Shown: positions 1 through 64,000, counted from the stretch's first letter. The stretch is 64,000 nucleotides of DNA from Piromyces finnis finn (GCA_002104945.1 MCFH01000034.1:434001-498000), one strand, 5' to 3'. Notes: generated from the letters alone by a model not told the origin. Program-made: numbers and translations.

Positions 1-32
1 TAATAATGATTTATAAAGTATTTTAAAATACC

Positions 33-66
<34 letters not shown>

Positions 67-1276
67 CAGTATCATTATATATATAATATATAAATATATA
101 TTTTTGAAAAGTATTATAATATGAAGGATTTCGATAAAAGCATATATATATATATTTTAGATATCATCAAAAAGTTATATTTCTTTTGGGGTAGAAGAAA
201 AATGGAACTAAAAGAAAAGTAAATTTTAATTTTCTTTTAGGTCTAGTTAATATTTAAAAGTATTAAAATATCGAAAAAAAAAAAAGGACATTGTTCCTTC
301 CATAAAAAGTAATTACTATTTGAAATTAATAATAGTAAAAAATGAAAAAAAAAAATTTTTTTTTTTTTAGAATGAAAAAGGTCATAGTTGGAAAAAAAAA
401 AAAAAAAGATAAAATAATGAAAATAGGAAAAAAAAATATATTTTTATCATTGGACTTTTTTTTTTTTTTTGAAATGGGATTGTATCATGTATCATACCAT
501 CATTAAAGTTTTAAAATAAAAATAAAAAAGAAACAGAAAAGATATTAAAAGTTTATATATAAAAATGGAATTTTTTTTTTTTTTCCCTTCTCTTTGATGT
601 GAATGATAAATAACTTTTTTTTTTTTTTTCATTCATTAAATAACCCAATTGAGGAAGGGAATGGGATGGGAAAGGAAGAGGATAATGCATTTATTATTAT
701 AATATTTTTTTTTTTTTTTTTGTTTTTATTATTTTATGGTTTTTTTTTTTTTTTTTTTTTTTTCTATTTTTTCTTTTTAAAAAAAAAGAGAAAGAATAAA
801 AAAAATTCTATTGCTATTATTTTTATATAAACATTTTTTTTAAATAAACAATTTATAAATAAAATTATTTAACCCTAGTTTCTTTTCTTTTCTTTCCTTA
901 AATGTATAATAAAAAAAAAAAAAATTAATGCGTTTATATTTTATAATAGGAAATTATTTATTGATATCAAAAATATTTTCGCAGGTTTTTTTTTTTTTTT
1001 TTTTTTTTTTCCAATTTTCTTTCTTTTCCTAATTAGTGAAAAGTATATATACGTTTTCTTTCTTTTTTTTGGGTAAAATTTTTTTTTATATTTTTTTTAA
1101 TTAAAACTTTCATTCATTATATTAATTTCTTTTCTTTCTTTTTTTTTTTTATTACTAGAGGTAAAAAAAAATTATCTAGTTGGTAGTATGTAAATTTTAA
1201 AAATAAAATTAAAAAAAAAATAGGTAAAAACTTTTTTAATGTTATTTTTTTTCAATTTCTGGTGTGTTCATTGCAT

Positions 1277-3464
1277 TTATTGAGATAAGATGTTCTTTAA
1301 GTCATCAAGGGATGGCTTAACTGGGTTACAGGCGGTACCTTGGTCAGCTAAAGCCTTAGCAGCAATATCGTTAATAGCAGCGTTGAATTCTGGTTCAATG
1401 TCCTTGAATTGAGTTGGAACGTTACCGAGGGCAACAATCTTGTTAACTTGAGCAATTAAATAATCAACCTTAGCATCAACGGATTTGTCGTAGATATCTT
1501 CACCGACAGCAATAGCAATCTTATCAGCTAAAGTAGCATAGGCGTTCTTGGCGGTTTCATCCTTAGCATTGAACTTAATAACCTTTGGAAGAACAATAGC
1601 GTTAGCAACACCTGGGTGAATGTTACTGAAGCGAGAGGAAACAAAGTGAGATAAGGAGTGACTGATACCGAGGAAGGAGTTACCACTAGCCATACCAGCT
1701 AAAGTAGCAGCGTTGTGCATAACAGCACGACCTTCAATATCGTATTCCTTGTCAACAATACTGTTCTTGAAGTTGGAAATGATAGCAACAGCGGCCTTTT
1801 GAGCGTATGGAGCAGTGTAATCGTTACTGTGAACAGAAACAATACTTTCAATAGCCATGGCAAGAGCATTTAAGGAAGAGTTGACAGCAACTTCCTTTGG
1901 CATACCCATGGACATTTCTGGATCAGTAATGGCCATGTTTGGAGTTAAAGTGTAAGTAGAAATTAATTCAATACTACCATTGTCTAAAGTTAAACGAGCA
2001 AATGGAGTAACTTCATCACCAGTACAGGAAGTGGTTGGGATACAGACAAGAGACTTGACAACATCACCACGAATTAAGTTCTTGTGTAAACGTTCACGAA
2101 TTGAATCGAATGGACCAACTAATTGCTATTACAAATGGAATAGGATATATCATTAATAATTAGAATTAGAATTTCGGTGGTAAATTTTATTTTAATATCC
2201 GAATGATAATACTTTTTTTAATTAAACATTATATATAATTTAATACATACTTCAGCAGTAAGTTCTGGGTTTTCGTAGAAAATTCTAACTAACTGTTAAA
2301 ATTTGATAATCACATATCAATATATAAATATATATTAATTATTTTCGCTCCCTTTTATTAACACATAATTTAAAGTTTAAAAATATAGAGTATGCATACC
2401 TTAGCATAGTTCATAGCTGTACCACCACCAAGGGCAATGATAACATCTCTATTTTTTTTTTTAAAAAAAAAAAGATAATTTATATTATTTATTTAGAAAA
2501 ATAAATCATTTTTAAACAGCTATTTCATTTATTATTTATATGGGTGTATTTTTGCTTGCTCATTTTTTTTAATATATATCATTATATATCAAAATAGGTA
2601 TATTTATAATATTAAAAAAAACACTTACGGCCTATAATAATAAAATATACAATAATAAAAAATTAATAATCCTGTTATTAAATATTTAAACTATATTATA
2701 ATATTCGAATATTATTTTTTTTTATTGATAATTACTTGAAGATCTTAGCTTCAGCAAGACCATTTTGAAGATCGTTGACGGTTGGGTTCTTAACAACTTG
2801 ATCCTTATTTTTAAAAATGAAAATTTAAAATTTTTATAATATTAATTTTTATTTGTAATTTAAATAAATATAAATTGCTATTAAATTTATTGAAATAAAA
2901 TATAATATATTTACAAAGATAGAACTGTTGTTATTAAATTTAAATATAGAATTTTTTTTTTTTTTTTTTATTTGTTTGTTTTGTTTAATGTTATGATGTG
3001 TATATATCATTGAATTTTATTTCCAGTATTTTTAATATATGTCAAAATTTTGGTTGATATAACAAGGTTTTTATTAGTTTTTGGGAAACAAATATTAATA
3101 AATTATTTATGGATATAATATATATATAAAGAAAATATTAATATATATAATAATAATAATAATAATTGTTAATAAAATGAAGTTCATATATAAAAATTTC
3201 AATATTTCTTTAATAGATGATAATATTTTCATTATTCTATTTTTATTCTACTTTGTATTATCAATAAAATATTTAAACTTACGTAGCGAATCCCTTAGAT
3301 TCGCAAACCTTCTTGACACGGTGACTAACACCAAGCCAAGTTAAGTCACGATCGGTGACAATTAAAGCACGCTTGCAAACATCCTTTAAATCATTTAAAG
3401 CTTCGCTAACAATAGCTCTTTTGAAGTAAACACTTTCTGGAACACGGAACCAAAGCATAGACAT
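1277..3464 (-). CDS. Stand-alone Fe-ADH-family protein matching only the C-terminal alcohol dehydrogenase half of AdhE (400 aa, 7 exons)
   Basis: Exons 3464-3283, 2924-2915, 2803-2736, 2631-2629, 2448-2400, 2292-2251 and 2125-1277, all GT-AG, total 1203 nt and stay in frame. Translation: MSMLWFRVPESVYF...KPDVIIALGGG...IPTTSCTGDEVTPFA...LGISHSLSH...GVANAIVLP, which follows the AdhE ADH domain. Exons are much more GC-rich than their flanks. Confidence 0.9.
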
Positions 3465-4765
3465 ATTGGATAAAGTTGAAGTTATTTAATGAAAGTAATT
3501 AAAAAATATATATATAAATAAATTAAATATATTTAATTTATTTTCAAAAATTTTACAATAATTTCCTTTATTTTTTATAAAAAAAAATTGAGTGTAAAGA
3601 ATATTAAACCATAGAAATTTTCTTTTCTTTTATATCTTTTTTTTTTTTTTTATCAATAAAAATTCTGTAAAAAAAATACTATTGTACATATATTATAATA
3701 TAATGTAATATATTGTATATTAATTCATTAATCCGTAAATATTTTAAATATTTTAGTATTCTAGTTTCACTAAACCTAAATAATTAAACAATTAATATAA
3801 TACAATATATTATAATATATCGAATAATTGAAATTTATTGAATGAATTTTATGTATTTTTTTTATTATATTAATGTAACAAAAAATAATAAAGCCACATA
3901 TAATGTACTATTCAACATATTAATGTAATTGTAATGTAAATTTTTGATTTTTTATTAGATTATTGGTAAGGATTTATTTATTTTTAAGGAGAAAATATTT
4001 GCTGAAAAAGTATATTTTTAAAAGATTAACAATATATTGTAATATAAATAATTGTATTTTGTCTATTTAATTTTAATATATTAAAATATATTATTAAAAT
4101 TAATTTAATTGTTAAACTTTAAAGAAGCAGAAATAAAAAAAAAAGAGCTTTGAAATGTAAAAAAGAAAAAGAAGGAATTAAAAAGTATTATATAACTATA
4201 AATTCTAGTAAAAGAAAATGAAAAGAAAAAAAGAAAATAAGCATTAGATGATACAAATATTCTTTATAACGTTTTCATAAAAAAAAAATAAAGATTTTTA
4301 GTCATTGAAAATATTAATTTTTTTAATTTTTCCATATTTATCCATTTTATTTTTAATTAAAAAGAATTTAGGAAAAGCACTACACAGAATATTTCGTCGA
4401 GTTTATATAGTACTGAACACTTGTTAATCTTTCTCTTTTTTTTTTTTTTTTTTTAAAAAAAATTGAACATGCTTAAAATTAAGCTATTTAAACAGTATTG
4501 GATTATTTTATCATGTCCTTTTATATATATATATATTATTCTTTTTATTTTATTTATATTTTATTTATTTAATTGATTTATTTATTTATTACTATTTTTT
4601 TAATAGATGTTATATGAAAATTGATTTTTTAATTACATGATTAAAATTAGAATGATATGAAAAATCTAAATCTAAATTATTCAATAAATATTATTTATAT
4701 ATTATTATTTTTAATAGTATTATTAATTACTATGACTCTTTAATCCTATTTAGATGGATAAAAAA

Positions 4766-7700
4766 TTAAAGTTGAACAAAAGCATTCTTGGAATCCTCAA
4801 CATTACCAAGAACACCGTTAGTAACTCTGCAAATAACCTTGGATAAGAAATCTATTGTTGAAAAAAAAAAATAAATAGTTTAGTTGTTTTACATTATTAA
4901 TTGCTTATATAATATTTTATAGTATTCTTTATTAGAAAATGTTAGGATGAAATAAAATTATACCTTTATCGTAGTTAACAATATGTTCACCGTCTGGCAT
5001 ATATTCAACATTAACAATATATGGTGAAAGATCATCATAAATTTCTACATCTACAGCAAATAAACTGAAGAAGGAAGGTAAGGATAAACAAATTTCTGAA
5101 AAACCTAATGGTTCGGAAGATGACATGGCAGCAGAGAAAACAGCTAATAAAAAAAAATTTTTTTTTTTGTTATAATTATAGGTAAAAGAATTTTATTTAA
5201 AAAAAAAAAAAAATTAATATAAAATATTAATTAAATTACTCTATTTTTTTTATATTCATTCTTTATAATAAATATTATATCAATTACCTTTAATATTCTT
5301 GTAGATTTTATCTTTAATATCATTCCATTTACAGTTGTATTGTTTTTCAATGTAATTTTCTAATTTGGTATGATGAATGTATGGAACACGATTAATATTC
5401 ATATTAGTTTCATCAGCCTTTGTGGTTTCTCTTAATTGTTTATACTTTACAAAATGAATTTCTTTTTTGTAAATATTGGATAACTTATCACTCCAGAATT
5501 CCTTTGCGAGGTAGACAATGTAGTTTTGATCATACATGTATAAAGATAATCCATCCATGGTAGAATTTAATAAAGCATAGAAACGAAGTTGGAATTTAAC
5601 ATTATTGTTGTAAAGTAATGGTTTTTTACCATTGTTAAAACGTTCAATAATCATATTTAATTTGGTATCATGTTGACGAATAATTTTTGGTAAAGAATCA
5701 GTGATAATCCATTGACTTGGCTTTGAACTACCATTATTACCGAAAATTGGTTTTAATATCCAAAAGTTATTGTTTTCAATGGTTTTAACCTTTGAATCAT
5801 CCTTATTGTTCTTTTTTTCTTCTTCAATCTTTTTAGCATTAGCTAAATAACTACCAACAAATTCAGTCATTTCAGTAGTCATGTCATAACTTTCACATTG
5901 AATATCATTGTTATTACCATAAACTTTACTTAACATTAATTTTAAATAAAGAGGATTGGTGATACATAATTGATTTGGGAAACGACTTAACTTTTGGTTA
6001 TTCTTAAATTGTTCAACTTCACCGAAAATCCAAATAACTTCAGCTTCATTAATATCATCAACAAATTCAATATTACCACACTTTAAATTGTTATTAATGG
6101 AGATTAAATCGGTATAAATCTTAATTTTTGGAATTTCCATAGTTGGCTTTTCTAATGGATCAACAACATCTGGTGTTTTTAATTCAATGTCTTTATCACC
6201 TTTTTTGTCTTTCCATTCCTATAGGATAAATAGCATTTTTTTAGATATTATATAAATTAAATTGGAATCAGGCATTTATATTCTTGAATTATTTTTTGCT
6301 ATTACTAATAATTTTATTTCTTTTTTTGGAAATATAATTTTTACCTTTGCACTTTCAATTAAATCTGAACATTCATTTGTCATTGCATCTAATGGCTTAT
6401 CAACAAAAGACATTAAGTAAGCCTTCTTTTCATGTTCCTTTAAATCTGTTATTTAAATAGGCATAAAATAGAGTTAGCAAACATTTTAAAAATTACCTAT
6501 AAAATCAATAGATAATTTTTTTAGAAAAGAAAAAATATTTACCAACTGGTAATTTATTTCTAGTAATAACTTCGTTAGATTTAATATCTTTTATTGGATA
6601 GAAAAGTGAATATTCAACATTTTCTTTACCATTGTTAAAAATGAATGGAATACAGACAACATTTGGTTCGTTGGAATGTTGAATAGCATTACCAACTTCA
6701 TCAAAGAAGTACCAAGAAATAATATTTTCTTCTTCACCATCTGTTAAAACAGTATATTGATAGACATTAATGTATTTCCACATATCATATTTAACAATTC
6801 TGTTAATTCTTTGTTTAACAGTTGGTTCATTGCTCTTCTTTTCATCTTTTTCTTTAACTTCTGTTGGCATTTGAGAAGCAATAGTATTCTTTAAACCTTC
6901 CATAACATCACTATTATATTCTTCTTCAGTAGTTAATTCATCAATAGCATTAATAACTTCATAACTATGTCTTTCGAGAGCATCTTTTGCTCTTTCTGAA
7001 TTAACATTTGCTTGTTGACAAACTAACTTTATTAATTCTTCTTTCATTTGTTTTTCACTTTCATCTTCTTCAATAACTTCTTCTTCGTTGTAATTAATGT
7101 TAAATAAACCTTCCATTCTTTTTAATAAACCAGAAGTATTTAAAAGTTCTCCAGCAGCATTTTCTGGATTAGTTGTCCATGAATGATCGATAAGAAAGAC
7201 ATCACTTTTTTTTTTTTTATAAAAATAATTATATTTTTAAAATGTATTTATATAATATAATGTTTCATTATTAATTATCATTCTAGTTTAAAAAAAATAT
7301 ATATATTTAATGAAATTTGATAAACCATTGCTTACCTATTAGTATTTAAATTACAACCATCCTTTAAATGTAAACTTCTAACTTTACTTTCATCAACACG
7401 AATTTCAAAAAAGTCACCTTTTTGGATAAAGATATATATTAAATAATAATGCAAAAGGGTTGTTAATGAATAATATATAAAAAAAAAAAAGCTTTTTTTT
7501 TTAAAAAAAACATTTCAATAGTATTAACTATGATAAATTATTGTTATATGATAATATTAAATATTTTGTTTTCCGTTATTATTATTATTATTTAAATAGG
7601 TAGGTCTTCATTTTTAAGATGTTCATGTAAATATCAATTATACAAAATTTACAAAAGTAATTATAATCTCCAAAACTAGTTGAATGGGTGATAATATGTA

Positions 7701-7891
7701 TAATCTTATCCACAATCATAATATATAGATAGATAAAAATTATTATAGAGTCTAATTAAAAAATAATTACCACTGTTGAAAGTTTGATTCTTTAATTTAT
7801 TATATAAATTTTCCCAAAGGGATTCGGGAACAGATTGCAATTGATGCTTATGAAAATTAATAAATTGGTTAACCTCGTCACTGACAGTCAT
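4766..7891 (-). CDS. TTLL12: Tubulin-tyrosine ligase-like protein 12 (SET-like plus TTL domains), multi-exon
   Basis: N-terminus FINFHKHQLQSVPESLWENLYNKL, then DVFLIDHSWT, WYFFDEVGNAIQHSNEPN and TTL-like WILKP/KFQLRFYALL. Joins ORFs 7706-7891, 6505-7116, 5280-6140 and 4932-5126 plus small exons through GT-AG introns; stop TAA at 4766-4768. Confidence 0.85.
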
Positions 7892-9097
7892 GGATTTCTT
7901 ATATATATATTTTGATTAAATAAAAAAAAAAAGTAATTCTTTTTTAATTTTTTGTAGAAATTATTGTATAACTATTATATTTTGCTTCAGATATTTGTAG
8001 ATTTATAGATATTAAAGTCATCTATTAGTGTAATTACCTGACAATACAAATATTAGAATATAAAAAAAAAAAAAAAAGACTTTACACCAATTATTTATTT
8101 TTTTTTTTTTTCTTTTAATGGTTCAACTTCTTAATGAATTTTATATATTACCCAAATATAATTGATTATATTGTATTATATTATTAGATTAAATTTTATT
8201 TTAAATTAAATAGAAAACTAAAGATTTTTTATTTATTTTCCAAATCATAATAGATTATCCACTAAAATAGACTTTTCATCATCACCTACTAAAAAAAGGA
8301 AACTACATACAAGAGAATAAAACAACATACTTAATAACAACACATTTTCAATGTATACACACAATGAAAAAAAAAAAAAAAAGAATTCTTACTAAAACAC
8401 TCTTTTTTTTTTTTTTTCAATTGTTCAAATACATTAAACTACGTACTTAACCTCTACATAATTTATACAGAATGTATTTTTAAAAATTAATTAAAAAAGA
8501 TTTTTAAATTAATAGTTTTTTTTTTAAAAAAAAAGAATATTAAAATTTTTAAAAATTGTTCAAAATTTAAAAAAGTGTTAAATTCTGTCATTCAGTATGA
8601 AATAATAATATAATGAGAATATACATTAAATAACTTGTTTTTTATTTATAATTAAAAAAGTAGTAAATATAAATATATTGTATACAACTATTTGTATTAA
8701 TAGTGAAAATTGTAATTTACAAAAAAAAAAAACTCAATTTCATAATACATTTCTATTATTACAAAAGTTTTTTTCTTAAGCTTAATCACAATATACATAA
8801 TAAATATAGTATTATACCCATTATATATATATAAATAAAGTCATTATTTCACAATTTCCTGGTATTTAATAATAATATAATACAATGATATTAAAATTAA
8901 TCTTATTTTAAAAAAGAGAGTAATAATTCCACCAAAAACAAATACTCTTTTTTTTTTTTTTTTTTCCCTTTCATATTAAATAATAAATATATTTCAACTT
9001 AATATTTAATACCTCTGAAAAAAAAAAAAAAAAAAAAAAAAAGGTATAATTTTCATATTTACTTTTTTTCCCCTTAATTATTAGATAGAACATCAAC

Positions 9098-12000
9098 ATG
9101 GGAAGAAGGAAAAAAACCGAACCGAAATTAAAGCAAGTTAAAAAAGAAATTGAGGAAATTGAATTAAAACCTGTTAAAACTGAAGATGACTGGGAAGTAG
9201 ATTTAAACATTATTAATAATTATATTAATTCATTTGAAGGTAGTTCTAGTTATAATAAAGAAATTAAAAAAGAATTAGAAAACGTAGAGAAAGGATTAGA
9301 AAAAGAATTAAATATTACTACTAATTCCGATAATTTAATTGAATTAAAACCGGTTAAAACTGAAAATGACTGGGAAGTAGATCTAAACATTATTAATAAT
9401 CATATTAATTCATTTGAAGGTAGTTCCAGTTATAGTAGAGAAATTAGAAAAGAATTAGAAAATGTAGAGAAAGGATTAGAAAAAGAATCAGATATTACTA
9501 CAAATTCCGATAATTTAAATGAAAAACCGGAATATTTCCAAGAACAAATTCTAAAAAAAGAAGAAGATATTGTTGTTAATTTACCACTCCTCAATAAAAA
9601 ACATTTTAACTATATATTAAACAACTATGAAATTGGAAAATGGTTTCCAGATAAAATGAAAAAAAAGTACATTTCAAATCGTTACAGAGAAATTGGTTTA
9701 AGTAGAAATGTAGAAATTAGACATCATCATAGAGGACCTGTTAACGCTCTATCTATTGACACTATTGAGAATAAATAGTAAGTATAAAGTGTTTATTTTT
9801 AAATTTAAAAAAAAAAAAAAAAGAGTAATGTCAAAATTCAAAATGTATTTGTATTTATAATAATATTATAAAAATTTCTTTGTAAAAATTTTTTTAAAAA
9901 AAAAATAAAAGTTATATATTTTCTTTTGAATTATAACACACAGAAAATAATATTAATAAATAAATATATATAAATTATTATATAATTATATAATGATATT
10001 ATATACACATTTTAATTTTATTATAATATAAATTTCTTATTCCCAAAGTATGTTGTCAGTAGGGATTGATTCAAATATTTTATTATATAACTTGGAAGAT
10101 ATTCAAAATGAAAATCCTAATAATACAAACAGCCTCTATAACAATTCAAAAATAATAAAGCCAATGGCCACAGGAAATAATGATGATAAGCATAAATATT
10201 CAATTACAAATATATGTTGGTATCCAGTTGATAATGGTATGTTTACTACTTCATCAATGGATCATTCATTAAAAGTTTGGGACACTAATACAATGAGAGT
10301 AATTTTTTTTTTTGAAACTTTGTACTATATTTTTTTTAAAAAAAAAAATACATATAATATTTCAAAATATATGTTATTTTTAAATTAATATTAAATTTTG
10401 TAAATATAAAATAGTCGATTTTTAAATTCAAATTTGATTGTCCAGTTTTTAACCATGCATTTTCACCAATTGCACATTCACATACCTTAATTGCAAGTAC
10501 GAAAAAAAATATGTATATTTCTTAATTTGATTATTTATGCTTTTTTTTTCTTATTTTTATAAAATATAAAAATAATTAATATAATTATTTAATAGCTGGA
10601 ACAAAATCATCCTATGTTACACTCTGTGATTTAAGAAGTGGTTCCCAATCTCATATTCTTATAGGTATTTATTTCTTTTTAAAGAAAAATAAGAAAAAAT
10701 ATATAATACCTTCAGTTTCCAAATAAAATGAAATGTTATTATGTAATAAAATATAAATTCAACTTTTGATAATTATTTTTCTTTTAGGGCATAAAAATCC
10801 TGTTATTAGTTTGGATTGGTCTCCATGTAATGAATATTTATTAGCATCTGGAGGGTAAAGAAATACAGAATATATATACTCCTCTAAATAATTTATTTAA
10901 ATAAATATAAAATTATATATATACATATATATAGTGGTGATCATTCCATAAGATTATGGGATATTCGTAAGCCGAAATCTTGTTTATCATCCTTATGCCA
11001 GTATAATTCAGGTAATAATAAAATAATAACAAATATATTTTTACTATTTATATTATTATTATAAATCTTTTTATATAAAATAAATGGCAATAATAAATCC
11101 TAGAATTGAAATGAATGTAAAATAGTAAAATTTAAAAAAAAATTATATAATTAACAACAACAACAACAACAACGGCAACAGCAACAACACATTGTTTATT
11201 TGTTTGTTTTTACTTTATTTTTTAAAACAATAAATCTTATTTCTATATAATTAATATATATATATATTTACCTTTCGAAATTTAAAATCAGTAATCAAAA
11301 ACTTTAAAAATTTTAAAAGTTTAAACTTTATTATATTTTATTTTATTTCAATGTCGAAATTTTTTTATTTTATACTTCAATACTGAAATTGTTATTATTT
11401 CAAATAATTTATAAAGGAGGAGGAAAACTTAACGATGTTACTGCACATAACGGTACTATTAATGGATTAAAGTTTTTATCCAATGGATCGCATATTATAA
11501 GTTTTGGATGTGATTGTAAAATACATCTGTGGAATATTAGCGACCCAGTGAAAATGAATACAATGGTAAATACTTTATACATACTAAAAAACAATTTAAT
11601 AAAATTTAAATCGTCATTTTTTTTTTTATATTTAAATATTCTAATCATTTATATATATTATGGAATTGAATTTTAAATCTGTCTATCCCATATATACCAT
11701 TTTTATATTATTTTTCAATTAACATAATAATTTTAATTAATCCTAAAAATACAATAATGATCTTCATAAAGTTGGATTATGGTGATATGCTTGTTAATCA
11801 TACAGAAAAGGCCATTTTTCCCGCTATAAATAATGTAAATGAATGTCAACCCTATTTATTCCAACCATCTGAAAATAATGATATATTAATGTATGATGTA
11901 TACAGTGCCAATTATATTAAATCATTAAAGGGGCATTTTAAAGGTGTTAATTGTGTTGTTATTAGAAATGGTTTTCAGGTAATTTTAAGATAGATTATTT

Positions 12001-12292
12001 ATAAATAGTATAATTTCAAAAGTTTTTTTTTTTTTTAAAAAAATTTTAATTATCCTCTAATGTTTAATAAAGGAATTATATTCATGTGGTAATGATGCTG
12101 AAATTATTAAATGGTTACCAATTGAAGTAAAAAACGCAAATACTGATGGTCAAGACGAAGAAGAAGAGGTAATTCATTATTGAAAATAAAAAAGAAATTT
12201 ATTATTATAAAGTTATTAAATCTTTTTTTTTCTAACCTTTAAATTTTTATTAGAATAACTGGAGTGATAATGAAGATGATCTATTATTTTGA
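9098..12292 (+). CDS. ERCC8: WD40 transcription-coupled repair protein ERCC8/CSA (Rad28/Ckn1) with a long N-terminal extension
   Basis: HRGPVNALSIDTIENKYMLSVG, HKYSITNICWYPVDNGMFTTSSMDHSLKVWDTN, LCDLRSGSQSHILIGH, RLWDIRK, AHNGTINGL and an acidic C-terminal NWSDNED. All introns are GT-AG and in frame; stop TGA at 12290-12292. Confidence 0.9.
9161..9520 (+). repeat. 180-bp (60-aa) in-frame tandem duplication in ERCC8 exon 1
   Basis: ELKPVKTEDDWEVDLNIINNYINSFEGSSSY... starts at 9161 and ELKPVKTENDWEVDLNIINNHINSFEGSSSY... starts at 9341. Confidence 0.95.
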
Positions 12293-15222
12293 AAATTTTA
12301 TTTTTACTTCAATCAATTTAAAAATTAATGTACAATAAATAATATCTACATATATAGCATAGATCTTTTTTTTTTTTACTAAGCGCTTTTACTTTATATT
12401 TTTCAATCAATTCATAAAACTCTAATTATTTTAAACTTGATAAGTATTTAATAATAAATAAATCCTTTTAATTAACTAATAAAACTTTAAAAGTAATTTA
12501 CATTTTTCTATTTTGAATTTTAAAATATAAAAATTTTAATTCTCTTTTTTTAATAAACATAAAATCAATATATGCAACTTCACGCAGTGTAACAACTTTT
12601 TCTTTGCACGTTTTTTTTTTTTTTTTTTTTTGGTAACATTCACCTTAAATCAATTTAATTTAAAGAAAAAAAGTTTAATAATTATAAAAATCAAAACTGA
12701 ATTTAAATTAATATAAAATTTAACTGCCCATTTTATAAAATAAATTTTTAAAGTTAATCTTTTTATTATTATTAATGTTAAGATGATTATTTTTTTAAAA
12801 AAAAAGTTTAGTCAAGCATTAAATTTATATAAATAAAAAAAGTGAAACTGAATTCTTATAATACCTTAAAAAAAGAGAAACTTTTTTTTTTTATTTCTAT
12901 TAATAATAAAGAGTTTCAACTTTTTAAATATAAAATTTCATGTGAAAATAAAAAATAAATTGGCCATTTAATTTATTTCATTTATAAATAAATCTATTTC
13001 TATATTAAAATTATATATAATACAATATAGTCTAATATATATTTTTACTTAATAATTAAAATTTGAAACGGATTAAATAAAATTTAATAAATGGGAATAA
13101 TTATTAAAAAGTGGTGCCATAACACAATTTTTTTGAAATACTTTTAAGAAATAGATAAAAGAGTAAAAGGAAAGAAGAATAAAAAAAGGAAAAAGGAAAA
13201 AGTCATAGTATGGTTTTATTATGGTTATTCCAACAATAATTAATAGTGTTTTAGTTCATAATAAAATAAAAAAATATATTTCATATGTCATAACATAAAA
13301 GTATCATGAAACTAATAAATAATTAATTAAAACTTTTAAATGATTTAATTATTTAAAAAATGATATAATTTTTTATATTAAATCTAGGATTATATTAATA
13401 TAAAAAAATTAGGGGGTAAAAAAAAAGCATAAAAATCAGAAATAGGATTTAGTATAAAAGAACCACAAAATAACCAAAAATTAAAAAAAAATTAGTCCTA
13501 TAATAAAAAAAAAAAAAGAAAAGAATAATAACAAAGAATAAAAATCCCAAACTTAAATATCTTTGGTTGGTACTTAGAGATTATAGATTTTTATCAGGTA
13601 ATTTAATTAAACTTTTACTAGGCAATCATGCTCTATTTTTCATTTTATAAGCATGAATTACTAATCATAATAAAAATATGAAATCTATATATTTTAAATG
13701 ATATTATAAATAAAACATGAATTTATTACATACATTCATGGTGGAGCAAAAATATAAATATAGTATTTAATAGCTGGAGAAAAAAAAAGTTAACAATAAT
13801 GGTCTTGTTTCAGTAATGATTTATTAATCTTAAAAATTTCTGCAATATCAAAAATTCTTTTATAAAAAAAAAACTTTTAAATTATATCATTATATCATAA
13901 CAATATATTATTGAATATATATTGTATAATATAATTCATATAATATTTATCATCGAATTTACTAAAGAAAATTTAAAGTTTCGGTTCTATAAAATCAATA
14001 ATGATGCATATATTAAATAAAAAGTTTAAAATTAAAGTTTTTCAAATTTTTAAATAATATAGTATATTATAATATAATTGATATTATAAAAATTTATACA
14101 CTAACAATATTAAATATTATAATATTAATTATATTAATTATTCCATCACAAATAAATCATTATAATAATTAAATAAATATAATAAATTAAAATTATTATA
14201 TGATAAAGTGTATTTACAATATAATTATTGAATAATATAATTATTGAATTGTTTATAGTTATAATTTCAATATACTATTATAATATATTAGAATACACAG
14301 TACACAAAAAAAAGTATGAAAAAAAAAAAAAAAAAAAAAAAAAGGAAAAGAAAAAATCAAGATTAATTTTTTTTTTTTTTAATGATAGATGATATATTCA
14401 TATATATAATAAAAATTTTTAATATTTAAAAGAGGGGAAAAAATTTTTTTTTGTGGGTTCTTTTTCTTCCATCATAAAACAAATTATAATTAATAATATT
14501 AAAAACTAATCTATTATTTTTTTTAATATTATCATCTTTTATAAAATATTATAATTACATATAATATTTTTTTATCTTCTCATTTTAGAAAAATTATTCT
14601 TTGTTTTATTAAAAAAAAAAAACTCCAAAATAAAAGGAGAAAGGATTCAATGTTTTTAATGCTTAAAGCAAAAAAGTTACCATTTTAAAATTGAATATTT
14701 GCAATATCATATTTAAGAATATATAAATATTTGCTTACACACAAAATTAAAATAATATTTATATATAAATTTTCAAATTTAAAAAAGAAGTCAATCTTTT
14801 TTTTTTAAATCTTAACAATTATTTATTGATATATAAACAAAAACTTTATTCAAATATAAAAGTTAAAAGAAGAAAAAAAAAGTAATTGTATTCTTTTTTA
14901 AAAAAAAAATATTTATTAAAATAATATCAATAACAATATTTATTTATATCATCGCTTCCAGCAATATTATAATTAATTAATACAATATTTTAATTATATC
15001 AATAACACCGATATAAATATCAAACATATGCTATCATTTATTTAAAAAAAAATAACTATATTATTTTTTCATTACGCGATATTTATACATTATTATAAAA
15101 GCACTATCTCAACTAAATTAAGAAATATAAATAAAAAAAAAATAACATATCACATAAATATATAAAGTGCCTATTGCTATTTACTATTTAAAAATAATAT
15201 ATACAATTTTGATATATTAACA

Positions 15223-17300
15223 ATGAACTCATCAGATAAATTAAATAGAAACGTCATAGAAATGGATGATGAAATCGAAATAACAGAAATTAAACCAAAT
15301 ACTAGTTCTTTAAGTATTGAAAAAAGAAAAAAATCTGAATTCGAATCAAGTAATGTTAGTATTGATATACCAAATATTGATGAAAATAAGTCTATCGAAA
15401 AGGAAGTTGAAAGCAGTAATGCTTCATTAAATAATAATAATAGAAATCCAATTATTCAAAAAGTTATCAACTTTTTTAACCGTTTAGAAAAAGTTTACTG
15501 TCCAGATGAAGCTTTAGAAAATTTGAAAAATTATAAGTATAATGCTGTTGATAAATCATATGTATCAAAATATATATTAAAACCATACTGGGAATTCTGT
15601 ACAAAACTTTTCCCATTATCTATGGCGTATGTTTTTTTTTCCCATAATTATTCATTCAATATAATATTATAATATTTAATAAAATAATAATTAATAGCTA
15701 TTCTTATTAATTCTTATTAAAAATATATAATTATAATATTTTATCAAAATTATACAGTCCAAATTTAATTACCTTGACCGGATTTGGTTTTATGTTAATA
15801 AATTTAATTTTAGCTATCATACTTGTTCCAGATTTAGAAGGACCAACTTATCGTTGGTTTTATATTAGGTTTGTATGACTTGAAATATATTATGTAAATA
15901 GAGAGATTCGTTTTCTTTTTTTTTTTTAAAAAAAAAAAAGTATACTAATAATAATTATATCTAATATCATATCGGATGTATAGTTGTTCTCTTGGTTTAT
16001 GGTTATATTCTACATTTGATAATGTTGATGGAAAACAAGCTAGAAGAACAAAACAAAGTTCACCACTCGGAGAACTTTTTGATCATGGATGTGATTCTTT
16101 AAATTGTGCAGTTGGTAGTGTTGTTGAAGCTGCTGCTCTTGGTTTAGGACAAACTTACTATACTTATATCTTTTCAATGATTAGTAAATATTTTATCCTT
16201 TAATCTATTCCAATAGAAATCATTATTAAAAAAAAAAAATACTGTTATTATTAAACATTTTTATTTATTAATATTTCATATTTTGTTTTATTTGTAGCTA
16301 TATTTACTTTCTTTTATTCAACATGGGAAAACTTTTACACTGGTAGACTTTACCTTGGTTATGTTAATGGACCAACCGAAGGTTTAATTCTTGGTACAGT
16401 CATTATGTTTTTAAGTGGAGTTTTTGGTCCAGAAATGTGGTGGAAACCATTATCACATTACTTGGGATCATGGGTTGAAGTTATTGTTACTGAAAAGTGT
16501 AAACTCATTGATTGTTTATTAGTATTTATGATTATCTTTTCCTTTGTTTCTCAAATTCCAATTACGTAAATATTTAAAATCATTATATTAAAAAAAAAAA
16601 AATAATGTATTTTTAAATAATTCAATTAATGTATTATCATCATTCCTAATGGTATAACTTTTATACATAAAAAAATTAATAGGTTCTTCTCTGTATATAA
16701 AGCATGTAAAAAGAATGGTGAAAAATTCACAAATGCTCTTACGAGTACACTTCCATTTTTAATTTTTGCTGCTTCTACTTACTTATGGGTTAGTTCACCA
16801 AATTCAACTGTTTTAACAGATCATCAAATTCTCTTTACTTTAACCTATGGTATAGTGTTTGGTCGTATAGCAACAGATATTATTCTTGCACATGTATCTG
16901 GTAGATCCTATCCAAAATTCACCTTTTTAATTCTTCCAATAATTATTGGTGCAATTTTAGTTAATATTCCATCTTTATTCCATTGGTAAGTATTTTCGAT
17001 ATTATAATAGAATAGAATAATTATAATAGAATAATAGTTACTATAATAGATAGCATGAATTAAAATATATATATATATTTAAATTTAACTAATTTTAAAA
17101 ATATTTATTTCTCTTTATGAATATGAATGAATTTAAACAGTGGTGTTATTTTAAATTCTACTGGTGAATTAATATTTTTATGGGTTGTCTTTGGTATATG
17201 TTGTGTCTTTTATTTCCATTGGGCTTTATCAATTATTAGACGATTCTGTAAATTCTTGGATATCAATTGTTTAACTATTAAACATAGAGTAGTATTTTAA
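15223..17300 (+). CDS. EPT1: Choline/ethanolamine phosphotransferase (CDP-alcohol phosphatidyltransferase)
   Basis: NYKYNAVDKSYVSKYILKPYW, APNLITL, the signature DNVDGKQARRTKQSSPLGELFDHGCD, and TWENFYTGRLYLGYVNGPTEG; spliced in frame to TAA at 17298-17300. EPT1 versus CPT1 cannot be resolved from sequence. Confidence 0.9.
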
Positions 17301-18397
17301 AAAAAAAAAATTAAAAAAAAAACCCCATTTTAAAATTACAATTAACGGGAAAAGAATAATAATGGTAAAAAAAAAAAAAAAAAAAAACAAAAAAAAAAAA
17401 CAATAACAATGCAATTCAATATATAAGATAAAAAAAAAAAAAAAAAAGATATATTTTAAAATATTATAAAACAATATTCTTAATTTAAGTTAACAAAATT
17501 CAATTCTTTTTTTTTTACTATTTATGTATTTCATTAAAAATTATTTTTATTTAAAAATTCAAAAGATAAAAAAGTTTTTTTTTTTTTTTTGAAATTCCTT
17601 TTTTTTTTTTTTTTTTTTTTTTTATATTTATATTACTTTAAATAGGAATAAAAAGAAAAGGGATGGAAAAAAAAAAAAAAAGTCGCATTTTTGTTTTTCA
17701 CACACACAACATTTTTTATTTATTTTTTTTTTTTTAAAAAAAATTTTATTAATTTATTATAAAATTTTAAAAAAAAAAAAAAATATCAAACTATTTTAGC
17801 ATGCGTAAAAAAAAATAAAAATAAAAATAAAAACCTTTAAAAAAGGTAAAAAAAAAAAAAATTTAAAATAAAAAAAAGAGTAATTTTGCAAATAAAAAAC
17901 GAAAAAAAAAAAATTTTTTTTTTATATTTTATGGTGGTACAAAAAGTAATTTTAAAGTCGTACAAATTTTTAATTTAAAAAAAGAAAAATTTTTTAAAGG
18001 GAAAAAGAAATTTTATTTTTTTTTTTTTTACTTTATTTTTTGATGGATTGCTTTAATTAGAGTATGGTTCTTAAATTTAATCTTTTTTTTTTTATTATTT
18101 TTTTCATTATTTTTTATTTATAGATTTTTTACATAATTTGCAATCTATTTAAATGTTTTGATATTTTTTTATTAAAATAGTAATCCTTTTGAGTTTTCAG
18201 ATAAAAAAAGATATTTTATTTTGTTTTTGTTTTTTGTTTTTTATTTTGTTTCTGTTTGCACATTGTTCAATATGAAATAGAATAAATTTAAAATTGAAAT
18301 GAGTATTAATATTTTTAGAGAGGAAAAATGAATTGATTTTATCAAAATAAAAAAAAAGAGAGATGAATTTATTCCTAAAAATATTATCTATAATGAA

Positions 18398-18429
<32 letters not shown>

Positions 18430-20037
18430 CTATAATACAGAGGTAGCATTTTTAACAAATGAGATAAAGCTAAATTTTATATATAAATGGTTAGATAATA
18501 AAATTTTATTAATTTTTCAACAATAAAAAAAAATAAATAAATAAAATTATTTTTTTCCCTTTCTTTCTTACCTTTTGGTATTATGAATTGAAGTTCCTCC
18601 AATAATGATTCTAACATTCGGTATTTCTTCATTTAATTTTGCTATATCTCTAGCTTCTCCATAGGTTGCACCACCTATAATAAAAACAACAATATCTTGT
18701 GGTCTGTCTCTTATAGAACCTTCAATATATGGATAGAATTGATCCTTTAATTTTCCTTTAAGTAAGGATTGTATAATATCTGCAACTTTTGAAGTATATT
18801 GAGTATAAACATTTTCAACACCCTAAGAAATATAGATGATGTTTATTGTTGTTGATGATTAGAATAGTAATATATAAAAATTAAAATAATAAATAGAAAA
18901 GTATTAAAACTCTCACAAACTTATTAAAAGATAAAAAATATAGCAAAAAAAAATTACCTTTAATCCTTTAAATACATTCTTTCCTTTATCAAAAATAGTA
19001 CTTGTAGTAGTTTCTTCATTTTGTCTTTCATTTAATTCAGCATATTTTATTAATTGTTCGATTGTCTATAATAATTAAATATATATATATATATATATTT
19101 AAACAATTTAAATTAGGAATTATTTGTATTATTTATGAAATAATCAATAATCAAAGTATATATTCATATATTCATTTATGATGAATTCAACTTTAATATG
19201 TCATTATTTATTAAATTCTTACTCGAGTCTGTTCTTCTGAAATACCATTTTGAAGTAAAAGTTGAACTAACTCTTTAACTTCATTAATGTTTTGTCTTCC
19301 ATAACGAATGGTATATAATAAAACTAATTTTATTTTACTTTCGTTTGTTATATTACTTCTTTTTATTAAATTTTGTACCTCCTATATATTAAAATTTCAA
19401 AAAAAAAAAAAAAAAAAAGGAAATGATTTAATTTTATATATATATACAAAATAGATTGAAAGTTTAGAATAAAAAAATTTTTTTTTTCAAAATTAAATTA
19501 TATGCTATATATATATATATATGTATGTGTGCGAATAGGGTTATAATCCAATAGACACAGTATAAATGATCTATTTAATAATGTTTATTATTATAGTGTT
19601 GGTTACCTTTAAATCATTATTATTATTAACACAGGCAAGATTTTGTTCAAGTTCACTTACTTCTAATAACGAATTTTGTGATACAAGTCTACTAAGTTCT
19701 GATACTAATGTAACATGCTTACTAACATTTCCAGAAAGTCTTTTAAATTCTGGATATTCTTCAACAAACTTTTTCATATCAGATATAGATTCAATATTAT
19801 CACTGTTATGATGTCTATTCTGGAATTCATTAACATAATTTTTAATATTGACACCTAAATCTCCAAAATTCAAATACATATTGTTTTTGAAAAATACATC
19901 TTGATCTGCAGATAATACAATTTCCTATATAAAAAATCGCGATTCATCAAATCAAATCAAATATGTATAACAGAGCGATGGTACAAATAATACAAATAAT
20001 TTAATAATATTGAAAAATATATGTTAATTAATCAATA

Positions 20038-20070
<33 letters not shown>

Positions 20071-21758
20071 GTGTATTTATTAAAGTATGGAAAGAATATA
20101 TATATAAAAAAATAAATAAAAATTACTTTTAAATCTGGTTTTATATCTGAAATTTTTGATAAATCAACACGACCATTGTTTATACCAATTAATTCATGAA
20201 CCATAGCTTGATAGGTCCATTGGTTTAATAATGGACTCACAGGATCATTCTTTCTATCTAGAATTAATAAAATTGGTGGTGTATCATATCTTCTAAAATC
20301 AAATAATTGAGATTCTTGTTGTATTTGATACTTTTTTTTTTTAATTATCATTATTATTGTGGTTGTGGTTGTGGTTGTGGTTGTGATTATTTTCATATTT
20401 TTGTAATATTATAAAAAAAAATTTTTTTTTTAATTATTTCCATTGTTTCGTTTATTATATTAAACTATCGAATTAAATAATAATTATAGAGCTTACATTA
20501 ATTTCTGATGCTAATCTTTTTCCTAATGCTGAATTTTTTTCATATCTAATCATTGGTCTTTTTTTTAAGGCTAATAATACAGCTCTTAATCCTTCGACGG
20601 TTCGTTTAAATGTTTCATTATTCCATGTACTTAAAGAATCACCAAATATTTGATAATTTTGTAAATTTAATGAATAAAAATTTGAATTGATAGCACAAAA
20701 ATCACCGTAAAATTCCTAATATAAATAAAAATATAGGTATGTGGGTGGATGTGTTGTTTATTATATGTAAATAATAATCCAAAAAAAAAAAAAAAAAAAA
20801 AAAAAATTTTCCAATAATAATATTATTTATCATAATATAATTATATATAAATATTTAGGAATGTTATTAGAAATTAGTATATTTGTTTAATATGTTATTA
20901 AATTTGTAAAAATTAATAATACCTGTAATTCACGGACTGTTTCTTGTTGGTCCGCTTCGGCCATTCTTTCAATTTGGGATTTGGTTAAAATATTCGAGAA
21001 ATCTTTTAAAAAATTAAATTTCGAAAAAAAAATAAAAGAAAAAAAAACGTATAATATATATATAATAATATATAATAGTAATGGTAATAAACTATTAGGC
21101 TTGGTGATATAACTATATAATTGTTTTGTGATTCAAATTCCCAAATATAATTTTTTAAATATATATTAATTTTGAAATGTAAATTAAAATATTATGTACA
21201 TTACATAAATAATATGAGCCGTAACATGGATTTCTAAGTTCATCAATCATTAATTGAACGGACTTTGAGGAAGGTCTTAAAAAGCAAATACATTTTAAAT
21301 GTTTCATTTTTTCTCTTGAAGTATTCTCAATCTTGTCTATTAAAAAAACTTCTTTACTTAATAAAGTGGATTGAGTTGCAATTAATGATATATATTGAGT
21401 CTTTTTTTTTTTTTTAATATATATTTAAGTAAATTGAAAATGTAAATTGTTATTTGTTTAATATATTCCCACATATTTATATATTTATGAAATATAGGTT
21501 TAAAAAGGTAATTTTAAAAAAAAAATTGTTTATTATATTCAATGGAGAGAAAATTAAAATTAATATTTACTTTACATAAAAATAATATAAAATAAAGATA
21601 AAATAGCAAAAAGTAGTAGTTTAATGTTTCTTTTTATTTATTTATTTATTTAAAATTATTTTTTATACCGTATTATCATCAAGAAGTAATATTTTCATGC
21701 CTGGTGTATTATTTATCATTTTTTGAACATACGTCTGCAAAATTTTTACTATATCCAT
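18430..21758 (-). CDS. VPS45: Sec1/Munc18-family vacuolar protein sorting protein Vps45
   Basis: [103 protein letters not shown]. All introns are GT-AG; stop TAG at 18430-18432. Confidence 0.93.
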
Positions 21759-22016
21759 TTCGACTTTTTTTTTTTAAAAAAAATAAATTATATTATGTGT
21801 TTAAATATTGTTTTTTTTATTTATATATGTCTTTTTTTTATTTTTATTCTTCTTTTTGTATATATATCAAAATAATTATATTATATATTCCCTTGTTAAA
21901 AAAAAGGCAATGTTTTTTTTTTATTTTTTTAAAAAAAAATATTATTTTTACTGTATAAAAAAAAATAATAAAAAAAGTTTAATTATATTTAATTTCATTT
22001 TTTAAATCGAAAATCT

Positions 22017-22042
22017 ATTTATTTATTTATTCATTCATTCAT

Positions 22043-22086
<44 letters not shown>

Positions 22087-22089
22087 TAT

Positions 22090-22145
<56 letters not shown>
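22017..22145. repeat. (TTTA)n microsatellite
   Basis: Visible imperfect tetranucleotide run upstream of VPS45. Confidence 0.9.
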
Positions 22146-23859
22146 TATTTATTAATTTAAATGAAATAAAATATTTAAATGAAATAAATAAATAAATATC
22201 TTAAGGGTTAATAAAATATATAAAAAAAAAAAGGTCTAAACCTTTTTGAAGCTTGTTTTTATAATTAAATTCATTATGTATGAGCATTCAAATAAAAATC
22301 CTGGTTTCTCAAAAACAATTAAATAAATATATAATAATTAATCAAAAGTTGATAGTCTATTAATATTTTCTTTTTAATTAGCCGCCCTAAATTTTTTTGT
22401 GATAGTCAATCAAAAGTTTATGTGACAAGCATTTCTTTATCATACACATTTTAATACTTTTATAATCTTAATAAAGTATCTATAAATATTATAATAATTA
22501 GAATATTTTGGAATTTTAAAAAAAAAATTGAAAATAATAGCAATTTATTAAGATATAACCAATTCAAATCAAACATAAATATATATATATTATAAATTTA
22601 TAAAAAAGAGAATTTATATGTATATTATTAACGTAATATAAAAGAAGTAATTTTTAATTCATTTTTATACAACAACCATAAAAAAAATAACAAAATATAT
22701 ATTTATAATTAATATTTATTAGGAATAGAAATGAAATTATAAAAAAATATATATCTATTTAATATTTAATAATGAATTTCATTTTATCTTTTAGGTTAAT
22801 TGATATTTTTAATTATTATTTTTTTTTTGAAATTTTAAAATTTAATATGAAATAAATTAAAAAAGAAAAGAAAAAAAAAAAGCATTAAGTAAATGATGTA
22901 TTCTTACATTGTTATATGTAATGTATTAAAGATGTGATAGTTATATTCTTTTCATTATATTTAATCTTTACAAGAGTTAAAGTTTTAAAAAGATGACTTT
23001 AATTAAAATATTTAATTTTTAAAAGATTTTAATTTAAAAATGTTTAGATTATATAAAAAAGTTTTTAATTAAAGAAAATGTTTTTTTTTTTTTAATATAT
23101 TTAAAATAGGTGTTATCAAGCAAATATGTAATTTAAATTAATAAAAAGTTAAAAAAAATGAAAATGAAATATAATTTAAATAATAACTACATTTATTGTT
23201 ATTTTTTATAAAAACAATTTCATTTATAATCTTTTTTTTTTTTTATTTATATGTTAATTCAAAAATTTATATGATTTGAAAAGTATAAAATGTTGTAATT
23301 CCTGAGGTTTACTTTATTTTTTAATTAAAAAACAAATAACTCATTAACATAATTTCAAAAAAAAATTATATTTGTGATATATATAACTCTTTAAATTAAA
23401 AAAAAAAATATCTGTTATAATGAAACTTTTTTGCTTATTATTAAGTTATAGTTTATTAATTTTACCTATAAAAACCAATTATATATATAAATAGAATTTC
23501 GAATAAAAAAGAAATTAAAGTAGTTAAGCAAAATGAGTTATTAAACCTTTAAAAAGTATTAATATTATATAAAATAAAAGTTTTATTTAAAAAAGTATTA
23601 ATTTACATTGTTGTTTGTTATTTATTAATCTTAATGTACTGTTTATTATTTCAATTAAATATGTTTAAATTAATACTTAAAATTATATAAAATAATAATA
23701 ATAAAAGCATCTATAATTATAAATAGTTTAATAATCTTGCTAAATTAAAAATAATCTATTTTTAAACATATAAAACCTTTATATTGTTTATTTCATACTA
23801 ATTTAATTGATTTTAAATTTAATCATAATAACCTTAAAACTAAAAATAAAGTATTTTTT

Positions 23860-23994
23860 TTTTTTATATTAATATTATTATATTTATATTATTTTAAAGT
23901 TTTATTTTTTATATTAATATTATTATATTTATATTATTTTAAAGTTTTATTTTTTATATTAATATTATTATATTTATATTATTTTAAAGTTTTG
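23860..23994. repeat. 45-bp AT-rich unit, three tandem copies
   Basis: ATATTAATATTATTATATTTATATTATTTTAAAGTTTT recurs at 23866, 23911 and 23956. Confidence 0.9.
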
Positions 23995-24361
23995 TTTTTT
24001 TAATAAAACCATTTATACAATTTCCAAACTTATGGTATATCAGTAATTTAAAGAATAACAAAGTTTAAAACTAAAAAGATAAAAATAAACATACCTAAAT
24101 ATTTTTTTTAAAAAAAAAACTAAAAATATATATTTTATTATTAAAAAAAAATTTTTTTTATATAATGAATTATCCTAACTCCGAATTTATTTTTAATATA
24201 AATTGCTTAGCTTTTGACTGAAAAAAATATTTTTATCATCAACAATTTACTAATAATCAATAATAATAAAAACAAATAATAAAAAAATAATAAATAATAA
24301 CAGTAAAAATAAAAATTTCTGAAAATAAAAAATAAAAAAGGATGGAAAAAAAAGAAATTAA

Positions 24362-24473
24362 AAAACGTAATAGATCACGCAACCACCTATACCATTAATA
24401 GCAGTTTAATTAAAAAAAACTGTTTTTATATTAATGTTATAGGTCCGGTTTGTGGATTGATCTATTTCGTTTT
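24362..24473 (+). other. About 110-nt imperfect inverted repeat (long bulged hairpin)
   Basis: Pairings AAAACG/CGTTTT, AATAGATCA/TGATCTATT, ACCTATA/TATAGGT, CATTAATA/TATTAATG and CAGTT/AACTG are nested symmetrically. Confidence 0.75.
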
Positions 24474-24540
24474 ATTTTTTTTTCTTTCTTCTTCTTCCAA
24501 TATAAAAATAAAGTATCAAAAGTTGGAAATTAAAGAATAC

Positions 24541-24580
<40 letters not shown>

Positions 24581-24932
24581 ATATTTATTAGATGTAATAT
24601 TTATATCTAATAAGTGTTAAATGTATATTAAATATAAAATATTTCAAATAAAAATGTGAATTTTTATAAAAAAAATAAAGTCTTTGAGTAAAAAATATTA
24701 TTAAAGTTGTATAGTGTTAATGGTAACCTTATCTTTTAATAATTATAAAAGAATGTGGAATCATTTATATAAATACATAATTAAAAATTTGTAAAGCGGG
24801 GTTTTCCCCATTTTGATATTAAATTGTCATTTAAATTATTTTGAAAAAACGAAAGATGGAATGTAAGGAATATGGAGGTTTTGAAGGATTATTAGTTTAT
24901 TTATTTATCAATTTACTTATTTATTTATTTAT

Positions 24933-25180
<248 letters not shown>

Positions 25181-26566
25181 TTTGGTAAAATAAATGAATC
25201 CAAAAGACCTTTTTTATAATTTTAATTAATGAAAGATTTAAGGAATTTAAACTATTATTTTTTACCTACAGTACTTTAAAAAAATTTTAATATGAAAATA
25301 GGAAATGCCGTTATTTATAATAGTATTTAAAAGATTTGTAATAAATAATAAGATAAAAAATATTTTTTATGGAATTAAAACAAATTCTGTTTCTTTCTAT
25401 TATCTTTTAGTATGATTATTGTCATTTTTAACAAAAAAACAATTAAAAAAAAAAAAAACAATTTATTTTGAAGAAATGGGGTAAATGATTTTCAATTTTT
25501 TTATTCTTTTAAAAATAAATATATTGAAAAAGTAATATATAAAGAATGAAAAATAAAAATATTTAAAACCTTTGTTCTTTGTAAAAAAAAAAAAATTACT
25601 AAATTTCTTTTTTCTAATTTATTTAGTATATATATATAATTCTTTTAAAATTGTTTCAAGAAAAAAAAAAGTTTAAAAAAAAAAAAAACATTATAAAAAT
25701 AATGTAATTTTTATAGTCATTGTCTTTTTTTAAAAAAAAAAACAATTAAATTAGTTTATTCCATGTTCCTTTTTTTTTACAATATTTTTTTAAAAAAAAA
25801 AAAAAAAAAAGATTTTTAGTTTATTCTTTCATTATTTTATTTTTATTTTTATTTTAGAAAGACAAAAAAAAAATATAGGGTTAATTTTAATAATTCCTCC
25901 TTTAGAGAATGTTTGCAGATGATGCATTCTTTTACACCATTTAATATCAAACTAGAAAAGTAAAAAAAAAAAAGTTATTATGATTTATATTTATCTAAAA
26001 TTTCCATTATTTTAAAATAATAAATAAATAATAAATAAAAAAAAAGATTTCTGTCCTAAATAATTTTTCAATAACAAATAATTAATATATTATATGTTTT
26101 TAAATATAATAAAAGCACTTTTTTTAAATAATCAAATTTTTAATTAATGAAATAAAACTATTTTTTATTGGTATTTGAAACAATAAAATAGAAAAAAAGA
26201 AAAGCTTCATCATTAAAATTTAACTTTTTTTTTTTTTTTTTTCCCAAGTATTCAAATATTCTAATATTATTTAAAATAATTATACAACGTGCGTATAAAT
26301 TTTATAGATATTTCAAAAATTTACTTTTTTTTATAATAGAAATTAGATAACATTATAATTAACAAGGTTTAATTTTTATAGATTAACCCTCTAAATGTAT
26401 ATTTAATAAATTAAATTCTTAAAAAAGTATTTAATAAAAAGTATATTTTTGTTATATTTTACCTTTTATAACATTCAAATATATATATATATATTATTAT
26501 TATTATCAAGTATTAATTATACTTTTTGATGTAAAAAAGTAAAGTTTTAGTTAATTTTTAACAGAG

Positions 26567-26615
26567 TTTGTGGTGTAACACCTTAAAAAAACTTTTAAAA
26601 GTGTTACACCACAAA
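26567..26615. repeat. Perfect 15-bp inverted repeat with a 19-nt spacer
   Basis: TTTGTGGTGTAACAC (26567-26581) and GTGTTACACCACAAA (26601-26615) are exact reverse complements. Confidence 0.9.
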
Positions 26616-27118
26616 AATCGGTTGCTTAGAATCTATTTTACTTTTTTTTATTTAAATCCAGTTCCATTTGATAAATAAAAATTCGAATAGTTAATAAGAA
26701 TGACAATTTAATTCATTATAAAATAACTATATAATTAGGGATTATGATTCTTTTTCAAAAAAGAATTATAAAGATTATAATATATTAAGAAAAGTTTTTA
26801 TGATGATATTTGAACATATCGTTATTTTTAGTTAAAACTAACTACCAAATATTATATTATTATATGTTTATGTTTAATAATAAAAAGAATTTCAGTGATT
26901 AACTATCAAAATTAAAAGGAGAAAACCCTTACTTATTGGGTATATATGAATCCTTTTAAATTTCTACATTGGTATAAATCTTCTTTTTTCTTCTCAAAAA
27001 ATAGCTACTAAGGTCTTTTTTGATAGAATCCTAAATCAAATTAGTGCTACAAAAGTAATTTATGATTTTTGTAGTTTGACTTAATTATTTTAATTATTAT
27101 AAAAGGAATAGTATTACC

Positions 27119-27235
27119 TATCCTAACTAGATATCCTAACTAGCTATCCTAACTAGCTATCCTAACTAGCTATCCTAACTAGCTATCCTAACTAGCTATC
27201 CTAACTAGATATCCTAACTAGCTATCCTAACTAGA
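27119..27235. repeat. 13-bp minisatellite TATCCTAACTAG(C/A), 9 copies
   Basis: Nine contiguous units counted directly; no unique spacers. Confidence 0.95.
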
Positions 27236-27868
27236 TAGCTATTGTTACACTTTGTTTAAATAAAGCTTTATTTTTGTTAAAACAACTCTGATATATATAT
27301 ATATTTTAGAAATTTTTTTTATAAAATAATTACATTATAATTATTAGGTAAATACGGATTATTAAAAGACGTTTAAGACGGTTTTAAATGTTTCATTTTA
27401 AAGTTTATAATTTTAATTATTTAAGTTTAAAAAAAAATTTTTTTCATATTAATATATATAAAATTATTGATTTTTAATTTTGTTTTTTTTTTTTTTTTTT
27501 TTTTTAAATATTTAAAAAAAAAAAAAGAAATTGAATTTTAATAAAAAGAAAAAAAAAAAGTTTTTTTTTTATTTTTATTATAGAAAGAAATATTAATGAA
27601 GTAAAGAAATAATATTTAATAATAATAATAAATAAAAAAAAACATATATAAAAAGGATATAAAAACGAAAAAAAAAACAAAGAATAAATATAAAATAATA
27701 ATAGAATACTATATTTTTATTTTTATTTTATTTTTTTTTAAAAAAATTTTATTTATATATATATAACAATTATAGAAATTAAAAAAAAAAAAAAAAAGAT
27801 TTTATAAAGTTTTTCATACGTACTACAAAAATTCTTATGTTTAAAGATATAATATACATTTCAAATAA

Positions 27869-30800
27869 ATGACAATAATAAATAATAGAAAGCATAAAAA
27901 TAAAGTATCCAAGAAAAATCCACTATCTATTAATGAAAATAACAATAATGTTACTATAAATAATAATAATAATAATAATAATGAAAATACTAACATTACT
28001 ATTGGTACTCTAAGTACGGTTGAAATAAAAGATGATTTAAGTGATACCTACTCATTTAATGACTTTTTAGAAGAAAGTGATGTTGAAAATGATTCATTGA
28101 GTATAAATATTAAAAGATCTTTTACAAAGACATTTAGTACTAGTAAGCCAAAAAGTAATAAAAATGAAGATGCCAATGTTAATGAGGCTTACATACAACA
28201 AATTAATACAAAAGAACAATTTTCGAATGATTCTTTGAAAAAAAAGTTATTTGAGTTACCAAATATAAAGGTTCAACATCATAATAGTAATACTGATGAT
28301 TTATCTCTTTCTCAATTTAGTATTATTGGAGCTGTCATCAGATTTTTTGAATCTTATATTAAAAAACTTAAAGGATTTGATTTATTTATTTTATGGCTAG
28401 GGTTTATCTATTTAAATTCTATATTAGCTTTGGAGATAAAATTAGAATGGATAGTAATGTTAGTTTATTCTTATTATTACTACTTTAATTTATTTGAGTC
28501 GAATAAAAAACATTTTATCTTTTTGAAAATAACCCAACTATTTTTGAATGTTTTAATAACAAAGTTATTTTTTGAAAACGCTGTTTTCGTTTATACTCTA
28601 TGTAATGCTGTAATATATACTGTTATGGCTTTAAGTGCTTCTACAGGATTTGATATTGTATTAATCATTGTTATAATGTCATTATTGGTTATTCATGTTC
28701 ATATTATACCTGTAATAACAAAAGAAGGCTTTTTTGCCGCTGTAGAAATAATCTTTTTTGGCGTATTCCTTATCATTTATAAATTATTTATTGTAGTATT
28801 TGAATATAAAATAGAATATACATCCTTAGTAAATCAGAATAGAAATGAAGTTTTGAAGAAAAGTCAATGTCAATCATTCGGCTTTATTATAGATAATAAT
28901 ACTAATAATAATACTAATAATAATAACAACAACAACAACAACAATAATAATAGTAATAATAGTAATAGTAATAATAACAACAATAGCAGTAATAATAATA
29001 AAACGAATAATAATATAAATAATAACGTTCATTTTAACTTACTGAAAAGTTTTGCTAATGCTAACACCGTAACTTCAAACGATGATGAAAAAGAAAAATC
29101 AATAACCCAATATTTTATAAAAAAGAATAAAAACTATTTTGGAGAAGGAGGTGCAACAATATTTTTCAATTCATCAATCTTTGAGCATATGTCTCTTTTA
29201 AGTATATTTAAACTATTATATTATAAATATCAGGAAAAGAGACATTTACTAAATTCATCGCCAGCTATTAGTCGTTTTAGAAAACATTTAGCATCAAATG
29301 CTTCCTTTTTAAATTCTTCATTCAATTCTCAAACTAAAAATTATAATCATTCTAAATCAGATCGTGATAAGAAAAATTCTAATTTAACAAGAGAAGGCCA
29401 CCTAAAAAAATATGTCACTTGTGCATGTCAAAAAGAAATAGATAAACAGGATCGGTTTTATATTTCAGTATCTACAATTATGGATACACATGCTCTAGTG
29501 AATTGGATCTTACCCGAGTATATTAACAATAATTTGAAAACAATGATAAATAATACCAAACAATATATCATTCAACATTCCTCTTCATTTATTAATTCAT
29601 CTCAAAATCTTATCGATAACATTTCCTATCCAAGTCAAATTGATACCAGTACATTGCTTCCTATACCGCAATTGGTCATGGAAAATTTATCCAATGATAT
29701 GTCTTCAAAATCAAATAATAATAGCAATAGTAGTTTAAATAACTCATTTTCAAAAAATATACAAGTTGTTTTACAAAAAAAAGATTTTAGCGTTAAAATT
29801 AATGAACAATTTTGGGATTCTTATGCAATGTTTATCACAAATGAGGGTATGTTTGTTTCTATTATTTATGGATTAGATCCTAATACACCTTATAGAATAA
29901 AAGTATCATTAAATCAACATTGGTCAACTCCTGTAGATATTTATACAAAAGATAAATTAAGTAAGCCTATTTTTTTTTTTTTTTTATATTAATTTTGATA
30001 TCAAATTAGATATTAAGTTTTGATATTCATATAATTTTAAAGAAACGAAAATCTTTTTTTATTTTTCATTCCTTTATTAATATTTACCTATCTCTATCTA
30101 TCTATCTATCTATCCGTCTATCCCTCTATCTATTTTTTTCTTTTCTTTAAAATTAATAACTGTAAAAAAAAAAAAAAAAAAAGATGTTAATATACCCAGA
30201 TCTATCGATCAACCTTCTGTTAAAGAAAATATTGGTGAAAAAAATTCTTCTTCATTATTAGTAACTCTTGAACATAAAAAGAATTTGTATCATCATTTAC
30301 AATCCAATTTAGTGGAATTAATTGAAGAAAGAAAGAGTAATCAAATGGCATTAAAGAAACTAAAAAAGGAAACAATTAAAGCATTATCACAACTTAAATC
30401 CGAAATTGACTATACAAAACGTTTTATTATGAAGGATAAACAAAATAATATAAAGTCGATAAAGCGTATTCAATTTATTAAGGAATATATTAAGCAAACA
30501 GAACAATCATTGAATGAATTAGAACAAATGGGTACGACCATTTCTAATAATTGTGAAGATGCCGAAAAAGAATATAGCCTTCAGTTAGAACAATTAATGA
30601 AACAAAAAAGTAACTTTTCTAAAGAGATTGAAGTTAAACGAAAAAAGATGAGCATGCGTAAAATGGAAATTGAAGAATATAAAAAGGATTTAGATATTAT
30701 CAAGCAAGTCAATCATAACATTGAAACTGTTGAATTAGAAAAGATAAAAAAATTAATTCATCAACTTAAATTTAATGATATACCACGTCTTGATCAAGAT

Positions 30801-31022
30801 ATTAATAATTTTAAGAAGACGAATAATAATTACGAAGATAAAGGTAGAAATATAATTGATACGCATGAAAGTCATATTCAAGACAAGTTGGATAAAATAT
30901 CTGAATTTAAAAATGATATTTTAGAATTAGAAAGTCAGAATAATGTTTTAATGGTCACTATTTCACAGGAACAAAAGTTTAAAGAGGAACTTAAAGATGA
31001 ATTAAAGAATTATAAGAAATAG
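27869..31022 (+). CDS. Multi-pass membrane protein with Asn-rich linker, FN3-like segment and C-terminal coiled coil (possibly macoilin-like)
   Basis: The 707-aa ORF is spliced at a GTAAGC donor (about 29961) to an AG at about 30183, in frame with ORF 30285-31022. It has hydrophobic helices at about 28370-28810, IIYGLDPNTPYRIKVSLN (FN3-like) and a heptad-rich K/E tail. Confidence 0.75.
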
Positions 31023-31135
31023 ATAATATCATTAATTATATCCTATAAGTATATATATATATATTATATATATATATAAATAAAACTATATAAATTATAA
31101 TTCAATTAAAGATAACAAGGAGAATAATAATAATT

Positions 31136-31167
<32 letters not shown>

Positions 31168-31842
31168 AGTGTATACCTAATTTATATATAAATTTTTAAA
31201 AAATAAAAAAAAAAAATAATAATAAAAATAAATTTAAAAGTAAAAAAAAAAAAAAAAGAAAGAAAAAAACAAAGATTAAAATAAAGCTTAAATTAATAAA
31301 ATACATAAAAAAAAAAATATTTGGGTATATATATCCTCTTTTTACTTTTTTTATTTTATTGATAATTTTTCTTTTCTTTTTTTTTTTTTTTTTAACATTT
31401 ATTATAAATTTCCTCGTCATTTTTAGAATAAGTATTTTATTATTAGTACATGGAATTACATTAAATTTTAATTGTGTTTCTAATTAGAAAAAAGTAATTG
31501 TATTTTTTAGTAATATTACCATTAAATTAAGCATATATTCTGATTGAAAATTAATAAATTTTATTTTGTAAATTACGAGATATATATATAATTACTTTAG
31601 TTTATTATTATTATTTTGATAATTAAATATTATTACTGATCTATTAACATTTTTTTTTTTTTATAAAATAATAAATTTAAATAGTAATTTTTTTGTAATT
31701 ATTTGAAATTCACATTATTTTATCAAGATTATTTACATTATTATATAGAAATTTATTTTTTAAATGAGTGCTTTTTTTTTTTTTTTTTTAAATATTTTTT
31801 ATGTTTTAATTGAGTAGTTAAATGAAATATTTAATTTATATA

Positions 31843-32274
31843 TTAATGTACATTATTAGTCATATTTAATGCTAATCTTTCAGTTCCATTTTCTATAAGC
31901 CAGACAACTATTATTGAAATAGTAACTGCTATTATGAAACTTTTCATCATAAATTTCACAGATTTATAAACCCATGAAAAGGTTGTTTGAATTATTTTTA
32001 TAACCATTATGGTAATACAGATAATGAGAATAATTTTTGGCCATGGTAAAACATTAAATAAATTTTTAGATTCCATATGAACTTTATATAATAATGTATT
32101 GGAATTTCCATGAGTTGCCATATAGGTATTAACCCTTTCTGCTATTTTATCCATTACTGTGGAGGTAATGTCTATAAATTTTGATAGAATATTATAGGAA
32201 TGAATCATAATAGGTGAATTTATAATTTTTTGTAATGACGTTGCAATATCACTCAAATTATTAAAATTATCCAT
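31843..32274 (-). CDS. Small two-helix membrane protein, possibly Apq12-like (nuclear pore biogenesis)
   Basis: Single-exon ORF; first ATG at 32274 (the track start is TTG). C-terminal pair of hydrophobic helices KIILIICITIMVIKII...SWVYKSVKFMMKSFIIAVTISIIVVWLIENG resembles the Apq12 pattern from memory. The family call is tentative. Confidence 0.55.
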   Translation of the reverse strand: MDNFNNLSDIATSLQKIINSPIMIHSYNILSKFIDITSTVMDKIAERVNTYMATHGNSNTLLYKVHMESKNLFNVLPWPKIILIICITIMVIKIIQTTFSWVYKSVKFMMKSFIIAVTISIIVVWLIENGTERLALNMTNNVH

Positions 32275-32979
32275 TGTTTTAAACAAAAAAATATATATTA
32301 TAAAGTATGAATCGAGTTTTTTTTTTTTTTTAATATTTTAATTTCAATAGTAATAATGTTTTATTCAAAATTTCTGATAAAAAAAGTCATTAACTTTTAC
32401 CATCTTTTTTATTTTTATTTTTTAAAAAAGATATTTAAAAGTATAAACTTTATTATATAATAAAATTTAATTTTTTTTTTTTTTTTAATTTATTTATATT
32501 AAGAAAAAAATATCTCATTTTCTATGACAAAAAAGATTTATCATCCACTTTTATTTATATATATATATAAAGAAAACATTAAGGATGAATATTTTATAAA
32601 AAGGGTAAAGATTAAAAATATACAATGATACAAACATATAGAATACTTTTTTTTTTTTTATGTTTAAATAGGATATTTTTATCTTTTATTTTCTTTTACT
32701 TTTTTTTTTTTTTTTTATTATTCTATAGTATCATACATACTATTAATTTTTTTTTTTTAATTTTTTAAATTATAATAATAATAATTATTATTGTTATTTC
32801 TATATTGAATTAAATTACTTTTTTTTTTTTTTTTCTGATTAATTACATTTATAAATTTCTAAAATTTGTTTAAATATTTTCAAAAGTGTATACTATTTTA
32901 ATATAATAATAATACCATTTTAGTTTATTTAAAAAAATGGTGAAAAAAAATATTTACTTTAAATTTTTGTATAAACAAT

Positions 32980-35566
32980 CTAATATTTCTTATAAATGCC
33001 TCTTCTCTTTTCTTCTTCTCTAATTTCAAACATAATTTGTGTACCAACCATAAGACAAAATAGCATGAAAATCCAATATAATATATCTATAATATAATTT
33101 ACATACATTATTTATAAATACATATAAATTTTAATCAACAGATATTAATTTATATAATTTATATATATTTAATGTTTTATTATTATTATCATTATTATAT
33201 ATATATATTATAATAAAATAGGGTAATTATTGATCCTTTGTACTTACGTCTAATTCCAAATATTTCACCAAAGATTTCGGTTGCACCGTCTAATCCAATG
33301 ACATAACCAACCATATTGGCACCAATCATTAAAATAATATTTAGGGCAGCAGCAAACGATTTAAGGTAACGGTAATAACTTAAATGATTTATCTGTTGGT
33401 AAAATTAAAAAAAAAAAAAAGTTATAATAAAAATTATATTAATATTTTCTTAAAAATAGACTTTTATTATTTTTAGGTCGTATATATTATAAATGTCTTC
33501 TTTCCCTTTATTTTACTTACTTTTTTGGAAATGAAATTGGTACAAACAGTTTCTGGAATTAAGAAAAGAATAATTAACCAACTCCATTCTAATAATTTTA
33601 AAGAGATATCATGCCATATAGCTACAAAGGAAAAGACAACAGCATTATTAAGAATTGGACTCTTATTACCACCAAGTGGAATGTAAATGTATCTTTTTAA
33701 TTATAATTTTTTATCGCATAATTTATTATATATTATAGTAATATTAAAAAAAAAAAAAAAAAATTATTATTAAAAATTATAAATACATATTATTATAGAG
33801 TAATCATTAGTAGAAACGAATGAAATTATACCTAATATTCCATTTATTGTAGGATGTATGCCATGCTCTCCAGAAACCAGCCATGGAATAGTTATTTGTC
33901 ATACATCTATTCATATTTTCAACAGTATCAATGTTATCACAAAGACCCCATAATCTAAAGAATCTCCAAATAATAAGTAACTATACACAAAAATTGGTAT
34001 TATTTAAATATGTATTTACAATTAATTCTATCAATACAATATACCTTTCAACTATTTTAATTATGATACAATAATAGTAAAATATAAATTACCTTTAACC
34101 AAACATTGATTAATGACCAATAAGCAAGCATACAATAATCAAATGGTGAAAAATTTTCATATGCTCTTTTTCTTATAATAGCATTGACATAAATGAAGTG
34201 AAGAGTCCATTCAAATAATAACACAACGGCAACAAAACGGATAGCATAAATGACAGTCTTCTTAATTGATAATGAAGTTTTGTGATTAATCTATTTTGTG
34301 AAGATATAATAAATGATAATTAATTAAATTTTTTTTAATCATTAGTTTTTTTTTTTTTAATAAATGCAATCATACTTGATAGATAAAGTCATTGAAAGTA
34401 ATAATTGGACCGGCAAGGAAAAGAGGAACATATAAAATATAGATTAAATAGTTTAAAAAGTTGTAGTCTTTTTCTAATAATGAATCTTTTACACGTGCTC
34501 TATAATCTTTTGAACCATCATCTTCAACAATTTTTGATTCAATATCCTTAAGTTTTTAAATATATATGTATTTTATTTATTATTGAGTTGGGATTCCAAA
34601 ATAAAATTAAAACATAATACTATTTATTAATACAATTCTTTAATTACCTTTGATTCTTCTTTATTTTTTAAACACCAATAATAATCCATATTAAATGAAA
34701 TTGAACGAAGAACACAATAGTTATAATTAATATCCCATCTTGGCATAAGACCTTTAAATTTGTCCTGATTTTTTTGAAGTTGATTATTATATATTATAAG
34801 TTAGGGGTAGTGATAAAAAATAAAGTGTCAGATATTACATGATGGTACTTTTTGTTATTTATTAAAAAGAAAATTGATTTTTAAATTTCTTACTAAGAAA
34901 GATAAAGCAGACCAAATAGATCCAAAATTATAGCCTTTGTAATAATCATTCAAGAATAAAAGTGAAATATTAAGAACCCAAGTTAAAATTGGGTTTAATT
35001 TAGTTTTTCCAAAACGTTTTGCAATGAAATAGTTTACTGATAAAAGGAATAAAATTTTTATTAAACTAGTTCCGTAGAGAACACCAAGGAAAATACTTGA
35101 GAATACAAGAGAATAAATTTTTCTGTATTGTACACTTTTTGCCTTTGATGGTATTGCTTGAATAATTCTACTAATTGTAACATGTGTAATTAAAACAATA
35201 AGTAAGACAAAAGCAAAACTTCTAAATGTTCTAGTTTGAGCATCACTAACATCCTTTTTTTTTTTTTTTATCATAAATATATGAATAATATGTCAATGAT
35301 ATTTGAATAATATTTATTTAATATGTAATTTAAGATTAATTTAATAATTTCTAAATAATTGAAAATATTATACACAACATTAGTTTAAAAACATACAGCT
35401 TTTCTACCAAACATCCAACCTTCACTTAAAAGATTTTCATATTTTGAGTAATTAACATTTTTTGCTATGATGTTATTTATATAAAAGACAATCTATTAAT
35501 GAATTGTATTATTAATTAAATAAAAAAAAAAAAAATGTAATAGTAGCAATTGTTATAAAATTTATA

Positions 35567-35640
<74 letters not shown>

Positions 35641-35929
35641 GATATAATGAATATGGATATATTCATAATAATATAAAAATTTATGATATAAATAGTGTAT
35701 AGATATAGAAATTAATATATTAATTATTGAGGTATAATATTGTTAATTAATATTTACGTGAACTAAATTTTACTGGTCCTCTAATCATTAAAGGAATGCA
35801 AATAATAAAGAGTACATAGTAAAAATAAAATTCTGGAGTTTTCCATCTTGAAGGATTTATTTTAATTTTTTTTGTTTGTTCTGAGGAATTCATCCTTTCA
35901 AGAGGGATATATTCTACATTTCCTGACAT
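32980..35929 (-). CDS. GUP1: MBOAT-family O-acyltransferase Gup1 (HHAT-like)
   Basis: [95 protein letters not shown], catalytic AIWHD; stop TAG at 32980-32982. Confidence 0.92.
35567..35640. repeat. (TAT)n microsatellite in GUP1 intron 1
   Basis: Visible trinucleotide run. Confidence 0.9.
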
Positions 35930-36557
35930 TTTTTGTATTTAAAGTATATTAAAACTTTATTTTTTTTTATATTTATTGAGGTTTTTTTTCTTAGTTATTC
36001 ATATATTTCCTTTTTTATTCTTACTATTAAAATGATACATTATATATAATATTAATATAACCGGCCGGTAAAGTGGTATTGTGTTGTAAGGCGGTAATGG
36101 TGGAATGTTTATGAATATATTAATTAATTAAAATAAGTATTTTTTATAATACATATAATATTATTAAAAAAAGTATTACAAAGAGAATACCAAGTTATCT
36201 TCTTACTTTTTTCTTTAAATTTATTGTTTATTTTCTTTGTTTTTTTTTTTTTTTATTCTTTTCTTTTCAATATTATAATTTTAGTTTTTTATTATTATTA
36301 TTTAATTACAAAAAAACAACAAAAAAGTCTTTTCGTTGTTTTTTTAATTTATCTTTTAATAAATTTGTGTGTTGGAGAATTTAAATATTATTATATTCTA
36401 ATATATTTATAGAATATATTAAAATAAATCATTCATTGTTACACACCAATCATCTGTTGTATTTCAATTTAAAAATTTTCTTTAAAATTTAATTTTGAAA
36501 TTTTTTCAACTTTTTTATATCGACGCAAAAAAAAAAAAAAATAAAGAGGAAAATAAA

Positions 36558-37132
36558 ATGGTACAAGGAGCTTTAAAACAAAAATCTAGCAAAAGTAAAG
36601 CTATAAAAAAAGTTGTTCCAAAAAGAGGTATTATATATAACTTTTAAAGCTTGAAAAATATTTATTATATATTGGCATTTTTATAATTATTTATTGACTT
36701 TTTTTTTTTTTTACCTTTAAAAGGTGTAAGAATTGCTCCAAAAAAGAAGACTTTAATAAAGCAAACTAAATTAAAGAGGGTATATATATTATAAATTTAA
36801 TTTTGAGTGAATATATATAAAATCCAATTACATAACAACAACAACAACAACAATAATGAAATATTATATAATATAATTTTATAATTATCAATATTATAAT
36901 TATTAATATAATAATAATAATAATAAAATATAATTGTATAATTTTCAATACTGTAATAATTAAAAAAAAAAAAAAAACAATATATATAATTAAATAGAAA
37001 CTTGCCGCAAATAGTACTTCTTCTATTGAAAAGAATATGGCAGCAAAGGCAGCAGCTGTTGGTAAACTTACTATTATGAAACCAAAGAAAAATGAAAATG
37101 AAGAAGCTAAAACCTCAGGAAAAAGATCATAA
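36558..37132 (+). CDS. Small basic UPF0390/DUF2462-family protein (C19orf53-like), 3 exons, absent from the ORF track
   Basis: Spliced translation MVQGALKQKSSKSKAIKKVVPKR/GVRIAPKKKTLIKQTKLKR/KLAANSTSSIEKNMAAKAAAVGKLTIMKPKK...KRS*, with two GT-AG introns. Confidence 0.8.
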
Positions 37133-38703
37133 ATTCAAAATGTAATTATAAATTTAAAATATATAAATAGTTTTCGGAAGAAAGATTCTATCACACATAA
37201 ATATATATAAAAGGCTGGTTTAATTTATTAAGACATGGAAAATGATTTAACTGGATTATTAATTTTAAAAAATAAAATATTGGATAAATGGAGAAAATAT
37301 TTCGGATGTTTTATATAGAAAGGAAGCATTTCAAAAATAGTTTTTATAAAAATAAATATATAATGATAAAATATATATAGTTCCTTATATATATTCGTAA
37401 TAATCGAATCTGTCCTATATACATTGACCGAATAAATAATTAATAATTCACCATGAGTATTATTGATATTCATCATTTTAATAAAATCATTTAAAAAAAA
37501 TAATAAAATTAATATTTGAATTTGAAATTATGAATATAATATAAAACTTTATGGAACTTTAATAGCTAATCTAATACATATTAAATATGTATATATTTTA
37601 TAATATATATATATTTATTTTAAAAATAAAATATATAAATCAATACTTTAAAAAAAATTATAAATATAATTATTATTTTACATTTTCAAGCTATTTCATT
37701 TTCCACTTTGCTTTTATATATATTATGAATATATCAATATTTTATTATAAGTTAAATACTAACATATTAATTCATCTTATTTAATATATACATATATATA
37801 TATAACAGTTATCTCACATTAAATTTATTATGTAAATAGAAGAGATTAAAAAATGATTATATATTTTTTAAAAGAAAAGAAAATATTTAATATCAGTTAT
37901 ATATAGAGCCAATTTTATGGAATTAAAATTAACTATCTATACTACTACTACTACAACAACAACAAAAAAAAAAAAAATAGAAGACATATATTTTTATTAT
38001 TTTTTTTTATTATTAAAATATTTATATTATTTATCAGTTTTTTTTTTATATATAAAATTTATTTTGAAGTTGTCATTTTATTATTAATAAAATACAAACG
38101 AATAAATAAAAAAGTATTATTATAAATAATCGAAAATTATCTTTAAATTTATATTATTAAAGTGCCATATAATTTAGAGTGTTTTTCAAAATGTGTCATT
38201 GAAGAAGGATGGTGTAGATGATGTATTATTATAAAAATCCGATAAATTTTGATATATATGCTTTTAAGTTTTCATGTATATATTCTTTGTAATTTTCATA
38301 GATTTAAATGTTTTAGGCTAAAGAAAAGAATCAGAGTTCTTTTAAAATGATTAAAAATTTTAAGTTTAAAAAATTAATATACATTTAATTAAATTATTTA
38401 TTATCCATTCTCTTTTATAAAAAAATTTTTTTTTTCTTTTCAAAAAAAAAAAAAGTCATAATAAAATAAATTAAAAAAAAAAAAAAATAAAATAAAACAA
38501 ACAAACAAACAAACAAACAATAATAACAATAATAATAATAAAAAGTATATATATTTAATATTAGTAACAATTATAATAATAATAATAATAATAAATTATT
38601 TTTGAATTTCATTATTAATGAAATTATATGTTAATTTTTACTTTTATCATTCTGATAGTAAATAAATAATAAATAATAAAAATAAACAATACATTTAAAA
38701 AAA

Positions 38704-40045
38704 ATGGAAAGTACAGATAAAAAATCTGAAACAGTACAAAAAAGTCCACAAGATTTCAAGGCAAAAGCATTAGCCTTTAAAAAAGCTTTCGTTAAATACT
38801 GTTATGAAAATAGAATTTTAGACGGTTCATTTACAGAACAAAATGTTGCTCTTATTTCCTATGCTTTAGGTATTGTTGGAGGTATTAGTTTTATTTTCAC
38901 ATTTAATAAAAAATATGGAAACTTTTTCGCTTTTGTTTTTTGGTTAGCTTTATACCATAATATGGAATTTGTTTCAACTGCTACTTTTAAAAGAGAAGTC
39001 TGTTCAATTGATTGTATGTAAAGTTAAAAATATATATATATATATATATTATTGTATTATTATTATTATTATGTAAAAAGCGTATATTCACCATTATTAT
39101 CATTATTACTTTTTTTATTTATAATATATATTTTTAGCCTATTTACTTAATCATAGTGATGCTTATCATTTAGCTATGGCTACTGGTATGATTGAATACT
39201 GGATAGAAAGACTTGTTTTTAAGAATGCTTCTTGGAAGGGTTTCAATATTTTTTCATTTATTGGTAAATATATACATATAAATATATATATTTATATATA
39301 TTCGTATTATCTTTTATTATTTAGAAAAAAAAATAGTTAATGGAAGGAAATGAGTATGAATTAATTTAATATTTTAATTTATTCATATTATATTATAGGA
39401 TTATTATTAGTCATTGCTGGTCAATATACAAGAACTGCTGGTATGTTTACTTGTAAATCTAATTTTTCACATGTTATTGAAGAAGAAAAACGTCCACAAC
39501 ATGTTTTAGTAAAGAATGGAATTTACAAGTAAGTAATAGTATATCTCCTCTTTTTTATTATATTCATACGATTTGGACTATACCTATTATAAGAAAGAAA
39601 GAAAAAAAAAATTATAAAACGACAACAAAATCAACAACAATAACAATAACAATATTAAAACATTATAAAAATATAAAATATAATAATAGATATTTAAGAC
39701 ATCCAGCATACACTGGTTTCTTCTACTGGGGTATTGGTACTCAATTATTATTAATGAACCCAATTTCAGTCATAGGTTACGCCGTTGTTCTTCACAAATT
39801 CTTCAAAGACAGAATAGCATATCCTTTTTTAGATAGATTTAAATATATAGAGTTTATGATGAATAATTATATAATTTTTTATTTTAAAAATTTTTATATA
39901 ACCTTAACTATATATATATATATTTATTTTTTTTTTTTTTGTTATGGAAAATACTTATGAGGAAAATACTCTTGTTGATTTCTTTGGTGACGAATATATC
40001 GAATATAGAAAAACAGCCAAGGTTTATATACCAGGAATTAATTAA
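38704..40045 (+). CDS. STE14: Protein-S-isoprenylcysteine O-methyltransferase (ICMT), 5 exons
   Basis: YHNMEF, SYLLNHS, SNFSHVIEEEKRPQHVLVKNGIYKYLRHPAYTGFFYWGIGTQLLLMNP, and RIAYEENTLVDFFGDEYIEY...VYIPGI. The last junction requires an AT-AC intron. Confidence 0.93.
39819..39954 (+). other. U12-type (minor spliceosome) AT-AC intron, 136 nt
   Basis: 5' end ATATCCTTTT, branch-site CCTTAAC at 39902-39908, 3' end AC at 39953-39954. Removal gives AGA ATA GC|T TAT GAG GAA, the conserved ICMT RIxxEExxL motif. Confidence 0.9.
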
Positions 40046-40686
40046 AATAAAATATCATTTATTATGTTAAAGTTTTAATGGTAAATGTAATAACCATTTA
40101 CTTTATCAGTTTTATAAATGATTCAATAACAAATTAAATTTTACATTAGAAAATAAAAACAAAAAAGAATAAAGTAATAAAATAAAAATAAAAAAAATAA
40201 TAATAGTAGAAACACATATAATACATATAATCATTATATTTAAAAACTAATTCAAATTAAAATAAATAAAATAATATATATTTAAATAATACAAAAATTT
40301 AAGATACACTTTATACTATATTTTATTTTCGAAATATCTATTGCGATTATTTGAAAAAGTATTGTTCATTTATTAAGTAATAAGTGATGAGAATTAATGA
40401 TGTATATACATTTTATTATATATTCTATTGTTTGAATAAAAAACTTTTTTTTTTTATCATAAATTATTGAATTAATTAAAATTGTATATATAATATTAGT
40501 TTTTCAAAAATATGAATATATATAATTTATTAAATTATAATTTAAATAGATATAGTCTTTGAAATAATATTTAAAATTTCTTATATTCCATTTTGGAATA
40601 TTAATAAAAACATGATTTTTTTTTTTTTTTAATTGAAATAGTAGGAATTCAATTTGATTCGCTTTGATATAAAAAAATTAATAAAT

Positions 40687-41476
40687 TTATTTTTGAGCTC
40701 CATTGGCATATGGATTTAAAGGATTTGGAATATTATAATTTGTAGGTTGAACTACGGGTCTATCAGTTTTAAATAAGAATTGTAATGAATATTGTTTTGA
40801 ATCAGTATCCCAATGTGTCCAGAATTTACCTTCTAATTTATCAATTTCTTTACTTTGAACTTTAAATGCAATAGTTTCGTATGGTTCTGCTGCGAATAAT
40901 AAATATTGATGTTGTTTATTTGGTGCTTCAATATGTTGTTCATATGCTGACATAAAACGATAACGTGGTATTACATTTTCTGCAATTTCAGGATATTGAA
41001 TTTGGAAAAGAAGACCTAATTGTTTTGTAATTTGATCTCTTACTTTGGTTACTTTGTAACCTGGTCTACCAATTTTAACTGCAATCTTTTTAATTTGAAC
41101 TTTATTAGCAAGACTATTTTGAAGAGGTAAATTTTGATTTTGACTATTTTCTTGAGCATCTCTTGCTGCACGTCTAGCTAAATTAGTTTGATGCTTTTTA
41201 CCTTGAGTGTGAGCTAAATAACTACCTTCATTATTGTGAAGAGTTAAACAAAGTTTACATTCATAAGAACCTAAATGATTTTTCATAAACTATTATCATT
41301 ATTTTAATTTATTTATTTATTGTTATTGGTATTTTTTTTTAAGAGATGGTTTAATAAATGAATTGTAAATTGATTTCGAAATTTCATATTTATGTTTTTT
41401 ATCATATAAATATATATTCATGTATATTTAATAATTATATATAAATTATATTTAGATATTGATATTTGATATTTAA

Positions 41477-41507
<31 letters not shown>

Positions 41508-41697
41508 TTTTGTTTAAATTATATATGATAAAAAATGAAATCTTAATTTATTCAAAACTTACATATGGATCTTTTGCAAGATCGATAACTTCCAAAGCTA
41601 ACTTTCTTTGTCTTTCACGTCTATTAACATTAGTTTCACTACCTCCAGCAACACCAGCACTACCTGGTTTAGATCCAGCTCTATTTTGATAATCCAT
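40687..41697 (-). CDS. SF3A2: Splicing factor 3A subunit 2 (Prp11/SAP62), 2 exons
   Basis: MDYQNRAGSKPGSAGVAG...RRERQRKLALEVIDLAKDPY|FMKNHLGSYECKLCLTLHNNEGSYLAHTQGKKHQTNLARRA and KIGRPGYKVTK...FMSAYEQ. Confidence 0.95.
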
Positions 41698-41892
41698 TAC
41701 TTTATTTTATATTTAAAATTGATGAGATAATAAAAAGTGAATTTTTATACCAACAATTTAATAATTTTTTTTTATTATTATTACCTATATAAATTTTCTG
41801 TATATCCTTAACACTTAAAAAAAAAAAATAAATAATTATGGTTTTGTCTTTTAATTTTATTGGATATTAAATATTTATTTTAAATGGATGAT

Positions 41893-42037
41893 ATAAATAA
41901 ATAAATAAATAAATAAGTAAATAAATAGATAAATAGATAAATAAATAAATAGACAAATAAATAAATAGATAGATAAATAAATAAATAAGTAAATAAATAA
42001 ATAAATAAATAAGTAAATAAATAGATAAATAAATAAA
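41893..42037. repeat. (ATAA/ATAG)n microsatellite
   Basis: Imperfect tetranucleotide run between the divergent SF3A2 and phosphatase genes. Confidence 0.85.
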
Positions 42038-42925
42038 TTAACAGTTTTCAATTTTAATAAAAAGTATAAAAGTAATTAACTGATTATTAATAGTATTAAT
42101 AGTGTATTATAGTTTTTATAGCCTATATATTATTGTAAATGATAAATTGTGTTATAATGAGTTTTACCTTTCTTTGATACATCAAAAAAAATAGAATTAC
42201 ACTTCTTTATTTAAATTAATACTATATATTCATTTATATATATTAATAATATTTATTTAAAATAATATTATATATACATTTATATATTTTAATTATGATA
42301 TATACAATAATTAAAATTTTTTAATATACAATTATAAAAAAAAAAAAATTTTTTTAATATATAAAGGTGTAAATTTAATTTTAAAACAAATATTTTCCAT
42401 AGTTTAAGAAAACTTATATTCTACAAAGAAAAGTTTTTTTCCACTTTTAATTCATAGCACTTTCTAACCGCATTGTATTATTTGTATCTATTATATATAA
42501 TTCTAGATATTTTTATATATAATAAATATTTAGATTAATATAAATACTAATTTATTACTACAACCATATAACAAAGTAATCCATATGATGATTAATACAC
42601 CAATATCAAATTAATATTTATATTCATAATAATACTAAAATATAAAGGAAACAAATAAAATATTACAAATTAAAACAATTTAATATATAAATTATTATCT
42701 TATTAAAACATATTCAAAAAAAAATTAATGTTAAAAGGAAAACCAAAAAAAATTAAATAATTACTTATAATATTATAATATTTTTTTTTTATTAAAAAAG
42801 AAATTAAAACATTTTAAACAATAATAATTTAAAGATAATTTAATATTTAATTTTAGTAAATTTAAAATAGAAATTTATATTAAATTATTCTGTCCAAGAG
42901 TTCAGAGATTTTTTTAAAAAAAAAA

Positions 42926-45442
42926 ATGAATTATAATCAGTGGAATAATAATACAAATTCACCAATAGTGCAAGCATTTCAAGCTGGCCTATATTCTGTT
43001 CTATCTCTTACACCACCCTCTACTGAAATAAATGATATGTTAATTAGTAGAAATTCACCTGATTCGCAATTGCTATCCTGGAAACCTGTTTTTATAACAC
43101 CAGATAATGAACAAGTATCATTATCTTTGGAACATTTCTTCCCAACTTCCTTACCTTATGATTGTTGTTTTGTGTTACCAGAAAAATTTAAAATTGATTG
43201 TACACTTTCTCGGTGAGTTTTTAATTCAGTTTATATGGAAATCAATTGATAATTGTTAAATTTCTAGTAATTTGATATACATATATATTACAATAATAAT
43301 TAAAAAACTTTAATATTATCAATATATGTCTTTTATAAATTACGACAAAAATAATTACAATATAATTTATTAATAAAATATATTAATGAATATTCATTTC
43401 TAAATTTATATATTTCAAACAAAATGCTAGTTCATACTATAATATAATAAAAGAATGTGCAAATAACCATCATCCATTTGTTTTTAATTACCCACAACCA
43501 CCAATGCAAGATATTTTTTTCGCAGAATGTGCAAGAATGAAACAAGTAATTTAATAAAATTTAAAGATATTTTCGGATAATAATATATATATATTTTTTT
43601 TAAAAAAAAAAAGAAAAGAAATTCAGCGTAGTAACGGTAATTATTTTAATATTGTAGAGTGTTGTTATAACAAATATTAAAGAAAAAAACAGTGATACAA
43701 CCTGGGAATTACATTTGAAACCTGTAACCTATTTTTTCCACATTTTATTTTATATAGAGAATTAAATTTTACATAGACATTTTAAAAATATAATTATTAA
43801 TTTTTTTTTTTTTAAAATAATACACATAAATTTTTGATATTATTATAAAGACTGTAAAGGAAGGGTAATTATAAAATTCTATAGAAATATAAAATATAAC
43901 TTTACATATATAGGAAACGAAACAAAACAAAATAAAATTAAATATATAATAGTAATAATTTTTATTTTTATTTTTATTTTATATTTATATATATATATAA
44001 AATTAAAGCTTAATTTTTGGTTATATTTGTAAACCAGGTAATTTAATTTGAAGGATAAAAAATTAAATAAAGGGAACCATTAATAAAATAATTAAATAAT
44101 TTTATTTATATTTTTACAATATTATAATAATATAAAGACCATTTATATAGAAAAGTTGCGGAAAAAGTTGATAATTTAATGGAAAGAAGAAAATTACCGT
44201 TAGTTTTAGATTTAGATGATACCCTTGTAAAATATTTTCCAGATCCAGAGATAATAGAATATGAAAGTAAGTTCATTTAATATAAATATATAAAAGAACA
44301 AAAAATTAAATATATTATTATATATGACCTATTTTAAAAATAGAAAAAGCACCTCATAGAGTAAAAACTTTAAAAGATGGTAGAAAAATTGTATTGGTAG
44401 AAAAAGTTCATGAATTTTTAGATTGGGCACAAAGATTCTTTGAAATAAGGTAAGTAAAATAAAAATCAATTCACGATTCATTTTTTTTTTTTTTTTTCCT
44501 GCATCCCATTATATTGATCGAAATTTAAATTTATTTTATATTAAATATATGTATAACTATTTATTTTTTTTTATTTTTTATAGCATATGTACTATTGGAG
44601 ATCAAAATTATATGGAAATGGTAATAATAAAAAATATATTATACAAGTTTTTTAAAATTTTTTTTTTTTTGAAAAAGATAGCATTGTGAATTAATGGTAT
44701 ATCATGTTTTAATTAGATACTTCAAATTCTTGATCCAAATCATACAAGAATTTTAGGGCAAAAATACAGTGCAAGATATGAATATGAAAATATATTACGA
44801 TCAGCTAATCGTCAAAGGCCAGCAAAAGATCTCGGTTCTTTATTCTCATTTTGTTTAACGAGAAATGAAAATAGAAATCAACCTGGTACTGGAAATGCAC
44901 TTCCATTAATTTTAGATGATAATATTACTGCATGGCCAATAGAACAACATGATAATATTATTGTAGTAAGAGAAACTCGTAATTCACCGTTATGGAATGT
45001 ATCTCTATTCCCAGTAGTACAAAATACACTACAGAATGTATATAATTCTTTTTTTAAACAATTAGATAATTATAGTTCAGGACAAACTAAGGTATTCCCA
45101 TCCTGTGTAAGATGTTATAAAGAATTTTTAAGATGGGAACTTTCACAAAAGATATCCGAACCTTATGGTCTATATCCAATAAAAAGTAATCTTCCACCAT
45201 CAACATCAGCTCCAGCTTCTGCTGTACAACCTCCACCTTCCTATTTTGCCCCGCCTGGTCAACCATTAATAACACCAACACAACCACCTAATACTATACC
45301 ACCAAATCAACCACCACCAGCACAATCTATATTTCCTCAACAACTTCCAAAAAATATTCAAGGTCCAATAAATAATAAGAAAGCACCATTTAACCAACCT
45401 ATAGCACAGTCAACAACACAACCTATATCAAGGATTGGTTAA
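42926..45442 (+). CDS. FCP1/NIF-type HAD phosphatase (RNA Pol II CTD phosphatase-like) with Pro/Gln-rich tail
   Basis: RRKLPLVLDLDDTL (DxDxT motif), VHEFLDWAQRFFEISICTIGDQNY, LILDDNITAWP. Needs a 14-nt (43851-43864) and a 29-nt (44009-44037) exon to keep frame; stop TAA at 45440-45442. Confidence 0.82.
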
Positions 45443-46223
45443 AAATAAAAAAAAAAAAGGAAATATATATTTTTTAAGTTACTCATTATTGCTTATTGAG
45501 TATTTATTTATTTATTTATTTATTTATTTATTCTGTTTATATATATATATGTTTATATTTATATATATATTTGTAATCTTGTTTTTTAATTTTTTTTATT
45601 TTTTAAAAAAAAAGGAAATAAAAAAAGTATCGAAAAAGAAATAAGAGATATTATATAAGGAAAAAACCAGCCAAAAAAATATAAAGCATATATTTATCAA
45701 TTATTATTATGAAAATATTTACAGTATATCCTAATACTTGAAATATTTTTAAGAATAATAATATACATCTTTTTTATTTATTTATTTTAGTTATAAAATT
45801 ATGTTTTAAACAATCAATTTATTTATTTTTCTTCATCATAAAATATATACATATATATGTAATATACATAGCAATTTTATTTTATTTTGTTTTTATTTTT
45901 TATTTTTAGTCTTTGAAATCGTAATACCTATTTATTTAAATAAAAGTGAAATTAAAAAAAAATTAAACTTTTGACTTGTTTTCATTCTTTTTTTTTTTTT
46001 TTTCCCCTTTTTCTTTATCTTCTTTCTCATTTTCTTTTTTCCTATTTGTTTTTGGTATTAATTTTAATCATTTGGTGGAGGTAGGAGGAGGAGGATACAT
46101 TACAAAAAAAAAAAAAAAATTTTTTTTTTTAATAATTAATTTAAAAAAATAAAAGAAAAATTAATTTTATGAAATTATTGAAATAAATATACTTTTCTTT
46201 TTTTTTCATTATATTGAACAGAA

Positions 46224-49200
46224 ATGGATATTAATAGTTTATTTAAAGTAATAATAATAATAATAATACTTTTTTTATATCGTAAAAGTCTTTAATATAT
46301 ATATTTTTTTAATAAGAATTAAGAATAATAAAATAATAGTAATATTAACTAATTATATTATTAAAATTTTTAAATACATTTGTCAATTTAAAAAGACTCC
46401 AGGCAATACTTCAATAAGTAAAAGAAAACTTGTAAGCCTTCAAATAATAAAATATAATATATTTAATATAATATTATATAAAGCAATATTATTATAATAA
46501 CGACCTGAAAAAAATAATTATTCATTTTATTATATTTTAATATCAAAATTTTAAATGTTATACCTATATACATATATTATCCATGATTCATAATATAACA
46601 TTTAAATGGACGATTATATTTTACATCTTAAAAACAAATTTCAAATTAAAATTATTTAATAAAATAAATGATTATAATAATAATAATAAAATAATAATAA
46701 TACTATATCAATATTAAGGGTACACTATCTGATTCCAAAATCATGAAACATTTCTATCATGATTCTGGTTCGATAGAAGATTTTGAAATTGGTGGACCTT
46801 CCTCCAAAAGAAAAAAGGTTACTGAAGAAGAGGTTGAACAAGAAGATGAAAGTTTTTATGCCGATGGTTTAACAGAACAACAACGTGAAATTTATGATAT
46901 TATCGATCAAGTAGAAGATGTATATATAACAAATTTCTTTCTTTTTTTTTTTTGGAATCAATATTTTTAAATTTTTATTATTATTATTTTATATATAAAT
47001 TAAAGTGATAATAATTATAATTTAACAATCAAATAATATATATATATTTAATATAATAACGATTTGTAACTACAGGAACCAAATACTATTGATATTAATA
47101 CTTTTAAAAAAATGATTTTGAAATTCGAAAAAGTACTATCAAAAAATCAACAATTAAGAATGAAATATGCTGATGACCCATTAAAGTACATTTCAATTTT
47201 CTTTATTAAACATAGTTCTACGAATTTATGTCTTTTTTTTTTTTATTTATTTACCAAAATAATTCAAAAAATTTCAATTATTAAATTTTGAAATCTATTT
47301 TTATAAATTAGTCATTTACATTAAAATAATATCTATATCTTTTTTTTTTTTATTATTATTATATATAATATTAATATTTTTTTTAAAAAAAATTAACACT
47401 ACCACCATAACAATAATGATAACGATAATTATTTTAAGATTTATGGATTCAGAAGCAGACCTTGATGAAGAAATAAAACATATGATGTCAGCCAGTACTA
47501 CTCCACAATTTTATCCAAAATTAATTGAATTAGACACAGTAAAATCAATTCTTTCTTTATTAACTCATGAAAACACCGATATATCAATTGCATGTATTGA
47601 TTTAATTAATGAATTAACAGATGAAGATGTTTTAGGTGAAATTGATGAAGAAGGTGAAGCAGGTTTAAGAGCTTTAGTCAATCATATGGTAAATATAATG
47701 TCACGATCTCTATTTGCATAAAGGATTTATTAAGAAAAAAAAATATATTATTATTAGCTTTTATTTATTTTTATTTTTTTTTTTTAAAAAAAAAAAAATG
47801 ATAGGTTGAACAACAAACTTTTGAATTATTAGTTTCAAATTTAAATAGATTAAAAGAAACACAAGATGAAGATAAGCAAGGTGTTTTTAATACATTAAGT
47901 AAGTAAATTATAAAGGATATGGGTCATTCCAAGTTTGATGAATATACATATTAATGTATAATTAAATTTTATTGATTAATTAAAAAAAAAAAAAAAAAAA
48001 AAAAAAATTCAATTTTATTTAACTCAATTCTAGGTATATTTGAAAATTTCATATCTATTGAACCAAAATTAGCTGAAACTTTAGTTGAAAAAACAAACAT
48101 TTTAGAATGGATTATTAATCGTATTTCTAAAAAAGAATTTGATTCTAATAAACAATATTGTAGTGAAATATTAGCTATTCTATTACAAAATAGTTCAGGT
48201 AAATATGGAAAAGACAAGCATGACTTCATTTTTTTTAACGATGATATTTAATATAAAATTTAATACATTTTTTTTTTAAAAAAAAAAAAATCAATTCTTT
48301 ATTTGCCTATCTATAAATATAAAAATAGCCAACAGAATAAAATTCTGTGAATTAGATGGTGTTATTTGTTTATTAAAAGCCTTATCGGTAAGACTATAAT
48401 ACGTTAAATCATCATAAATAATGATAAAAAAAATTATAATAAAATATCCAATTTGTAGAATTAAATCATATTATTATTCTCAAGATCCTCAAAATTACAA
48501 GTTAATAAAAATAAATTATAAAATATTTTTTTTCTTTTATAAAAAAAAAAAGGTGTATAAAAGAAGAGATCCAGAAGATAGTGAAGAAATTGAAATGATG
48601 GAAAACTTTTTTGATGCTTTATGTTCTGCCTTGATTGAAAACAAAGTAAAAGAAAGCTTTTTAAAGGATGAAGGAATAGAACTTATGCTTTTAATGATAA
48701 AGTAAATATTTTTTTTTAAAAAAAAAAAAAAAAAAAAGAAAATAAAAAAAAATTCAAATATAAATAGATACGTTTTATATAAATTCATTAATTCATTATA
48801 TATGTATGTATATATTATATATATATATATTGGTTATTATTTTTATGAAAATAAAAAATTTCATAGAGAAAAGAATATGTCAAGAATGAGAGCCGTTAAA
48901 GTCATAGATTATACCTTAACTGGTGATACCACAATGTATTGTGAATATTTTATTGAAATTCATGGATTAAAATCTTTATTTGCTGCCTTTATGGGTAAAG
49001 GTGTTAAAAAGATGAAAAAATCTTATGATAAACAATATTCTGAATCTGAAGAAATAGGTAAAATTTTAAAAAAAAAAAAAAAAATTTTTTTTTTATTATT
49101 ATAAAGTAAATAACTATACTATCTATTTTAATAATGATCCATTTCAAACTTATTTATCTATTCATTTATGCCTATTGTATCTATGATTTATATTTATATT

Positions 49201-49888
49201 TATATTTATATTTATATTTATATTTATATTTATATTTATATTTATATTTATATTTATATTTATATTTATATTTATATTTATATTTATATTTATATTTATA
49301 TTTATATTATTTTAATGATGATGATACTGTTCATTTATTAGAACATTGTATATCCATTATAAGTTGGTTATTTAAAAAAGTTAATTCCATGAAATATTTA
49401 GAACGTTTAGTGAGTAAATTTGTAGAAAATGATTTTGAAAAAATTGCTCGTATGATAGAACTTTATCTTCAATATAAAGAAAAAATAGACAAGGAAGAAA
49501 GAGCCATTGAAAAAGAAGCTGAAGTAAACTATAAAATCCAACTATAATTTCTAATCAATTCCCTATACCATTATTTTATTATTGGGGAAAAAAAAATAAT
49601 AATAATATTCTAATATAATATAAATATATATATTTATAATACATTATTAATTTCAAATATAAATTTATTTAAAAAAAAAAAATAAATGAATAGGAAATAA
49701 TAAAAGAATATGGAGAATTAAGCGAAGAAGATGAAGATATGTTTTATTTAAGACGTATGGATTCTGGTTTATTAACCTATCAATTAATATCACATATTAT
49801 TGGACATCTTTGTATATTTAAAGAAATACCTGTAAGTCTTTTATAATATATCATTTTATAATGAGTAAATTTTAATTTTAATGAATAA

Positions 49889-49919
<31 letters not shown>

Positions 49920-50088
49920 ATAATAATGATAGATCAAAGAAAGAATTGTTATGTTATTAAAGAGAAATAAATTAAATTTAGAAGATGTAAAATCAGTGAT
50001 TGAAGAGTATAAAGATAATTTAGGGGATACCAAAGATTCTGATATTGTTGAAAAACAAGAAATTATAAAAATTCTGGAATTAATGTAG
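46224..50088 (+). CDS. CTNNBL1: Beta-catenin-like protein 1 (Prp19/CDC5L complex subunit), multi-exon
   Basis: MKYADDPLKFMDSEADLDEEIK, LLTHENTDISIACIDLINELTDED, NKQYCSEILAILLQ, YKRRDPEDSEEIEMMENFFDALCS, FYLRRMDSGLLTYQLI. All introns are GT-AG. Confidence 0.92.
49188..49305. repeat. (TATATT)n hexamer microsatellite in a CTNNBL1 intron
   Basis: Visible run; it gives the (YL)n stretch in ORF 49134-49547. Confidence 0.92.
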
Positions 50089-50572
50089 TTTTTTTTTTTT
50101 TTATTATTATTATTATTATTTATTATAATTTTTTTAATTATTATTTTAATTTTATTAAAACAATATATATATAAAAGTAAATAAATAAAACAATAAATAA
50201 TTATATATGTATATAATTAAAAAAAAAAAAAACTCTTTTTTTCATTTTTAATCTAAAATAATAATTTAAATAAAAACTTGAATATTTAAATAATAAATTT
50301 TTTTATTTTTTTTTTCTATAGTAAAAAGTAATTAAAAGACAATTTTTAAAAAATATATATATTTATTTATTTATATACAACACATATAAAATACACTATA
50401 TATAATATATAATAGATTACAAATAAAAAAAAAAAATTAAAATTCTATAACGATTAAATATTAATAAAAAGGAAATATATATATAATAAATAGCTTTTAT
50501 AATATCTATCTATCTATATATACATAAAGGTATGATCTATGAATTATTATTTAAAATTGTTTTTTTTTTTTT

Positions 50573-53262
50573 TTAATGTTTTGATTGATTCTCTAATGTG
50601 GTGGTGGTGGAGGATGGTTGTTGAAAGTATTCTTGTTTTAATAATTTAACACATTGATAAAATTCTTTGGTCCATTCAATCTTCCATTTTTCCCAATTCC
50701 AACGGAATACATCTTTTAAGAATTCTATTAAATTAATATAATCACCAGAATCTTTAGGAATTGGAAGTTTAGAAAGAGAAAGAATTTGAAGTTTTAATTC
50801 TTGTATGGTATGACCAAACTGCACTTGTAAATCTTCTGCCATTTTTCTTTTCCAAATATTGACTTGTAAAGTAATGGTTTTAAAGGATTGTTCCATAGTA
50901 TCAATAATACTTTTATTATACGCTTTAATATGATCATTAATATATTGTAGATTAGATTGATTCACCTCATCTTGGAAGGCTTTAAGTCGATTTTCTACAT
51001 CATCTGTTAGATTCTTTACATTTTTCAAATGCATTGTATTCATTTGGGCACATATTTCATTAAATTTCTCAACAATTCCTTGGGTATGCTTATCATAAAT
51101 TTGATCTCCTAGGATTTGAAAATTAAAATTCAATCGTTTATCCAGGTCATTAATTCGATTCTCCATGGCAATAATAGCTGAATTCGATGGGGTCAAGGTA
51201 TCCGGTGGTGGTGGATAATTATAGTTTATATTTCCATTGATGGATAATGGTGGTGGAAGGTTATTTTTATTATGACGTCCACGGTTAAACATTCCATTAG
51301 TATTGGCATTAAGCGTTCTTTGATCACTATTAATAGGTACTAAATCATTTGGACCTGATCTATAATTATTTTTATTAATATAATCATTTTCATTGGTCTT
51401 TTGTCGTTTATTTGCCATATATCCGCCACCATTATTATAAGTATTACTATTGTAGTTGGTAGGGTTGTTAAAATTGTTGTTGCCACTATTGTAATTATTA
51501 TTGCTAAAGTTATGATAATCATCTGGTATTACAATTGGATTCGAAACTACGGGTAAAGGATTCATGGTATTATCTATCTTTTTCTTAACATCATTAATAT
51601 CTTGTTCATTTTTATAGGTATATTTTTGTATAATGGGTATACTATCAATATTTTCTTTATTCTTTTCAACAAAAGAATCAATTTTTCTTATTTGATCTAA
51701 AATTTTTAAAAGTGTCATTGGTGAATAACTACTATTTTCTAATTCACTTCTTGTATTTAAATCACTTTCAGGTATAAGTCTTTTTATAACACTTTCCATG
51801 GTATTCATTCTATTTTGATACGTTTCAATACGCGTTAAAAATTCTTTTAAAATTCTATTAATCAATTGTATTTCCTTGTCTTTAAAAAAGTTACATATAT
51901 ATTATAATAATTATAATTAATTAAAAATAGGAATAGGATAGAATGAATAGTGTAATATAAAATATAAAACAAATATAAAATAGATATATATATAAAACTA
52001 AAAATATTTAAAATATTTTCATAATTATATAACTATTCCATGGATAATATGTAATATCTCTCAACTTTTTTTTTTTTTTTAAAAAAAAAATATTCTTCAA
52101 TAATTAAATATTAAAAAAAAAAATTTTTTTTTTTCAAAAAATATAAAAAAGCCACGCTTACCAATTCCTTCAAAAGCCATAGATAAAGATTTTCTATCGC
52201 TTGTTAAATTTTCTTTTATTTTTTTTCCTGAATTATGGTATATTTCACTAATAAATGAATTATGATATTCAACATTATCAAAAATATCGGTATTTTCTTC
52301 TATGTCCCTTTCGTCCTTATAAAGTAAAGAAAGTTGAACCAATTCTTTTTTAAATTGGCTTGTATCAATAGATTTATCAACTTTTTCTGCAATGACACTT
52401 TGTTTTAACGTTAACAATTCTTTTTTTAAACCTTCTATCTTTTTATTAAGTTTATCTTCAACTTTTTTACGTCTCATCTCTTCTTCTCTTCTAATTTGTT
52501 CTTCTACCGAAGAATAACACATAGCTCTTAAACTTTTATAAATATTATTCATTGTATCTAACAATTTCTTTTTCTTATTGGAAGATAATAATTTATCCAA
52601 ATCTTTATCTTTTTTTTATTATTTGTTGTTATTAATAATAATATTATTAATTATTAAAATTTCATTTTCATTGGAATTTTGTAAATTATTGTTTATTAAC
52701 ACGCGCCATGCACGTACCACCAACACAGATATAAAATATATTTAAATATATTTTGAATTAATATACTTTTTTTTATTTATTTATTTTAAAATTTTAAATA
52801 TTATTATTTTTATTATCGTTGTTATTATTGTTGATACTTTTTTTTTTTTTTTTTTTTACCTTTTATATCAACAGTATTTGTTCCTAATTCATCTCTTCTT
52901 GAAGCATCTTCATTGATAATATCTTCATTTATTATAGATAATTTACATGTTACTTTTAAAAAGTCTTTTAATATCATGTATTTTTTTAGAGGTGATTATT
53001 TTATTTTATTTTATTTTATTTTATTTTTTTTAAAAAAAAAAAAAAAGGTAATAAATTGTAAATAACAATAAAGATAGATATTGTTATACCCCAATTGTGG
53101 AAATAAAAAAAAAAAGGTATTAATAAATCTATACTTTTTAATAATTTTTTTTTTTTTTTTATTTTTTATTTTCTTTTTACCATTGAAAAAAGTTAATAAT
53201 TGATTATTAAGTTCTATTTCTTTTTCCTGTTGAATTCTTGCAGAAGTTCTAGTAGGATACAT
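50573..53262 (-). CDS. Uncharacterised coiled-coil protein with central Asn/Pro-rich low-complexity region, 4 exons
   Basis: Exons at about 53262-53181, 52964-52860, 52608-52162 and 51881-50573 splice in frame through GT-AG introns. No family was recognised. Confidence 0.7.
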
Positions 53263-53692
53263 TTTTTATTATTATTATTATTATTATTATATATCCCTCT
53301 AAATTCTAGTTATTTATTATAATAATAAATACGCAATATAAATTAAAATAAATAAATTATAAAGTTATTCTTTTTAAATAATTATTATTATTTTAGTAAA
53401 TGTGGTCGTTATTGTCGTTATTGTTATTGTAATCGTTATAATATTAGAATAAATAAAATAAAATAAAATAAAAATATTATATTAATAAAACTTTGGATTT
53501 CTTTTTTATTTATATTAACTTTTTTGGTGGTGGAAATGGAAGTGGAAAAAATTTTTAAATATTTAATTATAAAAAAAAAAAACATTTTTTTTAATATTTA
53601 TTAAACTTTGTATCACGTGTAAATTGTATAACATTAAAAATTAAATAAAAAAATCATCCACCTAAAAAAAGATGAAATAAAAAGTACATTAA

Positions 53693-53838
53693 AATGGAAT
53701 TAAAATGGAATTTAGAATGGAATTTAGAATGGAATTTAGAATGGAATTTAGAATGGAATTAGAATGGAATTAAAATGGAATTTAGAATGGAATTTAGAAT
53801 GGAATTTAGAATGGAATTTAGAATGGAATTTAGAATGG
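53693..53838. repeat. 11/12-bp minisatellite (AATGGAATTTAG), about 12 copies with a higher-order duplication
   Basis: Units start at 53693, 53704, 53716, 53728, 53740, 53752, 53763, 53774, 53786, 53798, 53810 and 53822. Confidence 0.95.
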
Positions 53839-54372
53839 TGATAGTAATAACAATAATAATAAATATATTTCAAGAAATTAAATGGATGGTAATACCATCC
53901 TCTTTCATCCAAAAGATTAGAAATTCTATTTAAAAAATTTGACAGCCTTTCAGCTTGATTTTTTTTTTTTTTTTTTTAATATTTATTTATTTATTTTATT
54001 TATTTTTTTAATTATAGATTTGATTTAAAATCTTTGTAAATTTGTGCTTTTTTTTTTTTTTTTTTTTTTTTTACTACAAACCAAGTAAAGTAATTAATAT
54101 AAAAAAAAAAAAAGTTCTAATTATATAATTATATATATAAAATTTAAAATTTATAAAATATTATCAACTAAAATAGGTATATAGATATAGATATACATAT
54201 AGTAATTATAGTATTTAGTTTATAATAATTTGCATGATAAAAATAATAAAAAAAAAAAAAAAAAAAAAAAAGGAAATGAGGAATAATGAATAATATATAT
54301 ATTATAGGGATAATAAAGCGATTCGTATTAAAATAAAAAAAAAAAAATAATAAAATTGAATATCTAATACAT

Positions 54373-57329
54373 TTATATTAATTCTTGAGATGGATGATTT
54401 GATGAACCAACATTATTGTCATCTGAAAATAGATCATCATCTTCAACATTAATACCAATTTCATCATCATACATTTCATCAACTTCATCATAATCATCTA
54501 AAAATCCTTCTTCAGCAAAGTAATCAAATCTTTCATTTTCATTACCATTTTCAGCTTGTCTCATGGCTTCAGTAACAGCACTAAAACGTGGTTTTTTAGA
54601 TTTCATATAGAAAAATATACCAGCAGCACCACAAACAGATAATAAAATTAAACCAGTGTGACCTTCATCTTGTTCTTCTTCTTGTTCTTCTTCTTTTGGT
54701 GTTTCTTCTTCTGGAGCAGCGTTTTCTTTGGAGGCTTCGTCTCCTTCTTCGAATGGACTAGATGTTTCTAAAGAAGAAGTACTAGTGGAAGTAACATCTT
54801 CTTCCATGGTAGATGATGGTTTTTCTTTTGAGTTTCCACTTCCTATAATCTTTTCTTCTGAGAATGTAGTGGTTTCTTCATCACCATCAGTTTTACTTTC
54901 AGTTTCATTTTCAGTTGAAGAACTAGTAGGTGTTGAGGTGACTAAAGCAGTTCCAGTGGATGTAGTTGAAGACTTTTCTTCATAACTAGTGGTCTTGTTT
55001 TCAGAATCGGAATCATTATCACCATCTTCATTTGTAGCAGTTGGTGAACTAGAAGAAGAAGAGGTACTAGTAGATGAGCCAGTGGATGTAGCTGAAGCAG
55101 TACCAGTGGATGTACTAGTAGATGAACCAGTGGAAGTAGCTGTAGTGCTTTCTTCACTTTCAGTAGTCTTGTTTTCAGAATCGGAATCACTACCATCATC
55201 TTCCTTTTCTCCTTCATTTGTAGCAGTTGGTGAACTAGAAGTAGAAGAAGTGGTACCAGTAGAGGTACCAGTAGAGGTAGCTGAGGCAGTACCAGTGGAA
55301 GTAGATGAACTAGAAGAAGTACCAGTAGAGGTAGCTGAAGAAGTACCAGTGGAAGTAGCTGTAGTGCTTTCTTCACTTTCAGTAGTCTTGTTTTCAGAAT
55401 CGGAATCACTACCATCATCTTCCTTTTCTCCTTCATTTGTAGCAGTTGGTGAACTAGAAGTAGAAGAAGTGGTACCAGTAGAGGTACCAGTAGAGGTAGC
55501 TGAGGCAGTACCAGTAGAAGTAGATGAACTAGAAGAAGTACCAGTAGAGGTAGCTGAAGAAGTACCAGTGGAAGTAGCTGTAGTGCTTTCTTCACTTTCA
55601 GTAGTCTTGTTTTCAGAATCGGAATCACTACCATCATCCTCCTTTTCTTCTTCATTTGTAGCAGTTGGTGAACTAGAAGAAGAAGAAGTGGTACCAGTAG
55701 AGGTACCAGTAGAGGTAGCTGAGGCAGTACCAGTGGAAGTAGATGAACTAGAAGAAGTACCAGTAGAGGTAGCTGAAGAAGTACCAGTGGAAGTAGCTGT
55801 AGTGCTTTCTTCACTTTCAGTAGTCTTGTTTTCAGTATCGGAATCACTACCATCATCTTCCTTTTCTCCTTCATTTGTAGCTTCGGTCTTTGAAGTTTCT
55901 GTGACTTTTTCATCTGATTTACTAGTTGACTTTTCATCAGTGTTGGTTGTTGTAGTAGAATCGAGAGCAGTTTGAGTAACAGTACTATCAGTAGCAGTAA
56001 TTGTAGCATTAGTATTATTCTTACTAGTAGTAATAGTAGCATTTTCAACAGATTTAGTGTTGACTGGATTCTTTTTTGCATCTTCTACGGTAAGAACTGA
56101 AGCACCACTAATACCAATAGCATCAATAATAGCATTGACTTTCTCCTTATCTTCATCCCCTTCCATCTTTAATTTTGACATAAAGGTCCATGTTAATTTT
56201 TTAGAGTTATTTTCTATTATAGAAGCGTAACCATAAGTGACTTCGGCATCCATTACAATATCAGCCATAGTTAATTTATTGTCATTATCAATAGCAAATT
56301 GGAAACCATTTTCTCCATTAAAACTGAAAATAATAGTTTTGTCTTCAACAAACTTTTTTAATTTATTACAAAAAAAAAGGGGGGAAGAGAAAAGTGAAAT
56401 ATATTAATACAATGTTAATTTTTTATTTTTAAAAATGGATATATTTTAACTATTCATTTGATAGTTACTTCATCTGGTTTAACATTTAAAGTAACGGTTG
56501 CTTTAACAGTTTCACCGACTAATTTTTTATCTGTTGTAGTAACATCACCAATACTTAAACTATCTTCATTAATTTTCCAACCCTTACAATCCTTGACCTT
56601 TTTCTTACTATCTTTTTCCAATTCACATTTAATATCTAAAAATGGAGCTGCATTAAATTTTTCATTGGCAAAACTAGTAATACTAGTAATAGAAGGATCA
56701 TCATTAAATAATTGGATTGGAGCTTTATTTAGATAAATAATAAAAATTAATAGTCATTCCATATCATACTTAAAATATAGATATAATTATCTATTATTAA
56801 TAATGTATATACTTCTACTATCCTATTTCTACTTACCACATTCCTCAGTAACTGTTGGAATAAGATTCATGGAACGATCACATACTTCATCTTCTCCTTC
56901 CTTTGGTGGTTCATAGTAATAAATTTTCTTACTATCTTTTAATAAAACTTCATTTTCAACACATTTGGTAATGAAAACTTTAAGAGAATCGTCTCGACAA
57001 CCTTTATTAAATTTAACCCATTAAATTAATTAATAACAACATATAAATAATTAAAAAAAAAAAAAAAACTTTAAAATGCTTGTTTCATTTTATATTCAAA
57101 AAAAAATAAGAAATAATTTTTTATTATTCCTCTCGAGGTTATTTTTCAAAAAAAAAAAAAAAAAAATAACCCCTCGATACTTTTTAAATATATAATATAT
57201 AAAAAAAAAAACTACATTTCAATGCTATAAATTACCTTGAACAATTTGAGTATCTAAAAATCCTCCTAATAATCCAGCCTTTGCCGATACAGCTGATAAA
57301 ATTAGTAATAAATTTGATGAAAACTTCAT
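54373..57329 (-). CDS. Type I membrane protein: signal peptide, Cys-containing N-terminal domain, Ser/Thr-rich mucin-like repeat stalk, one TM helix and acidic cytoplasmic tail; 4 exons
   Basis: MKFSSNLLLILSAVSAKAG signal-like start at 57329, three GT-AG introns joining ORF 54373-56268, TM GLILLSVCGAAGIFFYM followed by KSKK and a D/E-rich tail. Confidence 0.85.
54985..55881 (-). repeat. 219-bp (73-aa) intragenic tandem repeat: three full copies, one shortened copy and one partial copy
   Basis: TGTAGTGCTTTCTTCAC recurs at 55141, 55360, 55579 and 55798. Unit ATNEGEKEDDGSDSDSENKTTESEESTTATSTGT...SPT. Confidence 0.95.
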
Positions 57330-58888
57330 TATATATAAAATAATATCGGGCTATAATGTTATATTTTCTTATTCCTTTTATACTAAATTTGGTTTAATTT
57401 TTTTTATTATTATTAATAAATTTTCTATTTCCCTTTACTTTTGGTCTTTTTTTTTTTTTTAAAATCTTTAATAAATTATATTTGTCTTAATAAAAAGTAT
57501 TCATTTATTGTCTTTTAAATACAATAGGTACAGAAAGAGTTTTTTTTTTAATATAGAATATAGAATAGGAATAAAGTATAGAGTTAATAAATGTGTGTTT
57601 AATAATTGTTTTTTTTTTTCTTTTAAAAAAAATAAAAAAAACTTGAAAGATGTATCAATATCGATATATCAATATAAATATAACACTAAAACAATAAAAA
57701 AAAAAAATAGTTGATGGAGGTGTGAGTATTGGTGTATGGGTGTGTTTATAAATGAACAACTATAAGCCACTGAATGATATTAAAAAAATATATTTTTTTT
57801 AAATAGTTTATTAAAAACTTTTTTTATTTACTTTATTTTTTTCTCAATATTTATATTTTGGTTTTTGTTTTTTTGTTTTTGGTTTGTTGTTGTTGTTTTT
57901 GTTATTCCTTTTATTCGGATGGTCACCAATTTTTTGGATTTTTTCTTTTTTAAATTTTAAAAAAATAAATAAAAAAAAAAAACAGAAAAATTTTAATAAT
58001 AATTAAAAATAAAAAAAAATTTTTTTTATGATATGATATGACACATTTAAAAAAAATTATTTCATAATTTATCATTAATTAAGCATAATAATTAAAAATT
58101 AATTTGAACTTTAAATCCATTTATTTTTTTTTTTTTTATGAATTAAACCCATTATTTATAAAAAGGTTAAAGGAAGGAAGGGAGGAAGAAGCAATGAAAT
58201 CAATTGTAAAACCAAAAGCATAAAGCATTTCAAACACACACACACACACACACAACTTTTCCTTTTTTTTTTAAAAAAAAAAGTATTACAAAACAGCTTT
58301 TTTTTTTTTTGAAAATTATGGTTTAAACGGCGGCAAGAAATAAACTATTTATTTAAATTATATTATTCATTTATTTTTAATAATATATTTATTTATTTAA
58401 ATAATATTCATCCATTTAATATAAATGATACTATTATATAATATATTAGAATTTATTCTAATTTATATAAATTAATGATTTGCAATTAAATGAATGGATT
58501 TTTTAATATTATTCACTCATGGTAATATATTACAATACACTTTATAATATATTAAATGTATTATATTCAAAATTAAAATTGAATTTCTCATGATCAAATG
58601 AATACATATATTATGTATACATTTATAATGTATTGATTTGATTCTATTGGTTAATTTGGTACATAATAGTAATTGAACAGTGATGAGAAAGGCACACCTG
58701 AAAGGACGTAGAGGTATAGAGACGTTGAAACGGAAAGATTGAAATATTTCTATTCAATAATGAAAAAGAAGGAATAAATGCGTGTGTATGGAATGTGAAA
58801 TGTGTATGAAATAAATAATTTTATTATTAAAAATAGCTTGATTTTGGTTTGTAAAGTTTAAAGGGTGCGAAGAAGAAGAGAAGAGAGA

Positions 58889-58969
58889 GTGTGTATGTGT
58901 GTATGTGTGTATGTGTGTATGTGTGTATGTGCTTGTTTGTGTGTATGTGTGTGTATGTGTGTGTATGTG
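58889..58969. repeat. (GTGTGTAT)n microsatellite
   Basis: Visible run upstream of the HAD gene. Confidence 0.85.
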
Positions 58970-59417
58970 GTTGTGTTTAGAATAATGATTTTTTTTAAAA
59001 AAAAAAAAAAGTCTTTTTTAAATAAACTTCCTTCTTTTCATTAGAAAAAGAAAACTTTAAATTTTTTTACCAACATAAAAAAGGGAAGAACCCATAAAAA
59101 AAAAATTTTTTTTTTATTAATAAAAGAAAAAGTGTTTAAATTTGAAATTTAAAAAAAACACCACACCACCACCACAACAACAACAACAACAACAACAGAA
59201 CTTGATAAGGAAAAAAAAAAGTATTTAAAAATAATAATTTAAATTAAAAAAAAAAAAAAAAAAAAAGTTTATAAAAGTATTAAAATATAAAATAAATTGA
59301 CTTTTTTTTTTTTTTTAATTTAAAAAAAATAACGATAATAATAATAATATGAAATGTGATTTTATAATTGCAATGAACTAATTATAAAATGTTTGGAAAA
59401 AATAAAATAAATTGGTG

Positions 59418-59448
<31 letters not shown>

Positions 59449-60270
59449 ATGAATAAATATGGGATTATTGCATTAGACATGGATGGTACATTATTAATGT
59501 CAAATAAAAAAGTTCATCCTGACACCATTCGTGACATTGAAGAAGCTTCCAAAAAAGGAATTCACGTTATTTATTGTTCTGGAAGAGCGCCTATTGAAAT
59601 GAAAGAATATACAGGTATTCTTTCTACTATGCGTTATGCTATTTGTATGAGTGGTGCTCTTGTCTACGATATAAAAGAACAAAAAAATATTTATAGTCGT
59701 CCTATTGCCAAAGAACTTGTTAAAAAAATTGTTGAAGCCGCTAAAAATGATGATGGTATGGTTCATATGCTTACAGAAAGTGAATCCATTGTTAGAAAAG
59801 ATCAAATCACACATATGGCTGATTTTAATATGGAAATTTATCAATCCATGTTTTTAAAAATTGCAAAAACTGTTCCAGATATGGCGGAAGAAGCAGAAAA
59901 ACATGATGCTATACCAAAAGTAAACATTTATTTCCATTCTCACAAAGCTCGTCAAGAAGCCTATGAAAATTTAAAAGATCTTCCACTTTCTTTCGCCTTT
60001 GCGGAAGGAACATCTTTAGAAATGACAGCTAGTGGAGTAACAAAAGCAAATGGACTTTTAGAATTAGCTTCCTACCTAAAAATTCCAATTGAACAAACTC
60101 TTGGTATAGGAGATGGAGATAATGATCGTAGTTTCTTAGCAATAGTAGGACTTTCAGTAGCAATGGGAAACGCAGCAGAAGATATAAAAGCCATATGTAA
60201 AGTAATAACAGATGATAATGATCATAATGGAACAGGAAAAATAATTCGAAAATATTGTTTAGAAAATTAG
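59449..60270 (+). CDS. Cof-type HAD-IIB hydrolase (sugar/phosphate phosphatase family), intronless, bacterial-like
   Basis: All four HAD motifs are intact: IALDMDGTLL, CSGR, TKANGL, GIGDGDNDRSFL, plus SVAMGNA...DDNDHNG; 273 aa, single exon. Confidence 0.92.
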   Translation: MNKYGIIALDMDGTLLMSNKKVHPDTIRDIEEASKKGIHVIYCSGRAPIEMKEYTGILSTMRYAICMSGALVYDIKEQKNIYSRPIAKELVKKIVEAAKNDDGMVHMLTESESIVRKDQITHMADFNMEIYQSMFLKIAKTVPDMAEEAEKHDAIPKVNIYFHSHKARQEAYENLKDLPLSFAFAEGTSLEMTASGVTKANGLLELASYLKIPIEQTLGIGDGDNDRSFLAIVGLSVAMGNAAEDIKAICKVITDDNDHNGTGKIIRKYCLEN

Positions 60271-62723
60271 TTTATTAAAAAAAATATAGATAAATAGATA
60301 TCTATTATAGATATATAAATATTTTTTTTTGTGGGTGTGTGTATAATAACATCTAGTTTAAATTTTCAAAGTTTATTTTTTTTTTAAAAAAAAAAAAAAG
60401 TAAATAAAAAAATAAAAATGAGTCTTTCAATACAATTATACCATTCTTTTTTTTCATTTTTATTGTTTTACTTTGATAAAATTTGTTTTTATATATCTTG
60501 GTTTTCAAATGCCTATTTACATATTCTTTTTTATGTTGACTTTACCACATTTAGCACATGCTAAAAAAAAAAAAAGATTTTTTATTAAAATTATAGTTTA
60601 AAAAGTTGAATAAATATAGGGATAAAGTAAAGTAATAATATACATATCTACATACAACTCTATACCTTCATTATTTCTTTACCTATAAAAAAGAGTCATG
60701 ATTACTTAAAAAACTTGTATACAATAATAATAATGCAATCCTAATTATTGATCAATAAATGGTCAACAAAATAATTTAAAAAAAAACTCTAAAATATAAA
60801 GTAGTTACTATATAAAAACCTGTCAACTTAAAAAATAAGAATAATAATAAAAAAGATTATGATTAACCTATACATATGATATGATGGTATATATATGCAT
60901 TTTGATTTTCCAAACACTATTTCATCTCCTAATATAATACATTTTTTATGCAAACTTTTTTTTTTTCTAAATTTAACGTTTTTTTTTTTTTCTTTAATAT
61001 TTTTATTTCTTTTTATTATTATTATTATTCTTCCTATTAAATATTTAGTACTAAAAAAAAAAGGGAATAGTCTGTTATTATAAAGATTATCGTAAGTGTA
61101 TTAATAATCCTATTGAATGTAGCTTGTATACCTTTAAAATTTAAAGAGTTTTGTTGTTGTAAATGGCAATTCCATTTTAAATTAATAAAAAATTTATAAA
61201 AAAAAAAAAAAAAATAACAATATTTAAAAAAAAAAGTATTTCAATATAGCTCATTTTATTCAAAGTAATAATTAATTGAAATAATAATAATACTAATAAT
61301 AATACTATTAATAATAAAAGAATAATAAAGTATAAAAGGTATATGGGTATATGTTACATCTTTTTTTTTTTTTTATAAAAAAAAAAAAAAGTTGATTCTA
61401 TATATATAAAAAATTTTAGAAAAATCGAAAAAAAAAATTATGTAAAAAAATATAAATGGCAATAATAAACAACAACAACAACATCGACATCGACATCATC
61501 AGCATCCCTCAAAAAAGTACGGATAAATACTTGAACGATATTATATATGTATAAACTACATTCTCTATTAAACAAGATAATAAAATATAGCATTTTTCTT
61601 TATTTAAATAATCTTTTTGTTCTTTTATTTTTTAAAAGAAATGTTTCATGAATAAATATTATTTATTAAATTTAAGATGAATTAAAACTTTATTTATTAT
61701 TAAAAAAAAAAAAGAAAGAAAACCACCACCACCACCACCACCACCACTTTTCTTTTTCTAAAAAAAAAAAAACAAAGAATAAATTGAAAGAATAACAAAA
61801 AAAAAAAAAATAATAATAATAATAATACCTACACCTCTCCTAACCAACTAGTAGAAGAACGGAATATTAAAAAAAAAAAAAGAGTCTATCAATAAAAAGT
61901 AAAAAATAAAATTGTAATTCAAAAATTCAAAAAAAAAAAAAAAAGTAAATAATTCATAAAAATATGTTTATTATTTTTAAAAAAATTGTCTTTATGTAAA
62001 ATAGTGAATATATCTATAATGTGGTATTATTCAATATAAAATAATAATATTGTATCATATTCAAAATAGTATGTATGGTAGAAAAACAACATTTCATACA
62101 AAACTCTATATATATAGGAAAATAGAAAATAGGAAATAAATAATCCTAATAAAAACTAATGAACACATGAAAAAGAAAAAAATAAAGAAAAGGAAAAAAA
62201 AATCATTCCTTTAAAATAAATATCCTAAATGAAATTTAAAATTAACACTTATTTCTTTATTTATCATTATTATTTTATTTATATTTATATTTATATAATT
62301 ATCAATTACTTTTTTTTTTAAAAAAAAAAAAGTAAGAATAAATATAAATACTATTATTTGATATTTGATATATATATATATCATATTTCTCACTTTTTTA
62401 TATTTTTTAAAAAGATAGAAAAAAACAATAATAAAAATAATAATAAATAGACATAAAAAGCATGATAATTAAAAATAAATTATATTTTTTCATCTTGGCA
62501 AATATATTTTTCATTCAAATAGCAATGTAAAAAGAAAATAAGCAATATATATATAATTTATATATAATTTTTTTTCATTATTATTTGTATAACACCTTTA
62601 GATAAAGAAAAAGAGAAAATAAAAATAGATATATATAATTTGATAACTATATTAAATACTAATACCTATTTTTTTTTTTTTTTATTTTTTCTTTAAAACA
62701 AAATAAAATTTTATGTATATAGA

Positions 62724-64000
62724 ATGGAAGATATAAAAATATTAAGTTATAATATATTCCTAAGACCACCGCCAGTTCATGATAAACTCTCGGATTATAA
62801 GGATGAAGTGAGTATACCTATATCGCCTAGTTATACACTGTCTCATTTAATATAATATAAAGTTGTATTTTTTTTAAAAAAAAAAATAGGATTCTAACAC
62901 TGTATATACTCTTTTTAAAAATTATATTTACTCGGGATAAAATTAATAAATTAAAATATATATATTTCCAAACGAATAATTGTAAATCCTCGTTATCAAT
63001 AGAGAGTAAAATTAATTGGTGAAAAAGTTATTCCAAATTATGATATTATTGCTTTTGAAGAAGCCTTCGGAAGTCTTAATAAAAGAGTAATACAATCAAC
63101 CATTTAAAATCAATAAAAAGGATATATATATATATAAAAAAGAAAGAAGAGTAAAAGAAGAAAGGCTAAATCTATTTAAATTTTATTATAAATATATATA
63201 TATATATATATATAATTTAATAGAGAGAATCTTTAATACAATATGGTAAAGATAATGGTTTAAATTATCATTATTCCGATGCATCTCAATCTATTTGTAA
63301 TTTAAAAGTAGATGGTGGTTTACTATTTTTAAGTAAATATCCAATAGTTGAAAAAGACAAGATTGAATATCCAAGAGGTTGTCATAGTGATTGGTAAATA
63401 TTATTAAAAAAAAAAACCCTCTTAAATAATATCTTAAAAATAAATTATCATCATCATGAGGAGGAAGGGAGATAGATTTTGTACAGCATTAGATAGATCC
63501 ATGTTGACATGCATAAATAATGTGTGTGTTATACCTTGTATTTCAATCATATCAACTGTTTTAATTTGAATATCTATAAATTTTTTTTTTTTTTTACAAC
63601 TATAATCAATATAAAAAAAATTTTTTTTCAAACTTTTAAAATGTGTTCATTTTATAAATAGCTATATAAATAATATTAAATATAAATATTAATATATATA
63701 TTATTCTAATTATGTATATATAAAAGGCTTGCCATCAAAGGTTCTTTATATTTAAGATTAAAGGTTGGAAATGATAAGCATATTAATATTTTTTCCACTC
63801 ATTTACAAGCTTCTTATGATGAATACCCAACTCCAGATTCTAAATCAGTCAAGGTTAGAATGAAGCAAGCTCTTATCCTACATAAATTCATTTATCAACA
63901 TATGAAAAAACATGAAAATGAACCTTGCTTTGTTATGGGTGATTTTAATGTTGATGGTGTTCGACCACCAGAAGAAATTGAAAATAAAGGATGGTATACA
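62724..64000 (+). CDS. Endonuclease/exonuclease/phosphatase-family protein, sphingomyelinase-like; 3' end lies beyond the window
   Basis: Spliced ILSYNIFLRPP...DYKDE|RVKLIGEKVIPNYDIIAFEEAF...|...DGGLLFLSKYPI...GCHSDW|LAIKG...STHLQASY...VMGDFNVD. The ATG follows a TAG, so an upstream exon cannot be excluded. Confidence 0.82.

Follow-up and report, generated by a model that had tools for sequence, protein, structure and literature searches.

The window analysed here, a 64,000-nt stretch of the Piromyces finnis genome (MCFH01000034.1:434001-498000), has a G+C content of about 18%. Its most G+C-rich kilobase (0.42) lies at 54900-56400, where long frames overlap on both strands and the translation is of low complexity and rich in Leu and Glu. 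The gene described here occupies positions 3464..1277 on the minus strand and consists of seven exons with a total length of 1203 nt (400 codons plus a stop). All of the exon boundaries have AG before and GT after the exon, giving six GT-AG introns. The exons in gene order are as follows.

Exon 1: 3464..3283, minus strand, 182 nt; from the ATG of MSMLWFRVPESVYF to ...GFA plus the first two letters (ac) of a Thr codon; donor gtaagt.
Exon 2: 2924..2915, minus strand, a 10-nt micro-exon; completes the Thr and continues with Ser-Ile-Phe; flanked by caacag and gtaaat.
Exon 3: 2803..2736, minus strand, 68 nt; DQVVKNPTVNDLQNGLAEAKIF plus the first two letters (aa) of a Lys codon; AG/GT boundaries.
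Exon 4: 2631..2629, minus strand, a 3-nt micro-exon, GCC; completes the Lys and starts the Pro of F-K-P-D; flanked by ttatag and gtaagt.
Exon 5: 2448..2400, minus strand, 49 nt; DVIIALGGGTAMNYAK, containing an altered pyrophosphate-binding motif (canonical GGGSxMDxAK).
Exon 6: 2292..2251, minus strand, 42 nt; LVRIFYENPELTAE, the start of the AdhE-specific insertion.
Exon 7: 2125..1277, minus strand, 849 nt including the stop; 282 codons.

The gene structure was checked against the intron-less coding sequences of two orthologue transcript contigs, L021 and L018, which have about 90% nucleotide identity to the P. finnis gene. Each exon, both micro-exons included, falls without gaps at its cumulative offset on these sequences. 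Exon 1 is identical to L021 at 165 of 182 nt (cDNA positions 1-182), exon 3 at 63 of 68 (positions 193-260) and exon 7 at 774 of 849. The 10-nt exon 2 is colinear with cDNA positions 183-192 (8/10 nt identical in L021 and 7/10 in L018); both cDNAs read TS(I/V)F here, and the orthologue proteins read TTSIFDQ across this region. The GCC of exon 4 is found at positions 261-263 of both cDNAs, and the Pro that it starts is present in the transcript-derived orthologues, being missing only from a genome-predicted Neocallimastix model (P0018). The database model of the P. finnis protein (P0001, 374 amino acids) is 100% identical over exon 7 and skips exons 2 and 3 (26 amino acids). We searched with the P. 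finnis exons individually; the full-length analyses were made on naturally occurring proteins, P0002 and other orthologues, together with P0001. Because the gene is spliced, a bacterial-style list of open reading frames shows a 219-residue frame only (1277..1936). An earlier, sequence-only reading of this DNA placed the gene at 1277-2448, which covers exons 5-7 only. It gave the start of the protein as MLWFRVP, and the protein does begin MSMLWFRVP, but this start is at 3464 and thus outside that range. Its description of the frame as free of lesions holds after splicing, as the seven-exon structure is intact, but not for the unspliced DNA, in which just the 219 residues are listed.

The gene encodes an ADH-only protein, lacking the N-terminal acetylating aldehyde dehydrogenase (ALDH) domain that is the defining feature of bifunctional AdhE (NF010378). 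An in-frame stop lies immediately 5' of the P. finnis ATG (3464), and no ALDH-like frame was found among the open frames of the window within 6 kb upstream of the gene. Eight orthologue contigs from independent samples carry 5' leaders of 29-118 nt (7-13% G+C), with an in-frame stop ahead of MSMLWF (or MYLLWF or MTMLWF) in all eight, and several of the contigs end in poly(A). These contigs are spliced mRNAs encoding an ADH-only protein. The absence of the ALDH half, as claimed in the sequence-only reading, is thus borne out, and the orthologues are transcribed and spliced.

By its PDB matches, fold and position in the tree, the P. finnis protein is an intact AdhE-type ADH domain. Exon 7 alone matches the Pfam families ADH_Fe_C (PF25137; 103 bits, E = 2e-29) and Fe-ADH (PF00465; 32 bits, E = 9e-8), both above their cut-offs, and exon 1 matches positions 1-52 of the Fe-ADH profile (PF00465), below the cut-off when scored alone; the orthologues carry both domains. 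The best NCBIfam match is AdhE (NF010378), over profile positions 455-861 only and with 336 bits against a cut-off of 951. The best sequence matches in the PDB are AdhE ADH domains (PDB entry 3zdr with E = 1e-37, followed by 7dag and 6ahc). An AlphaFold2 model of orthologue P0002 (pLDDT 87.7) superposes on E. coli AdhE ADH domains with TM scores of 0.91-0.92 and on Fe-ADH structures with scores of 0.86-0.92. Alignment to residues 449-891 of E. coli AdhE shows a common MLW..P start and the AdhE-specific insertion (YE.PE...F..IR.R), in which exon 6 aligns with IMWVMYEHPETHFE; identity to any AdhE is only about 35-37%. The databases name the fungal proteins 'dehydroquinate synthase-like' or 'alcohol dehydrogenase class IV'.

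A quick IQ-TREE search placed the fungal sequences in one clade (100% support) inside the AdhE-type group. This group, which includes the AdhE ADH halves and the fungal clade, is set apart from other Fe-ADHs with an SH-aLRT of 95. Within it, the fungal clade, bacterial AdhE and the stand-alone bacterial ADHs of the AdhE type join in a polytomy, so that the fungal gene may be a paralogue of a fungal AdhE or may go back to a separately transferred bacterial ADH-only gene. The fungal stem is 1.72 substitutions per site long, while the branches inside the clade do not exceed 0.3. The tree took in 30 bacterial AdhE ADH halves and does not contain AdhE from gut fungi; a codon-biased motif scan of metagenome contigs for gut-fungal AdhE transcripts gave low-GC bacterial contigs only.

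The iron site of this domain is degenerate. The Fe-ADH superfamily is characterized by four metal ligands, Asp/His/His/His, two of which are lost in the fungal protein. The minus strand reads NALAMAIE, with Asn at 1870-1868 (AAT) and Met at 1858-1856 (ATG); in E. coli AdhE numbering these are the replacements of Asp653 by Asn and His657 by Met. His723, His727 and His737 are retained. The motif SHSLSH lies at 1663-1646, and NIHPG follows at 1624-1610, with its His at 1618-1616. The last ligand had been called ambiguous (IHPG or PHG); its His aligns with His737, and a Pro is inserted just after it. All of the motifs quoted in the sequence-only reading are found at the minus-strand positions given for them, and its central description is supported: the protein is ADH-only and intact, derives from AdhE and is degenerate at the iron site.

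The loss is not particular to P. finnis. The Asp and the first His ligand are replaced in all 16 fungal orthologues, which span Piromyces, Anaeromyces and Neocallimastix and also come from transcript assemblies, and the last two His ligands are kept. The replacing residues vary: the former Asp column contains Asn in ten sequences, Tyr in four and His in two (92nd percentile of column entropy among the 16), and the former His column contains Met in 13, Asn in two and Thr in one (78th percentile). No compensating Asp or His is visible near the former ligand positions. A set of short proteins on long branches (P0036-P0042) was considered as further degenerate clades and rejected, as these proteins keep all four ligands.

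Other parts of the cleft have changed little. Among the 16 orthologues 193 of 400 columns are invariant, and Asp38, GGGTAMNY.K, PTTS(C)TGDEVTPF, MHNAATLAGMASGN, His274, His278 and His288 (orthologue numbering) are invariant or nearly so. One of the three remaining His residues corresponds to the His that has been proposed as catalytic in FucO and GraC. Asp38, encoded in exon 1 (GAT, 3353-3351), is invariant; an Asp at this site ('position 81') specifies NAD in the Fe-ADH family (PMC5125639). Three changes have occurred in the cofactor motifs: GGGS to GGGT, MD to MN and SGTGS to SCTGD. The first, in the pyrophosphate loop, is conservative and invariant, and the whole GGGTAMNYAK motif (2429-2400) shows one Ala-to-Ser exchange as its sole variation among the 16 sequences. 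TTSCTGDE (2035-2012) stands in place of the canonical TTSGTGSE; the deepest orthologue (P0022; SRR25404265/67) has Gly where the others have its Cys. Judged by these columns, the two former ligand positions are relaxed and the remaining cleft is tightly held.

Nei-Gojobori dN/dS values are 0.12-0.23 among close orthologues, including exon 7 of P. finnis against three of them, and 0.34-0.47 to the deepest orthologue, P0022. By these ratios, all well below 1, the gene is under purifying selection. The idea that the Asp-to-Asn and His-to-Met changes are fixed under such constraint is correct as to the ligand loss, which occurs in all orthologues at dN/dS below 1, but not as to the substituted residues, which are N/Y/H and M/N/T. 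Synonymous divergence is only 0.27-0.5 among the closer orthologues (L018, L021, L023 and L026 against exon 7), some of which are from different genera; this is consistent with a strong constraint on codon usage, which would inflate the dN/dS values given. The codon bias noted earlier is confirmed: AAG accounts for 94% of the Lys codons in the P. finnis gene, compared with 3-47% for the window's other long open frames, and C-ending codons for Phe, Tyr, Asn, His, Asp and Ile make up 53% compared with 9-27%. The bias resembles that of the most biased butanol-dehydrogenase-like gene of P. finnis and is typical of abundant proteins. From this bias and from the recovery of orthologues in many transcript-like assemblies, the gene is apparently highly expressed.

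A decaying gene, a sequencing error or a mutation of this one strain would have only the substitutions themselves to recommend it. Loss of the same ligands is seen in 16/16 orthologues from several genera and independent assemblies, dN/dS is 0.12-0.23, the seven-exon structure is intact and the transcripts of orthologues are both spliced and polyadenylated. The loss in all orthologues, the dN/dS below 1 and the spliced mRNAs exclude decay confined to this strain as well as an error of sequencing, and the chance that any such explanation applies is negligible. The altered site is a conserved functional shift rather than decay or sequencing error.

A canonical AdhE was sought in the assembly of P. 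finnis (56.5 Mb, 232 contigs). No AdhE-type ALDH domain was found in it using PF00171, NF010378, the E. coli AdhE protein or a degenerate DNA pattern for FDNG.ICASEQ, and no second AdhE-type ADH was found. The single ALDH-family gene in the assembly (L226, G000:C150:277906-279433) reads as GapN-like, with the motif GQRCTA. Six Fe-ADH loci are present: the AdhE-derived gene and five intron-less genes of the butanol-dehydrogenase/YqhD-like kind with canonical ligands, located as follows.

L003-L006: G000:C46:672-686 kb, tandem array of four butanol-dehydrogenase/YqhD-like Fe-ADH genes.
L001: G000:C166:370 kb, butanol-dehydrogenase/YqhD-like Fe-ADH gene.

The AAG share differs strongly among these five copies (22-88%). 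There are reports of ADHE from Piromyces sp. E2 and from Neocallimastix (PMC5125639, PMC10526403); that P. finnis apparently has no AdhE may be genuine or may reflect a gap in the assembly.

These searches bear on the proposal that the protein caps or regulates AdhE filaments, with the ADH-only protein docking on a free ADH-ADH interface. In E. coli AdhE the ADH-ADH contact is made by a Phe670 plug and a pocket of Ile460, Phe462 and Ile712 (PMC6778083). The fungal equivalents are conservative and nearly invariant: Tyr221 (codon at 1819-1817 in exon 7; Phe in one orthologue) for Phe670, Val12 and Phe14 (both in exon 1) for Ile460 and Phe462, and Met263. The reports of ADHE in related fungi would also suit such a role. 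However, these 'interface' residues are found in bacterial stand-alone ADHs as well, and partly in other Fe-ADHs, and so are not specific evidence, and the gene is kept under constraint in a species whose assembly of 56 Mb yields neither an AdhE-type ALDH nor a second AdhE-type ADH. The filament role suggested by the sequence-only reading is therefore not supported for P. finnis, and we regard it as very unlikely. Since there is no detectable AdhE in P. finnis, the protein must have its own function there.

The closest known relatives are the ADH domains of AdhE (cd08178; E. coli 6ahc and 6sci, Geobacillus 3zdr), which give the best match in both sequence and fold. The fungal protein shares with them the MLW..P start after the AdhE linker, the AdhE insertion, the NAD-specifying Asp and three His residues. 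It differs in having no ALDH half, no equivalents of Asp653 and His657, altered cofactor motifs (GGGT, MN and SCTGD) and six spliceosomal introns. Bacterial stand-alone ADHs of the AdhE-type group (P0025-P0031; 411-417 amino acids, starting MQWFKVP) are similarly ADH-only and have the same start point, but have retained all of the ligands, and their GGGSxMDxAK and TTSGTGSE motifs are of the canonical form; one of their genes (locus L227) is bacterial, as it adjoins an EAL-domain gene. We found no description of the ligand loss or of an ADH-only clade in the literature on anaerobic-fungal ADHs, horizontal gene transfer and Fe-ADH pseudoenzymes.

Weighing what such a protein might do, we tentatively favour an NAD(H) oxidoreductase that works independently of metal and has changed its specificity, a preference short of real confidence, because the His triad is invariant, a pocket of the NAD type is retained and codon usage is strongly biased. 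The protein would be a free-standing cytosolic derivative of the AdhE ADH half, conserved and expressed across the Neocallimastigomycota, that has given up the canonical Fe2+ centre while its histidine triad and its pocket for NAD(H) are kept. It would still bind NAD(H), and would most likely be an oxidoreductase, metal-independent or differently metallated, whose substrate is not the acetaldehyde/ethanol pair, with carbonyl polarization taken over by the retained His274, His278 and His288. No AdhE-type ADH is known to work without a metal. There is a precedent elsewhere in the Fe-ADH superfamily: the maleylacetate reductases (MARs; cd08177) use NAD(H), are active without metal and have the ligand Asp replaced by Asn or Arg (PMC5125639). 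MARs are another subfamily, however; PDB entry 3hl0 matches with E = 8e-12, a TM score of 0.70 and 18% identity, compared with 1e-37 and 0.92 for AdhE. The fungal protein does not belong to the MAR subfamily, and Asp-to-Asn is the single feature in common. The paper describing the MARs names the Asp substitution only, whereas the fungal protein lacks the first His too (PMC5125639). Two lost ligands here against one in MARs thus weigh on a metal-free mechanism, the three cofactor-motif changes could impair NAD(H) binding, and the very long stem branch would fit a loss of the ancestral activity equally well.

The main rival to a metal-independent oxidoreductase is a non-catalytic NAD(H)-binding protein, in which the fold and NAD(H) pocket would be kept for binding only, for example as an NADH/NAD+ sensor, a regulator or a scaffold, without hydride transfer. 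We consider this doubtful but a serious contender. Two of four metal ligands are gone and their positions are drifting, several cofactor-motif residues are altered, and the long stem followed by conservation indicates a change of function. The family offers parallels for the loss of an ADH function. The ADH domain of Clostridium acetobutylicum AdhE1 has lost most of its ADH activity and yet is retained (PMC4845359), although that protein, unlike the fungal one, is bacterial and fused to an active ALDH. ErcA (NF041833) is a protein of the Fe-ADH family that NCBIfam names 'alcohol dehydrogenase-like regulatory protein'; the fungal protein is not a member, scoring 171.5 bits against a curated cut-off of 550. 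A pure scaffold, moreover, would not need the three remaining His residues and the nicotinamide-side motifs, which are invariant, and the extreme codon bias suggests that the protein is abundant, as would be expected of a metabolic enzyme rather than of a sensor. A conventional metal-dependent ADH with a rebuilt site is also conceivable, in which His274 and His288 would be joined by new ligands such as the N/Y/H residue or the Cys and Asp of TTSCTGDE. Two of the His ligands remain, a neighbouring loop has gained a Cys and an Asp in the very lineage that lost an Asp and a His, and Fe-ADHs can work with several different divalent metals (PMC5125639). P0022 has Gly in place of this Cys, however, and the former ligand positions vary between genera, which is unexpected for a coordinating residue, and we consider a rebuilt site improbable.

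The key enzyme for making ethanol in mixed-acid fermentation is AdhE, whose ADH half is considered to depend strictly on iron. If the fungal protein is active, it would be a natural experiment in metal-free catalysis on an AdhE-type fold; if it is inactive, it would be a clean case of a pseudo-enzyme retained for binding. A larger claim, which we put forward as speculation and think rather unlikely to hold, is that this is a phylum-wide, abundant AdhE-fold protein with a new working mode. It would be either an AdhE-type ADH with metal-free or Cys/Asp-rebuilt hydride transfer, or a dedicated partner that binds NAD(H) and has been kept even in P. finnis, which seems to have lost AdhE and every acetylating ALDH; in P. 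finnis it would then be part of an undescribed redox-balancing or ethanol route. The apparent lack of AdhE and acetylating ALDH in P. finnis raises the question of where acetaldehyde from acetyl-CoA, and ethanol, come from in this fungus. Metabolic models of gut fungi may be counting these genes, given the names under which they are annotated, as ethanol-forming.

Follow-up and report, generated by a model that had tools for sequence, protein, structure and literature searches.

The ICMT locus of Piromyces finnis

The window analyzed here, a stretch of 64,000 nucleotides from the Piromyces finnis genome (GCA_002104945.1 MCFH01000034.1:434001-498000) numbered from its first letter, carries on its plus strand at 38704-40045 a five-exon gene for ICMT. 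Introns 1-3 are ordinary GT-AG introns, and the fourth begins with AT and ends with AC:

38704..39013, +: ICMT exon 1; ATG at 38704, phase 1 end; its open reading frame gives residues 1-103 of P0004
39014..39137, +: ICMT intron 1, GT-AG (GTATGT...TTTTAG); the split codon T+CC is Ser, matching P0004
39138..39263, +: ICMT exon 2; translation agrees with P0004
39264..39398, +: ICMT intron 2, GT-AG (GTAAAT...TATAG)
39399..39528, +: ICMT exon 3; Pfam PF04140 at 28.8 bits, profile positions 3-41
39529..39689, +: ICMT intron 3, GT-AG (GTAAGT...AATAG)
39690..39818, +: ICMT exon 4; PF04140 at 46.3 bits, profile positions 43-86; ends ...AGA ATA GC, phase 2
39819..39954, +: ICMT intron 4, 136 nt, assigned as U12-type AT-AC from its motifs, a gapless homologue join and RNA-proven orthologous junctions
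39955..40045, +: ICMT exon 5; T + YEENTLVDFFGDEYIEYRKTAKVYIPGIN + TAA

Searched singly, exons 3 and 4 both exceed the PF04140 cut-off of 24 bits, and the C-terminal segment RHPxY...RI-x-x-EE-x-x-L-x-x-F-F/Y-G-x-x-Y is present in the encoded protein. The gene product is collinear with solved ICMTs (5v7p residues 207-247 and 250-275; 4a2n residues 167-189), and the first Glu of exon 5 aligns to 5v7p residue 250 and to the EE..L..FGDEYIEY segment of 4a2n. The deposited protein P0004 ("ICMT-domain-containing protein [Piromyces finnis]"), retrieved with the full-length open reading frame of a relative's transcript (L052), corresponds in sequence to the ICMT exons of the window, apart from one junction residue considered below.

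As the only other PF04140 match in the genome is a DUF1295 protein, the window's ICMT is the single Ste14-type gene found, and the residues that its C-terminus contributes to the SAM site therefore need the intron at 39819-39954 to be removed; retention would replace the conserved EE..L..FFG..Y..Y segment with other sequence. The proposal of the first-pass annotation that CAAX methylation depends on this intron is thus a fair inference. The DUF1295 protein (L062:787-1671, minus strand, on contig C167 of the assembly) is intronless and 294 aa long; it matches DUF1295 at 133 bits, with further hits to the ICMT and PEMT profiles, and is not a second Ste14-type enzyme.

Tail-to-tail with ICMT, on the minus strand at 40687-41286, lies what appears to be a gene for an SF3A2-like zinc-finger protein. 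At the matching downstream position of the orthologous loci introduced below (Anaeromyces robustus L053 and contig L067), the opposite-strand gene has Pfam SF3A2 matches.

Signals and junction of the fourth intron

The signals assigned within intron 4 are as follows:

39819..39828, +: minor-type 5' splice site ATATCCTTTT; identical 10-mer in the orthologues L053 and L067
39902..39908, +: branch-site motif CCTTAAC, with predicted branch A at 39907; sole such motif in the intron
39909..39952, +: spacer of (TA)n and T14, free of AC/AG
39910-39923, +: (AT)7 run
39927-39940, +: T14 run
39953..39954, +: terminal AC, the first AC/AG after the branch motif

These positions bear out the coordinates first proposed for the donor, the CCTTAAC motif, and the terminal AC, with AT standing at 39819-20 and AC at 39953-54. 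The predicted branch adenosine, the second A of CCTTAAC, lies 47 nt from the last intron base (the initial estimate had been about 46 nt), which places the motif at -53 to -47 relative to the 3' end. Between the end of the motif and the last base the intron is 61% T, and the long T-run noted at the outset is T14; given the AT-rich genome, this run may be a product of slippage rather than a signal. A search for spacer RNA structure that would shorten the path from branch to 3' site returned nothing significant (MFE -2.7 kcal/mol, z = +0.46).

Taken singly, the motifs occur in the window at chance frequency, with four instances of RTATCCTTT (3.6 expected) and three of CCTTAAC (4.3 expected), and ATATCCTTT occurs at three further places in the window, none of them preceded by an exon. 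What rises above chance is the ordered pair, which falls at the very position where homology calls for a junction. The last Ile of exon 4 aligns to residue 247 of Tribolium ICMT (PDB 5v7p) and the first Glu of exon 5 to residue 250, which leaves room for exactly two residues. Excision of 39819-39954 joins GC (39817-18) to T (39955) as an Ala codon followed by Tyr, which supplies both residues and a join without gaps against 5v7p; the nucleotide junction reads ...AGAATAGC/TTATGAGG... and the protein ...FFKDRI-A-YEENTLVDFFG.... All 12 homologues aligned likewise show RI-x-x-EE without a gap, with R, I, E, E, and L invariant (alignment A1), and the product RIAYEENTL expected from the start fits this pattern.

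We find no GT in a usable donor position at the gap between exons 4 and 5, in keeping with the earlier statement that no GT-AG alternative preserves frame and motif. The sole other in-frame option found is a GC-AG intron at 39817-39961, which would be removed by the major spliceosome with the T-run as its polypyrimidine tract (T14 lies about 21 nt upstream of the AG) and would yield RI/ENTL at the protein level and ...AGAATA/GAAAATACT at the nucleotide level. We give this reading virtually no credence, because it deletes three residues, A-Y-E, including the invariant Glu at a position where the 12 of 12 homologues and the Tribolium structure sequence are gapless; in addition, ATA/GCATAT is a poor GC donor and the RNA of the orthologues uses AT-AC.

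A second competitor is the public gene model itself. The deposited P0004 reads RI-T-YEE, whereas the AT-AC join gives Ala at that residue. Thr can arise only from ACT (39953-55) placed after ATA (39814-16), so the annotated intron must be 39817-39952 (GC...AT), with the junction ...AGAATA/ACTTATGAG...; it is 136 nt long, the same length as the AT-AC intron, and shifted by 2 nt, and it keeps the same frame. The junction residue varies among homologues, and homology therefore cannot decide between Ala and Thr. However, GC-AT is not a known splice pair, the model leaves a perfect ATATCCTTTT 2 nt inside the intron, and both RNA-verified orthologues cut before ATATCC and after AC, all of which makes the deposited junction very improbable. 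P0004 is alone in its cluster, which lacks a Logan source, and a search with the C-terminal 77 aa for a transcript-derived P. finnis ICMT gave only relatives. The consensus and the two RNA-verified orthologues favor Ala over Thr as the residue predicted here; on the AT-AC model, one residue of the public P. finnis protein is to be corrected.

RNA evidence from orthologous introns

For P. finnis itself, each of four sequencing runs contains 0.43-0.46 of the words sampled across the gene span, a level compatible with spliced RNA but too coarse to place the junction. Two metatranscriptome contigs, L051 and L052, represent spliced ICMT mRNAs of related fungi and are collinear at the nucleotide level with the AT-AC join.

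Two relatives place the junction exactly. At the A. robustus locus (L053, from GCA_002104895.1), the protein is matched exactly by seven Logan RNA contigs, of which three were aligned and gave identical exon blocks, and one was tested base by base. The RNA permits one unique junction, which removes a 167-nt intron at L053:2933-3099 (ATATCCTTTT...AAATAC). Codon and phase are those of the P. finnis intron; a single branch-like motif, CTTTAAC, has its A 32 nt from the 3' end, and the terminal AC is the first AC/AG to follow it. Likewise, a metagenomic Piromyces-like contig (L067) and a transcript (L073), whose exon segments are 95-100% identical where aligned, define a unique junction that removes a 180-nt intron at L067:1482-1661 (ATATCCTTTT...TCTTAC) with CTTTAAC 69 nt from its 3' end. 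Both of these RNA-verified introns are cut directly before ATATCC and directly after AC, in the same codon as in P. finnis, and exon 5 of L073 and exon 5 of the window (39955 onward) begin with the same 16 bases. Because of these orthologue junctions and the shared start of exon 5, use of the AT-AC junction in P. finnis RNA is very likely.

In the L067 intron (L067:1593-1661), an in-frame AAC lies 27 nt past the branch motif and would add 14 codons, and the transcript uses the AC at 69 nt; "first AC" is thus not an absolute rule. The skipped AAC could reflect alternative use of 3' sites, or a context rule under which A at -3 is disfavored.

Intron position was also compared in more distant ICMT genes. 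The Funneliformis ICMT has no intron at the intron 4 site and two more distant homologues are intronless, so that the idea of an ancient intron was rejected and conservation at this codon, seen in A. robustus and L067, is shown only within the Neocallimastigomycota.

Branch-to-3'-site distances across the genome

The long spacing is not peculiar to ICMT. In the 56,455,805-bp genome (232 contigs), ATATCCTTT followed by CCTTAAC within 15-300 nt occurs 74 times, vs. 20 for a reversed-pattern control, and 27 of these 74 pairs belong to one 288-nt repeat family, leaving 47 outside it. For the 46 loci besides the window's, we examined which AC or AG past the motif extends the upstream frame by 25 codons or more. 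Counting the window's own, this frame and open-reading-frame test, in which 3' sites were chosen by coding logic rather than from RNA, gave 27 confident AT-AC introns. The distance from branch A to 3' end is 11-14 nt in 11 of them and 18 nt in one; in the other 15 it spans 24-82 nt (24, 28, 28, 29, 32, 35, 35, 35, 38, 43, 47, 62, 64, 78, and 82 nt).

In 13 of the 15 long-spacer introns, the in-frame AC or AG is also the first one past the motif. For the two exceptions (L030 and L046), the only earlier dinucleotide is an AG at 5-7 nt past the branch A, which is too short a distance for a 3' site. Between +10 from the branch A and the 3' site, one of 516 positions holds AC/AG; the 5' portions of these introns have 76 in 1897. 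This depletion (binomial P = 1.5e-8) is partly circular in that the first in-frame site was the one picked, frame and length of the open reading frame being independent of that choice. Continuity of Pfam profiles supports three of the long junctions individually: L013 (64 nt), which splits methyltransferase motif I as VLL-D/LCCGTG, L020 (62 nt, TM231), and L044 (35 nt, UQ_con).

With the same strict motifs, the pattern led by the GT-type donor GTATCCTTT was found eight times in the genome vs. six in the control, and yielded no usable set. As GT donors stand at about control level, the minor introns detected with strict motifs are almost all AT-AC; among animal minor introns, GT-AG predominates.

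The dispersed repeat of about 288 nt (e.g., contig C2:567624-567911, plus 26 copies) carries ATATCCTTT...CCTTAAC and inflates the motif counts; with its coding-like composition it looks like part of a mobile element. Separately, the AT-AC candidate L014 (contig C46:492269-492919) has a 79-codon upstream open reading frame and a stretch past CCTTAAC that starts with ATT- and ATTTT-type repeats and is without AC or AG in the 250 nt scanned (300 nt fetched).

These distances bear on whether CCTTAAC is the branch site of the ICMT intron at all. The intron could be U12-type AT-AC and keep canonical spacing if a cryptic adenosine within TTTGTTATGGAAAATAC, 10-20 nt before the 3' end, served as the branch: a spacing of 11-13 nt is required in canonical U12 introns (PMC3584512), and the last ~13 nt (TTATGGnAAATAC) are common to the A. 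robustus orthologue. Yet the last 40 nt of the intron hold nothing resembling a U12 binding site, and the orthologues in P. finnis, A. robustus, and L067 all keep C(C/T)TTAAC as the sole branch-like motif, 32-69 nt from the end. Moreover, a perfect CCTTAAC is expected by chance in roughly 0.2-0.4% of introns of ~100 nt, and 15 introns have it at 24-82 nt. A cryptic branch is on this evidence improbable. The long-spacer architecture is real and lineage-wide, with distances of 32, 47, and 69 nt at the ICMT intron of three taxa. The modified 3'-site mechanism proposed in the first-pass annotation is, beyond that architecture, a hypothesis.

Minor spliceosome machinery

Each of the four minor spliceosomal snRNAs sought by profile has one full-length match in the genome:

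U12 snRNA: one full-length match, 66.6 bits (Rfam threshold 53)
U6atac snRNA: one full-length match, 52.1 bits (Rfam threshold 33)
U4atac snRNA: one full-length match, 49.2 bits (Rfam threshold 53, just below)
U11 snRNA: one full-length match, 38.2 bits (Rfam threshold 39, just below)

The presence of minor snRNAs, proposed as a check on the intron, therefore stands outright for U12 and U6atac, while U11 and U4atac fall just short of their thresholds. The genome's U12 retains the branch-binding GUAAGGA (GAGUAAGGAUAA), to which the CCTTAAC of the ICMT intron is complementary, and the U11 candidate has an Sm site and a GCGGAAUCGAUAUCAAGAGAUUUCG stem-loop, which we take to be a conserved U11 feature. 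About 550 nt from the U11 candidate lies a SNORD14-like C/D box snoRNA (L002:2162-2325, minus strand; 52 bits, threshold 64).

On the protein side, one CHHC finger of the U11-48K family was found, which may belong to U11-48K, TRM13, or GTSF1, and a Pfam search for PDCD7 (U11/U12-59K) gave no match anywhere and is uninformative.

U6atac departs from its consensus. In animals, the AAGGA box of U6atac pairs with UCCUU of the 5' splice site. The only P. finnis gene (L004:1501-1649, i.e., contig C112:211500-211648, plus strand) reads GUAUGAGCCGAGAGA where the Rfam consensus has GUAUGAAAGGAGAGA, so that the box is largely unable to pair with the 5' splice site, even though ATATCCTTT persists in the introns; a search of the genome allowing up to two mismatches gave no second copy.

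A model for splicing of the ICMT intron

Considering its motifs, the junction that homology requires, and the two RNA-proven orthologue junctions, we are confident, short of certainty, that 39819-39954 is, as the first-pass annotation had it, a genuine U12-dependent AT-AC intron with a distal branch; it lies in phase 2 in the codon between RI and YEE. Under this model, recognition of /ATATCCTTTT by U11 and U6atac would set the 5' end of the intron, and U12 snRNA would pair with CCTTAAC at 39902-39908 and bulge A39907 as the branch. The 3' end would then be the first downstream AC, 47 nt off across a (TA)n/T14 spacer without AC/AG, the second step presumably taking the next acceptable AC with no tight distance limit in the gut-fungal lineage. 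The usual spacing of 11-13 nt would thus be relaxed in this lineage, with A/T-rich low-complexity expansions tolerated unless they add a competing AC or AG. As to the origin of the spacers, the (TA)n, Tn, and ATTTT-type repeats have the look of replication slippage.

A broader reading is that the minor spliceosome of the Neocallimastigomycota has been remodelled: its introns would be almost all AT-AC, its distance rule lost, a U-rich and AC/AG-free spacer crossed before the 3' site, and U6atac complementarity mostly lost. Within this reading, over half of the confident introns would have a branch distance of 24-82 nt, and some possibly one of hundreds of nt. We offer the combination tentatively, as a possibility that falls a little short of probable. 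If it holds, choice of the 3' site by the minor spliceosome is not intrinsically distance-limited, and gut fungi would offer a natural setting in which to study what imposes such a limit in other organisms.

There are also wider consequences. Short spacing between branch and 3' site is generally taken as a hallmark of minor introns, and classifiers incorporate it as a limited search window. With more than half of the clear AT-AC introns breaking the spacing rule, minor introns in this lineage are probably under-counted, and gene models at long-spacer minor introns are error-prone; the distance limit seen in animals, in turn, may stem from accessory factors rather than from the U12 catalytic core.

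Comparison with known systems

Minor introns and minor snRNAs have been reported for P. finnis and Neocallimastix californiae (Larue and Roy, 2023; PMC10639083), with 129 minor introns counted in the latter (Olthof et al., 2024; PMC11347168). Minor splicing in P. finnis was thus already known: the view that this fungus keeps a minor spliceosome, to which the four snRNA matches speak as well, is right and not new, and the ICMT intron adds one more gene to a class already published for the species. In the parts of these two surveys available to us, which cover the same species and clade, counts are given and branch-site spacing is not described. In the limited collection of literature searched, we found nothing beyond both surveys on U12-type or minor splicing in Neocallimastigomycota or anaerobic fungi, and no description of a distant-branch AT-AC architecture. 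The parallel first drawn with an atypical architecture in Glomeromycota found no support, as Rhizophagus motifs are said to "closely follow" those of animals and plants (Larue and Roy, 2023; PMC10639083), and the Funneliformis ICMT lacks an intron at this site.

With the canonical U12 AT-AC introns of animals and plants, the ICMT intron shares a /ATATCCTT 5' site, a TCCTTAAC-type branch motif complementary to U12, AT-AC termini, a non-zero phase, and, by analogy, a probable dependence on U11, U12, U4atac, and U6atac. It differs from them in two typical properties. In U12 introns the branch optimally lies 11-13 nt from the 3' site and a distinct polypyrimidine tract is lacking (Turunen et al., 2013; PMC3584512), whereas the ICMT intron has 47 nt (32 and 69 nt in the orthologues) and a T14 run. 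A short branch distance is typical of the class rather than part of its strict definition, and classifiers accept up to ~45 nt.

Physarum polycephalum, the most familiar of the remodelled systems, offers another case of lineage-specific remodelling of minor-intron signals. There, the branch motif has changed to TTTGA with compensating changes in U12, and a distance of 9-12 nt is strictly kept (Larue, Elias, and Roy; bioRxiv 10.1101/2020.10.12.336362); P. finnis has a canonical motif and U12 box, and it is the distance that is relaxed. In the same Physarum study, intronIC scores the branch region from -45 to -5 (bioRxiv 10.1101/2020.10.12.336362). A window so placed would miss the ICMT branch motif, whose seven bases all lie upstream of it.

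The U2-type introns provide the remaining point of reference, as they include introns with distant branch points and an AG-exclusion zone, and budding yeast chooses the first AG. The P. finnis introns resemble these distant-branch introns in having a spacer depleted of the 3' dinucleotide and a pyrimidine-rich stretch within it. The U2-type introns, however, are GT-AG, whereas the signals in P. finnis are minor-type and the excluded dinucleotides are AC and AG.
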